Positions 1-49,089 of a stretch of DNA of 49,089 nt are shown here, one piece after another. This DNA comes from Candidatus Caldarchaeales archaeon. Its GTDB lineage: Archaea > Thermoproteota > Nitrososphaeria_A > Caldarchaeales > Calditenuaceae. How positions within the stretch are numbered: position 1 is the first letter of the stretch; every line of letters begins with the position of its first letter. The stretch spans positions 1-49,089 of the forward strand of contig JBCNVM010000010.1 in assembly GCA_039630085.1 (NCBI GenBank). The letters run 5' to 3'. The translations under genes and the position numbers were made by a program. The notes under the pieces are model-generated. The model saw only the letters and a list, made by a program, of their open reading frames with translations. It did no database searches and was not told the DNA's origin.

Positions 1-2
1 CG

Positions 3-878
3 GCGAGGTACTTCGTCGGATACGGTCCCGCGAGCGGAGGGATATTCAACTCGATCGACGATGTGATCAGGCCCGGCGAGAGGAAGGCGGTCCAGTTCGA
101 GTACTATGTGGCCTTCGGGGACTCAGGGGACCTACTGGTGGCGGTTAGCAGCATCGCCTTCAGGGATACGCCGGCGGTGCTGAACTACTCGGTGAGGGCC
201 TCGGCGGTCGCCCTCCTCGACTCTCCGGTGATAACTGTGAAGGACGGCCGCGGCCAAGTGAAGTCCAGTATGACGCCGGACTGGGGAGACGCGCCGAATG
301 ACCTCTATCAGGCCGCTGAGATACCCCTGGGTCTCCGTCCCCAGCTCAAGGTCGGAGAGGTCCTCGAGCTCTCGGGCTTCCTGAGCCAACGGTACGTGCA
401 GCAGGGCCCGAGACCAGCCCTATACTTCAGCAGGGACACCGCGGATGTCTACACCCTCAGGGTCGAGAGGGTTCCCAACTCGAAGCTGAACATCACAGTC
501 GTCCCACAGGACCCGACCGCCAGGCTCACGGTCACCATAAGGACGAGGGACGGGTTCCCGATCAACTCGACGACGGGAAGGCCCGGAGAGCCGGTCAACG
601 TCGGGATGATCGTCACGGAGCTGATGAAGGACGACACGGTGATCGTCGAGGTCTCGCTCAGGGAGCTCAGGGGCTTCACCACGGGTTACCAGATGTCCGT
701 CAGGATGGTCGAGCCTCCGCCCAAGCCCCAGCTCCCCCAGCACATGACGCTGCCGATCCCCGATTCGCAGGTCAGGTCGGTGGTCCTAGGGATATCGGTC
801 GTGATAATCTCCGCTGTCGTCGTCTCGGCGTTCGTCGGGAGGAGGAAGCGGACTAGGATGTACTACGCCGGCTGGTGA
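3..878 (+). CDS. Membrane-anchored surface protein, hypothetical (5'-truncated by window edge)
   Basis: Frame is open from the window start. Beta-rich body, Pro-rich linker (EPPPKPQLP), C-terminal TM helix followed by GRRKR. Confidence 0.7.
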   Translation, partial: ARYFVGYGPASGGIFNSIDDVIRPGERKAVQFEYYVAFGDSGDLLVAVSSIAFRDTPAVLNYSVRASAVALLDSPVITVKDGRGQVKSSMTPDWGDAPNDLYQAAEIPLGLRPQLKVGEVLELSGFLSQRYVQQGPRPALYFSRDTADVYTLRVERVPNSKLNITVVPQDPTARLTVTIRTRDGFPINSTTGRPGEPVNVGMIVTELMKDDTVIVEVSLRELRGFTTGYQMSVRMVEPPPKPQLPQHMTLPIPDSQVRSVVLGISVVIISAVVVSAFVGRRKRTRMYYAGW

Positions 879-1027
879 AACAGGCTTCTAGCCGAGCCCC
901 GCCAGATTCGCCTGTTACCGAGAGAGGGATGGGATGAAGGGGCGGCGTGGAGGCTCGAGATCTGGGTCCACACCGGAACCTGAAGGCACCATACACCTTT
1001 TACCCGGAGGCCAGTGGGAAATCGGGG

Positions 1028-2368
1028 TTGAGCTCCAGGTCCGAGAGGGCCAGGGAGTCCTTCAGGAGCGTTCTGAGGTGGATGAGGGAGCACCACGATT
1101 TCCTCTCCAGGTCGATACCCCTCATAGCGAGCGAGAACGTCCCGAGCCCCGCGGTGAGGGAGGCTCTGGCGAGCGACCTAGGGAACAGGTACGCGGAGGG
1201 CTACCCGGGCGAGAGGCTCTACGCGGGGTGCAAATGGATCGACACGATCGAGCTGCTTGGGGTGGAGCTGGCGAAGGAGGTCTACGGCGCCGAGTACGCC
1301 GACCTCAGGCCGATATCCGGCGTGATGGCGAACCTCGCGGCCTACACGGCCTTCGCGAGGCCGGGGGACATGATGGTCGCGCTCGCGGTCCCGCACGGAG
1401 GTCACATCAGCCACGGCAAGCTCGAGTGGGGAGGGACGGCGGGGCTCGTGAGGGGGCTGCAGGTGGAGAGGTACGAGTTCGACTACGAGAGGATGAACAT
1501 CGACGTCGACGGGACCAGGAGGAGGCTGGAGAGGCTCGAGAGGGAGGAGGGGAAGAGGCCGAGGCTCTTCATGCTGGGCGCGAGCGTCTTCCTCTTCCCG
1601 CACCCGGTGAGGGAGGTCGCGGAGATGGCCGCGGAGTACGGCGCGAAGGTGGTCTACGACGCCGCGCACGTGGCCGGGCTGATCGCGGGGAAGAGGTTCC
1701 AGGACCCGCTGAGGGAGGGGGCGGACGCGGTGACGATGAGCACCCACAAGACGCTCGCGGGACCGCAGCACGGGATGCTCCTCAGCTGGAAGAGGTACGA
1801 GGAGGAGTTCAAGCGGGTGATGTTCCCGGGGCTACACAGCAACCACCACCTCCACGCGGTCGCGGGTGTCACGATCGCGCTCGCGGAGGCCCTCGCCTTC
1901 TACGAGGAGTACGCCGCGAGGATCGTCGAGAACGCGAAGGCGCTGGCCGGATACCTGGCTGAGGAGGGGCTGGACGTCCTCTACGGCGACCTCGGGTTCA
2001 CGGAGTCGCATCAGGTCTTGGTCGACGTCAGCAGGCACATGGGAGGAAGGGAGGCGGAGATGCTGCTGGAGTCGGCGGGGATAGTCGTCAACAGGAACCT
2101 GCTGCCGAAGGACTACAAGCTGAGGACCGACCACAGGAACCCCAGCGGGATAAGGCTGGGCACCCAGGAGGTGACGAGGCTTGGGATGGGCAGGGACGAG
2201 ATGAGGGAGATCGCGGAGTTCATCGGGAGGGTCCTGGTGAGGAGGGAGGACCCGAGGAGGGTCTCGGAGGATGTCGCGGAGTTCAGGAAGGGATACAGGA
2301 GGGTGATGTACGCGTTCGCGAACGCGGTCGAGGCCTACGAGTACGTCTCGCTGACGGGCTCGGTCTAG
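1028..2368 (+). CDS. glyA: Serine hydroxymethyltransferase
   Basis: LIASEN, YAEGYPGERLYAG, GGHISHG, DAAHVAGLIAG, STHKTLAGP (PLP Lys), SGIRLGT. TTG start at 1028 chosen about 25 bp after TTTTA; the ORF track starts at 947. Confidence 0.97.
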   Translation: MSSRSERARESFRSVLRWMREHHDFLSRSIPLIASENVPSPAVREALASDLGNRYAEGYPGERLYAGCKWIDTIELLGVELAKEVYGAEYADLRPISGVMANLAAYTAFARPGDMMVALAVPHGGHISHGKLEWGGTAGLVRGLQVERYEFDYERMNIDVDGTRRRLERLEREEGKRPRLFMLGASVFLFPHPVREVAEMAAEYGAKVVYDAAHVAGLIAGKRFQDPLREGADAVTMSTHKTLAGPQHGMLLSWKRYEEEFKRVMFPGLHSNHHLHAVAGVTIALAEALAFYEEYAARIVENAKALAGYLAEEGLDVLYGDLGFTESHQVLVDVSRHMGGREAEMLLESAGIVVNRNLLPKDYKLRTDHRNPSGIRLGTQEVTRLGMGRDEMREIAEFIGRVLVRREDPRRVSEDVAEFRKGYRRVMYAFANAVEAYEYVSLTGSV

Positions 2369-2393
2369 GTCGCTTCAGAGAAGAAGGAGCGAG

Positions 2394-2455
2394 GGGCTCG
2401 GATAACCTCGGGCGCGATCACAGGTCACCACTCGGCAAACTCCTCATCGCCGCCT
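2394..2455 (-). ncRNA. Box C/D methylation guide sRNA (double guide, 23S rRNA)
   Basis: Minus strand: C-like GCGATGA (2444-2450), guide GGAGTTTGCCGAGTG, D' GTGA, C'-like TGTGAT, guide CCCGAGGTTAT, D CCGA (2398-2401). TTAAAT promoter about 25 bp upstream. Guides complement the conserved adjacent 23S segments ACUCGGCAAA and UAAC(U/C)UCGGG. Confidence 0.75.
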
Positions 2456-2485
2456 GAAGTGCGCAGAGCCGGAATTTAACCCGCA

Positions 2486-3475
2486 TCAGGCCGAGGGCGG
2501 CCTGGGCTCCCTCCTGACGCCCTCCTGGGGCAGCCTGACCCTCCTGACGTCGTAGGTCCTCTGCAGCCTCTCGACGACCCTCCTGAAGTTCTGGTCGCCC
2601 GCGACGGCGATCACGGTCCCTCCACCTCCGCCCCCGGTGAGCTTCGCGCCGTAGGCCCCGCTGGCGATCGAGGCCTCCACGACCTCGTCGAGCTCCCTGG
2701 TCGAGACGCCTATGATCCTGAGGACGTTGTGGTTCACGGTGAGGAGGCTTCCGAGCCTCTCGAGCCGGTTGTTGAGGATCGCCAGCTCGACCTCCTGGGT
2801 GATCACCTCGGCCAGCTCCATCAGCTTGTCGAAGATCCCGACGTGGAGTTCCCTGAACTGGGAGACCCTCCTGACCATCTCGGAGGTCCTCTTGGTCTTC
2901 CCGGTCTCGATCACCAGGATCTCGAGGGGGACAGGGGGCTCGAGTCTCACGGGCCTGGAACCCCTCCTGAACTTGATGATACCGCCGAGCGCTGTGACCA
3001 TCGGGTCGATCCCCGAGGGCCTGTAGTGGACCTCGGACTCGGCGACGAGCGCGTGCTGGGCCAGGTCCTCGGGCTCGAAGCTGACGCCGAAGAGGTCTAG
3101 AAGGGCGCCGGCCATCGCGACCGCGATTGAGGCAGACGACCCGAGCCCGAGGGCCCTCGGTATCTGGGAGTCGACGACGACGTTGACGCCCTTCCTCCTG
3201 TCGAGGCCCTGGAGGATCGACGAGACCATCTTGTGGTAGGCGCCCAGCCTCTGCCCGACGCCCCTCGACGACTCCCTGACCAGCTCGCCGTCGCGCCACT
3301 CGGCCGAACCGATCTGCTTCGAGGAGATCCTGACGACCGGGTCGTCCCTCGGGGAGACGGTGCAGTAGGCCCTCCTGTCGAGGGCTGCGGCGATCGCGGT
3401 GACACCGTAGACCACGAAGTGCTCTCCGCAGATGATGACCTTGCCCGGCGCCGACCAGGTGACGGGGCGGTCCAT
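2486..3475 (-). CDS. mvk: Mevalonate kinase (GHMP family)
   Basis: SAPGKVIICGEHFVVYG, PRALGLGSSAS, PSGID, GAKLTGGGGGG. Confidence 0.93.
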   Translation of the reverse strand: MDRPVTWSAPGKVIICGEHFVVYGVTAIAAALDRRAYCTVSPRDDPVVRISSKQIGSAEWRDGELVRESSRGVGQRLGAYHKMVSSILQGLDRRKGVNVVVDSQIPRALGLGSSASIAVAMAGALLDLFGVSFEPEDLAQHALVAESEVHYRPSGIDPMVTALGGIIKFRRGSRPVRLEPPVPLEILVIETGKTKRTSEMVRRVSQFRELHVGIFDKLMELAEVITQEVELAILNNRLERLGSLLTVNHNVLRIIGVSTRELDEVVEASIASGAYGAKLTGGGGGGTVIAVAGDQNFRRVVERLQRTYDVRRVRLPQEGVRREPRPPSA

Positions 3476-3548
3476 CGGCCCCTCCCCGACCCATCAGAGC
3501 GAGAATAATAATCGGTGGTCGGCGTGGGAGGCGGGATAATATATCGGA

Positions 3549-3788
3549 TCACTCGATCTCGATCCTGCACTTGGGGCACTTGCCCTTGCTTCTCTTCAGG
3601 GCCTCGTAGCAGAAACCGTGGAAGACGGCGCCGCAGTGGGGGCACCTGACCTGCTCTCCGGAGGACTCGATCTCGGTGAGGCAGGAGTCGCAGACCATCC
3701 AGTTCCACTCGCCGACCCTCTCGCCCTTGACTATCGCGGCCCTCCTGATCCTCACGGTCCTCGAAGCCGCGACCACGCCGGACCTCAC
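3549..3788 (-). CDS. Small RING/PHD-like (C4HC3) zinc-finger protein
   Basis: CDSC-x12-CPHC-x4-H-x2-C-x10-CPKC. GTG start at 3788 lies downstream of an AT-rich TATA tract (3803-3815). Confidence 0.75.
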   Translation of the reverse strand: MRSGVVAASRTVRIRRAAIVKGERVGEWNWMVCDSCLTEIESSGEQVRCPHCGAVFHGFCYEALKRSKGKCPKCRIEIE

Positions 3789-3849
3789 CGCGCTCCCCGT
3801 CCATATTTTTATTTTGGGGGCGGTGAGTCCTACCGGTTCGGGGCAAGGG

Positions 3850-4149
3850 ATGGACGAGAGGAGGGCCGAGCGGGGGACCGTGGTCTCGAAGCTGGTCCTA
3901 GATGTCCTCAAGCCCCACCAGCCGTCGCTGGTGGAGTTCGCGAGGAGCCTGACGTCGACCAAGAGCGTAGAGAGGGTGAACGCCTCGGTGATGGAGGTCG
4001 ACGCGGAGACCGAGACCGTGAAGCTAGTGATCGAGGGGAGGGACCTGGACATGGAGGAGATCTCGGAGACCGTGAGGAGGCTGGGTGGGGTGGTCCACTC
4101 GGTCGACGAGGTGGTAGTCGAGGTCAGGAGGTCGGAGAGGAAGGCTTGA
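3850..4149 (+). CDS. DUF211 family protein
   Basis: LVLDVLKPHQP...GGVVHSVDEV signature. Confidence 0.88.
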   Translation: MDERRAERGTVVSKLVLDVLKPHQPSLVEFARSLTSTKSVERVNASVMEVDAETETVKLVIEGRDLDMEEISETVRRLGGVVHSVDEVVVEVRRSERKA

Positions 4150-4721
4150 GCGGGCTCCTCAGGCTCTCCGAGGCCCTCGAGGTTGCGAGGAGGGTCGCGG
4201 TGATGAACTTCTTCGACGGCGTGATGGTGGGGACGGGGCTGGTCCTGGGCCTGGCGGTCTCGTCGGCGACCGGCCTGAAGGTCGTGCTGGTGACGGTGGC
4301 CTCGGTGACGCTCGGCTCCGCGGTCTCGGGGTTCATGGGGGCGTGGCTGGCGGAGAGCGTCGAGCAGCAGTCGAGGCTCAGGAGGCTCGAGGAGGCCCTC
4401 CTCTCGGACCTGAGGGGAACGATACACCACGAGGCCGCGGTCACGGCCCCGCTTCTGGTCGGCCTGATCAACGCGGCCGCGGCCGCGTCCGGGGTCGTGC
4501 TCGTCTCCTCGCCGTACATGCTCGTGACGCAGTCGCTGCTCCAGCCGGTCCACGGCGCCGCTGCCTCAGCGGCGGTCTCGCTGGCCTCGCTGGCCGGGGT
4601 CGGCAGGCTCGTCGAGAGGCACCTCAGGCTGAGGCCCGCATACGCGGCGGTCAGGTTCCTCGCGGCGGGGCTGGCGATGATGCTGGTGGTTTTGGCGGTC
4701 GACCTGCTGGTAATGGCGTGA
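4146..4721 (+). CDS. VIT1/CCC1-like membrane protein (TIGR00267-type)
   Basis: MNFFDG, SGFMGAWLAES, multiple TM helices. Typical partner of DUF211; 4-bp overlap. Confidence 0.8.
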   Translation: MSGLLRLSEALEVARRVAVMNFFDGVMVGTGLVLGLAVSSATGLKVVLVTVASVTLGSAVSGFMGAWLAESVEQQSRLRRLEEALLSDLRGTIHHEAAVTAPLLVGLINAAAAASGVVLVSSPYMLVTQSLLQPVHGAAASAAVSLASLAGVGRLVERHLRLRPAYAAVRFLAAGLAMMLVVLAVDLLVMA

Positions 4722-4755
4722 ACTGCTTTTCTATCGGGAGGGATCAAAGGCGCCG

Positions 4756-5265
4756 ATGATCGTGGCGGTGCTCTCGGACACCCACGACAGGCTCGACCGG
4801 TTGAGGAGGGCGCTGGAGAGGGTGAGGGAGCTGGGCGCGGAGGCGCTGATACACCTAGGGGACTACACCAGCCCTTTCACGGCGAGGGAGCTGGGGAGGC
4901 TAGGGGTGAGGAAGGTGGGCGTGCTGGGGAACAACGACGGCGACCCGCTCTCCCTCTCCTCGGCCGCGAGGGAGGCGGGGATGGAGCTGAGGCACTGGCC
5001 CGCGGAGCTCGAGCTCGACGGGAGGAGGTTCCTGCTGGTCCACGGCTTCGGATCTAGGGACGCGACGGTGAGGCTCGCGGAGGCTCTGGCCTCCTCGGGC
5101 TACTGGGACTGCGTCCTCTACGGCCACACGCACGTGCTCGACGTCAGGACCCTCGGGAGGACGCTGCTCCTGAACCCCGGAGAGGTCTTCGGCGACCTGA
5201 CCGGGAGGTCCACCTTCGCGACCCTGAGGACCGAGGACATGACCGTCGAGGTCCACGAGCTCTGA
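4756..5265 (+). CDS. Metallophosphoesterase, YfcE/MJ0936 family
   Basis: SDTH, HLGD, GNND, HG, GHTH, NPGE motifs. Confidence 0.92.
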   Translation: MIVAVLSDTHDRLDRLRRALERVRELGAEALIHLGDYTSPFTARELGRLGVRKVGVLGNNDGDPLSLSSAAREAGMELRHWPAELELDGRRFLLVHGFGSRDATVRLAEALASSGYWDCVLYGHTHVLDVRTLGRTLLLNPGEVFGDLTGRSTFATLRTEDMTVEVHEL

Positions 5266-5369
5266 GTCAGGACGCGCGGGGCGCGGGAGCCGAGCGCACC
5301 GGGTTCCCGGACACCAGTTTATTTGCTGCTCCGGAGACTCTAACCGGAAAGCTCGAAGGTGCTCGAGGA

Positions 5370-6629
5370 ATGGAGGTTGAGTTCCTCGGAGGCGCGAGGG
5401 AGGTAGGAGGGAACGCGGTCCTGATCAGGACGAGGAGCGGGACGAAGGTCCTCCTCGACTACGGCGTGAGGATCGAGAACGACCAGCTGATCTTCCCCGG
5501 ACACGTGGCCCCGAAGGACCTCGACGCGGTGGTCCTGACCCACGCGCACCTGGACCACGCGGGGGCGATCCCGATGTTCTTCATCAGCTCCAGCCCCAAC
5601 CTCTACGCGACCGAGGCGACCTACAGGCAGGCCGAGGTCCTGCTGAAGGACATGCATAAGCTGAACGCGGACCAGCTAGTCTTCGGCGAGAGGGAGATCC
5701 GGAGGACGGTCGAGAGGGGGAGGAGGGTCCACTACGGGGAGACGGTGAGGGTGAAGGACGTGGAGATCGAGCTGGTGGACGCGGGCCACATCCCGGGGAG
5801 CGCGCAGGTCGTCGTCAACGCGGAGAAGACCCTGCTCTACTCCGGGGACTTCACGACCGTCAGGACTAGGCTCCTGAAGGGGGCGGAGGTCCCGAGCGGA
5901 GGTTTCGACGCGGTCGTCGTCGAGTCGACCTACGCGAGGGAGGACCACAGGCCGAGGGAGGAGCTGGAGAGGTCGATCCTCGAGTCGGTCAAGGAGACGG
6001 TGGAGGCAGGTGGGACTGCGCTGGTGCCGGCGTTCTCGGTCGCGAGGTCTCAGGAGGTCGCGATGATCCTGAGGGCCAGGGACTTCGGCTACCCGGTTTA
6101 CATGGACGGAATGGCGAAGGACATCACCCAGATCTACCTTGAGAGCGAGGAGTACGTCGACGGGATCGGGCTGCTGGGCCAGACGGTCGAGTGGGTCAGG
6201 TTCGTCAGGGGGAACAGGGAGAGGGAGAGGGTGCTGGAGAGCCCGGCGGTCGTGATAACTCCCGCGGGGATGCTCAAGGGAGGGCCGGCGGTCCACTACG
6301 CCAGGTCGATCGCCCCCGACCCCAGGTCCTCGATCACGCTGGTCAGCTTCCAAGTCCCGGGGACCCCGGGAGCGAGGCTCCTCGAGACCGGAGTCCTCCA
6401 CTTCGAGGACGGGCCGGTCAAGTTCAACGGTACGGTCCGCCAGTTCAAGCTCTCGGCCCACGCGGGGAGGAAGGAGCTCCGAGAGTACCTGAAGAGGGTC
6501 GCGGAGGGCTCGAAGACCTTCGCGATCCACGGCGAGCCCGAGTCCTGCGAGGAGCTGGCCTCCTGGGCGACGGCGGAGGCGGGCGCGGAGGGGATCAACC
6601 CCGTAAGGGGTCAGCGATATGAGGTCTGA
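5370..6629 (+). CDS. Beta-CASP MBL-fold ribonuclease (aCPSF2-like)
   Basis: LGGAREVG, THAHLDH, AGHIPGS, YSGD, ESTY, LSAH, HGE. Confidence 0.9.
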   Translation: MEVEFLGGAREVGGNAVLIRTRSGTKVLLDYGVRIENDQLIFPGHVAPKDLDAVVLTHAHLDHAGAIPMFFISSSPNLYATEATYRQAEVLLKDMHKLNADQLVFGEREIRRTVERGRRVHYGETVRVKDVEIELVDAGHIPGSAQVVVNAEKTLLYSGDFTTVRTRLLKGAEVPSGGFDAVVVESTYAREDHRPREELERSILESVKETVEAGGTALVPAFSVARSQEVAMILRARDFGYPVYMDGMAKDITQIYLESEEYVDGIGLLGQTVEWVRFVRGNRERERVLESPAVVITPAGMLKGGPAVHYARSIAPDPRSSITLVSFQVPGTPGARLLETGVLHFEDGPVKFNGTVRQFKLSAHAGRKELREYLKRVAEGSKTFAIHGEPESCEELASWATAEAGAEGINPVRGQRYEV

Positions 6630-7776
6630 GGCCCCCGAGTCCGAGGGACGTCCGGTCGCGGGAGGACAGGACGCGAGCGCCGAGGCCCCTTCGCAGGCCG
6701 AGGAGGTCAGGAGGCTCACCGAGGCGGTCTCGAGGCACTTCACGGTCGCCGACGTCAGGTACGAGTCCGGCGTACTGACGTACAGGGTCTGGGAGCAGGA
6801 GGTGAAGAGGCCCTTCAAGGCCCTCTACAGGGACGTCTGGCGCGACGGTTACGTCCCGACGGTCGAGAGGGACGAGCAAGGTGTGAGGATCAGGTTCTTC
6901 AGGGCCCCGAGGTTCCCGGAGAGGAGGAGCCTGGTGCCGCTGGCGCTTCTCGCCCTCACGGCCGTGACCACCTTCGTCGACGGCTACCTCAGGTCCGTCG
7001 AGGCCGCGAGGGTCTTCGGTCCGCCGCTGGACTCGGCGGTCTTCAACGCGGCGGTCTACACGGTCGCGCTGCTGGCGATCGTGGGCATCCACGAGCTGGG
7101 CCACAAGCTCTCAGCGAGGATGGACGGGATCGACACCTCTCTCCCCTACTTCATCCCGGGTATACCCGGGTCGATACCGACGTTCGGGGCGGTGATCTTC
7201 CAGAGGAGCCCGGTAGTCAACAGGGACGACCTCTTCGACCTCGGGGTCAGCGGGCCAGTGGCGGGCTTCGTCGTGGCGCTGGTGGTCACGGCCTACTCGT
7301 TCCAGACCGCGGCCTGGCTGCCGGCAGAGGAGGTCATGAGGCTGGTCCAAGAGGGGAAGGTGGGAGCTCTGAGGGCCCCTCTGGTCTTCGACTTCTTCGC
7401 GGCCCTCTTCGGCCAGGGCAGGGAGGGGCTGGTCCCGATATTCCCGACCGTCGTCTTCGCGGCCTGGCTGGGGATGGTGGTCACGGCCCTGAACCTTCTA
7501 CCCATATGGCAGCTCGACGGCGGCAGGATCTTCAGGAGCTTCCTCTCGAGGAGGGGCCACCTGATCGCCTCCTACGCCTCGGTCGCGGTCCTCATGCTGA
7601 CGGGCTACTTCTTCTTCGCGATACTCCTGCTCCTCCTGATGAGGAACCCGGTCGACGTGGCGGTCCTCGACAACGTCTCCGGGCTCTCGAGGTGGAGGAA
7701 GGTCGCGATGGCCGGGGTCGTGGCGATGCTGGTCATGACTTACGTGGTCGTTCAGCCGCTCCTGCCGCTGCCCTGA
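6619..7776 (+). CDS. Site-2 protease (M50) membrane metalloprotease
   Basis: HELGH, GPVAG, NLLPIWQLDGG. Confidence 0.92.
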   Translation: MRSEAPESEGRPVAGGQDASAEAPSQAEEVRRLTEAVSRHFTVADVRYESGVLTYRVWEQEVKRPFKALYRDVWRDGYVPTVERDEQGVRIRFFRAPRFPERRSLVPLALLALTAVTTFVDGYLRSVEAARVFGPPLDSAVFNAAVYTVALLAIVGIHELGHKLSARMDGIDTSLPYFIPGIPGSIPTFGAVIFQRSPVVNRDDLFDLGVSGPVAGFVVALVVTAYSFQTAAWLPAEEVMRLVQEGKVGALRAPLVFDFFAALFGQGREGLVPIFPTVVFAAWLGMVVTALNLLPIWQLDGGRIFRSFLSRRGHLIASYASVAVLMLTGYFFFAILLLLLMRNPVDVAVLDNVSGLSRWRKVAMAGVVAMLVMTYVVVQPLLPLP

Positions 7777-8701
7777 GCGACGCGCACCTAACCACCGCCG
7801 CCCTGATCTCCCTTCCCACGAACCTCGTCGCGGCCGTCACCGCCTCCTGGAGCCTCGGGGCCTGCCTCATCCCGAAGGCCCGCTCGACGTAGGTCCTGGG
7901 AAGTGGGACCGAGGCGACGACCCTGGCCCTTGTCCTGACCGACTCGAGCGAGCCGAGCGCCTCCCCCTCGACGGTCCCCGGGACGCGGTTCCCCGAGAGC
8001 GCGGCCTCCAGCAGCCTCCTCGACCCCAGCCCTTCGGCGCACTCGGCGACGACGCCGATCACGCCCCGCTCCCTGCAGAGGGCCGAGTAGGGCTCGAGGC
8101 AGAGGAGGACCTGGAGGAGGGTCCTGTCGAAGGGGAAGCCGCCCGGCGAGAGGAGGACGAGGTCGTGCTCGCCGCGGAGCTCGGCCCCGGGCACCCTGTC
8201 TGCCTCTAGGAAGCCCATGAGCTCTCCGCCAGGCGTAAGGACGCAGGCGACGGCCCTCACCCTCTTCCCCTCCGAGTCCAGCCCCATGGAGCTCAGGAGC
8301 GCCCTGGCCCTCGACTCGGGCGAGGAGAGCCGCGGAGGGAGCGCGAGGGGCGGCGAGACGTAGGTAAGCTCGTCGGAGTCGCGGAGCTCGGCCGCGAACC
8401 AGTCGTCGGAGGTCGTCGAGAGGCCCAAGGACCTGAGCCTTGAGAGGGCCACCGCGTCCGGAGCCGAACCGTGGGCGAGCCACGTCGTCACGGCCGCCCT
8501 CGCGGGACGGAGGCGCTCGACGACTTCCCCTACCGACTCGGGCTTGAGGTGCGACGCGTCGACGACGACCAGCTCGCCGGCCCTGACCTCGGGGGCCTCG
8601 GAGAGGTCGCCGACTGGAACGGGATCGTAGAACTCGACCCGAGCCTCAGGAGGGAGCTCGACGAGGACCTCCTCTCCGCCGCGGGACAGCCAGACGTCCA
8701 A
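7733..8701 (-). CDS. Lactate racemase (LarA)-like protein, divergent
   Basis: C-terminal SPGGFPFDRTLLQ and VAECAEGLGS resemble the LarA C-domain; N-terminal part is degenerate. Confidence 0.55.
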   Translation of the reverse strand: MDVWLSRGGEEVLVELPPEARVEFYDPVPVGDLSEAPEVRAGELVVVDASHLKPESVGEVVERLRPARAAVTTWLAHGSAPDAVALSRLRSLGLSTTSDDWFAAELRDSDELTYVSPPLALPPRLSSPESRARALLSSMGLDSEGKRVRAVACVLTPGGELMGFLEADRVPGAELRGEHDLVLLSPGGFPFDRTLLQVLLCLEPYSALCRERGVIGVVAECAEGLGSRRLLEAALSGNRVPGTVEGEALGSLESVRTRARVVASVPLPRTYVERAFGMRQAPRLQEAVTAATRFVGREIRAAVVRCASLRAAAGAAERPRKS

Positions 8702-8727
8702 AGGTCACGACGCCCCTCCGAAAGTCC

Positions 8728-10137
8728 TCAGAGGCTCCTCCCCCAGCTCGAGGTGAAGCTCCCGGGCCTGTCGACGCGGTAGAACCCGTGCCTCCCGAAG
8801 TAGTCCCTTAGTGCCTGGACGACGTTGGCCGCGATCCATCCCGACGTCATCGACCCGAACCAGTTGAGCGCGGAGGAGGTGACCGGGACCGGCACGCCGA
8901 GCCTGACCGCCGTCGAGACGAAGCTCCTCCAGCCCGCGACGCCGTGCCTGAAGTCCCCAGAGAACTCCTCGAGGAACTGGCCGAGCCTGTCGCCGGCCGC
9001 CGACTCGAAGGCGGAGTGGGCCCTCTCGACGACCTTGGACCTGATTATGCAGCCGGCCCTCCAGACCCTGAAGGCCTCCGCGGGGTCGAACCCGTACCCG
9101 AGCCTCTTGGAGGCCTCGGAGAGGAGGAGGAGGCCCTGGGCGTAGGAGGCGAGGTGGGTGAGGTAGAGCGACGACCTAGCGGCCTCGAGGAGCTCCTGCC
9201 TGTCGGGTTCCCTCGCGGGCCTCACGGCGCACGAGTGCTTCGAGTACGCGGACCTGAGGTCCTTCCTCGCGCTGACGAACCTGTAGTGGACGGCCTCGTC
9301 GATCGAGGGCGCCGGGACGCCGAGCTCGAGGGAGAGCTGGCTGGTCCAGACGCCGGTCCCCTTCTGCTCTGCAACGTCGAGGACCTTCTCGATCAGGAGC
9401 TCCCCGTCCTCCCTGTGACTGAGGACGTCGGCGGTCGCCTCGATGAGGAAGGAGGAGAGCTCGCCCCTCGACCACTCCCTGAAGACCTCCGAGAGCTCTT
9501 CGTTGGTCGCGTTCAGCGCCTCCCTGAGCAGGTGGTAGGTCTCCGCGATCGAGCCCATCAGCGCGTACTCGATCCCGTTGTGGACCGTCTTGACGAGGTG
9601 ACCCGAGCCCCCTGGCCCGAAGTAACCGACGCAGGGCTCTCCCCGGAAGTCGGCCGCGACCCTCCTCAGGACCTCCTCGAGCCCGGAGTAGCCGGGGAGC
9701 GAGCCTCCGGCCATGATCGAGGGCCCCTTCAGCGCGCCTTCGTAGCCCCCGCTGACGCCCATCCCGACGAACTCGACGGACCTCGACCTCAGCTCCATCT
9801 CCCTCCTGTCCGAGTCCCTGAAGTGGGAGTTCCCGCAGTCGACTACGACGTCGCCCTCCTCGAGGTGCGGGAGCAGGGACCCGATCACCTCGTCGACAGG
9901 GGGGCCGGCCTTGACGAAGACGAAGACCCTCCTCGGCCTCTCGAGGGACCTCACGAACTCCTCGACGGTGTAGGTCGGCGAGACCTCGCGGCCCTCGGGG
10001 ACCCTAGCGGCGAACTCCCTCGTCCTCTCCGGCGTCCTGTTGTAGACCGAGACCCTCAGCCCCCTCCCCGCGAGGTTGAGCGCGAAGCCCTCGCCCATCG
10101 CTCCGAGCCCGAAGACGCCGACGTCCGACCCCCGCAT
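8728..10137 (-). CDS. gnd: 6-phosphogluconate dehydrogenase, decarboxylating, NADP-type long-chain
   Basis: GLGAMG, YNRT, DCGNSHF, GVSGG, KTVHNGIEY, QKGTGVW, WRAGCIIRS, QALRDYFGRH. Confidence 0.95.
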   Translation of the reverse strand: MRGSDVGVFGLGAMGEGFALNLAGRGLRVSVYNRTPERTREFAARVPEGREVSPTYTVEEFVRSLERPRRVFVFVKAGPPVDEVIGSLLPHLEEGDVVVDCGNSHFRDSDRREMELRSRSVEFVGMGVSGGYEGALKGPSIMAGGSLPGYSGLEEVLRRVAADFRGEPCVGYFGPGGSGHLVKTVHNGIEYALMGSIAETYHLLREALNATNEELSEVFREWSRGELSSFLIEATADVLSHREDGELLIEKVLDVAEQKGTGVWTSQLSLELGVPAPSIDEAVHYRFVSARKDLRSAYSKHSCAVRPAREPDRQELLEAARSSLYLTHLASYAQGLLLLSEASKRLGYGFDPAEAFRVWRAGCIIRSKVVERAHSAFESAAGDRLGQFLEEFSGDFRHGVAGWRSFVSTAVRLGVPVPVTSSALNWFGSMTSGWIAANVVQALRDYFGRHGFYRVDRPGSFTSSWGRSL

Positions 10138-10202
10138 CGCCGCCAGTCGAAGGAGGCACCTCACTAAAGCGGTTGCGCGGAGAAGGAGCGGTCCCTGTAG
10201 GC

Positions 10203-11162
10203 CTATCCGGGGACGACGTGCGTCCCTTCCTCACCATCGACGGAGCTGAGGACCTTCCGCCTCTCGGTGATTATCGCCTCCTTCCCGCCGGACTCAACGA
10301 ACCTGATGGCCGCGAGGACCTTCGGGCCCATGCTCCCGGCCTCGAAGTGTCCCCCATCGTAGTACCTCTTCAGCTCGGTGACCGTCACCCTCCCGAGCCT
10401 CCTCTGTCCGGGCTTCCCGAAGTCGACGTAAGCCCCGTCGACGTCGGTCAGTATCACCAGCTTGTCGGCCCTTATGAGGGTCGCGAGCCGCTCGCTGGCC
10501 AGGTCCTTGTCGATCACCGCCTCGATACCTTCCGCCCTCCACCCGTCCCTCTCGATGATCGGTATGCCTCCGCCGCCGCAGGCGACGACGATGAACCCCG
10601 CGTCGACGAGCGTCCTGATCGCGTGCCTCTCCGCGATGATCTTCGGGTCCGGAGAGGGGACGACCCTCCTCCACCCTCCCCTTGCCTTGTCCTCCCTGAA
10701 GACGTACTCCGGGTGCTCGGCCCTGAACCTCGCCACCTCCTCCTCGGTGTAGTAAGGCCCCACGGGCTTCGTCGGGTTCCTGAAGGCCGGGTCCTCCGGG
10801 TCGACGATCACCCTGGTTATCACCGTGATCACGTACTTGTCGATCCCCCTTCCCTTCAGCTCCGTCCTGAGGGCCTGCTGGATCATGTACCCGATGAAGC
10901 CCTGCGTCTCCGCGCCGCAGACGTCCATCGGGAACGGAGGTATGCCGAAGAGCTTCCGGCCGGCCTCGTGCCTGAGCATATGCGCGCCGATCTGGGGGCC
11001 GTTGCCGTGGGTTATGACCAGCCTGTACCCCCTTTCGACGAGGTCCGCGAGGTACTTCGCGGTCTCGACGACGTTGCCGTACTGCTCGTCGAAGGACCCC
11101 TTCTGGCCCCTCTGGAGGAGCGCGTTTCCGCCCAGCGCGACGACCAGGAGCTGACCGGTCAA
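10203..11162 (-). CDS. arcC: Carbamate kinase
   Basis: VALGGNAL, THGNGPQ, PTKPVGP, WRRVVPSP, GGGGIP, VIDKD, GSMGPK. Confidence 0.95.
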   Translation of the reverse strand: MTGQLLVVALGGNALLQRGQKGSFDEQYGNVVETAKYLADLVERGYRLVITHGNGPQIGAHMLRHEAGRKLFGIPPFPMDVCGAETQGFIGYMIQQALRTELKGRGIDKYVITVITRVIVDPEDPAFRNPTKPVGPYYTEEEVARFRAEHPEYVFREDKARGGWRRVVPSPDPKIIAERHAIRTLVDAGFIVVACGGGGIPIIERDGWRAEGIEAVIDKDLASERLATLIRADKLVILTDVDGAYVDFGKPGQRRLGRVTVTELKRYYDGGHFEAGSMGPKVLAAIRFVESGGKEAIITERRKVLSSVDGEEGTHVVPG

Positions 11163-11169
11163 GCGCGGA

Positions 11170-13521
11170 TCACCTCGGCCTCCACACCAGACCCGCCTCC
11201 GCGAGCGCCCTCAGGACCAGCTCGGGCTTTAAGGGTGTCTCCTTGGTGTGGACGCCGATCGCGTCGGCGACCGCGTTCGCTATCGAGGCCATCGGGAGGA
11301 CCACTGGTATCTCACCCATCGCCTTCGCGCCCAGCGCGCCGATCGGGCCGGGCGACTCGACGACCTCGTGGACGATCTCCCCGGGGACCTCCGCGGATGA
11401 AGGTATCAGGTAGCCCTGCAGGCCGAGCGTCACGGGGACGCCGCCGACGTGGAGCATCTCCTCGGTCAGCGCGTGGCCCAGTCCCATGATCGAACCTCCC
11501 TCGATCACCGCCTGGAGGCCCAGGGGGTTGATTGCGCGGCCGACGTCGTAGACCGCGGTCATCCTGATCACCCTGACGAGCCCCGTCACCGTGTCGACCT
11601 CGACCTCCGAGACCAGCGCCCCGAACGTGTACTGGTTGTAGGGAGCTCCCTGTCCGGTCTCCTTGTCCCACCTGGTGTCCGGGGCCTTGTAGTATCCCTC
11701 CGCGGACGTCTCGACGCCGATCGACCTCGCCCTCCTCACCAGCTCCGCGAAGCTCATCGACCTCGACGGGTCTCCCCTGACCCCGACCCTTCCGCCGGCG
11801 AACTCGACCTCCTCCCTCCCGCACCCGAGGAGCTCCGCGGCCACGCTCTCCAACCTCTCCCTGAGCTTCGCGGCCGCCGCGAGGGCCGCCCTTCCGCCGA
11901 TCACCGTCGTCCTCGAGGCGACCGTGGGCCCCGGGTTCTTGACCGCGCTGGTGTCGGGCCTCAGGACCTGGACGTCCTCGACCCTCAGCCCGAAGGCCTC
12001 GGCCGCGATCATCGCGAGGGACGTCATCGCGCCGGTGCCGTACTCGGTCAGGCCTGTGTGGAGCTTCAGCGTCCCGTCGGGCTCGGCCCTCAGGTGGACG
12101 ATCGCGTAGTCGTCGCCCTCGGGGCCCAGCGTGTTGCCGTGGTAGAGGAGCGCGACGCCGATCCCCCTCCTGTACCTCCCTCCCGCGGAGTTGAACCTCC
12201 TGTACTCGGACCTCCTCTCGGACCACCTCGAGAGCGACCTGGCCCTCTCGATGCACCTGACGAGCCCGTCGTCGTCGATCCTCTGAGAGGTCGCGGTGAG
12301 GGACCCGGGCCTGAGGGCGTTCATGGCCCTGAGCTCGAACGGGTCCATCTCCAGCCTCTTGGCGAGCAGGTCCATCTGGACCTCGGCCGCGAAGAGGGCC
12401 TGCGGCGCGCCGAAGCCCCTGGTGGAGCCCGCGACGGTGTTGTTCGTGAGGACCGCGTATCCGTCCGCCCAGACGTTCGGGACCTCGTAGGGCCCGGTGC
12501 AGTGGAAGGTCGCCCTCTGGATGACCAGGTGGCCCTTGGAGATGTAGGCGCCGGTGTCGGCGTAGAGCGTCGACCTCCAGGCCAGCAGCCTGCCTTCCGA
12601 GGTCGCGCCGGTCTCGTTGACGATCACGAACCTGTGCCTCTTGGTCTGGACCGCCATCGCCTCCTCCCTGGTGAAGGTCGCGAGGGCCGGCCTCCTGTTC
12701 CTGATCGCCGCGAGCGAAGCGTAGGCCGCGACGTCGATAGGGGACTCGTCGGACTTGGGCCCGAAGCCGCCGCCGGTTGCGGCTTGGACGACCCTCACCT
12801 TCTCGGGCGGGAGGCCGAGGATCGCGGAGACCCTCGCGTGGACATCGAACGGGTTCTGCATCGAGGCGATGCAGGTGACCCCTCCGTCGAGGTCCGGATA
12901 CGCGTAGGCGACCTCGATCTCGATCGGCAGGCCGTCCATGAAGGGCGTCCTGAACTCGTTCCTCAGGACGACGTCGGACCTCGCGAAACCCTCCTCGACG
13001 TTCCCCTTCCTGATCTTGACGTGGTTGACGAGGTTCCCCTGCTCCTGGACTTTGGGCGCCCTGGGGTCGAGGGCCTCGACCGGGTCGAAGACCGCCGGGA
13101 CCGGCTCGTACTCGACCCTGAACCTCCTGACACCTTCCTCGGCCGCCTCCTCGCCGACGCCTACGACGAGCGCGACGGCCTCGCCGAAGTGCCTGACCCT
13201 GTCGACCGCGAGCAGGGGCCTGTCGGGGGTGAGGGAGCCCGCGAGGTTCGCCCCCGGAATCTCCCTGTGGGTGATCGCGTCCACGACGCCCTCGACCGCC
13301 CTCGCCGCAGAGGGGTCGACCCTCCTGATCAGGGCGTGCGGGTGGGGCGACCTGACGGCCCTAACTACCAGCGGCCTCTCCGCGAGGAGGTCCGAGGTGT
13401 ACATGGGCCTGCCGAGGACCGCGTCGAGCGCGTCGACCCTCGCGACCCTCTTGCCGACGACGAAGAACTCCCTCGCCCTGAGGATCTCCTCGAACCTCCT
13501 GACGACCTCCTCGTCCATCAT
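11170..13521 (-). CDS. Xanthine dehydrogenase family molybdopterin-binding large subunit
   Basis: RSPHPHA, GGGFGPK, RGFGAPQ, ASRTT, DVGRAINP, AKAMGE. Confidence 0.92.
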   Translation of the reverse strand: MMDEEVVRRFEEILRAREFFVVGKRVARVDALDAVLGRPMYTSDLLAERPLVVRAVRSPHPHALIRRVDPSAARAVEGVVDAITHREIPGANLAGSLTPDRPLLAVDRVRHFGEAVALVVGVGEEAAEEGVRRFRVEYEPVPAVFDPVEALDPRAPKVQEQGNLVNHVKIRKGNVEEGFARSDVVLRNEFRTPFMDGLPIEIEVAYAYPDLDGGVTCIASMQNPFDVHARVSAILGLPPEKVRVVQAATGGGFGPKSDESPIDVAAYASLAAIRNRRPALATFTREEAMAVQTKRHRFVIVNETGATSEGRLLAWRSTLYADTGAYISKGHLVIQRATFHCTGPYEVPNVWADGYAVLTNNTVAGSTRGFGAPQALFAAEVQMDLLAKRLEMDPFELRAMNALRPGSLTATSQRIDDDGLVRCIERARSLSRWSERRSEYRRFNSAGGRYRRGIGVALLYHGNTLGPEGDDYAIVHLRAEPDGTLKLHTGLTEYGTGAMTSLAMIAAEAFGLRVEDVQVLRPDTSAVKNPGPTVASRTTVIGGRAALAAAAKLRERLESVAAELLGCGREEVEFAGGRVGVRGDPSRSMSFAELVRRARSIGVETSAEGYYKAPDTRWDKETGQGAPYNQYTFGALVSEVEVDTVTGLVRVIRMTAVYDVGRAINPLGLQAVIEGGSIMGLGHALTEEMLHVGGVPVTLGLQGYLIPSSAEVPGEIVHEVVESPGPIGALGAKAMGEIPVVLPMASIANAVADAIGVHTKETPLKPELVLRALAEAGLVWRPR

Positions 13522-13982
13522 ACCGAGCCCGACCTCGCGGCGGCCAGCCTCACCGCCTCCTCGAACCTCACGTAGCTCCCGCACCTGCACATGATCCCCC
13601 TGAAGGCCCACCTGACCTGCTCCTTGGAGGAGAGGCGCCTGTCGTGGAGCCACTTGGCCACGAGGACCGCGGCGGGTATGCAGTAGCCGCACTGGACCGC
13701 GCCCGCGTCGACGAAGGCCCTCTGGACCGGGTGGAGGGACTCCGCGGAACCTATACCCTCGACGGTCGTCACGTTACTGCCGTCGGCCCGGTAGGCCAGC
13801 ACGAGGCAGGAGTGGACCGGGACTCCGTCCATGAGGACCATGCAGACGCCGCAGTCGCCCTCGCCGCAGCCCTCCTTGACGCCCATCAGCCCCAGCCTGT
13901 AGCGGAGGACGTCGACGAGCCTCTCGTTCTCCCTCACCTCGAGCGAATAACTCCGACCGTTGACCTTGAGGCTGACGTTCAC
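13518..13982 (-). CDS. Xanthine dehydrogenase family (2Fe-2S) small subunit
   Basis: GCGEGDCGVC...HSC, QCGYC, CRCG. Confidence 0.92.
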   Translation of the reverse strand: MNVSLKVNGRSYSLEVRENERLVDVLRYRLGLMGVKEGCGEGDCGVCMVLMDGVPVHSCLVLAYRADGSNVTTVEGIGSAESLHPVQRAFVDAGAVQCGYCIPAAVLVAKWLHDRRLSSKEQVRWAFRGIMCRCGSYVRFEEAVRLAAARSGSV

Positions 13983-14857
13983 GGCCCCAGCACCTCGAGC
14001 AGCCTCGCGCCCAGCAGCCGCGCGGTCACCTCCCGCCTGTAGGCCTCCGAGGCGAAGCGGCTCCCCTCCGGCCTCAACTCGCGCATCGCGGCCTCCATGA
14101 CCCGCTCGACCGTCGCCCCGTCGACCCTGGAGCCCCTGAGGACCGCCTCGGCCTCGAGGAGCCTTCCTTGGACGTTCCCTGACCTGTAAGCGGCCGAGAG
14201 CCTGCAGTCCTCGACGACTCGCCCCGAGACCTTCAGGCCGAAGGCCACGGCCACTAGGGGCCACTTCGAGCAGGAGAGCGAGACCTTCTCGAACCCGTAG
14301 ACCCAGCCGTCGGGCTTGCGGGGGAAGACGAGGTGGGTCGCGACCGTCCCGGCGTAGGACCCCCTCGAGGAGAGGTAGGAGCACAGGTCGACCTCGGAGG
14401 TCCCGTCGCGGCCCGCGAGCCTGACCCTCGCGTCGAGGACGAGCCCGACCGTCAGGAGGTCCTCAGTCGAGAGCCCCACGCCCACCGAACCTCCGACCGT
14501 CGCGAGGTTCGCGATGTGGGGCGAAGTGTGCTTGCGGAGGAACGAGCTCACCAGCTCAGCAGCCGGGCCCTCGAGCGCTCCGGGCAGTTCCGAGTGCCTG
14601 GTCATCCCGCCCACCGCGACCCCGTCGGCAGCCCTAGAGACGCCGCGGAGGTCCCTGACGAAAGAGAGGTCCACGAGCTCCTCGGCCCTGGCCGTGCCGA
14701 GCCTGAGCGCGGGAAGCAGGTGCGTCCCCCCGGAGATCAGGAGGGAGCCGGGCGAGCTGTTGAGCCTCTCGACGGCCTCTCCGACCGTCTTGGGCCTGTA
14801 GACCCTGAAGGCCGGAAGCCTTAGGTGGCCGAAGAGCAGCTCCGTCTCCTGCGACAC
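13979..14857 (-). CDS. Xanthine dehydrogenase family FAD-binding medium subunit
   Basis: SGGTHL, IANLATVGG, SEAYRR; operonic with the other two subunits. Confidence 0.88.
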   Translation of the reverse strand: MSQETELLFGHLRLPAFRVYRPKTVGEAVERLNSSPGSLLISGGTHLLPALRLGTARAEELVDLSFVRDLRGVSRAADGVAVGGMTRHSELPGALEGPAAELVSSFLRKHTSPHIANLATVGGSVGVGLSTEDLLTVGLVLDARVRLAGRDGTSEVDLCSYLSSRGSYAGTVATHLVFPRKPDGWVYGFEKVSLSCSKWPLVAVAFGLKVSGRVVEDCRLSAAYRSGNVQGRLLEAEAVLRGSRVDGATVERVMEAAMRELRPEGSRFASEAYRREVTARLLGARLLEVLGP

Positions 14858-14903
14858 GTCCTATATGGTGCTCCCCGTCGTAATATTCTTACTCCGCAGC
14901 AGC

Positions 14904-15521
14904 TCATCCCAAGAGTTCCGAGACCTCGATGGCCGCGGCGAGGGCCAGCAGGATGACCGCGACGGGCAGTCGGGAGGCCGAGAGCTTGAGGTAGGAGCGG
15001 AGGAAGTCGGGCGAGTCGACGCGGGGCGAGCTTAGGACGGCCTCCGCCACCACTAGGACCGCGCACATCTCGACGGCCATGAAGAGCCTCGGCCCGGAGA
15101 CGAGGGAGCTGGCGCCCATCCCGAAGGCGACCAGCGAGGGGACCGCGATCGACGAGGCCCTTACCATCCAGGCCCTCCGACGGACCGAGGCGGCGGGCTC
15201 TACGGCGAGGTCGCGGGAACGCCGGCGGCGCGACCTGAGCTCCGCCTCGTAGCCCCACCTGACGACGAGGGGCATCGAGAGGAAGACGAGCGCAGAGGTC
15301 AGGTTGTTGAACAGTATGGCGGCGTAGAGGGCGATGTGAGGGTCGCCGGAGAGCCCGTAGACGGCCCTCGCGACGTAAGAGACCCTGGCTAGGACCAGCT
15401 GGAAGAGGGGAGTCTCCGAGAGGAGCTCGACCGCAGCCCCCGGGCCGGGCCCGCCCGCCGCCGCGACGGCGAGCAGGGCCGCACCGGTCGCCGACGCCAG
15501 GACGGACCGCAGGCCTCCCAT
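14904..15521 (-). CDS. Integral membrane protein (SpoIIM/DUF95-like)
   Basis: ILFNN and C-terminal LLALAAAIEV; several TM segments. Confidence 0.55.
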   Translation of the reverse strand: MGGLRSVLASATGAALLAVAAAGGPGPGAAVELLSETPLFQLVLARVSYVARAVYGLSGDPHIALYAAILFNNLTSALVFLSMPLVVRWGYEAELRSRRRRSRDLAVEPAASVRRRAWMVRASSIAVPSLVAFGMGASSLVSGPRLFMAVEMCAVLVVAEAVLSSPRVDSPDFLRSYLKLSASRLPVAVILLALAAAIEVSELLG

Positions 15522-15626
15522 CGGAGGGTTCGCGGAAAGGGAGGCACATATGCCGTTCGCTCTCCCGGCCGATGACCGAGGGGACGGGTCACCGACTTAA
15601 GGGAGGAGGGAGGTGGACGCGTCGGA

Positions 15627-16700
15627 GTGACCGAGGAGCTGCGGAGGCTGAAGGAGTGGGTCAGGTCCAACGGGTTCGGAAGGGTGCTGGTCCAGTGCCC
15701 CCCGGGCCTGACACAAGCTGCCCTCGAGGTGGGCGAGGCGCTGAGGTCGATGGGCGTCGAGGTGGTGATGTCGGGGTCGCCGTGCTGGGGAGGGTGCGAC
15801 GTCGCGGTCGGGGAAGCGCTGAGCGTAGGGTGCGACGCGGTCGTCCACGTGGGACACTCGAGGTTCGTCCGGGTGAGGGAGGTCCCCGTGTTCTACTACG
15901 AGGCCAGATACAATAACTACGGGCCGCTGAGCGACCTGCTCCCGAAGCTGAGGGAGCACCTCGAGGGGACGAGGAGGGTCTCGCTGGGGATGACGGTCCA
16001 GTGGCTAGACTTCCTCGAGAGGTTCGCGGAGGACCTGAAGTCGATGGGGCTCGAGGTCCTCATCGGCGAGCCCGGAGGCCACTTGGTCCACAGGGGCCAG
16101 GTCCTCGGGTGCGACTACTCGACGATGCTCCCGCTCGACCCGCTGGTGGACGCGCACATCGTCGTGGGCTCGGTCTTCCACGGGCTGGGGCTGGCTCTGG
16201 CCGCGAGGAAGGAGGTCTACGCGGTCGACCCGCACGCGCAGAGGGTGACGCCGCTCGGAGAGCTCGCGAGGAGGACGCTGATGAGGAGGTACGGCCAGAT
16301 CGAGAGGTTCAGGTCCTCGAGGAGGGTGGGGGTTGTGGTCTCGGTGAAGCCGGGGCAGAGGCACTTCGGGCTGGCGAAGTGGATCGCGGAGAGGCTGAGG
16401 TCCAAGGGAATAGAGGCGGAGGTGGTCGTGGTGGACGAGGTGAGGCCGGAGGACCTCGAGGGGAGGTACGAGGCGCTCGTGAACACCGCGTGCCCGAGGC
16501 TGAGCGTCGAGGACCAGGAGAGGTTCAGGGTCTCTGTCCTCCTGCCAGGAGAGGCGATGGTGGCCCTCGGCGAGCTGGGCTGGGAGGAGCTCCTCGAGAG
16601 GGGCTTGGTCTCCCCTTACCCGCAGAGCTGGGTCACGTCCCTGGCCCGGGCTTCTGGGAACTCCTCGACCTCCTCGCGACGAGGACCTTCGAGGGCCTGA
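15627..16700 (+). CDS. dph2: Diphthamide biosynthesis radical SAM enzyme Dph2
   Basis: QCPPGL, CWGGCD, HVGHS, GQVLGCD, KPGQ, ACPRL. Confidence 0.93.
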   Translation: MTEELRRLKEWVRSNGFGRVLVQCPPGLTQAALEVGEALRSMGVEVVMSGSPCWGGCDVAVGEALSVGCDAVVHVGHSRFVRVREVPVFYYEARYNNYGPLSDLLPKLREHLEGTRRVSLGMTVQWLDFLERFAEDLKSMGLEVLIGEPGGHLVHRGQVLGCDYSTMLPLDPLVDAHIVVGSVFHGLGLALAARKEVYAVDPHAQRVTPLGELARRTLMRRYGQIERFRSSRRVGVVVSVKPGQRHFGLAKWIAERLRSKGIEAEVVVVDEVRPEDLEGRYEALVNTACPRLSVEDQERFRVSVLLPGEAMVALGELGWEELLERGLVSPYPQSWVTSLARASGNSSTSSRRGPSRA

Positions 16701-17121
16701 GGACGACGTCGTCGAAGGTGAAGCCCCGCTCGATCTCCGCCACGACCGTGCCCTCCTCTGCCTCCTCGGTCTCGACGTACCCCACGGCCTCGTGGAGTCT
16801 TGTGTCGAAGGGCTTCCCGACCGACTCGATCACCCTCACGCCCTCCGACTCGAGGGCCCTCAGGACGTTGCTGGCCATCAGCCTGAACCCCTCCGCGACC
16901 TGCCTGAGCTGCTCGTCCTCGGATAGGCCCCTCACCGTCTCGGAGACCCTGAGAAGGGTCGTGTGGACCTCGACGAGCTGCCTGAGGACCCGCTCGAAGG
17001 CCGCCATGAGCCTCGCGACCTCAGCCCTGAGCTGCAGGTTCTCCCTCCTGAGCCGCTCGACCTCCTCGGCCGCCAGCTCCTGAGGTTCCGCCCGGCGCTC
17101 CTCCTCAACGCCCTCCTCCAT
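16633..17121 (-). CDS. grpE: Nucleotide exchange factor GrpE
   Basis: Coiled coil followed by GKPFDTRLHEAV...RGF..DDVVLRPSKVLV. Confidence 0.85.
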   Translation of the reverse strand: MEEGVEEERRAEPQELAAEEVERLRRENLQLRAEVARLMAAFERVLRQLVEVHTTLLRVSETVRGLSEDEQLRQVAEGFRLMASNVLRALESEGVRVIESVGKPFDTRLHEAVGYVETEEAEEGTVVAEIERGFTFDDVVLRPSKVLVARRSRSSQKPGPGT

Positions 17122-17213
17122 CCGCGCACGTCAAGCTCGGGCCCCGTATGTAAATCCGTCCCTCCCGGAGGCGGAGATACTCCCATAACCGGGGACGGAG
17201 CCATGTCGTTCGG

Positions 17214-17990
17214 TTGGTCAGGGTCGCGATCGTCCAGACGCCGGTGCTCGAGAGCCCCGCCGAGACGATCGAATGGGCGTGCAGGGCGATGACCGAGTCC
17301 GATGCCCGGGCCGAGCTCTACCTCCTCCCCGAGGCTTGGATCCACAGGGCTCCAATCGCCGACGTCGCCGGCGCGGTCGAGGCCTCGGAGCTGGCCGTCG
17401 CGAGGCTCGCTGAGGCAGCGAGGTCCCTGAACGGGTGGGTCGTCGCGGGAGGACTCTACGCGCTGGTCGAGGGGAGACCGGTCGCGAGGGTCCCTGTCAT
17501 CTCGCCGGGAGGAGAGGTGGTCGGTCATCAGGACAAGGTCCACCCCTACAAGGAGGAGAGGCTGGTGCTGAGGAGGGGGAGGGAGTTCAGGACCTTCGAG
17601 GCCGCGGGCGTGAGGTTCGGGATACTGGTCTGCCACGACGTCGTCTACCCGGAGGCCGCGAGGACGCTGGTCCTGAAGGGAGCGGAGCTCCTGCTGAACC
17701 CCTCGAGGATAAGGAGGGAGGGCGTCGAGCCCTGGCACATCTACCTTAGGGCCAGGGCCCTCGAGAACCGTTGTCAAGTCGTTGGGTGCAACGTCGTCCT
17801 CGGGAGCTCCTTCGACGGCAGGTCCCTCGCGGTCGACCTGGTCGAGCTGAGGGGAGGCGTGGTGCTGACGCGGGAGGCGCAGGCTGGCGAGCAGCCGGCG
17901 GTGTTGTCCGTCGAGCTGGACCCGAAGAGGCTCGAGCACCTCAGGGCCGAGAGGCTCGGGAACAGGCTGAGGGAGGCATACGAGCTCTGA
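17214..17990 (+). CDS. Carbon-nitrogen hydrolase (nitrilase family)
   Basis: Catalytic E (LPE), K (DKVH), C (VCHD); RARALEN. Confidence 0.9.
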   Translation: MVRVAIVQTPVLESPAETIEWACRAMTESDARAELYLLPEAWIHRAPIADVAGAVEASELAVARLAEAARSLNGWVVAGGLYALVEGRPVARVPVISPGGEVVGHQDKVHPYKEERLVLRRGREFRTFEAAGVRFGILVCHDVVYPEAARTLVLKGAELLLNPSRIRREGVEPWHIYLRARALENRCQVVGCNVVLGSSFDGRSLAVDLVELRGGVVLTREAQAGEQPAVLSVELDPKRLEHLRAERLGNRLREAYEL

Positions 17991-17993
17991 GGC

Positions 17994-18449
17994 TCAGTAC
18001 TGCTCCGCGACGACCTCGACGTGGATCAGCGTCCTGTTGTGGGGCGAGGCCCTCCCGAACGCCCTCGGGAAGTACCCCTCTATCGTCCTCCCCCTGTGGA
18101 CCGCCGCGTGGACGATCCTGAGCCTCGAAGTGTCCAGCCCCTTGAACTCCGCGTTCGCCTCTAGCGACTCGAGGAGCTTCAGGAGGAGCCTGGCGGGCTT
18201 GACAGGGTAGCCTCCGGGGCCCTTCGTCTCGGAGTGGTGGGCCCTCAGCTTCCTGTACCTCCTGTAGGGGATCATCCTCCTCTTCGCGATCACGTCCTCG
18301 AGCAGCCTCTTCGCGTCCTCGAGGTCCATCCCCTTGATGGCCGCGCAGACCTCCCTCGTCCACTTCGGAGAGGCGTCGACCTCCCTGAGGCTCGCCTTCG
18401 CGGCCCTCGACTCGTCGAGCCCCTGGACCGAGTAACGCCACGTCGGCAT
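17994..18449 (-). CDS. rpl22: 50S ribosomal protein L22 (uL22)
   Basis: SPKWTREVC, IPYRRY, GYPVK, PRAFGRASP, HVEVV. Confidence 0.95.
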   Translation of the reverse strand: MPTWRYSVQGLDESRAAKASLREVDASPKWTREVCAAIKGMDLEDAKRLLEDVIAKRRMIPYRRYRKLRAHHSETKGPGGYPVKPARLLLKLLESLEANAEFKGLDTSRLRIVHAAVHRGRTIEGYFPRAFGRASPHNRTLIHVEVVAEQY

Positions 18450-18519
18450 GGGTCCCGGATGAAGTCCAGCGGGCACTTTTTGACGTTTTCCCGGCAGAGG
18501 CCGCCTCCCCGCGGAGGGG

Positions 18520-19248
18520 ATGAGGTTCATCAGGGCCTTCGGGCCCCTAGCGGCGTTGAGGCCTGCGGCGGAGCTCGAGAGGGAGCTGGCGGCGGCGAGG
18601 GCCGTCGAGCTGATCCTCTCGCTGGGCGGGGAGGTATATCTCGGGCTAGGGACCGGTTCGACGGTCGAGGTCTTCGGAAGGGTCCTGAGGGAGAAGGGGG
18701 CCGCGCGGTCCGTGAGGGCTGCGATACCCACGTCCCGGCAGTCGGAGGAGGTCGCGAGGAGGGCGGGGCTGAGGGTGACGGACCTCGCGGAGTGCCCGGA
18801 GCCAGACGTCTACGTCGACAGCTTCGACCTCGTCGACCCGAAGGGGAACTCGGTCAAGGGAGGAGGAGCCGCGGTCGCGAGGGAGAAGGTCCTGATGAGG
18901 GCCTCGAGGAGGGTCGTCCTGATCGGCGACTCGGGGAAGCTGGTCGAGAGGCTCAGGGGGCCCGTGCCGGTCGAGGCGCTCCCCTTCGCGGTCGACTACC
19001 TCCTCAGGCTCTTCGGGTCGATGGGCCTCTCGCCGAGGCTGAGGGAGGGGACGGGGAAGGCGGGGCCCGTGGTCACGGAGAACGGGAACTTCGTCCTGGA
19101 CCTGATGATCGGGGAGGTGAGGGACGTCGCGGCGACGGAGCTCGAGGTCAAGTCGCTCCCCGGAGTGGTTGAGGTCGGCCTCTGCCCGAACAGGGGGTAC
19201 GTCGTCCTCGTGGGCAAGGGGGACGAGCTGCTGGAGCTGGGCCGCTGA
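18520..19248 (+). CDS. rpiA: Ribose-5-phosphate isomerase A
   Basis: GLGTGST, KGGGAA..REK, PVEALP, TENGNFVLD, PGVVEVG. Alternative TTG start at 18556. Confidence 0.9.
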   Translation: MRFIRAFGPLAALRPAAELERELAAARAVELILSLGGEVYLGLGTGSTVEVFGRVLREKGAARSVRAAIPTSRQSEEVARRAGLRVTDLAECPEPDVYVDSFDLVDPKGNSVKGGGAAVAREKVLMRASRRVVLIGDSGKLVERLRGPVPVEALPFAVDYLLRLFGSMGLSPRLREGTGKAGPVVTENGNFVLDLMIGEVRDVAATELEVKSLPGVVEVGLCPNRGYVVLVGKGDELLELGR

Positions 19249-19291
19249 GAAACGGACTTAACGGCCCCGACCCCACGACGCCGGGGACGCC

Positions 19292-19831
19292 ATGGCCTCG
19301 AGGGCCCTCGGGCTGTTCTCCGAGAGGTTCGGGGAGCAGGGAGGGAGGGTGAGGACCGCGTCGGGAGAGGCGGCGGCGCTGGAGGCGCTGAGGGAGGAGC
19401 TGAGGTCGGCCGGCGCGAGGAGGGTCTGCGTCGCCGCGTCAGAGGACGGAAGGTGCCCGAGGCTCGTCGAGGCTCTGAGGGAGGAGTTCGAGGTGGTGGG
19501 GCCGCGGGCCCCGCCGAGGGAGATCGCGACCTGCGACGCCGGGATCACCTTCCCGGTGGCCGCGGTGGCCGAGACCGGCTCGATCGTGGAGGTCAACTTC
19601 GACGACTCCGACAGGCTAGTCTCCTCGCTGCCGCCCCTCCACCTGGCGCTCCTGAAGGGGAGCTCGGTCCTCGAGAGGCTGCTGGACGCGGCGGCGCTGA
19701 TCAGAGAGGCGTCCCGCAGGAACTTCGCGGTCACGTTCATCTCCGGGCCCAGCAGGACCGGCGACATCGAGCTGAGGCTCGTGATGGGAGTGCACGGCCC
19801 CCACTCGACGGTAGTGGTGGTGGAGCTGTGA
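19292..19831 (+). CDS. LUD domain protein (LutC/YkgG-like)
   Basis: AETGS, SLPPLH, ISGPSRTGDIE..LVMGVHGP. Confidence 0.9.
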   Translation: MASRALGLFSERFGEQGGRVRTASGEAAALEALREELRSAGARRVCVAASEDGRCPRLVEALREEFEVVGPRAPPREIATCDAGITFPVAAVAETGSIVEVNFDDSDRLVSSLPPLHLALLKGSSVLERLLDAAALIREASRRNFAVTFISGPSRTGDIELRLVMGVHGPHSTVVVVEL

Positions 19832-21921
19832 GGGGGTTCGGGGAGCTCGAGCGGAGGGTCAGAGAGCAGCTGAGGAGGGGCCCGGTCAGGGGGCTCTACG
19901 CCGCGATGATGAGGGGCCTCACGGGCAGAAGGAGGGCGATCGCGGAGATCAAGGGTTACGAGGGGTTCAGGGAGGAGGCGAGGAGTATCAAGGAGAGGAG
20001 CCTAATGGAGCTGGAGGAGCTGCTGGAGGAGTTCGTCAGGAACGCCGAGGCCCGCGGGGCCAGAGTCCACTTCGCCAGGGACGCCGAGGAGGCGAACGAG
20101 ATAATCGCGAGGATAGCCGCGAACGCCGGCGCGGGGCTCGTCGTGAAGTCCAAGTCCCTCACCAGCGAGGAGATCGAGCTGAACCAGCACCTCGAGTCGA
20201 GGGGCGTCCGGGTCGTCGAGACCGACCTCGGGGAGAGGATCATACAGCTCGCGGGGGAGAAGCCCAGCCACCTGGTCTTCCCGGCGATCCACAAGTCGGT
20301 CGAGGAGGTCGCCGAGCTCTTCTCGAGGGAGGCGGGACAGAGGCTCGACCCCGACGTGAGGCCGATCCTCGACTACGTGAGGAGGAGGCTGAGGTCGATG
20401 TTCCTCGAGGCCGACGTGGGGGTGAACGGCGCCAACGTCGCGATCGCCGAGCTGGGCGCGGTCGTGATGGAGACCAACGAGGGCAACGGCAGGCTCTCGG
20501 CCTCGCTCCCGAGGGTCCAGATAGTCCTCGTGGGGATCGAGAAGGTCGTCAGGACCGTCGAGGAGGCGCTGGTCCTCGCGAGGTCGCACGCGGTCGCGGC
20601 CACTGGCCAGCGCATCACCACGTACGTCTCGGTGATGGGAGGGAGGCTCCCGATGGCGGGCGTAGGGGACAGGGAGCTCCACTTCGTGATCCTCGACAAC
20701 GGCAGGAGGAGGATGCTGAAGGACCCCTACTTCAGGGAGGCGCTCTACTGCATACGGTGCGGCGCCTGCATGAACGTCTGCTCGCCTTACGGCGTCGTTG
20801 GAGGCCACGTCTTCGGGCACATCTACCCTGGCCCAATCGGGATAATCTGGACCGCGAACGTCCACGGCCTCGAGAGGGCGGAGTTCGCCGAGCTCTGCAT
20901 AAGCTGCGGGCTCTGCGCGGAGGTCTGCCCCGTGATGATCGACATCCCGTTCGGCATCTCGAGGGTGAAGGAGCTGCTCGCGGAGTCCCGGGGGAGGCCG
21001 AGGGTCAACAGGGCCATGATGGCCTACGAGGCCTTCGCGCGCCTCGGGTCGAGGTTCGCGCCCCTGACGAACGCGCTGATGGCCTCGAGGACCGTGAGGA
21101 GGCTGCTGGAGTGGGCCGTGGGGCTGGACCCGACCGTGGAGCTCCCGAGGCTCTCGGGGAGGACGCTGAAGGACATGATGAGGGAGGTCCCCCGAGTCCC
21201 GGACCCGACCGGCGCTGTCGCCCTCTTCCCTGACTTCCACTACCAGTACGTCAGGCCCGACCTCGCGGTGAAGTTCGCGAAGGCCCTCGCCGGGGCGGGC
21301 GTCAGGGTCGATCTGCCCGACGTGAGGACATCGGGGTACCCGTTCGTGGCCTACGGAGACCTGAGGCGCGCGGCCGAAGTGGCCCGGAGGAACGTCTCCG
21401 CGCTCAAGCCCTACGTCGAGAAGGGTTACAGGGTCGTGTCCCTGGAGCCGACGGCCACCTACGCGCTCAGGCACGTCTACCCGAAGCTGCTGGCGGGGAA
21501 CGGCGACGCCAGGGCGGTCGCCGACGCGACCTTCGAGGGCCTCGGGGTCCTGCTGGAGCTGGTCGAGGAAGGGAGGCTCAAGGTCGGCGGTCAAGGAGGG
21601 AGGTACGGACTCCACGTTCCCTGTCACCAGAGGCCGCTCTCGGGGGGCAAGTACGCCGCGAGGCTCCTGGAGCTCTCAGGGGCCGAGGTCGTCGAGGTCG
21701 GGGACGGTATGTGCTGCGGCATGGGCGGGACGTTCGGGATGAAGGCTGGACCCGTGGGCAGGGGCCTCTCGGACCTGATGGGCGCGAGGCTCGCGGAGCT
21801 CCTCAGGTCGAAGGGCGTGGAGGTCCTCCTGACCGAGAGCAGCGTCTGCGCGATCCAATACAGGAGGACGACGAACGCGAGGGTCCTGCACCCGCTCGAG
21901 GTCCTGGAGTTCAGTGCCTGA
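19828..21921 (+). CDS. LutB/LldF-like Fe-S lactate utilization protein fused to CCG domain
   Basis: KSKS..SEEI, ETDLGE, PSH..PAIH, CIRCGAC...C, CISCGLC.EVCP, HVPCH, CCGMGG. Confidence 0.88.
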   Translation: MRGFGELERRVREQLRRGPVRGLYAAMMRGLTGRRRAIAEIKGYEGFREEARSIKERSLMELEELLEEFVRNAEARGARVHFARDAEEANEIIARIAANAGAGLVVKSKSLTSEEIELNQHLESRGVRVVETDLGERIIQLAGEKPSHLVFPAIHKSVEEVAELFSREAGQRLDPDVRPILDYVRRRLRSMFLEADVGVNGANVAIAELGAVVMETNEGNGRLSASLPRVQIVLVGIEKVVRTVEEALVLARSHAVAATGQRITTYVSVMGGRLPMAGVGDRELHFVILDNGRRRMLKDPYFREALYCIRCGACMNVCSPYGVVGGHVFGHIYPGPIGIIWTANVHGLERAEFAELCISCGLCAEVCPVMIDIPFGISRVKELLAESRGRPRVNRAMMAYEAFARLGSRFAPLTNALMASRTVRRLLEWAVGLDPTVELPRLSGRTLKDMMREVPRVPDPTGAVALFPDFHYQYVRPDLAVKFAKALAGAGVRVDLPDVRTSGYPFVAYGDLRRAAEVARRNVSALKPYVEKGYRVVSLEPTATYALRHVYPKLLAGNGDARAVADATFEGLGVLLELVEEGRLKVGGQGGRYGLHVPCHQRPLSGGKYAARLLELSGAEVVEVGDGMCCGMGGTFGMKAGPVGRGLSDLMGARLAELLRSKGVEVLLTESSVCAIQYRRTTNARVLHPLEVLEFSA

Positions 21922-21930
21922 AGCGGGGCC

Positions 21931-22509
21931 TCAGGACGTCCCCACGGACTTCTCGTAGACGTAGATGCCGTCGAGGAACTTCCTCAGGTCCTTCTCCCTT
22001 ATCCTAGTGGCCTGCTCGATCATCCCCGCCATCAGCCCGACCTTCTCCTTGTCGATGCCGGTGACTATCACGTCCTCCCCCTTGACCGTGACCTTCACCC
22101 CCGGGACCAGCTTCACGGCCCTCGGGACCCTCTCGCCGATGAAGTTCTCGATCAGCACGGTGTCGCCCTGGACCTTCACCGACATCGGGAAGTGGGTCTT
22201 GACGACCTTGAGCTTGTAGGTGAAGCCCTTGGTCACGCCGGTCGCCGCGTTCCTGACCTTCGCCTTCACGGTCCCGAGCATCGCCCTCGCCCTCCTGCCC
22301 CTCCCGTAGACCCGGACCCTGACGTTGCCCCCGGAGCCGGTGAACTCGACCCCTCCCCCCGAGAAGTCGAGCCTCAGCTCTCCCAGGGGCCCCCTGACCC
22401 TCAGGACGCCCGGCGCCTCGACCGAGAGCTGCGCTCCTCCCTCCACCTTCAGGTCCTCCTCGACGTACTTCCTGACCGGCTCCCGAGCAGCGGCCTCTGA
22501 GGTCGACAT
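21931..22509 (-). CDS. rpl6: 50S ribosomal protein L6 (uL6)
   Basis: GPLG, THFPM, IENFIGER, IEQAT, KDLRKFLDGIY. Confidence 0.95.
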   Translation of the reverse strand: MSTSEAAAREPVRKYVEEDLKVEGGAQLSVEAPGVLRVRGPLGELRLDFSGGGVEFTGSGGNVRVRVYGRGRRARAMLGTVKAKVRNAATGVTKGFTYKLKVVKTHFPMSVKVQGDTVLIENFIGERVPRAVKLVPGVKVTVKGEDVIVTGIDKEKVGLMAGMIEQATRIREKDLRKFLDGIYVYEKSVGTS

Positions 22510-22611
22510 TCCACGCCGACCACCCGGCGGCCTCTAATAAAGTTCTCCCGGTCCTCAGAGGAGACCCTCGAGCGCTCGAGAAGTTCTAGCGTCTGCTGCG
22601 GAAATAGAACT

Positions 22612-24183
22612 TCACTTCCTCGGGACGACCTCGAGCTCGAGCCCGAGCTGCTGGCAGATCCTGTGGAGCCTCCTCTGGAGCTTCCTGACGTAGACCTTCA
22701 TGTACTCCGGCGGGACCTCGAGCCTGACGACTCCCCCGGCGACCCTCAGCTCGTAGCCGTCGATGTGCTTCCCGATCAGCCTGTTCAGGACCGTCTGGAC
22801 CCGCCCCTCCTCGTACGACGCGGCTTGGGACCTCCCCACGGGCACGATGAAGGTCCGCTCGCCGAAGACGTACATCTCGTACTCCACCTCGCCGGTCAGG
22901 AGGTCCTTCACCTCGATCGTGGGCCTCGCGAGGTCCGCCCTCTTCATCCCCCTCGGGACCCTCACGGAGACCTCGAGGACGTGGACCTTCGCGACCTCGC
23001 CGGAGTGCATGAAGATCACCGTGTCGATGATGGAGGGGACCACGCCTATGTCGACCCTGTTCGCGACCCTCTGGATCGCGTCGATCGGCGACGTCGCGTG
23101 GACAACCCCGACCATCCCTATCCCCGCGAGCCTGAGGTCGACGAAGAGCTGGAAGTCCTCCTCGTTCCGCATCTCGTCGAAGACGGTGTAGTCGGGCCTG
23201 CTGAGGAGGAGGACGTCGTGGAGCTCGCTCCCGGTCGAGGAGGACTTCGAGTACTGCGTCACGTCGGCCGGGAGGACAAGGTCCCTCGGGCTCTCGACCG
23301 TCTTCACGACCTTCCCCAGCGACCTGTAGTACTCCGCGATCGCCTGCGCAAAGGTGGACTTGCCCATGCCCGGCGCGCCGGCTATCAGGATCCCTTCGGC
23401 CCTTGTGGTGAGCCTCTCCGTCAGGACAGGCGGGAGGTTGTACTCGTGGATCGACTTGCGGACCACCGGCCTGACGACCGTGACCTCGAGGCCGTCGCTG
23501 AGGGGAGGCCTGGTGATCACGACCCTGTACTCGCCGTACTGGAGGATGGTGACGTTCCTGCCGTCGACCTCGACGAAGGAGGTCCTGGACTCGTCCTCGT
23601 GGACCCTCTGGAGGAGGTGGAGGACGAAGAGCTCGAGCCTCTTCCTGGTCACCGGCTCGGGCGAGAGCTCGACGAACCTCCACCTGCCCGGCGTCCCAGC
23701 CTTGACCCTCGGAGGGACGCCCTCCTTCAGGTGCAGCGACATCACGTTTCCCCTGAAGACCTCCTCGAGGGACCATTCGCTGCCGACGTCGACTCTGACC
23801 GTCCTGACCCCGAGCGCCTCGCAGAGCCTGTACGTCAAAGGGTCTGCCGTGACGACCACCGCGCCGTTCCTCGTCGCCTCCTCCCTGATCACGTCCCTGA
23901 CCTCGCCCGGAGCGTCCTCGCTCCCGATCAGCTCGATCGGGACACCCCTCCGCTCGCAGGCCTCCCTGAGGACCCTGAGGGAGTCGATCGCGCCCTCGTC
24001 GCCGCTCCTGAACCTCTCGCCGAGGGACTTGACGATCCTCCTGTGGAGCAGGATCGAACCCCTCAGCCTCCCCTCCTCGACCAAGGACGACGCCAGCCCA
24101 GTGACGAGGGCCACGTCGTCGACGATGTAGCGCTCCTGCACCTTCCTATCCTCTGCAGGCCCTCCTCGACTCCACCTATTCAA
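22612..24183 (-). CDS. PIN-domain ATPase (PINA-type)
   Basis: N-terminal PIN-like region, MSLHLKEG, Walker A GAPGMGKST, SRPDYTVFDEMR, GMVGVVHA, DLARP. Start uncertain (24141/24183). Confidence 0.88.
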   Translation of the reverse strand: MNRWSRGGPAEDRKVQERYIVDDVALVTGLASSLVEEGRLRGSILLHRRIVKSLGERFRSGDEGAIDSLRVLREACERRGVPIELIGSEDAPGEVRDVIREEATRNGAVVVTADPLTYRLCEALGVRTVRVDVGSEWSLEEVFRGNVMSLHLKEGVPPRVKAGTPGRWRFVELSPEPVTRKRLELFVLHLLQRVHEDESRTSFVEVDGRNVTILQYGEYRVVITRPPLSDGLEVTVVRPVVRKSIHEYNLPPVLTERLTTRAEGILIAGAPGMGKSTFAQAIAEYYRSLGKVVKTVESPRDLVLPADVTQYSKSSSTGSELHDVLLLSRPDYTVFDEMRNEEDFQLFVDLRLAGIGMVGVVHATSPIDAIQRVANRVDIGVVPSIIDTVIFMHSGEVAKVHVLEVSVRVPRGMKRADLARPTIEVKDLLTGEVEYEMYVFGERTFIVPVGRSQAASYEEGRVQTVLNRLIGKHIDGYELRVAGGVVRLEVPPEYMKVYVRKLQRRLHRICQQLGLELEVVPRK

Positions 24184-24271
24184 CTCGACGCGGCCGCTGG
24201 CCTCTAAAGCGCCGCGGACTTCTGAACCTCTTCCCGTTTTCTGCTTAAATATGGGCGATGGGGAGTCTGGG

Positions 24272-24397
24272 GTGGACCAGAAGATGGTCCCGTCGAGCGA
24301 GGTCGTCAACGAGTGCCCGAGGTGCCACGCGGACCTGCCTGAGGACGCCCACAGGTGCCCGAGGTGCGGCCTCTGCGTCAGCTGCTCATCTCAGTAG
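24272..24397 (+). CDS. Small zinc-ribbon protein (41 aa)
   Basis: MDQKMVPSSEVVNECPRCHADLPEDAHRCPRCGLCVSCSSQ. TTAAATA about 20 bp upstream; below the ORF-track cutoff. Confidence 0.65.
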   Translation: MDQKMVPSSEVVNECPRCHADLPEDAHRCPRCGLCVSCSSQ

Positions 24398-25090
24398 GAC
24401 GGGGAGGTCAGGCTCCTCCAGCGAGACTGAACCGTCCACCCTCAGCACCGCCTTCAGGGCCCTCACCTCGACCCCGGCCTCGGTGGCCCTCGCCAGCTCC
24501 TCGGCGAGCTCGGGGTGGCGCTCGGCGAGAGGCCTGAACGACCTGCAGGACGGATGCGCGACGACGAACGCGACCACCGCCCTCCTGCCCACCTCCCTCA
24601 GCGACCTCAGCGCGACGACGTGACTCAGTCCCCGCTCGCTCGGAGCGTCGGGGTAGGAGCACCTCCGCATCGGGTCCAGGTAGACCGCCGACTTGAGCTC
24701 GAGGTATCCGACCCTTCCCCCGGGGCCCAGCATCTCGTAGTCTAGCCTGACGCCCATCGCCCTCACCTCGGCCCTGATCATCCTCCAGCCCCTCAGCCAG
24801 TTCACGAGCCCGAGCCTCCATGCCAGCTCGAAGGCCCTCGCCTGAGTCGGAGGGTCGGTCAGCGCGGCTCCCTCTCCGGTCATCACGCCGATCAGCGTCC
24901 CGTCGGTCGAGGAGGGGCCGCGGCCGGAAGGCCTCGTCACGTGGAGCAGCTCTGCGCCAGGCCTGAGGAGCTCCTCGAGCCTCCCGGTGTTCCTGTTGTG
25001 CAGACTGATCCGGACTCCACCTGACTCCGCGACCACGACGAACCTGTTCGGCCTCGAGACGAACCTCGACCTCGCGACCTCGAGCCGCAT
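24386..25090 (-). CDS. sfsA: DNA/RNA nuclease SfsA
   Basis: RPNRF, NTGRLEELL, RLDY, ELKS, YPDAPSERG..H. Confidence 0.9.
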   Translation of the reverse strand: MRLEVARSRFVSRPNRFVVVAESGGVRISLHNRNTGRLEELLRPGAELLHVTRPSGRGPSSTDGTLIGVMTGEGAALTDPPTQARAFELAWRLGLVNWLRGWRMIRAEVRAMGVRLDYEMLGPGGRVGYLELKSAVYLDPMRRCSYPDAPSERGLSHVVALRSLREVGRRAVVAFVVAHPSCRSFRPLAERHPELAEELARATEAGVEVRALKAVLRVDGSVSLEEPDLPVLLR

Positions 25091-25190
25091 CAGCGCCCTC
25101 AACCCGCCAACACCTCGCCAGACGTCGCCCTTTCGCCCTATGGTCGTCGCAAAAGGCATATTAGTTCCGAGGAACAGAGTGTCTCGACCC

Positions 25191-25532
25191 TTGACGACGG
25201 AGGTCCCTTGGACACTCTCGCGCGACCCGACCCCCGTCTGCAACCCGCTCTGCAGGTTCTTCAGGTGCATGAAGTTCGTCGCTCCGGGGAAGCCCGCCCT
25301 CGACTTCAGGAGGAACCCGCCTTGGTGCCACTGGGTCGACGGGCCCTGCATCGGGTTCAAGTGCGTCTACGCCTCCTGCGCGCAGCTCAAGCTCCTTCCG
25401 GAGGGGAAGTGCGCGCTCTTCGTGAAGCCGAAGGAGGAGGCCAGGCCCTCCGAGGCCCCCGAGGAGATACCGGAGATCAGGCTGAACGTCCGGGGAAGGG
25501 CCGGCAAGAGGATGAAGGACCTCGGGTTCTGA
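25191..25532 (+). CDS. Cys-rich hypothetical protein
   Basis: CNPLCRFFRC...WCHWVDGPCIGFKCVYASC...LLPEGKC; host-like codon usage. Confidence 0.7.
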   Translation: MTTEVPWTLSRDPTPVCNPLCRFFRCMKFVAPGKPALDFRRNPPWCHWVDGPCIGFKCVYASCAQLKLLPEGKCALFVKPKEEARPSEAPEEIPEIRLNVRGRAGKRMKDLGF

Positions 25533-25540
25533 CCGGACAG

Positions 25541-26305
25541 ATGCGCCGCGACCTCCCGCGGGTCGAGGTCATAGGCCTTAGGCTACCTATGGTCAAGGAG
25601 GGCGACGACCTGGCGGAGCTGATCGTCTCGGCCGCGGAGGAGCTCGGAGTCGGGCTCAGGACCGGGGACGTCGTGGTCGTCTCGCAGATCGTGGTCTCGA
25701 AGGCTGAGGGCCGGGTGATGCCGCTCGCCTCGGTCGAGCCGAGCGAGAGGGCCCTGAGGATCGCGAGGGTCACGGGGAAGGACCCGAGGCACGTCGAGGT
25801 GATCCTCAGGGAGTCGGCGGAGGTGCTGAGGATAAGGGACGACGGGCTGATAATCACCGAGACGAGACACGGGCTCGTCTGCGCCAACAGCGGCGTCGAC
25901 CTCTCCAACGTCGGCGAGGGAAACGTCGCGCTCCTCCCGGTCGACCCCGACTCCTCCGCGAGGAGGATCAGGGAGAGGATAAGGGAGCTGAGGGGGGCGG
26001 AAGTCGCGGTGGTCGTCTCCGACAGCCACGGCAGGCCCTTCAGGAGGGGCGCGATCAACGTCGCGATCGGCTGCAGCGGCGTCGAGCCGATACTGGACCT
26101 GAGGGGCAAGCCTGACCTCTATGGGAGGGTCCTCCAGAGCAAGCAGATCTGCGTCGCCGACGAGCTCGCGTCGGCAGCGGAGCTGGTGATGGGCAACGCC
26201 GACGAAGGCATACCGGTCGCGGTGATCAGGGGCTACGCCTACAGGAGGTCGGAGCGGGGCGCCTCGGCGATCGTGAGGCCGAAGGAGGAGGACCTCTTCA
26301 GGTGA
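25541..26305 (+). CDS. cofE: Coenzyme F420-0:L-glutamate ligase
   Basis: VSKAEGR, CANSGVD.SN, LLPVDPD, DSHGRPFRRG, ADELASAA.LVMG. Confidence 0.92.
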   Translation: MRRDLPRVEVIGLRLPMVKEGDDLAELIVSAAEELGVGLRTGDVVVVSQIVVSKAEGRVMPLASVEPSERALRIARVTGKDPRHVEVILRESAEVLRIRDDGLIITETRHGLVCANSGVDLSNVGEGNVALLPVDPDSSARRIRERIRELRGAEVAVVVSDSHGRPFRRGAINVAIGCSGVEPILDLRGKPDLYGRVLQSKQICVADELASAAELVMGNADEGIPVAVIRGYAYRRSERGASAIVRPKEEDLFR

Positions 26306-26386
26306 CCCGGGCCGGACGGAGGGCCTCGCGCCTCGGCTCTGTCGCCTGGGCGCAGAGCTAAATACAGTAGCGGAAAGGGCAGGACG

Positions 26387-26629
26387 ATGCCGCACGTCAG
26401 GATCGTCTACTGCGTCCCCTGCGGCCACCTTCCGAGGGCTACCCAGCTGGCGACGGAGCTGCTGAACAGGTACGGCACCAGATACCTGAAGAACTTCTCG
26501 GTGACCCTGGACACCGGAGACGGAGGGACCTTCGACGTCTACGTCGACGGCAACTTGGTCTACTCGAGGAAGGCTGCCGGAGGCAGGTTCCCGACGGTCG
26601 AGGACATAGCCAAGGCGATCGAGGGCTGA
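26387..26629 (+). CDS. Rdx (SelT/SelW/SelH) family redox protein
   Basis: IVYCVPCG, GGTFDV, RFP. Confidence 0.85.
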   Translation: MPHVRIVYCVPCGHLPRATQLATELLNRYGTRYLKNFSVTLDTGDGGTFDVYVDGNLVYSRKAAGGRFPTVEDIAKAIEG

Positions 26630-26636
26630 AGGCCCC

Positions 26637-27092
26637 GTGAGAGGCAGGAGGGTCGCTGTCGGCGCCGACGACCTCTATCCGGCCGCGAAGGCCGTCGTCG
26701 ATTACCTGAGGTCGAAGGGGTACGAGGTGATCGAGCTGGGGTCGCTCAGGACGGGGAAGGTGGAGCCCTGGCCCGAGGTCGGCACTCAGGTCGGCGAGAT
26801 GGTCGTCAGGGGCGAGGTGGGGTGGGGAGTCGTGGTCTGCTACACCGGGACCGGCGTCTCGATCGCGGCCAACAAGGTGAGGGGCGTCAGGGCCGCCCTC
26901 TGCTTCGACGCGGAGACCGCCAAGGGGGCGAGGCTCTGGAACGACGCTAACGTCCTCGCGCTCAGCGGGAGGCTCACGTCGCCGCAGGTGGCGAAGGAGA
27001 TCGTCGATGCCTGGCTCTCGGTGGGGTCGATCGACGAGTCGGAGAGGGACAACATCGAGAGGCTGAAGGCCTACGACGAGGCCCGGCCCTGA
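26637..27092 (+). CDS. RpiB/LacA/LacB family sugar-phosphate isomerase
   Basis: CYTGTGVSIAANKVRGVRAA, WNDANVLAL. Confidence 0.9.
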   Translation: MRGRRVAVGADDLYPAAKAVVDYLRSKGYEVIELGSLRTGKVEPWPEVGTQVGEMVVRGEVGWGVVVCYTGTGVSIAANKVRGVRAALCFDAETAKGARLWNDANVLALSGRLTSPQVAKEIVDAWLSVGSIDESERDNIERLKAYDEARP

Positions 27093-27559
27093 GGGGCCAG
27101 TCGTCTGAGGAAGCCCTCGACCTCCCTCGCGTGCTCAGCGGGGCTGATCTTCGTGAAGACGCCCACCACGGTGCCGTCGGGGGCGATGACGAACGTGTGG
27201 CGCCTCGACTTCCTGAAGATCGGGTTGAGGGACCCGTAGGCCCTCGAGACCTCGCCGTCGACGTCGCTGAGCAGGGTGAAGTTCAGGTTGTACTTCCTCG
27301 CGAACTTCGCGTTCCTCTCCGGCGGATCGGTGCTGACGCCGACGACGATCGCCCCGAGCCCCGAGAGGTCCGGGAGGGCGTCCCTGAAGCTGCAGGCCTC
27401 CTTGGTGCAGCCCGGGGTGTCGGCCATCGGGTAGAAGTAGAGGACGACGTACTTCCCAGACTTCAGCGCCTCGGAGAGCCTGAAGGTCCTGCCTTCGGAG
27501 GTGGGGAGCTCGAAGTCCGGCGCCCTCTTCCCCATGAGGTCCTCTGGGCCCGAGGACAT
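27071..27559 (-). CDS. bcp: Peroxiredoxin (BCP/PrxQ)
   Basis: LYFYPMADTPGCTKEACSFRD. Confidence 0.92.
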   Translation of the reverse strand: MSSGPEDLMGKRAPDFELPTSEGRTFRLSEALKSGKYVVLYFYPMADTPGCTKEACSFRDALPDLSGLGAIVVGVSTDPPERNAKFARKYNLNFTLLSDVDGEVSRAYGSLNPIFRKSRRHTFVIAPDGTVVGVFTKISPAEHAREVEGFLRRLAPQGRASS

Positions 27560-27584
27560 GTCCTCCGCCCCGGACCGAGTCGGG

Positions 27585-27914
27585 TCAGTGGCCGCAGCCG
27601 CAGGAGCAGCTGTGCCCTCCCGAAGGCCTCGCTCCCTTGACGACGAACCCCTCGCCGTAAGGAGTGGCCGCGTAGTCGAGCTCGACCCCCTTGAGCCTCT
27701 CCGCGGAGAAGCTGTCGACGATGAACGTGACGCCGTCGACGTTGATGACGAGGTCGTCGCCGTTGACTTGGTCGTCGAGGGCCAGCCCGTACGCGGGACC
27801 GCAGCACCCCTCGCTGACGAAGATTCTGACGCCGAACGACTCGCCCGCCTCCTTCAGTATCTCCTTCATCTTCTGGACCGCGAGCGGCGAAACCCTGATG
27901 TCCAGCCCGTCCAC
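27585..27914 (-). CDS. HesB/IscA family Fe-S cluster assembly accessory protein
   Basis: GCCGPAYGLALD, LDY, C-terminal CSCG. Confidence 0.88.
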   Translation of the reverse strand: MDGLDIRVSPLAVQKMKEILKEAGESFGVRIFVSEGCCGPAYGLALDDQVNGDDLVINVDGVTFIVDSFSAERLKGVELDYAATPYGEGFVVKGARPSGGHSCSCGCGH

Positions 27915-27994
27915 GCGCTGTCCGGCCGACTCCGTCCCAAAAAGCTTGCCCCACAACTCAGCGCGAATGCGGTCCGGGTAGAGATCAGTGCCTC

Positions 27995-28231
27995 TCAGGT
28001 CGAGCTCATAACGAGCATCGTCAGCGTCGACCTGACCTTCTCGAGCCTCCTGATGTTCCACGAGACGATCTCCTTCAGCTTCTCCATGTTCTCCGCCTCG
28101 ACCTTCGCGACGATGTCGTAGACGCCGTAGACCGCGTAGGCCTCCTTCACCGCCGGTATGCTCTGGAGCTTCCTCAGGACCTCCTCCTCGGACCCGATCT
28201 CGGTGTTGATCAGGACGAACGCGATCGGCAT
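27995..28231 (-). CDS. Stand-alone Lrp/AsnC ligand-binding (RAM) domain protein
   Basis: AFVLIN, VYGVYDIVAKVE, IRR...VRSTLT. Confidence 0.88.
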   Translation of the reverse strand: MPIAFVLINTEIGSEEEVLRKLQSIPAVKEAYAVYGVYDIVAKVEAENMEKLKEIVSWNIRRLEKVRSTLTMLVMSST

Positions 28232-28365
28232 CTCGAGCGTTTTTTAATAATCCTCACTTAATAAGGTTATTCCCTTTCGTTCTGCCGACCATGAGCCGCA
28301 ACCGAACGCCGGCTCTCAGCTCCGCATCAAACGTCTGAGTAACTTCAGCATTTTCATATAACCCC

Positions 28366-28381
28366 CTTATTGTGCAATAAG
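28366..28381. promoter_or_regulatory. Palindromic operator CTTATTG-TG-CAATAAG at the sulfurtransferase promoter
   Basis: Perfect 7-bp inverted repeat between the TATA-like CATATAA and the ATG at 28390. Confidence 0.55.
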
Positions 28382-28389
28382 CTCGAGAT

Positions 28390-29229
28390 ATGAGCGTGCA
28401 GATCCCGCCACTGGTATCGACCGAATGGGTCGCGAGGAACATCAGGAACCCCGACGTGAGGATTGTCGAGGTCGACTACGACCCCCAGACCGCCTACTAC
28501 CAGGGACACGTGCCCGGAGCGATCCTCTGGGACTGGAAGAGGGACATCAACGACCAGCTCGAGAGGAACATCGTCTCGAAGGAGGGCTTCGAGGCCCTGA
28601 TGTCGAGGAGCGGCGTCTCGAACGAGACCCACGTCGTCCTCTACGGCGACTTCAACAACTGGTTCGCGGCCTTCGCGTTCTGGGTGATGAGGCTTTACAA
28701 CCACGAGAGGGTCAGCCTGATGGACGGAGGGAGGAAGAAGTGGATCGCGGAGGAGAAGGAGCTGACGAAGGAGGTCCCGACGTACCCGCCGGCGCAGTAC
28801 AGGGTCACCAGGGTCAACTACGAGTTCAGGGTCTTCATGAACGACGTCAGGACTAGGCTCGGGAGCCCGCAGGTCGCGCTGGTCGACGTGAGGTCTCCCG
28901 ACGAGTTCACGGGGAAGATACTGGCGCCTCCGGAGTACCCGACCGAGCACGCCCAGCGCGGAGGCCACATACCCGGTGCGGTCAACATACCATGGGGCAA
29001 GGCCCTCAACGAGGACGGGACCTTCAAGAGCCCGGAGGAGCTGAGGAGGCTCTACGAGTCCGCGGGCGTCACCCCGGACAAGGAGGTGATCACCTACTGC
29101 AGGATCGGCGAGAGGTCCTCGGTCACGTGGTTCGTGCTGAAGCACCTCCTTAACTACCCGAAGGTCCGGAACTACGACGGCAGCTGGAGCGAGTGGGGCA
29201 ACGCGGTCGGGACGCCGATAGAGCGCTGA
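28390..29229 (+). CDS. Thiosulfate sulfurtransferase (two-domain rhodanese)
   Basis: GHVPGA, GHIPGA, active loop YCRIGERS, NYDGSWSEWG. Confidence 0.93.
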   Translation: MSVQIPPLVSTEWVARNIRNPDVRIVEVDYDPQTAYYQGHVPGAILWDWKRDINDQLERNIVSKEGFEALMSRSGVSNETHVVLYGDFNNWFAAFAFWVMRLYNHERVSLMDGGRKKWIAEEKELTKEVPTYPPAQYRVTRVNYEFRVFMNDVRTRLGSPQVALVDVRSPDEFTGKILAPPEYPTEHAQRGGHIPGAVNIPWGKALNEDGTFKSPEELRRLYESAGVTPDKEVITYCRIGERSSVTWFVLKHLLNYPKVRNYDGSWSEWGNAVGTPIER

Positions 29230-29290
29230 CCTCGAGCTCCCGCGAACTCCTTCAACCTATATTTCTGGGGGAGAGCCTCCGACGGCCGGA

Positions 29291-30181
29291 ATGGACGGAG
29301 TGGGACACATCGGGAAGGGAGTCTACATCATCGACAACGGAGGGCTCTACTACGACCGGACCAACGCGACGTTCCTCGTCAGGACCAACGGAAAGGCGAT
29401 CGTCGTCGACACGGGCTACGCCTCTAGGTACGAGAGGGTCCTGAGGGCCCTGAGGGCGATCGGGGTCACGAGGGAGGAGCTGAGCGTCGTCGCGCTGACC
29501 CACGTGCACCTCGACCACTGCGGCGCCGCGCCGAAGTTCGTCAGGGACTTCCCCAACGCGACGGTGCTAGTCCACCCGAAGGGCTCGAGGCACCTGGCGG
29601 ACCCCTCGAAGCTCCTCGAGGCGACGAAGTCCATCTTCAGGCCCAGGGACTTCGAGGCGATGGGAGGCATGGACCCGGTGGACCCGTCGAGGGTGGCCGA
29701 GGTCTCCGACGAGGAGGACGTAGAGGTCGGGGGCGTGACGCTGAGGGCGGTCTACACTCCGGGACACGCGCCCCACCACGTCGCGTACCTGCTCATGCCC
29801 CACAACTACGTCTTCGCGGGCGACGCCCTGGCCACCAGGGGCCCGATCTTCAGCTTCCCGCTCCCCGACACGGTCCCGCCGAAGTTCGACGTCGAGCAGG
29901 GACTCAGGAGCATCGACCGGATCTTCGACCTCGGAGCAAGACTGGTCATGATCACCCACTACGGCACTTACCTCGCGACGGAGGAGATGAGGGAGGAGGA
30001 GCTAAGGCTCTACAGGAGCTGGTTCGAGAGGATAAGGGCCCTGAAGGACGAGAGGCTTGACCACGGCGCCATCGCGGAGATCATCATCAGGGAGTACGAG
30101 TCGGCCCTCAAGGCCCCGCTCCACGCGGTCGCGAAGGACTGGATCCGGAGGTACGTCCTGGGAGCCTATCTCAGCGTGTGA
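29291..30181 (+). CDS. MBL-fold metallo-hydrolase
   Basis: THVHLDH, TPGHAPHH, AGD, THYG. Confidence 0.9.
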   Translation: MDGVGHIGKGVYIIDNGGLYYDRTNATFLVRTNGKAIVVDTGYASRYERVLRALRAIGVTREELSVVALTHVHLDHCGAAPKFVRDFPNATVLVHPKGSRHLADPSKLLEATKSIFRPRDFEAMGGMDPVDPSRVAEVSDEEDVEVGGVTLRAVYTPGHAPHHVAYLLMPHNYVFAGDALATRGPIFSFPLPDTVPPKFDVEQGLRSIDRIFDLGARLVMITHYGTYLATEEMREEELRLYRSWFERIRALKDERLDHGAIAEIIIREYESALKAPLHAVAKDWIRRYVLGAYLSV

Positions 30182-30216
30182 CACTCAAATAGCCGGCCTG
30201 CCCGGACCCCTCCAGG

Positions 30217-30636
30217 TTGAGCGTCAAGCTGGTCGACCCGTGGAGGCTGATCTCGGAGCTCTCGAGGCACCTGAAGGAGAGGAAGCTGGTGACGCCGCCG
30301 CCGTGGGCGAAGTTCGCGAAGACCGGCGTCGCGAAGGAAAGGCCTCCCTCGGACCCCGACTGGTGGTACGTCAGGTGCGCCTCGCTCCTCCGGAAGCTCT
30401 ACCTGAAGGGCCCGGTGGGCGTCTCGAGGCTGAGGAGGGAGTACAGCGACAGGCACAGGATGGGCCACAGGAAGCCCCACTCGGCGCTGGGGAGCGGCAG
30501 CGTCATCAGGGAGGCCCTCCAGCAGCTCGAGGCCGCAAACCTCGTGACGAAGCAGGGGAAGAAGGGCAGGGTGCTGACCGAGAAGGGCAGGGAGCTGGTC
30601 GAGGAGTTCTGCGACAGGATCCTGAAGGCCTCATGA
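30217..30636 (+). CDS. rps19e: 30S ribosomal protein S19e
   Basis: PPWAKFAKTG..KERPP..DWWYVRCASLLRKLY, LQQLE. Confidence 0.95.
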   Translation: MSVKLVDPWRLISELSRHLKERKLVTPPPWAKFAKTGVAKERPPSDPDWWYVRCASLLRKLYLKGPVGVSRLRREYSDRHRMGHRKPHSALGSGSVIREALQQLEAANLVTKQGKKGRVLTEKGRELVEEFCDRILKAS

Positions 30637-30866
30637 GCGTTAGGGAGAGGTTCTCGCGGATCAAGTCCGAGACCTCGGAGATCTCGGAGCGGGTTAGGGA
30701 GCTCAGGGACCTCTACGAGGCCGGCGAGCTCGACAGGGACGCGTACCTCGAGGCGAGGTTCGAGGCCGAGGTCGCCCACACCTATAGGACGATGGAGCTC
30801 CTGAGGGAGGCCTTCGCTCCCGAGCGGCCTCCCCGCGGGAAGAGGGAAAAGCGGTCGGACGGGTAG
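30633..30866 (+). CDS. Small helical hypothetical protein (77 aa)
   Basis: ATGA overlap with rps19e; host-like codons; LYEAGELDRDAY (SHOCT-like). Confidence 0.6.
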   Translation: MSVRERFSRIKSETSEISERVRELRDLYEAGELDRDAYLEARFEAEVAHTYRTMELLREAFAPERPPRGKREKRSDG

Positions 30867-31077
30867 AGGCTACGCCTGGGCTTCCCGCACAGCTCTTACC
30901 TGCTCGGAGAGAGCGACGGGAACAGACCTCGACGGCCGACGGCCTCACGCATCACCCCAGCAGAGGCCCGAGGAGGACGGACGCGACCATCCCGATCCGT
31001 CTCTCCTCGACTCCGGAGCCGCCCTCCACGTCCATCCGCACGCGAACAGCCAGCGTCGACCAAGAGTTTCCTTCGGG

Positions 31078-32322
31078 TCACTCGCCGTACATCTCGACCC
31101 TGCCGACCACGTCCATCAGGACGTTCATCAGGTCCAGGCCCCTGATCCTCCCCATCGAGCCCCTCCCGCAGCTGACCTCGTCGAACCTGACGACTTCGTC
31201 CCTCCTCACGCCCTCTCCGGCTATCGCGACCGGGACAGGGTCGCCGTGGTGCCTCCCGTCGAGGGAGCTGGTCGTGTGGTCGCCGGTCACGCAGACAACG
31301 GCCTCGGAGAGGACCGCGTCGAGGTGCCTCCGGAGCTCCCCGTCGATCCGCTCGATGAAGTCCCTCTTGACCGCGGGCTTTAGGTCGTGAGAGGCAGTGT
31401 CGGTGCCCTTGATGTGGAGGAAGACCAGGTCGTGGTTCCTCAGCGAGTCCACCGCGGCCTCGAACTTCGCCCTGAGGTCGGTGTTGAGGGTCCCGGTCGC
31501 GGTCGGGACGATCCTGACTTCCATCCCCGCGGCCCTGCAGACGCCCCTGTAGAGCGCGCCGCCCGCTATCACGACCGACCTGATCCCGTACCTCTCCTTC
31601 AGCGAAGGCAGCCTCGGCATCACGCCGCCTCCCCTCGGGAGGACCGCGTTGGCGGGGTTCAGGCCCCTCTGCCTCCTCGAGGCGTTGACCGGGTGCCCCT
31701 CGAGGACCTCCTTCGCCCTGCGCAGGAACCTCGACAGCTCCTCGGCCGTGACCCTCGCAGCCTCGGTGCCGTCGGTGGGCCTCGGCATCTGGACCCTCAC
31801 GCCCTCCCTGTGCGGGTCGACGTCCGTCACCGAGGGCGACGCCTTCTCTCCCCTGATCACGAGGACGCCCCTGTGCTCGACGGTCGGGAAGTACTCGAAC
31901 CTGAGGGCCGAGTCGAAGCCCTCCGCGAGCTCCGCGACCGCCCTTCCCAGCTCCCTCGCCTCCTCCGTCGAGATCCTGCCGGCCCTCCTGTCGATGAGGT
32001 TCCAGTCGTCGTCGACCGTCGCCATGTTAACCCTGAACGCGACGTCCCCGGGCCTCAGGTCCACGCCCGCGCCCAGCGCCTCGAGGGGGCCTCTGCCCGT
32101 GTAGTAGACCCTCGGGTCGTACCCCAGGATCGAGAGGTGTCCCGTGTCGCTACCCACAGGCACCCCTGGGGAGTAGGGGTCGAGGAGCCCGGTCATCCCC
32201 TCGGAGGCTATCAGGTCCAGCGCGACCTTCTTCGCGGCCTGCAGCGGCGTCATCAGCCCCAGCTCCTTGGAGGGCCTGTCGCCGAGGCCGTCGAGCATCA
32301 GAATGAGGACCTTGTCGGGCAC
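31078..32322 (-). CDS. apgM: 2,3-bisphosphoglycerate-independent phosphoglycerate mutase
   Basis: DGLGD, GSDTGHL, GRGPLEA, DRRAGRI, HIKGTD..SHD, TGDHTT, HHGDPVP. Confidence 0.93.
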   Translation of the reverse strand: MPDKVLILMLDGLGDRPSKELGLMTPLQAAKKVALDLIASEGMTGLLDPYSPGVPVGSDTGHLSILGYDPRVYYTGRGPLEALGAGVDLRPGDVAFRVNMATVDDDWNLIDRRAGRISTEEARELGRAVAELAEGFDSALRFEYFPTVEHRGVLVIRGEKASPSVTDVDPHREGVRVQMPRPTDGTEAARVTAEELSRFLRRAKEVLEGHPVNASRRQRGLNPANAVLPRGGGVMPRLPSLKERYGIRSVVIAGGALYRGVCRAAGMEVRIVPTATGTLNTDLRAKFEAAVDSLRNHDLVFLHIKGTDTASHDLKPAVKRDFIERIDGELRRHLDAVLSEAVVCVTGDHTTSSLDGRHHGDPVPVAIAGEGVRRDEVVRFDEVSCGRGSMGRIRGLDLMNVLMDVVGRVEMYGE

Positions 32323-32379
32323 GGCACCCGTTATCAAGCCCCGAGTGATTAGGATTCCCGGACCGGAGGCGGGGAGGCG

Positions 32380-33462
32380 ATGAAAGTGATAGCCTGCGTC
32401 GACATCGACTACTTCTTCGCGCAGGCGGAGGAGCTGAGGAGGCCCGGCATCTCGGAGAGGCCGGTCGTCGTCTGCGTCTTCTCTGGGAGGGACGAGCTGA
32501 GCGGCGCGGTCGCGTCTGCGAACTACGTGGCCAGGTCCTTCGGCGTGAGGGCCGGAATGCCGATCAGGGAGGCGGTCCAGAGGCTCAGGGGGGCGGACGC
32601 GGTGGTCCTCCCGGTCGACAAGGGGTACTACCTCGAGCTCTCGAGGAGGGCCTTCGAGGCCCTGGAGGGGTTCTCGGGTGCGATGGAGGTCGTGAGCGTC
32701 GACGAGGCCTTCCTCGACGTGACCGAGGCCGCCGGCGGCTTCGAGGGCGCGGAGAGGGTGGGAGCGGAGATGAAGAGGGCGGTGAGGGAGGCGACGGGGC
32801 TCAGGTGTTCGGTGGGAATCGGGCCGAACAAGCTGGTCGCGAAGGTCGCCTGCGACAGGTCCAAGCCCGACGGGTTTATGGTCGTCAGGCCCGGCGACGT
32901 CGAGTCCTTCCTCAGGGACCTCCCGGTGACGGAGCTCCCGTTCGTGGGAAGGAAGGTCGGCGCCAGGCTGAGGGAGATGGGGATAGAGACGGTGGGGGGA
33001 CTCGCGAGGGCCGACCCGCAGGTCCTGATGGAGAAATTCGGGAGGGCGCTCGGGACCTACCTCTACCTCGCGAGCAGGGGACAGTACGACGAACCCGTCG
33101 CGCCGAGGTCCGGGCGGAAGCAGCTGAGCAGGATCGTGACGCTGAAGAGGGACAGCTCTGACGTTGGGGAGATCGTCGGGCAGCTCTCCGGCCCGGTCGA
33201 CGACCTCATCTCGAGGCTGAACGCGGAGGGCCTCGCGCACAGGGGCGTCGGCGCGATCGGGATATCGACCGACCTGAAGACCTACACGAGGTCCCTCACC
33301 CTCCAGAGGCCGAACAGGGAGAAGGAGCCGGTCGTGAGGGCCCTGAGGTCGCTCTTCGCGGAGATGCTCGGCGAGGTCGCCGGGCTGAAGCTGAGGAGGG
33401 CCGGGGTGAGGCTCTACGAGCTGGTGAGGATGAGGGGGCAGAGGACGCTGACCGACTTCTAG
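32380..33462 (+). CDS. dbh: Y-family DNA polymerase IV (Dbh/Dpo4)
   Basis: VDIDYFFAQ, ANYVAR, VSVDEAFLD, NKLVAK, KPDG. Confidence 0.93.
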   Translation: MKVIACVDIDYFFAQAEELRRPGISERPVVVCVFSGRDELSGAVASANYVARSFGVRAGMPIREAVQRLRGADAVVLPVDKGYYLELSRRAFEALEGFSGAMEVVSVDEAFLDVTEAAGGFEGAERVGAEMKRAVREATGLRCSVGIGPNKLVAKVACDRSKPDGFMVVRPGDVESFLRDLPVTELPFVGRKVGARLREMGIETVGGLARADPQVLMEKFGRALGTYLYLASRGQYDEPVAPRSGRKQLSRIVTLKRDSSDVGEIVGQLSGPVDDLISRLNAEGLAHRGVGAIGISTDLKTYTRSLTLQRPNREKEPVVRALRSLFAEMLGEVAGLKLRRAGVRLYELVRMRGQRTLTDF

Positions 33463-33491
33463 CCGCAACCCATAATCCCTCCGGAGACGCG

Positions 33492-33962
33492 TTGATCGGT
33501 GTGGGGTCCGGTTACCTCCACGTCTCGAGGAGGAGGGTGAGGTTCGCGGAGACCGACTGCACCACGAGGGTCTTCTTCCCGAGGTACGTCGAGTGGATCG
33601 ACGACGCGGTTCAGGACTTCATGAGGGAGAGGGAGCTCGAGTTCGACGAGCGGGGCAACATGCTGGTCGGCGGCCGGGGCGTCGACTGGACCATCGTGAC
33701 CGGGGAGTACCACTGCAGGATGCTGAGGCCGCTCAAGATGAACGACGTCCTCGAGGTCGGGATAAGGCTCGAGAGGATCGGGAGGAGGTCGGTCACCTTC
33801 AGGGGAGAGGTCCTTAGGGACGGGGAGCTGGTCGCGGTCGGCTCGATAACGTACGTCTGCGTCGACCCGAGGGAGATGAAGTCCAGGGACCTGCCGAAGG
33901 AGCTCGTTGTGGCCCTCGGCGGAGGGGGTCAGAGTGAGCTGGGAACGTCATCGAACGTCTGA
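33492..33962 (+). CDS. Acyl-CoA thioesterase (4HBT-like hotdog fold)
   Basis: VRFAETD...VFFPRY, RIGRRSVTF. Confidence 0.85.
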   Translation: MIGVGSGYLHVSRRRVRFAETDCTTRVFFPRYVEWIDDAVQDFMRERELEFDERGNMLVGGRGVDWTIVTGEYHCRMLRPLKMNDVLEVGIRLERIGRRSVTFRGEVLRDGELVAVGSITYVCVDPREMKSRDLPKELVVALGGGGQSELGTSSNV

Positions 33963-33985
33963 TACTGCAGCTCTCCTCATCCCCG
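33925..33985 (-). ncRNA. Box C/D methylation guide sRNA (23S peptidyl-transferase region)
   Basis: Minus strand: C GGGATGA, guide GGAGAGCTGCAGTAT, D' CAGA, C' TCGATGA, guide CGTTCCCAGCTCACT, D CTGA, with G-rich/C-rich ends. The D guide complements conserved 23S GUGAGCUGGG. Confidence 0.85.
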
Positions 33986-34062
33986 CCGGGAGGGGGCCGG
34001 CCCCGCTATTAGGGGTTCCGCGGGCGCACGGTTAATTTCCTCTCCGGAGGGCGGACGCGGGG

Positions 34063-35685
34063 ATGCGGGGAGAGTCGGCGCAGAGGAGGGCTATAGGGAG
34101 GGGCACGTGGATGGACATGGTCGCCCACAGGCTGGTCCAGAGGGAGCGGGAGCTCGGGAGGAGCCTGGAGCTGATCAGGACCGAGAGCGGGTTCGGGGCC
34201 AGCGGCATCCCCCACATCGGAAGCATGGCCGACGCGGTCAGGGCGTACGCGGTGACCCTGGCCCTAAGGGACATGGGGTACAGGTCGGAGCTGATCGTCT
34301 TCTGCGACGACATGGACGGCCTCAGGAAGGTCCCCGCGAACCTCCCCTCCTGGCTCAACGAGCACCTGCTCAGGCCGGTCTCCGCCGTGCCGGACCCGTT
34401 CGGGAGCTTCGGGTCCTTCGCGGAGAGGATGGGCGCGATGCTCCGGGAGGCCCTCGACGAGGCCGGGCTCGAGTACAGGTTCATGTCGGGCAGGGAGGCG
34501 TACAGGACCGGGCTGCTGAGGGAGCAGGTCAGGAAGGTCCTCTCGGAATGGCGGAGGGTCGGAGAGGTCATCAGGGAGATGACCGGTCAGGAGAAGTTCA
34601 CCAGGGTACTGCCGTACTTCCCGGTCTGCAGGGGCTGCGGCAGGATCTACACCGCCGAGGCCTACGAGTTCGACGCGGGGCGCGGCGCGGTGAGGTACAA
34701 GTGCGTCGGGGTGCAGCTGAAGTCCGGGTGGTTCGCCGGCTGCGGGCACGAGGGCGAGGCCCGGATCGACACCGACGACGGCAAGCTGGCCTGGAAGGCC
34801 GAGTTCGCGGCCAGGTGGGCGGCCCTCGACGTCAGGTTCGAGGCCTACGGGAAGGACATCGCGGACTCCGTGAAGGTGAACGACTGGGTCTCGGAGAACG
34901 TCCTCGGCCACCCGCATCCCTACCACGTGAGGTACGAGATGTTCCTCGACGCGGTCGGCAGGAAGATCTCCAAGTCGACCGGGAACGTCTTCACGCCGCA
35001 GATGTGGTACAGGTACGCCTCGCCCCCGAGCCTCACGCTCTACCTTCTCAAGAGGTCCGTGGGAACTAGGAGGATCTCGCCTTCTACTATCATCAGGATG
35101 ATGGACGAGCTCGACAAGCTGGAGGAGCTCTACTTCAGGACCAAGGGAGCGACGGACTTCAGGACGGTCAGGCTGAGGGGCCTCTACGAGCACGCCCACT
35201 TGCTAAGGCCGAGGAGCAGGCCCTCGGTCAGGGTGCCGTACAGGCTGCTGGTGGACCTCGTTTCGGTCGCTCCACCCGAGAGGAGGGAGGAGTTCGTGCT
35301 GGAGAGGCTGAGGAGGTACGGCTACGATGTCGGATCCGAGGAGGTCCGGAGGAGGATCTTGTACGCGGTGAACTACGTCGACGACTTCGGGGTCGCCGCG
35401 AGGCCCTCCAAGGTCGAGGTGCCGGAAGAGGTCATGGCCGTGATCAGGGAGGTCGCGGAGGCGGTGAGGAGGGGAGCCGGGCCGGAGGAGATACAGGGCG
35501 AGGTCTTCAACAGGTCGAGGGCTAGGGGTGTCGACCCCGCGGAGACCTTCAGGCACTTCTACAGGGTCCTGCTGAACAGGGACAGCGGCCCCCGGCTCGG
35601 CCCATACCTCTACGACCTCGGGCCGGAGAAGCTGGACGAGATCCTCTCGCGGTACGTCCGCGCCGCGGGCCAAGGAGACGGCTGA
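34063..35685 (+). CDS. lysS: Lysine--tRNA ligase, class I
   Basis: ASGIPHIGS (HIGH), DDMDGLRKVP, GKLAWKAEF, KISKS (KMSKS), GPRLG. Confidence 0.95.
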   Translation: MRGESAQRRAIGRGTWMDMVAHRLVQRERELGRSLELIRTESGFGASGIPHIGSMADAVRAYAVTLALRDMGYRSELIVFCDDMDGLRKVPANLPSWLNEHLLRPVSAVPDPFGSFGSFAERMGAMLREALDEAGLEYRFMSGREAYRTGLLREQVRKVLSEWRRVGEVIREMTGQEKFTRVLPYFPVCRGCGRIYTAEAYEFDAGRGAVRYKCVGVQLKSGWFAGCGHEGEARIDTDDGKLAWKAEFAARWAALDVRFEAYGKDIADSVKVNDWVSENVLGHPHPYHVRYEMFLDAVGRKISKSTGNVFTPQMWYRYASPPSLTLYLLKRSVGTRRISPSTIIRMMDELDKLEELYFRTKGATDFRTVRLRGLYEHAHLLRPRSRPSVRVPYRLLVDLVSVAPPERREEFVLERLRRYGYDVGSEEVRRRILYAVNYVDDFGVAARPSKVEVPEEVMAVIREVAEAVRRGAGPEEIQGEVFNRSRARGVDPAETFRHFYRVLLNRDSGPRLGPYLYDLGPEKLDEILSRYVRAAGQGDG

Positions 35686-35758
35686 CTCACCGTTCGGGAA
35701 TCCGGCCGGGAGCCGCGGGACAAGGGAAATAACTCGGCCCTGCCTTGATCCGGGTGGC

Positions 35759-36298
35759 ATGGGTTCGACCGCTGTCCCCGCGGCCGTCGGATCCCTCCTC
35801 GGGGCCGCGTACTTCGTCGCGTTCTCGGCGTTCTCCGGGGCCGCGGCCCTCTGGACCGTCCCTAGGATAGGGATCTCGGGGATCGTGGTGACCCCTGCCT
35901 TCATCGAGTCGCAGGCCTACACCGGCCCGGCGATCCAGCTGATCGGCGACGGTTTCGTCGTGACGCTGAAGCTCTACGCGGTGCTCCTCGGGGCCCTCCT
36001 CTCCTTCCTCCTAGCGCTCAACGCGTTCTACCTCCTCAAGCTCCACCAGCAGGGCAGGCTCAGGACCTGCCTCGTCGTAGGCGGGGGGTCGGCGATCGGC
36101 GCGTTCATCGGGACCCTCGCCTCGACCTTCTACCTCTGCTGCGGCTGGGCCCCGTCCCTGATCCTGGCCCTGATGGGGATAGGCGTCGCGAGCACGCTGG
36201 GCATGATCCCGGGCTACATAGGTGCCGCGCTCTTGGCCTTCAACGCCTACGTGCTGAGAATGAGGGCGAAGGCGCCGGTCGCGGCCCTCAGGAGGTAG
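35759..36298 (+). CDS. Hypothetical multi-TM membrane protein with CC motif
   Basis: About 4-5 hydrophobic helices; YLCCGW. Confidence 0.65.
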   Translation: MGSTAVPAAVGSLLGAAYFVAFSAFSGAAALWTVPRIGISGIVVTPAFIESQAYTGPAIQLIGDGFVVTLKLYAVLLGALLSFLLALNAFYLLKLHQQGRLRTCLVVGGGSAIGAFIGTLASTFYLCCGWAPSLILALMGIGVASTLGMIPGYIGAALLAFNAYVLRMRAKAPVAALRR

Positions 36299-36950
36299 CG
36301 GTGACGTTCAGCCTCCGGAGGATCTCCCTGACCAGATCCATCGGCACCGACTCGACCGTCACGGATCCCCTCATCCACGGGTGCGGGACGCAATGGTAGG
36401 TGTAGACGCCCTCCTTTGCGAAGGAGTAGACGTACCTCTCGCCCTTCCCGAAGAGCCCGGAGTCGAAGAGGCCTCCGTCGTGGGTGACCGTGTGCGCGAC
36501 GTCGAGCTCCTCGTCGTTGGTCCAGACCACGGTGTGGTTGACGAAGAGGACGACCCTGATGTCCTTGGGCACGTAGTTCTCCGGCTGCCTCGGGTCCCAA
36601 GATCCGGGGATTATCGAGACGAGGACCTTGATCGGCGACTCGCCGATGGTCGGACCCGCGACGTAGAAAAGCTTGAAGGGTCCATAGCCGACTACCGCGG
36701 CCGTCGAGAGGCCCGCGCTGACCGCGAAGACCGCAAGTCCAATGACCATCGCCTGCTTCACCGTAACGCTCGGAGGCCCTCCCCTCAGGAGGCCACCGGG
36801 GAGCATCAGCACGCCCATCAGGAGGAGGAGCGCCGAGACCGCGTTCATCCCGTGCTCGAAGGTCTTGGAGACGCCGGAGTACGTGAGGAAGATCCCCGCG
36901 GCCCCCGTGACGATCAGCAGCAGCGAGATCCACGTGATCGTCTTGTCCAC
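36288..36950 (-). CDS. Membrane-anchored plastocyanin/azurin-family copper protein
   Basis: Three N-terminal TMs, then WTN..HTVT...YHCVPHPWM type-1 Cu ligands. Confidence 0.88.
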   Translation of the reverse strand: MDKTITWISLLLIVTGAAGIFLTYSGVSKTFEHGMNAVSALLLLMGVLMLPGGLLRGGPPSVTVKQAMVIGLAVFAVSAGLSTAAVVGYGPFKLFYVAGPTIGESPIKVLVSIIPGSWDPRQPENYVPKDIRVVLFVNHTVVWTNDEELDVAHTVTHDGGLFDSGLFGKGERYVYSFAKEGVYTYHCVPHPWMRGSVTVESVPMDLVREILRRLNVTATS

Positions 36951-37024
36951 GTCGAAGGGTGCGCCGAGGCATTATTTAACGGATGACCGGGCGCTCAGTT
37001 CTAGGCGCGGTCTGAGCCGCAGCG

Positions 37025-37471
37025 CTAACGCCTGTCGGGAGTCGGGGACTGCACGGACCTCAGCACGATGCAGGTGTTGGTGCTCCTGATCCCCTTGATC
37101 CTCCTGATGCTGTCGATGCACCTGTTCAGCGACGCCATGTCCCTCGCGAGGATGATCGCGACCGCGTCGAAGTTCCCGGTCACCTCGTGGACCTCCAGCA
37201 CGCCATCGAGCTTCGAGAGGGTCTCCGCGACCGCGGGCGTCGGAGTTCCGGGGTCGACGTTGATCATCGTGATCGCCTTGACCATCGACTTGTCGTCGAC
37301 GATCGCCGTGAACCTCAGGAGGCCCAGCTCCCTCAGCCTCTTCACCCTCTTCCTGACCGCGCCCTCCGACAGCCCGACGAGCTCCCCCAGCCTCTTGTAC
37401 GGCATCCTCGCGTCCCTGACGAGGTACTCGACCAGCCTCCTGTCCTTCTCGTCCATCGTCCTGACGGACAT
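37025..37471 (-). CDS. Lrp/AsnC family transcriptional regulator (LysM-like)
   Basis: DARMPY..LG..VGLSEGAVRKRVKRL; EVTGNFD; LNRCIDSIR. Confidence 0.9.
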   Translation of the reverse strand: MSVRTMDEKDRRLVEYLVRDARMPYKRLGELVGLSEGAVRKRVKRLRELGLLRFTAIVDDKSMVKAITMINVDPGTPTPAVAETLSKLDGVLEVHEVTGNFDAVAIILARDMASLNRCIDSIRRIKGIRSTNTCIVLRSVQSPTPDRR

Positions 37472-37481
37472 CGTAATTGCG

Positions 37482-37496
37482 GTGCACATTCTGCAC
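37482..37496. promoter_or_regulatory. 15-bp Lrp-type palindromic operator GTGCA-N5-TGCAC
   Basis: Lies between the TATA tract (37501-37513) and the start of the Lrp gene. Confidence 0.55.
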
Positions 37497-37655
37497 GGGG
37501 GATAAATATATTTTCACAACAAACCAGAGTTGGGCTGCGCATAGCGGAACCGCTACGTCGAGAACTGGAGCCGGCCCGCCGGGAGTAAACGGTCGGGCGG
37601 CGGAGCGAGGCGGCTGCACAGGATTAAATACGGAGGGCCTTCGGGGAGCGGCGAG

Positions 37656-38843
37656 GTGGTCGAGCTAGCGTCGATAGAGCCCGTCGTGAAGGGATGGGAG
37701 GAGGTCGCGCTGAGCTTCCCGGAGATCAGGAGGTACGGGAGGCACCTGATCATGCCGGAAGTCGGGATGAAGGGGCAGAGGAAACTGAAGGCCGCGAGGG
37801 TCCTTGTGGTGGGAGCCGGAGGGCTCGGGTCTCCGGTTGCGCTTTACCTCGCGGCCGCGGGCGTCGGGAGGGTCGGGATCGTGGACTTCGACGCGGTCGA
37901 CGAGACCAACCTCCAGCGCCAGGTCCTCTTCACCACCGAGGAGGTCGGGAGGCCGAAGGTCGAGGCCGCCAGGGAGAGGCTGGAGAGGCTCAACCCGTAC
38001 GTCGAGGTGGTCTCGTATAACTCGACGATCGACTCCTCGAACGCCCTCGAGATCATCAGGGACTACGACGTCGTGGTCGACGCCACCGACAACTTCCCGA
38101 CGAGGTACCTCCTGAACGACGCCTGCGTCTTCCTCGGGAAGCCGCTGGTCTACGGGAGCATCTTCAGGTTCGACGGCCAGGTCTCGGTCTTCTACGCGGG
38201 TAAGGGACCGTGCTACAGGTGCCTCTACCCGGAGCCCCCTCCGCCGGGCCTCGTCCCCTCCTGCGCCGAAGGCGGAGTCCTCGGGGTGCTTCCGGGGATC
38301 ATAGGCTCCCTCCAGGCCAACGAGGCCATCAAGCTGATCCTCGGGGTCGGGAGGCCGCTGATAGGGAAGCTCCTGCTGGTAGACGCGCTCTCGATGACCT
38401 TCAGGGAGCTCTCCTTCCAGAGGGACAGGAACTGCCCGGTCTGCGGCGACAACCCGACCATAAGGGAGCTGATCGACTACGAGGCCTTCTGCGGCGTCAG
38501 GGTCACGGGCGAGGAGCTGGTCTCGGGCTTCAGCGTCACGCCGGAACAGCTGAAGGAGATGCTCGAGAGGGGCGAGAGGGTCGAGCTGATCGACGTCAGG
38601 GAACCCGTGGAGTGGGAGATCTGCCACATCCCGGGCGCGAGGCTGATACCTCTGGGCCAGCTCACCTCGAGGCTCCACGAGATCGACCAGACCAAAAGGA
38701 TCGTGGTCTACTGCCACACGGGCCAGAGGAGCGCGCTCGCGGTCAAGCTGCTCAGGGACATCGGGATAGCCCGGGCTTGCAACCTCGCCGGAGGGATAGA
38801 CGCCTACGCCGAGAGGATAGACCCCGGCATGCCCAGATACTGA
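37656..38843 (+). CDS. moeB: MoeB/ThiF adenylyltransferase with C-terminal rhodanese domain (MoeZ-like)
   Basis: RYGRH, GAGGLG, NLQRQ, CYRC, PSCAEGGVLG, CPVC, rhodanese YCHTGQRS. Confidence 0.92.
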   Translation: MVELASIEPVVKGWEEVALSFPEIRRYGRHLIMPEVGMKGQRKLKAARVLVVGAGGLGSPVALYLAAAGVGRVGIVDFDAVDETNLQRQVLFTTEEVGRPKVEAARERLERLNPYVEVVSYNSTIDSSNALEIIRDYDVVVDATDNFPTRYLLNDACVFLGKPLVYGSIFRFDGQVSVFYAGKGPCYRCLYPEPPPPGLVPSCAEGGVLGVLPGIIGSLQANEAIKLILGVGRPLIGKLLLVDALSMTFRELSFQRDRNCPVCGDNPTIRELIDYEAFCGVRVTGEELVSGFSVTPEQLKEMLERGERVELIDVREPVEWEICHIPGARLIPLGQLTSRLHEIDQTKRIVVYCHTGQRSALAVKLLRDIGIARACNLAGGIDAYAERIDPGMPRY

Positions 38844-38970
38844 GCGGATACGATATTCCCGGAGTCTGACCGGCGTATTCCGTGCGCTACCTCTTGTACC
38901 CGCTACGTCCGCATTTCTAGTAACTCAATCGGGAAAAGAGATAACTATAGGGGCTCCAAACCTCAACGAC

Positions 38971-40662
38971 ATGAAGGGAAGCCTAGTCCTCCTGCTGGGG
39001 ACGATGCTGGCGTTGACGGCGCTCGGTGTAGCGCACGCTGAGGTCGTTACGTTCAGGCAGAGCTTCGGCGGATCTGATCCGGAGCTTTTAGGCGGCATAG
39101 CGGTCGACGGGACCTACCTGTACGCTGTGGGGTCGACGCAGAGCTTCGGCCCCAATGCATGGAACTTCTTCCTCTCCGTCTTCAAGCTCTCAGACAACAC
39201 ATATCATTGCAGTTCAGCGGTCGACATCCAAGGCAGTCCGAGGGACCTCGCGAAGAAGGTCGTCGTCCACGCAGGCCAGGTCTATGTCGTCGGACAGACG
39301 TTCCATGGCATTAACCAACCGAACATCTTCATAGCGAAGATGGACTCTAACTGCAATCTAGCCGGACTGAAGGTCTACGACTTGGGCACAGGGGACAGTG
39401 TTGAAGGACTGGCGATAAGCGGAGAAGGTAGCTTCATCTACATAGCCGGCGCAACACAGAATGCTGCGCTGCTCATGGCCGTAAGGACGTCTGACCTCTC
39501 CGCGACATGGATCAGGGAGTTCAAGGTTGTCGGGGGAGGAGACTTCGCACAGTCCGTAGCCTTTGATGGAGGAAAGCTGTACGTGACCGGTCATACTTCT
39601 AACGGCGACCTCTTTGTGTCACGCTTCGACATCAACGGCAACCACGAGGCAACTAGGACGTTCGCGACGCCGGACTTCGAAGGGGGGAGGGACATCGTGA
39701 TATCAGGAAACAAGATCTACGTCTCAGGGACATATGCGCCCCCCGCTGGAACGAGGATGCTAATCATGAGGCTTGATCCGGGGACCCTCAACGTCGAGTG
39801 GGCTAAAGTGATCGATATGTCGCCGGGCGCGGTAGACACACGATCCGTCTCCGTTGCGGGAGGTCTCGTGTACTCTTTTGGAACAACGACACTCTTCGGC
39901 ACAGATGACGCCCTGATGGTCGCGCTCAAGGCCACCAGCACCGGCGACCTCGCCTTCATGTTTGTTGTCGCGAGGGATGCGTCTATTCAGAGGGCAATCG
40001 ATTCGGCACCTTTGGGATCCTGTGTCGTCTTCGGCGGCGACACCAATGGCTGGCCGATTTATTACGCCGTACCGGACTTCACCGTCGGATCGATAAGCTT
40101 CAGCATTTCGTCCCCGACCCTGTCGATCGCGGCTCCGTCGCCGGGCGACATCGCAGCAACTCCGGCGCTGATGCCGTTCACGCCGACCCTCAACAACCCG
40201 GGGACCGTGGATGCCTTCTACTCGAGGTTCTGTCCGGACGCGCTGACCGTCTCAACCACCGTCACCGTCACTTCTACTTCATCCACGACGACGACCCTCT
40301 CCACTACCACAACCTCGGTGGTGAAGACGACGACCACCGCCTACGACATCAGGTTGACCACCATCACTCAGACAGAGAGGACGACGCTTACCGGGACCAC
40401 CAGCGTCACGACCACCCTCACGGCCCTTACCACCACGACAAGAACGGAGTCGACGACCCTGACGCTTCAGACCACTCAAACTCTTCAGACCACGCAGACT
40501 TTCCAGACCACTCAGACGTTTCAGACCACCCAGACCTTCACCACTACTCAGGTCTTCGCGGAGCCGATCACGACATACATCATACCCGCGCTCCTCGCGG
40601 TGATAGCTGCCCTCCTCGGCGCGGCGATCGTGGTGGGCAGGAGGAGACGGTACCCGTTCTGA
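38971..40662 (+). CDS. Secreted beta-propeller-like surface protein with Thr-rich stalk and C-terminal TM anchor
   Basis: Signal peptide (AHA/E), repeated YxxGxT...D.f..K blades, Thr-rich linker, TM plus RRRR. Confidence 0.8.
   Translation: MKGSLVLLLGTMLALTALGVAHAEVVTFRQSFGGSDPELLGGIAVDGTYLYAVGSTQSFGPNAWNFFLSVFKLSDNTYHCSSAVDIQGSPRDLAKKVVVHAGQVYVVGQTFHGINQPNIFIAKMDSNCNLAGLKVYDLGTGDSVEGLAISGEGSFIYIAGATQNAALLMAVRTSDLSATWIREFKVVGGGDFAQSVAFDGGKLYVTGHTSNGDLFVSRFDINGNHEATRTFATPDFEGGRDIVISGNKIYVSGTYAPPAGTRMLIMRLDPGTLNVEWAKVIDMSPGAVDTRSVSVAGGLVYSFGTTTLFGTDDALMVALKATSTGDLAFMFVVARDASIQRAIDSAPLGSCVVFGGDTNGWPIYYAVPDFTVGSISFSISSPTLSIAAPSPGDIAATPALMPFTPTLNNPGTVDAFYSRFCPDALTVSTTVTVTSTSSTTTTLSTTTTSVVKTTTTAYDIRLTTITQTERTTLTGTTSVTTTLTALTTTTRTESTTLTLQTTQTLQTTQTFQTTQTFQTTQTFTTTQVFAEPITTYIIPALLAVIAALLGAAIVVGRRRRYPF
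40468..40557 (+). repeat. Five imperfect 18-bp tandem repeats encoding QTTQT(L/F)
   Basis: CAGACCACnCARACnYTY units; the fifth is degenerate (TTTQVF). Confidence 0.85.
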
Positions 40663-40687
40663 GGCCTACCGCCTAGCCAAGATCTTT

Positions 40688-41371
40688 TCACTCTATCAGC
40701 GGCAGCACCTCTCCGACCACGTAGTCGAGGAAGTCGGACTCGGAGATCCTGCTGAAGGCGGTCACGACGCAGTTCCTGGTGAGCCCGTAGATCCTCCCGC
40801 CCTCTTTCGTGGCGTAGACGATGTACCAGATCTTCCCGTGCCTGAGGGCCTCGTCGTACATCGAGGTGTCCATCAGCGATGGCCCCGCGAGGGCCAGCTT
40901 GTCGACCCCGGGGTAGTCCACCTGGTCGAACCAGATCAGCCTCGTCGACTCGGGGTTCCGGTTGTGGAGCTCCACCAGCCTCTCGTGGGGGATCCTCGCC
41001 TCGACGATCGACCTGAAGTCGAGGAAGAGGGCGTGACTCAGGGTGGTCGCGACGTAGTTGGCGAAGTGCTTCTCCTGCATCACCACGAGCAGCAGCTTAT
41101 CCCCCCTGTCCCTGAACTCTATGTACGCGTCGACCGTCTTCACCACCGGGACCGCCTTCCCCCTCTGCCGGACCCTGATCAGTTTGTCCCTGCTGAAGAC
41201 CCCCGAGACCCTGTCCCTCTCGCCCCTGACGTCGTGGACATCCGTCACCAGCTCGACCTCGGTGTCGTCCTCCTTCGCGACCTCGACGCTCCTGAAGTCC
41301 TTCAGCTTCTGGGCTATCGCGCCGAGGCTCGACTTGGCCCTGACGTCAAAAATCTTCGCGGTCAGCACCAT
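40688..41371 (-). CDS. Hypothetical protein
   Basis: Host-like codon usage, 227 aa, no recognised catalytic motif. Confidence 0.75.
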   Translation of the reverse strand: MVLTAKIFDVRAKSSLGAIAQKLKDFRSVEVAKEDDTEVELVTDVHDVRGERDRVSGVFSRDKLIRVRQRGKAVPVVKTVDAYIEFRDRGDKLLLVVMQEKHFANYVATTLSHALFLDFRSIVEARIPHERLVELHNRNPESTRLIWFDQVDYPGVDKLALAGPSLMDTSMYDEALRHGKIWYIVYATKEGGRIYGLTRNCVVTAFSRISESDFLDYVVGEVLPLIE

Positions 41372-41418
41372 TTCACGGGAAGTCCTTCGGGCCCGGAGAT
41401 AACGGAATCGCCGGACCC

Positions 41419-42438
41419 TCAGGGCCCGGTGCCGGCGGTCAGGGCGAGGATGGCGGCCCTCACGTAGAGAAGGTTCTCGGCCTGGTCGTAGATGACGCTC
41501 CTGGGGCCGTCCATGACCTCGTCGTCGGCCTCCTGGCCCCTGAAGACCGGGAGGACGTGGGTCACGATGCCGTGCCTGTCCATCAGGTCGGCGAGCTCCC
41601 TCGTCAGCCTCCAGTCTTGGTGCCTCCTGTGGAGCTCCAGCTCCCTCTCCCTCCCGAACCTGTTCAGGCCCTCGAGGACGCAGGCGTGGCTCGCCCAGCT
41701 CCTCGGGAAGACGACGTGGGCCCCCCTCAGCGCCTCCCTGGGGTCGTGGGAGACCTCTAGGGAGCCGTCGGAGTCCCTGGCGTTCTGCTCCGCGACCCTC
41801 ACCAGCCTCTCATCGAGGTCGAAGCCGGGCGGGTAGCAGAGGACCACGTCCATCCCGTAGCGGGTCGCGAGGAGCATCTCGTCCTGGACGCTCCCCCAGC
41901 TCCTTATCCGATCGCTGTAGGCCCACATGATGACGTACCTCTTACCCTCCGGCCTCCAGTTGAACCTCTCCGAGATCGTGTAGAGGTCGGCGATCGCCTG
42001 AGAGGGGTGGAACATGTCGTCGGCCATGTTGACGACCGGAATCCTCGCGTGCTCCGCGTACTCCCTCACCACCGCGTTCCCCCTTCCGTAGACGTAGTCG
42101 ACCGCGGACTCCAGTATCCTCACTCCCAGGGCGTGCCCGAACCTCTCGTACATCCTCGCCATGTCCTTGACAGACTCGCCCTCCGCGCCCCTCGTGGTCG
42201 CGAAGTCGATGAACTGCGCGTGCCCTCCCAGCATCGTAGCCGCGGCCTCGAAGCTCGCCCTCGTCCTGGTGGAGGTGTTGTAGAAGATCATGAAGAAGGT
42301 CCTGTTCTTGAAGAGCTCGGGGACGCTGCCGGCGTACCTCATCACCTTGAGCTGCCTCGCGAGGTCCATGACGGCGCCGATCTCCTCCAGGGACCAGTCC
42401 TGGCTCGAGATCAGGTCCTTGCCCTTGACCTCGATCAT
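41419..42438 (-). CDS. Ornithine/aspartate carbamoyltransferase family enzyme, atypical (AOTCase/YgeW-like)
   Basis: STRTRASF, HPSQ, WAYS, FPRSW, HVLP (for HCLP), YDQAEN. Confidence 0.85.
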   Translation of the reverse strand: MIEVKGKDLISSQDWSLEEIGAVMDLARQLKVMRYAGSVPELFKNRTFFMIFYNTSTRTRASFEAAATMLGGHAQFIDFATTRGAEGESVKDMARMYERFGHALGVRILESAVDYVYGRGNAVVREYAEHARIPVVNMADDMFHPSQAIADLYTISERFNWRPEGKRYVIMWAYSDRIRSWGSVQDEMLLATRYGMDVVLCYPPGFDLDERLVRVAEQNARDSDGSLEVSHDPREALRGAHVVFPRSWASHACVLEGLNRFGRERELELHRRHQDWRLTRELADLMDRHGIVTHVLPVFRGQEADDEVMDGPRSVIYDQAENLLYVRAAILALTAGTGP

Positions 42439-42480
42439 CAGTGCTCCTTGTCCCGTCCCGCCAATAAACCGTAGCCGGGC

Positions 42481-43893
42481 TCAGTCGGTCACCAGGACCT
42501 TCATCTCCTCCGCGATCCCCAAGAGCGTCCTCCTGACCCTCTCGACGAGGTTGTTGGGCCCCGACGCCGCCCTCCCCACGATCACGAGGTCCATGTCTCC
42601 GTAGACCTCGTCGACCGACTCGACGTCCTGCCATCCCGAGACCTCGGCGACGACCCTCGAGACGTCGGACTGGGGCCTCAGCTTGACCATGATGTAGACC
42701 TTCTCGATCCCGAAGTAGGCCCTGAGGAGGTCCTCCGGGATCCTGAGCCCGAGCACCGCCTCTAACCCCTCCCTGAGTTCCTGGAACCTGACCCTCCCTC
42801 CGTTGGCGACGTAGTGGGCCGCGACGAACTCCGCCGCCCTCCTGGCGGCCTCCTCGTCGAGCGAGGCGTTCAGCTTGGACGCGATGTCGAGGAAGACCTT
42901 GTGGCTGATGTACGGCGTCGGGGCGAGGGCGACCCCGTCGAAGTCGAACCTCAGCTTCCCAACGGGGACGTAACCGTCAGGCCTCCTGATGACCATCGAC
43001 TGGTGGACTCCGGCCCTGACCGTCCTCGACTCGGGGGCGAGCGGGTGCCTCCAGTATTGCCTGATCCCCGTGACCCTCGAGAACTCCGCGTAGGCCCAGG
43101 CCAGCCTCTCCCTCCTCACGCCGAGGTCGACGCCGTGGACGTCGTGGAGCGTCGCGACCACCTCGTAGAGGTCCGCGATCCCGTTCCTGTCGCCGATGCC
43201 GAAGAGCGTGACGTGGGCCTCCTCCGCCCCCTCCAGCACAGCGGTCACCGTGTTGGCCGAGGCCATTCCGTAGTCGTTGTGGAAGTGGCAGGCGATCGGA
43301 AGGGCCGACCTCTCCCTGCAGTACCTGACGAAGGAGGCCGCGAGGAGTGGAGTCATGAGGCCGCTGGTGTCGGGGAGGCTGACCATCGTGGCTCCCGCGC
43401 TCCGGAGGTCCTTCGTGAAGTCCAGCAGCCTGTCCAGCTCCCTGAACTGTCCCTCGACGAAGAGCCTCGAGACGTCCTCTAGCGTCGCCCTCACGTAGCC
43501 GTACCCCTGGGACCTGCAGAGCTCCGCCGCCTCGAGGAGCCTCGCCATCACCTCCTCCTCCGACATCCCCTTCAGCTTGTGCTCCCTGTGGACCCTCGAG
43601 ACCGCGACGTAGAACGCGACGCCGTCGACGTCGTACTTCGTGAAGGCCTCGATGTCCGCCCTGTAGGCCCTTCCGTGCATCACCACCTCGACTCCCCTGT
43701 CCCTCAGGAGCTCGACGACCGGCCTTACGTCGGCCTCCGTCGTCTTCGGCGGGTAGTCGACGGTCACCTCGACCCTCCTCAGCCCCAGCTCCGCGAGGAT
43801 CTCCGCGACCTTCAGCTTCCTCTCCGGGGTCAGGAACTTGAAGAGCTCGCCCTCCCTCAGCGTCGAGTCGAGCAGCGTCGGCAAGCCCCGCAC
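42481..43893 (-). CDS. Homocitrate synthase / DRE-TIM metallolyase with C-terminal RAM domain
   Basis: LDSTLREGE, LPDTSG, HFHNDYGMA.AN, GIGDRNGI, AGVHQ; C-terminal EVYGDMDLVI RAM domain. Confidence 0.8.
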   Translation of the reverse strand: MRGLPTLLDSTLREGELFKFLTPERKLKVAEILAELGLRRVEVTVDYPPKTTEADVRPVVELLRDRGVEVVMHGRAYRADIEAFTKYDVDGVAFYVAVSRVHREHKLKGMSEEEVMARLLEAAELCRSQGYGYVRATLEDVSRLFVEGQFRELDRLLDFTKDLRSAGATMVSLPDTSGLMTPLLAASFVRYCRERSALPIACHFHNDYGMASANTVTAVLEGAEEAHVTLFGIGDRNGIADLYEVVATLHDVHGVDLGVRRERLAWAYAEFSRVTGIRQYWRHPLAPESRTVRAGVHQSMVIRRPDGYVPVGKLRFDFDGVALAPTPYISHKVFLDIASKLNASLDEEAARRAAEFVAAHYVANGGRVRFQELREGLEAVLGLRIPEDLLRAYFGIEKVYIMVKLRPQSDVSRVVAEVSGWQDVESVDEVYGDMDLVIVGRAASGPNNLVERVRRTLLGIAEEMKVLVTD

Positions 43894-43950
43894 CTTTGGC
43901 GGCTCGTGTATTAGCCGACAAATCAATCTATGTTAAGACACACGTCGAAC

Positions 43951-43965
43951 GTGCAGAGTCCGCAT
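43951..43965. promoter_or_regulatory. Candidate Lrp/LysM operator GTGCAGAGTCCGCAT upstream of homocitrate synthase
   Basis: 11/15 match to the reverse complement of the 37482-37496 palindrome; just upstream of the TATA-like TTAACATA. Confidence 0.4.
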
Positions 43966-44091
43966 GGGAGCCGACGGGGCGCGATCACCCAAATATACCG
44001 GCCGGGGATGGTAGTGCGCGAAGGGCCCGTAACCGAGGTCATGGGCCAAGGGAAATCAAATAAAAATACCGGGAAGGCATGGATGGATGTA

Positions 44092-44180
44092 GGGCCTGAA
44101 GCTCTGCCAGGAAGAGCGCCCGGCCACATGGGGTGAGGCTCTTAACCGGGAGGTCCCGGGTTCAAATCCCGGCAGGCCCG
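44092..44180 (+). tRNA. tRNA-Lys(CTT) with 15-nt intron at position 30/31 (44123-44137)
   Basis: Acceptor GGGCCTG/CAGGCCC, D stem GCTC/GAGC, anticodon arm CCCGG-CT CTT AA-CCGGG after splicing, T arm CCGGG-TTCAAAT-CCCGG, G73, CCA not encoded, BHB at the intron. Confidence 0.92.
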
Positions 44181-44206
44181 CATTCCTGACAATTCAAGAT
44201 CAGGGA

Positions 44207-46210
44207 CTAGTAAACAATAATTATGGACAATCGGGAGTCGGAAAAATTCGAGGGGGGAGAGTCCGTCCTCTGAGTTCGTCTCGATTCCTCCGTTCTCATC
44301 ACCTTATCCCTAAGCTTCGCAAGCTTGCGCGGTATCACGAAGCCGACTTTGGCCGCAAACGCCCGTAGCGAGGAGTATCGAATTCGAATGCGGTAAAGGT
44401 CCTTCTTCGATATCGCTGGGTGGTCCGAGATCATCTTGACGTCGCCACCACGTCTGTGTAGATGTGGTCCAGTAGTTTCGATCTTTAACGCACTTAGCTG
44501 CTCCTGCACGAATGTAAGGATCCGGACATCAGTGTTGTAGGCCTCTACTCCCACGCTAGAGGCGCACCCCTCCGCGTCGAAGAACCCGCGGAGGAATGCT
44601 GCCCGGCAGGCGTCGTTGAATTCAACGAATGGTCTGATTTTCTCGATCTGCCTTCTAGCTACCAGCTCGTAGAGAACTCTACTGCGCACCTGTGCCCTAT
44701 ACATAACAGTTCCATTCCTCATGACCTTCTCAACTGCGGGCGCCGGTCGGCGCAAAACCATTTCTACACAGCGAGAGAATTCTTCAACAAATTCGCGATC
44801 CTTAGCGACAAGCACCAGAACGTACAGACCGTCCGCAGTCCTATACGTGTAGCCGTCGCCCATCATCACCCCGATGATATACGCGAGCTCCGGGGACGGC
44901 TCAAGTAGAACGATAGAGTCTTCTCTCCTCTCGCTTTCATTCTCCGTGTTTCTTTCAGGTTTCCTTCCAGGTTTTCTTAGACCTCTCGGCAAAGTTTCGC
45001 CCCGAAGCCATCTGTCGATAGTCGACGGGTGGAATCTCAGACCGTCCTTTGCGAGCTCCTTGGTGATCCGTCGATATCCGAGCCCCATCCGGTTGAGTTC
45101 ACGCACTCGTTTCAGGATCTCATTCTGCCGCTCTGGTGTTTCTCCCAGCATATGTTTTAACCATTTTATTAAGCTGTTTTCATGGACATGAATGCCCTCC
45201 CTTCGGAGTTCTGCGCGGATTCTATAGTACGGCAGCCCTTGCCGTCGTAGCTCAGCTGCACGATTCAGAACCCTTTCTCTGAGCTCTATGCTGTCCTTGA
45301 TGTGTTTCCACGTGTATATAGGAGGTTTAAAGACCATATCGCCGAGTATGTCGTAATCCCTGAACCAGCTCTCAAGTGTCCTTTCTGCTATGTAGATCTT
45401 TTCCTCTTCTAACTTCCTCACGATCTCGCTCAGACTGAGTCCCTGTTGTCTGTACTCCAGTGCTTTTCTTAGGATAATGTCTTTGTATGTGCGCCACATC
45501 CAGACGTACCTGTAAATGATCTCTTTAGCCTCTCTAGGTTTCACGTGTTCCGCGTTAGTGTGCTCAGGTGTCGCACTCTCGGACGGTGTCGTCGCGACGA
45601 TTTCTGCCATCTCAGCCTGATCAGGAGCAGAACTCTCGGGAGGTTCCTCGGCGATCTCGACGATTTCAGCATGTTCAGACGCTGTGATATCGGGTGGCTT
45701 AGTGACGATTTTCGTAGTTTCGCCAGCAGCAGGAGTGACCACGATACTGCTTGTCGATCGGGCCCTTGGCACCGTGACAGGGGCGGGCAGATCTCTAGGC
45801 TTGTGGTGTCCCTTGATCCAGCCCCACAGTGTTCCCCGAGGCAGTTTTATGTTAAACTTTCTCCAAATTTCGGCGATAATTTGCCGATACGTCGCCCCAT
45901 CGTCACGTAGTCGTAGGACTTCATAATAGATCTGGCACCAGAGATCCGGAGATGAGCGTGGGAATCTCGCGCCAAAGTGCTTCCGTACCCAGTTATATAT
46001 ACTCGGATACGGCAGATCAATCCCCTCCTTCAAAAGTGTCCGACGAATTTCAGCAGGCCTGTGTCCAGCCGCTGCAAGAGTCAGGACTCGTTGTTTAAGG
46101 GTCGCAGGATATGGTATTCTTCTCCCCCCTTTCGTGGAATTTCGTCGGCTCTCGTCTACCGAAAAAGGAGACGAGACCGCTGAGTCTGGACCCACCAAGC
46201 CGTCCGACAT
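44207..46210 (-). CDS. Free-standing LAGLIDADG endonuclease with five N-terminal HTH-like repeats
   Basis: Motif 1 ELAYIIGVMMGDG, motif 2 AFLRGFFDAEG. Five units with consensus V..L...G..Y..I...L...g..l...Tl..W. No Hint (intein) termini. GGAGGTGA SD. Confidence 0.85.
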   Translation of the reverse strand: MSDGLVGPDSAVSSPFSVDESRRNSTKGGRRIPYPATLKQRVLTLAAAGHRPAEIRRTLLKEGIDLPYPSIYNWVRKHFGARFPRSSPDLWCQIYYEVLRLRDDGATYRQIIAEIWRKFNIKLPRGTLWGWIKGHHKPRDLPAPVTVPRARSTSSIVVTPAAGETTKIVTKPPDITASEHAEIVEIAEEPPESSAPDQAEMAEIVATTPSESATPEHTNAEHVKPREAKEIIYRYVWMWRTYKDIILRKALEYRQQGLSLSEIVRKLEEEKIYIAERTLESWFRDYDILGDMVFKPPIYTWKHIKDSIELRERVLNRAAELRRQGLPYYRIRAELRREGIHVHENSLIKWLKHMLGETPERQNEILKRVRELNRMGLGYRRITKELAKDGLRFHPSTIDRWLRGETLPRGLRKPGRKPERNTENESERREDSIVLLEPSPELAYIIGVMMGDGYTYRTADGLYVLVLVAKDREFVEEFSRCVEMVLRRPAPAVEKVMRNGTVMYRAQVRSRVLYELVARRQIEKIRPFVEFNDACRAAFLRGFFDAEGCASSVGVEAYNTDVRILTFVQEQLSALKIETTGPHLHRRGGDVKMISDHPAISKKDLYRIRIRYSSLRAFAAKVGFVIPRKLAKLRDKVMRTEESRRTQRTDSPPSNFSDSRLSIIIVY

Positions 46211-46366
46211 CTCCTTCTCACCTCCCGGGGGGCCCGAACCTCCCTTCCCCGAGCAGGAGGAAACCCTCCCGCTAGGAGAAGAGCAGGAGGGTCCCCCTCT
46301 CGGGGGTTACATAAAAAGAGGAGGTTGGGTTTGGGGAGGTGACAGAAATCGTCGTTGGCGTTGAGG

Positions 46367-46540
46367 TCAGATGTTATCGAAGTGCCGGCGAAGACGCTTC
46401 TCGATCTCCTTGGCCCGCACCCAGACGGTCATCCCGACGGCGTCGGTCTCCTCGACCACCCTGAAGCAGGTGACCGGAAGACCGTAGAGAGCGCCTATCA
46501 GGTAGGCCGTCTGGGGCGGGCACTTCTCCCTAGGGTTCAT
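46367..46540 (-). pseudogene. Short ORF with LAGLIDADG-helix-like motif (possible endonuclease remnant)
   Basis: MNPREKCPPQTAYLIGALYGLPVTCFRVVEETDAVGMTVWVRAKEIEKRLRRHFDNI (57 aa). Confidence 0.35.
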
Positions 46541-46550
46541 GCTCCTCGGT

Positions 46551-46811
46551 TTAGATGAAGCTGATGATCAGCGGCAGCACTAGGTTGGCGAAGACCAGCG
46601 CTATTAGGCCCCCCGCCACCAGCCTCCAGCCAAGGAACTCCTGGCGGAAGCCGACGGCGATAAGGAGCCCCAGCGCGATCATCGCGACGCTCAGCACGTT
46701 GACGATCGGCACAGAAGCCTCTAAGATCGACAGTGTGATCTCCCTAACCATCTGCGAAATCTGCTGACCGACCTCTCGCGCAGTTATCAGAGCGATCAAA
46801 TACGCGAACAT
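46551..46811 (-). CDS. Small two-TM membrane protein, VirB2/TrbC pilin-like
   Basis: Amphipathic helix plus two hydrophobic helices joined by GFRQEFLGWR; GGAGGTGA SD before the ATG. Confidence 0.55.
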   Translation of the reverse strand: MFAYLIALITAREVGQQISQMVREITLSILEASVPIVNVLSVAMIALGLLIAVGFRQEFLGWRLVAGGLIALVFANLVLPLIISFI

Positions 46812-47003
46812 GGCCCTCTCACCTCCACCCCTCGCGTCAACCCGTCCGAGCCGCCTCAGCGGGACTCCCGCCGTGGCTGGGCGGGGTTGCCCTCGGCGGC
46901 CCTTCATCCGGGTTTAAGCTCCGGGGCATGGGAAATGGTGCCCCGGCCCCTGTTTAATGGGGAAAAATTTTGAGGGGTGGAGGTTCGGGGCCGTCAGGAA
47001 ACG

Positions 47004-47459
47004 TCAGGATTTCCGCGATTCCTTCTCCTTCCTCGATGCGTACTGCATCGGGTTCTTTATGTTGACAGGACACAGCCTGCCGTTCTCGACGCAGAGTCCG
47101 TGCGTTCTCATCGTCTGACACGAAGGCACGGTGTACTTCGTCCTCGATCCTCTGAGCCCTGCAATATGTTCTACCTGATACCTCGCGACCCTCTCGTCGA
47201 AGTCCGGCCTCTGCGCGTAGAGTCCGATCACCTCGTCAACCGTGTGACCGGCGTTCAGCAGGTATGCCGCGACCCATCTGGTGTCCTCAGGAGCGCGTTC
47301 GTCTATCACGCGCTCGTATTTCCACCTGTAGAGCGTCTCGAGCTCTGGACGTTCTCGGCGGATGGCGTCCTCCAAAATCGGATAGGACCTCTTGACGACA
47401 TCGACGACGTAGGCCAGGACTTCCGCGTCGGTCTCAGGTTCAAACTCAGGGGATCCCAC
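47004..47459 (-). CDS. Stand-alone DNA primase large subunit (PriL) C-terminal domain with foreign N-terminus
   Basis: AYLLNAG..VDEVI.LY..RPDFDERVARYQVEHIAGLRGSRTKY..PSC.TMRTHGLC...C...IKNP. Confidence 0.8.
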   Translation of the reverse strand: MGSPEFEPETDAEVLAYVVDVVKRSYPILEDAIRRERPELETLYRWKYERVIDERAPEDTRWVAAYLLNAGHTVDEVIGLYAQRPDFDERVARYQVEHIAGLRGSRTKYTVPSCQTMRTHGLCVENGRLCPVNIKNPMQYASRKEKESRKS

Positions 47460-47557
47460 ACCACATCACCACACCATAGTGAGTTATGGCCTACTATAAA
47501 AAGCTACGGCCACTTGTAGCTCAAATGTAATTATATCACACATTCGGGGGTATTGTG

Positions 47558-47725
47558 ATGAGCGAGCAGAGGTTAAGAAAGACCACGATCGAGATCTCCG
47601 TCAAGACCAAGGAGCGCCTCCTGCGGCTCAAAATTCATCCACGGGAGACATACGATGATGTCATAAATCGCTTGATTGAAGCCTTCGAACGGAGTCGCAA
47701 ATCTCCGCCGGCGAAATCAGCATGA
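47558..47725 (+). CDS. Small RHH/antitoxin-like DNA-binding protein (55 aa)
   Basis: MSEQRLRKTTIEISVKTKERLLRLKIHPRETYDDVINRLIE...; TATA (AATTATA) upstream; missed by the ORF track. Confidence 0.75.
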   Translation: MSEQRLRKTTIEISVKTKERLLRLKIHPRETYDDVINRLIEAFERSRKSPPAKSA

Positions 47726-47990
47726 AGGCGGAGGTATCACGTCTCCGCCGGCCTCCCGGGCGCGGTGTGCCGATCGCGAGCATAGGGACCAAGACCATGC
47801 TGAGGAACGATCTTCGGAGCTGGGAAGAATATGAGAAGAGGGAAATGTCGGCTCATTTGCCACTCTCCGGGGCGCTTCGCGACTTCTTGGAAAACGCTGT
47901 CAGGTACGCAACAGGCTGGAGAAGATCGCTAGGAGGCATATCAGTCGGTGCGCTCTTAACAGCTTAAGAATGCAGAGGTTCATTCCGTTA

Positions 47991-48242
47991 CTATGTGGCC
48001 TGAGACCAGACGCGATCGAACTCCGGCCTATACTGTGAGGCTAGGCGCTCGCCGATGAGCACGATGTTCTCGTCGTTCCTGTCCTCCGCGGAGACCGAGA
48101 AATTATAGCTACCCGTTATAACCAGCCGGCCGTCTATGACAACGAACTTGTGGTGCATGAGGTCGGAGTCGCCGTCGAGAGCCTCGGCATGAACGCGAAT
48201 ATCGGCCCCGGATGAAAAGCGTGTCGTCCCTCTGTATCGTCG
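47991..48242 (-). pseudogene. Phospholipase D-family nuclease C-terminal remnant
   Basis: ...LMHHKFVVIDGRLVITGSYNFSVSAEDRNDEN...EFDRVW: HxKxxxxD + GSxN + E. The N-terminal half is missing. Confidence 0.75.
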
Positions 48243-48497
48243 TCACGGAATTGCCACTGCACGGATTTGAACTGAACGAAGCGGGGATCTCAGGTTACGT
48301 CGTCGGGGCATTCCATTCACGTTCTCGGGGGATATCCGTTCATTAAGCCCGAACATCGCCTCCGCCTTGATGAAGTCCCTGACAGCCATCCTGATAGCCT
48401 CGGATCTGTTCATATAGCGTCCGGCCTCGACCAGAGAGTCGATCGCCTCGAGATATGCATCAGGCATGTGAACGGCAACCACCCGCACCGTTATCAC
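48243..48497 (-). CDS. Ribbon-helix-helix (CopG/NikR-like) transcriptional regulator
   Basis: VVAVHMP..YLEAIDSLVEAGRYMNRSEAIRMAVRDF. Confidence 0.85.
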   Translation of the reverse strand: MITVRVVAVHMPDAYLEAIDSLVEAGRYMNRSEAIRMAVRDFIKAEAMFGLNERISPENVNGMPRRRNLRSPLRSVQIRAVAIP

Positions 48498-48639
48498 CTC
48501 GGAGGGTTCTGGAAGGGTGAATTAGATAAACATCCTGAGGGTCGGCTTGAATATGATGGGCGGGTTTGCATTTGATCTAGACATCTAATCCCTTTCGTGA
48601 GGGATTGTATTTAAGCTCAGTTAAACCCCCTCAATACGT

Positions 48640-48756
48640 CTAAAAAAGAAGTATCTTCTCACTGAAGGGCGGGGAAGAGGCGAGGCTGATGAAGACTAAA
48701 GCCGCGAGCGCGACCGAGGACGCAGTGCCCAGCGACTGCCTCCAGTTCAAGGCCAT
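48640..48756 (-). pseudogene. Truncated membrane gene following nuoJ (probable NuoJ C-terminal half)
   Basis: MALNWRQSLGTASSVALAALVFISLASSPPF, then AT-rich sequence and a stop; overlaps the nuoJ stop. Confidence 0.4.
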
Positions 48757-49007
48757 CACACCGTCTCGTCCTTCCTCCTGGTGAACATGAGCACGACCAT
48801 CAGCAGGGCCACAGCTCCCCCGGAGTAGGCGAGTATCTGGAAGAGCCCGACGAGGTGGGCGCCCATGACTACGAAGAGCAGTCCCAGTGAGGCCGTGAAG
48901 ACGAGAAACCAGAGCGCGGTCCTGACGAGGCTTCTGGTCTCGATGGACATGATCGCCGAGAGCGTCGCGAGCAGCAGAAGGGCGGCCTCGAGCAGTCCCG
49001 CGTCCAT
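48756..49007 (-). CDS. nuoJ: NADH-quinone oxidoreductase subunit J (N-terminal split form)
   Basis: LVRTALWF...LFVVMGAHLVGLFQILAYSGGAVALL. Confidence 0.78.
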   Translation of the reverse strand: MDAGLLEAALLLLATLSAIMSIETRSLVRTALWFLVFTASLGLLFVVMGAHLVGLFQILAYSGGAVALLMVVLMFTRRKDETV

Positions 49008-49089
49008 CGGGGACACTCACCCCCAGCCACAATTTTAGGTCTCCCGGCGAGCCTCGTTAGCCAAACCAATAAGGCCCCGGGAAGCCCTG

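What the first reader, a model, noticed from the sequence alone, without database searches (positions are those of the whole stretch)
44099..44105. tRNA-Lys with the near-universal U8:A14 pair swapped to A8:U14
Seen: GGGCCTG-AA-GCTC-TGCCAGGAA-GAGC, i.e. A at position 8 (44099) and T at position 14 (44105). All stems, G15:C48, G18G19, the T loop and the BHB are intact. Known: the U8-A14 reverse-Hoogsteen pair is almost invariant in cytosolic tRNAs, U8 is the s4U site, and the known archaeal exception (Methanopyrus C8) is fixed by editing. Inference: a reciprocal double change suggests a functional alternative core rather than decay.
Basis: partly seen in the sequence, partly recalled or inferred. 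Interest (0 to 1): 0.7.

Follow-up and report, generated by a model that had tools for sequence, protein, structure and literature searches.

The report
Mobile insert's spare lysine tRNA
A lysine tRNA gene with two normally invariant core bases swapped is real, but it is a spare copy brought in by a mobile DNA insert that split the cell's own normal lysine tRNA gene at exactly that spot, so it is a natural test of whether the tRNA core can be rebuilt.

Summary
Confirmed: window 44092-44180 (+) is an intron-bearing tRNA-Lys(CUU) with A8 (44099) and U14 (44105). The other 42 of 43 tRNA hits in this genome and 56 of 56 in relatives' loci have U8/A14. Contigs of two sequencing runs carry the same letters.

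It is not the lineage's own gene. In the two closest relatives this site holds a canonical tRNA-Lys(CUU). Here that gene is split after position 9. Its first 9 nt remain at 44023-44031, the rest opens contig C14, and CGTA (positions 6-9) stands at both junctions.

The inserted DNA opens with a TATA-like box and the complete variant tRNA. Tail to tail with it lies a 667-aa gene with HTH repeats and an I-DmoI-like LAGLIDADG nuclease domain. That gene family sits beside tRNA genes across this class.

The variant differs from the split gene at 10 of 74 positions. Eight form four still-pairable pairs (6:67, 27:43, 49:65, 8:14). It has a strict splicing motif and is the only intact Lys(CUU) gene assembled (AAG = 92% of Lys codons).

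Untested: whether it functions, and whether A8 shields it from the nuclease. Published U8A/A14U swaps fail.

The parts
43990..43997 (+). TATA-like box of the resident tRNA-Lys(CUU) promoter (host DNA)
   Evidence: Read by eye. It lies about 26-33 nt before 44023 in a block conserved with the syntenic loci of G003 and G006. Promoter activity was not tested.
44023..44031 (+). Stump of the resident canonical tRNA-Lys(CUU) gene, positions 1-9 (GGGCCCGTA). The last 4 nt, CGTA, are repeated at the other junction (C14:5-8).
   Evidence: Homology to G003 and G006 runs through the promoter and these 9 nt, then stops. G003:C7 aligns to C2 up to 44031 and to C14 from nt 5, with 4 nt of G003 shared by both alignments.
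44032..44091 (+). First 60 nt of the inserted DNA, with its own A/T-rich TATA-like box at about 44057-44067, 25-35 nt before the spare tRNA
   Evidence: No homology to the empty sites of G003/G006. No other copy in this genome. The box was read by eye.
44092..44180 (+). Spare tRNA-Lys(CUU) with A8 (44099), U14 (44105) and U6:A67 (44097:44174). Exon 1 is 44092-44122, the BHB intron 44123-44137, exon 2 44138-44180. Anticodon CTT at 44141-44143, discriminator G at 44180.
   Evidence: Rfam 47.6 bits; ARAGORN Lys(ctt); BHB scan; coordinates checked; same letters in contigs of two runs.
44207..46210 (-). 667-aa protein P0001, tail to tail with the tRNA 26 nt away. It has N-terminal HTH repeats and a C-terminal double-motif LAGLIDADG nuclease domain (GVMMGDG with D452, GFFDAEG with E547).
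   Evidence: Pfam LAGLIDADG_3 E 6.4e-13. phmmer against PDB finds I-DmoI at E 3.5e-6, with both motifs aligned to its GDG and AEG. Only weak hits to HTH parts of transposases and of PF07508, and no recombinase catalytic domain. Residue numbers.
46211..48661 (.). Low-GC stretch of multi-copy mobile pieces, including a ribbon-helix-helix gene at 48243-48497 (-). Whether all of it belongs to the same insert is uncertain.
   Evidence: GC is 0.49-0.62 against about 0.65 in host DNA. Pieces are 72-81% like several other places in this genome and in all 6 congeners. Logan contigs are short here, with depths of 4 to 139, beyond 46508. RHH_1 E 2.5e-8.
48662..49089 (-). Host-like gene end from another chromosomal place (not next to tRNA-Lys in G003). 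This marks a rearrangement or an assembly join through repeats.
   Evidence: 93% identical to G003:C6:3245-3665 and 73-80% to four other congeners. Homology starts abruptly at about 48662.

Best explanation
The A8:U14 tRNA-Lys(CUU) is a complete spare gene at the leading edge of a mobile insert.

Shown: the insert sits inside the resident canonical tRNA-Lys(CUU) gene between positions 9 and 10, with the 4 bp CGTA (positions 6-9) at both junctions. A 9-nt stump remains behind the host promoter, and the rest of the gene is displaced to the start of contig C14.

Shown: the spare has its own TATA-like box, a strict BHB intron and every other conserved tRNA position. Its 10 differences from the split gene preserve all pairings.

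Inferred: the spare now supplies tRNA-Lys(CUU) for a genome in which AAG is about 92% of lysine codons.

Inferred: the neighbouring gene is the agent that opens intact target tRNA genes, so that the cassette is copied in. It lies tail to tail with the tRNA and encodes an HTH-repeat protein with an I-DmoI-like LAGLIDADG nuclease domain. The spare tRNA plays the part that self-splicing plays for an intron.

Speculative: why A8:U14. One route is that changes at 6 and 8, inside the 4-bp junction, keep the spare from being cut, with 67 and 14 following as compensations. The other is that the pair crossed over by drift while the element-borne copy was redundant. In the folded RNA, U14 may instead pair with A21 to give a 5-bp D stem.
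For: Insert and split gene:
- G003 and G006 are the closest relatives (neighbouring HMGL-like protein 93% and 83% identical). Both have a canonical U8:A14 tRNA-Lys(CUU) at the syntenic site.
- G003:C7 aligns without a break to C14:9279-5 (91.4%) and then to C2:44031-39487 (89.6%), sharing 4 nt.
- The three-way alignment shows the stump GGGCCCGTA, then foreign DNA, and C14 starting TTTG|CGTAGCTC.
- The reassembled old exons are 74 of 74 identical to the intron-less gene of congener G001.

Selection on the spare:
- 10 of 74 differences; 8 lie in four pairs that all remain pairable.
- Strict hBHBh' motif.
- All other conserved positions are kept.

Need for it:
- A pattern search for a Lys(CTT) anticodon arm found only these two genes among tRNAs.
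- AAG is 9,981 of 10,864 Lys codons in 1,210 long open frames.

Nuclease:
- LAGLIDADG_3 domain, and an I-DmoI match with both acidic motif residues.
- The family is present in 45 of 76 genomes of the class, in up to 21 matches per genome, many with stops.
- 12 of the 20 loci fetched have a tRNA within 400 nt, and 11 of those lie tail to tail at 29-187 nt.
- In 3 loci of relatives (L097, L108, L112) the order is tRNA, LAGLIDADG gene, displaced old 3' tRNA piece. In L108 about 1.3 kb lies between the tRNA and the displaced piece, and the LAGLIDADG frame (363 aa) takes up most of it.
- The 4-bp repeat equals the 4-nt overhang that LAGLIDADG enzymes leave (family knowledge, recalled).

Same layout elsewhere in this genome (host promoter, old 5' piece, spacer with a TATA-like box, complete tRNA): C1:110870-111058, C15:1409-1700 and C43:1-158.

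Assembly: contigs of two runs agree, and host flank and cassette have like depth in X1 (15.5 and 15.1).
Against: - No expression or charging data. No RNA run was listed, which says nothing either way.
- The hand-made swap fails elsewhere. In S. coelicolor tRNA-Leu, A14U/U8A gave 7.9% and 1% of wild-type kcat/Km and no rescue in vivo (PMC6614811, passages read). U8A-A14U did not restore TrmK methylation (PMC9801127, passages). In yeast SUP4oc only A8-G14 worked, and none of eight other 8-14 substitutions did (PMC4117946, passages). Which eight is in a supplement I could not open.
- tRNA-Lys(UUU) is intact (C14:9148-9240) and could read AAG by wobble, so the spare need not work.
- Against the immunity idea: five intact tRNA genes of this genome share positions 1-16 (GGGCCCGTAGCTCAGC), CGTA included, with the split gene. 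The target must therefore be defined by more than these bases. If flanks decide, A8 is not needed for immunity. The differences are also spread over the whole tRNA, not bunched at the junction.
- The right end of the insert is unseen: C14 shows only 4 foreign nt. The old gene might be mended there by a new 5' part plus intron, as described for tRNA-Thr of Caldiarchaeum subterraneum (PMC3293823).
- C2 beyond about 46.5 kb is built of repeats and ends in DNA from another host locus.
- Nuclease activity and target are untested, and a recombinase could lie in unseen DNA.
- The variant was found in one population only.
Confidence: 0.6

Rival explanations
1. The spare is a passenger that no longer works (or never worked in this host). 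The A8:U14 core does not fold or is not charged. AAG is read by tRNA-Lys(UUU), or by the old gene mended at the unseen right end of the insert.
For: All three published U8A/A14U swaps fail (PMC6614811, PMC9801127 and, by implication, PMC4117946). tRNA-Lys(UUU) is intact. Many bacteria live with Lys(UUU) alone (recalled). The right end of the insert is unseen. The old exons are undecayed, 74 of 74 identical to G001, so the event is recent and there has been little time for selection to act in this host.
Against: Eight of ten differences keep four pairs pairable, and no conserved position other than 8 and 14 is touched. The BHB motif is strict and the gene has its own TATA-like box. AAG is 92% of Lys codons. 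Host flank and cassette have equal depth in X1, and no empty-site allele was seen among the listed loose ends (39 further loose ends were not shown).
Confidence: 0.22
2. The insert is an ordinary integrase-driven integrative element (virus or plasmid) that uses the 5' end of tRNA-Lys as its attachment site. The LAGLIDADG gene is a bystander or a second parasite. A8:U14 is only a hitch-hiking peculiarity of the donor's tRNA.
For: Archaeal elements often integrate into tRNA genes, occasionally into the 5' part, with attachment sites as short as 8 bp in Thaumarchaeota (PMC6563490, passages read). A like insertion in Caldiarchaeum was read as pNOB8-type (PMC3293823, Results and Discussion read). 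The low-GC stretch holds other small genes, including an RHH regulator. Part of the element is unseen.
Against: No integrase or recombinase catalytic domain in the seven ORFs scanned between 44.2 and 49.0 kb. Only 4 bp are shared by the two junctions. Classical elements supply a matching part of the tRNA, not a complete, 86%-identical gene with its own promoter. The LAGLIDADG gene occupies the place next to the tRNA in 11 of 19 other loci, and in L108 it takes up most of the roughly 1.3-kb insert.
Confidence: 0.2
3. One reading: the organism's own chromosomal tRNA-Lys(CUU) evolved an alternative A8:U14 core in place.
For: It sits at the syntenic tRNA-Lys(CUU) site next to the HMGL-like gene.
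Against: The resident gene's first 9 nt are still there, 61 nt upstream, followed by foreign DNA. The rest of the resident gene is at C14:5-101, joined to it in G003. GC falls at the tRNA.
Confidence: 0.03
4. Artefact: a sequencing or assembly error, or a contig that mixes two strains.
For: The genome is a 66-contig assembly that breaks at tRNA genes. C2 beyond 46.5 kb is doubtful.
Against: Two runs give contigs with the same tRNA letters, and X1 has one contig from host DNA through the tRNA. Two errors that happen to be reciprocal, plus six more that preserve helices, are not what errors give.
Confidence: 0.02

Closest known systems
[quoted passage not shown] 2012, PLoS One, PMC3293823; abstract, Results and Discussion read)
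   Same: A 5' fragment of the old tRNA gene is left behind. A multi-copy insertion carrying one ORF of unknown family ('b', 813 bp, seven paralogues) lies next to a complete tRNA. The old pieces overlap by a few nt (positions 25-27 there, 6-9 here). tRNA pieces were scattered by later recombination between copies. An intron was gained with the insert.
   Different: There the insert supplies a new 5' part that is fused to the old 3' part. Here it supplies a whole separate gene with its own promoter, and the old 3' part is left without a 5' strand as far as the contig shows. They proposed a pNOB8-type integrase, whereas here the neighbour is an I-DmoI-like LAGLIDADG protein. Whether their ORF 'b' is of this family I could not test (no sequence in hand). 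No core change such as A8:U14 was reported there.
tRNA-targeting integrative elements with tyrosine integrases (SSV and pNOB8 types; reviewed in Krupovic et al. 2019, PMC6563490, passages read)
   Same: They insert into a tRNA gene, replace what they displace, and leave a displaced tRNA piece at the far end. The mobility gene sits next to the tRNA.
   Different: They carry only the matching part of the tRNA as attachment site (8-69 bp of identity), mostly the 3' part. Here 4 bp are shared, no integrase is visible, and the replacement is a complete and diverged gene.
Free-standing homing endonucleases and intronless homing (phage T4 Seg/Mob enzymes; SegB lies in the T4 tRNA cluster; PMC2988022, PMC2790892 and PMC13096335 seen in search listings and abstracts only; otherwise recalled)
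   Same: A nuclease gene outside any intron or intein sits beside the gene it is thought to target. The carrier's copy must resist cutting, and flanking markers are co-converted.
   Different: Those are GIY-YIG or HNH enzymes of phages, and they replace an allele. Here a LAGLIDADG gene in an archaeal chromosome comes with an insertion that splits the target and brings a second, complete copy.
I-DmoI, the LAGLIDADG endonuclease of the Desulfurococcus mobilis 23S rRNA intron (PDB 1b24, 2vs7, 5ak9)
   Same: Monomeric two-motif fold. Both motif acidic residues align: D452 with D21, E547 with E117 (their catalytic role is recalled).
   Different: I-DmoI is intron-encoded and about 190 aa. P0001 is free-standing and has some 430 extra N-terminal residues of HTH repeats. 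Identity is low (E 3.5e-6). Activity is untested.
Other departures from U8:A14: C8 in Methanopyrus kandleri tRNAs, repaired by C-to-U editing (recalled; Randau et al. 2009 is cited for the pair's conservation in PMC4117946), and engineered swaps (PMC6614811, PMC9801127, PMC4117946)
   Same: Position 8 departs from U in an archaeal tRNA gene.
   Different: A-to-U editing is not a known activity, and position 14 is changed as well, so the RNA most likely keeps A8 and U14. Engineered A8:U14 tRNAs were inactive in the three systems read, whereas this natural one bears marks of selection.
Synthetic cleave-and-rescue gene-drive designs (recalled, not searched)
   Same: In logic only: a nuclease aimed at a needed gene travels with a recoded copy that it cannot cut.
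   Different: Those are man-made, eukaryotic and use Cas9. Here every step of the logic except the physical linkage is inference.

Membership tests
tRNA (Rfam RF00005) | Full-length cloverleaf scoring above the gathering threshold | tested here: met
   47.6 bits against 29, model positions 1-71.
tRNA (Rfam RF00005) | U8 and A14, partners of the reverse-Hoogsteen core pair | tested here: not met
   A at 44099 and T at 44105. The other 42 of 43 own tRNA hits and 56 of 56 in relatives' loci have T8/A14.
tRNA (Rfam RF00005) | Other conserved positions: G10, G15/C48, G18G19, A21, U33, purine 37, G53, T54 T55 C56, A58, C61 | tested here: met
   Read directly from the sequence and the Rfam alignment.
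Archaeal BHB (bulge-helix-bulge) tRNA intron | Two 3-nt bulges on opposite strands around a 4-bp helix, with cuts that give a proper mature tRNA | tested here: met
   Cuts after pre-tRNA nt 31 and 46. Central helix 4 of 4 bp, outer helix 4 bp, inner helix 2 bp. The mature tRNA is 74 nt with loop CUCUUAA. Splicing itself was not tested.
LAGLIDADG homing endonucleases (I-DmoI-like, two-motif monomers) | Two LAGLIDADG motifs, each ending in an acidic residue | tested here: met
   PF14528 E 6.4e-13. I-DmoI alignment with GDG (D452) and AEG (E547).
LAGLIDADG homing endonucleases (I-DmoI-like, two-motif monomers) | Site-specific double-strand cut leaving 4-nt 3' overhangs at a long target | not testable with these tools
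   Only indirect evidence: the two junctions of the insert share exactly 4 bp.
LAGLIDADG homing endonucleases (I-DmoI-like, two-motif monomers) | Encoded inside a self-splicing intron or an intein | tested here: not met
   Free-standing ORF with HTH repeats at its N terminus and no host protein around it. It would be a free-standing member.
Large serine recombinases (considered because of a weak PF07508 hit) | N-terminal resolvase catalytic domain with the active serine | tested here: not met
   PF07508 only 26 bits, with no stretch passing on its own. No resolvase domain in Pfam, PHROGs or NCBIfam.
Tyrosine-integrase integrative elements at tRNA genes | Integrase gene in the element, next to the attachment site | tested here: not met
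   None among the seven ORFs scanned between 44.2 and 49.0 kb. The unseen part of the insert could hold one.
Tyrosine-integrase integrative elements at tRNA genes | Direct repeats of tRNA sequence (attL/attR) of 8 bp or more | tested here: not met
   4 bp, CGTA.
DDE transposons / insertion sequences | Transposase catalytic domain, terminal inverted repeats, short target duplication | tested here: inconclusive
   Only the HTH parts of the IS481, IS3, IS66 and IS6 models hit, far below their cut-offs. A 4-bp duplication is present. Inverted repeats cannot be checked because only 4 nt of the right end are known.
Free-standing nuclease with an immune neighbouring target (intronless homing) | The carrier's copy of the target differs at the cleavage site and is not cut, while the empty allele is cut | tested here: inconclusive
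   For: the spare differs at 2 of the 4 junction bases (6 and 8) and at 14. Against: five other intact tRNA genes share positions 1-16 with the split gene. Cleavage is not testable here.

The most novel reading that the evidence does not exclude
A natural cleave-and-rescue element in archaea. An I-DmoI-like LAGLIDADG nuclease cassette destroys the resident gene for the main lysine tRNA and carries a recoded spare that it cannot cut. Recoding the cut site (positions 6-9) forced the nearly universal U8:A14 core pair to be rebuilt as a working A8:U14 (or as A8 plus a U14-A21 fifth D-stem pair). That would be the first natural elongator tRNA shown to tolerate this swap. The same family of cassettes would then be a main driver of tRNA gene fragmentation, intron gain and split tRNAs in this class.
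Probability: 0.2. Interest if true: 0.85.

Novelty: new variant of a known kind. Interest (0 to 1): 0.66.

Why it matters
U8:A14 is one of the most constant features of tRNA, and hand-made A8:U14 swaps fail in the systems tested. Here nature offers a copy with that swap. It bears the marks of selection and appears to be the only intact gene for the tRNA that reads 92% of this organism's lysine codons. If it works, it shows that the tRNA core can be rebuilt, and a transcript-level experiment can say how.

The context matters as well. It links a tRNA oddity to a concrete cause: a LAGLIDADG-linked insert that splits tRNA genes and brings its own replacement. It also puts a protein family on the kind of insertion proposed in 2012 as the source of tRNA fragments, extra introns and split tRNAs in Caldiarchaeum. 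If the nuclease does target the intact gene, this is a natural counterpart of engineered cleave-and-rescue drives.

Tried and rejected
1. Serine recombinase reading of the 667-aa gene: rejected. The weak PF07508 hit covers only an HTH-like part, and no catalytic domain was found in three libraries.

2. Looking for the variant elsewhere.
- BLAST of the tRNA in 61 genomes gave no closer relative of its 5' half than Lys(UUU) genes at 72-76%.
- Pattern GGGCCNGAAGCTCTNNNNGGNNGAGC in genome contigs: 55 stretches, 0 of 55 tRNA-like.
- A 21-mer in viral contigs: 0.
- A like pattern in metagenome contigs: 6 stretches, 0 of 6 tRNA-like.
- P0001 in metagenome contigs: 93 pattern matches, none confirmed.
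- These patterns fix the acceptor and D stems, so A8:U14 tRNAs of other sequence would be missed.

3. A loose class-wide pattern for A8/T14 with a GCTC D stem matched at the rate of its reversed control. 0 of the 30 loci fetched (out of 242 matches) hold a tRNA. It is not a census of all tRNAs of the class, which the tools could not list.

4. Expression: no RNA holder was listed. Nothing follows from that.

5. Right end of the insert: no contig end overlaps C2's end or C14's start, and no contig end looks like a new 5' part. It remains unknown.

6. An error of mine, corrected. I first paired the old tRNA-Val 5' piece (C1:110870) with a remnant on C28 and read a second 4-bp repeat. One search shows the C28 remnant sits at the tRNA-Pro(GGG) place of G003, so that pairing is void. 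The 4-bp repeat rests on the Lys case alone.

7. BHB. My first two hand-checked registers gave a poor motif. The scan found the strict one in a third register that gives the same mature RNA.

8. Literature on a natural A8:U14. Searches found none. However, the engine cannot match the spelling 'A8:U14': PMC6614811 holds that spelling and was not returned. So this does not show that none is in print.
- No paper linking LAGLIDADG genes to archaeal tRNA genes turned up.
- Supplements are closed. Supplemental Table S3 of PMC4117946 would say whether A8-U14 was among the eight dead variants.

9. Taxonomy. The Atlas lists Nitrososphaerota as the commonest phylum among the nearest LysRS clusters.
Full report
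THE OBSERVATION

Window 44092-44180 (+) is a tRNA gene. Rfam RF00005 matches it end to end at 47.6 bits against a gathering score of 29.

The 5' part reads GGGCCTG AA GCTC TGCCAGGAA GAGC, so position 8 (44099) is A and position 14 (44105) is T. All four stems are paired. G15/C48, G18G19, A21, U33, A37, the T loop TTCAAAT and discriminator G are present.

The intron has a strict bulge-helix-bulge motif in the register with cuts after pre-tRNA nt 31 and 46 (window 44122|44123 and 44137|44138). It has an outer helix of 4 bp, bulge CG|G, a central helix of 4 of 4 bp, bulge AG|G and an inner helix of 2 bp. The mature tRNA is 74 nt with anticodon loop CUCUUAA.

The genome that holds the window has 1.41 Mb in 66 contigs, 64% G+C and 89.9% completeness. 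It has 43 tRNA hits; the other 42 all have T8 and A14. In 57 loci fetched from relatives, 56 of 56 distinct tRNAs do as well.

Contigs of two public runs labelled hot springs metagenome (two samples, one study) carry the same letters. One contig of 16.9 kb runs from host DNA through the tRNA.

WHAT LIES AROUND IT

G+C falls from about 0.65 to 0.49-0.58 directly after the tRNA. Twenty-six bases downstream, on the other strand, a 667-aa ORF ends (44207-46210).

Its C-terminal 230 residues are a LAGLIDADG domain (PF14528, E 6.4e-13). The domain aligns with the archaeal intron endonuclease I-DmoI over both motifs, keeping the acidic residues (GVMMGDG with D452, GFFDAEG with E547).

Its N-terminal 430 residues are repeats of helix-turn-helix modules. 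These hit only the DNA-binding parts of transposase models and of PF07508, far below the cut-offs. No recombinase or transposase catalytic domain was found.

THE RESIDENT GENE IS SPLIT

The closest relatives, G003 and G006, have a canonical U8:A14 tRNA-Lys(CUU) at the same place next to the HMGL-like gene.

Aligned with them, the window keeps the host promoter block and the first nine bases of that gene, GGGCCCGTA (44023-44031). Then it departs into 60 nt of foreign DNA. That DNA holds an A/T-rich TATA-like box (about 44057-44067) and leads into the complete variant tRNA.

Contig C14 begins TTTG and then CGTAGCTCAG..., which is the resident gene from position 6 onward, with its own 28-nt intron after position 43.

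G003:C7 aligns without interruption to C14:9279-5 (91.4%) and on to C2:44031-39487 (89.6%). Four bases of G003 are used by both alignments. So in this genome an insert sits between positions 9 and 10 of tRNA-Lys(CUU), with CGTA (positions 6-9) at both junctions.

The old exons, put together, are 74 of 74 identical to the intron-less gene of congener G001. The event is therefore recent.

HOW THE SPARE COMPARES

The spare differs from the old gene at 10 of 74 exon positions: 6, 8, 14, 20, 27, 43, 49, 57, 65 and 67 in standard numbering. Eight of them make four pairs that all remain pairable:
- C6-G67 becomes U6-A67.
- G27.U43 becomes C27-G43.
- G49-C65 becomes C49-G65.
- U8:A14 becomes A8:U14.

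The other two lie at a variable D-loop position and at purine 57. That is the pattern of a gene kept foldable by selection, not of decay.

A search for Lys(CTT)-type anticodon arms found no third gene. AAG makes up 9,981 of 10,864 lysine codons in 1,210 long open frames, a crude count.

THE NUCLEASE FAMILY AND tRNA GENES

The LAGLIDADG domain of this protein has matches in 45 of the 76 genomes of the class, which is also the whole order. There are up to 21 matches per genome, many broken by stop codons or at contig ends.

Of the 20 loci fetched, 12 have a tRNA gene within 400 nt, and 11 of those lie tail to tail at 29-187 nt. With about 45 tRNA genes per 1.4 Mb, a few per cent would be expected by chance (my estimate).

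In three loci of relatives (L097 Pro, L108 Thr, L112 Gly) the order is tRNA, LAGLIDADG gene, then a displaced old 3' piece of the same tRNA with a different T stem. In L108 about 1.3 kb lies between the tRNA and that piece, and the LAGLIDADG frame (363 aa) takes up most of it.

In the window's own genome the layout 'host promoter, old 5' piece, short spacer with a TATA-like box, complete tRNA' recurs at C1:110870-111058 (Val), C15:1409-1700 (Gly) and C43:1-158 (Gly). Orphan 3' pieces preceded by low-GC DNA lie at five further places.

The spare tRNA-Lys is thus one of a series. The LAGLIDADG gene sits where an integrase sits in classical elements.

HOW IT MOST LIKELY WORKS

Shown: the insert, the split, the 4-bp repeat, the complete spare with its own upstream box, and the nuclease-type neighbour.

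Inferred: the nuclease cuts intact tRNA genes of cells that lack the cassette, and repair copies the cassette in. The spare tRNA makes the insertion harmless, as splicing does for an intron. The 4-bp repeat equals the 4-nt overhang of LAGLIDADG enzymes (recalled family knowledge) and may be the scar of the first, non-homologous insertion.

Speculative: why A8:U14.
- (a) Immunity. Positions 6 and 8 lie in the 4-bp junction, and a spare identical to the target would be cut. On this reading 6 and 8 changed, and 67 and 14 followed.
- (b) Drift. An element-borne copy is redundant whenever the host gene is still whole, which lets a double change pass through a bad intermediate.
- (c) An alternative fold. 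U14 can pair with A21, giving the 5-bp D stem that the minimum-energy fold shows, with A8 docking otherwise.

Against (a): five intact tRNA genes here share positions 1-16 with the split gene, so the target must include flanks or later positions. The ten differences are also spread along the molecule.

WHAT SPEAKS AGAINST FUNCTION

The swap made by hand failed in three systems:
- In Streptomyces coelicolor tRNA-Leu, A14U/U8A had 7.9% and 1% of wild-type kcat/Km and did not complement in vivo (PMC6614811).
- U8A-A14U did not restore methylation by TrmK (PMC9801127).
- In yeast SUP4oc only A8-G14 replaced U8-A14, and none of eight other substitutions did (PMC4117946). The list is in a supplement I could not open.

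A14 is itself read by LeuRS and TrmK in those systems, so these failures need not carry over to LysRS. Still, they lower the prior.

tRNA-Lys(UUU) is intact and could read AAG. No RNA data exist for this organism in the runs offered.

LIMITS OF THE ASSEMBLY

Only 4 nt of the insert's right end are known (C14:1-4). As in the Caldiarchaeum case below, that end might carry a new 5' part and an intron that mend the old gene.

C2 is secure up to 46508 (contigs of depth about 15 in X1). Beyond that it is made of multi-copy pieces. Its last 430 bp are 93% identical to a different place of G003. That is either a rearrangement between element copies or an assembly join.

In G003 the contigs C8, C28, C14 and C2 are collinear, and each break falls at a tRNA gene.

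COMPARISON WITH WHAT IS KNOWN

The closest case in print is Sugahara et al. 2012 (PMC3293823; abstract, Results and Discussion read). In Candidatus Caldiarchaeum subterraneum, a 5' fragment of tRNA-Thr(GGU) (positions 1-27) is separated from a complete tRNA-Thr by a 1,868-bp insertion. That insertion has an 813-bp ORF of seven paralogues. The old pieces overlap at positions 25-27, an extra intron came with the insert, and recombination later scattered the pieces. The authors proposed a pNOB8-type integrase.

The present case has the same kind of scar. It differs in that the insert brings a whole diverged tRNA gene with its own upstream box, the neighbour is recognisably a LAGLIDADG nuclease, and the spare carries a core change.

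Classical tRNA-targeting elements share 8-69 bp with their target and mostly use the 3' part (PMC6563490, passages read).

Free-standing homing endonucleases beside their targets are known from T4-type phages (search listings and abstracts only). I found no paper linking LAGLIDADG genes to archaeal tRNA genes. I also found no natural A8:U14 tRNA, but the search engine cannot match the usual spelling, so I do not claim it is unreported.

VERDICT

The interpretation 'functional alternative core rather than decay' is partly supported. The setting is new to the finding: a spare tRNA on a LAGLIDADG-linked insert that split the resident gene at the very positions that differ.

I rate it a new variant of known kinds (tRNA-targeting inserts; free-standing homing endonucleases). 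Interest is 0.66, held back by the lack of any functional datum and by the fact that the variant is seen in one population only.

Noticed in passing
Loci L095-L113 (G handles of the class); own genome C5:1525-2331, C5:7146-7946, C64:22185-22847, C24:130-837, C33:39-521: A family of LAGLIDADG genes occurs in 45 of 76 genomes of the class, with up to 21 matches per genome. Many are broken by stops or lie at contig ends. In 11 of 19 other loci fetched the gene lies within 400 nt of a tRNA gene, nearly always tail to tail.
   Followed up: partly
G000:C1:110870-111058; G000:C15:1409-1700 (-); G000:C43:1-158: Three more cases of 'host promoter, old 5' piece of a tRNA (about 50, 31-36 and 33 nt), spacer with a TATA-like box, complete tRNA' for Val(CAC) and two Gly genes. 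All three spares keep T8/A14.
   Followed up: partly
G000:C10:14248-14271, C24:70-96, C56:81593-81622, C56:67244-67277, C64:19729-19747, C1:584-631: Orphan tRNA pieces (3' ends of Gly, Leu and Ala genes; a 5' half of tRNA-Trp including the start of its intron). Each is preceded or followed by low-GC DNA. The Trp piece abuts a copy (80%) of window 46759-47165.
   Followed up: partly
G000 contigs C8, C28, C14, C2 against G003:C7:46000-62000 (L150): These four contigs are collinear in the closest relative, across a cluster tRNA-Gln, tRNA-Pro(GGG), tRNA-Lys(UUU) ... tRNA-Lys(CUU). Every contig break of this genome falls at one of those tRNA genes. C28:191-217 holds a decayed remnant at the tRNA-Pro place.
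   Followed up: partly
G000:C1:31709-31806, C1:113588-113685, C12:14811-14906, C14:5-101: Four different tRNAs (Ala TGC, Asn GTT, Met CAT, old Lys CTT) carry related introns at the same place after the anticodon stem. The introns begin TGGCGGG and end CGCCCGGGAG, as if one intron had spread between genes.
   Followed up: no
window 48662-49089: The end of the contig is host-like DNA that is 93% identical to G003:C6:3245-3665, a place not next to tRNA-Lys in G003. Homology starts abruptly. It is either a rearrangement between element copies or an assembly join.
   Followed up: partly
window 38971-40662 (+): A 563-aa ORF with no Pfam match lies in a stretch where G+C dips to 0.56-0.60. It may be another foreign piece.
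   Followed up: no
window 48243-48497 (-): An 84-aa ribbon-helix-helix protein in the low-GC stretch has sub-threshold likeness to the archaeal cell-cycle regulators CdrS and aCcr1 and to ParD antitoxins.
   Followed up: no
window 44101-44117: With U at 14, the D stem can gain a fifth Watson-Crick pair, U14-A21. The minimum-energy fold draws it so. This is an alternative to a reversed 8:14 pair.
   Followed up: no
G000:C10:620-692 (-): A tRNA-like hit (39.3 bits) has a normal 5' half but a 3' end that lacks a recognisable T loop. It may be another broken or rebuilt tRNA gene.
   Followed up: no
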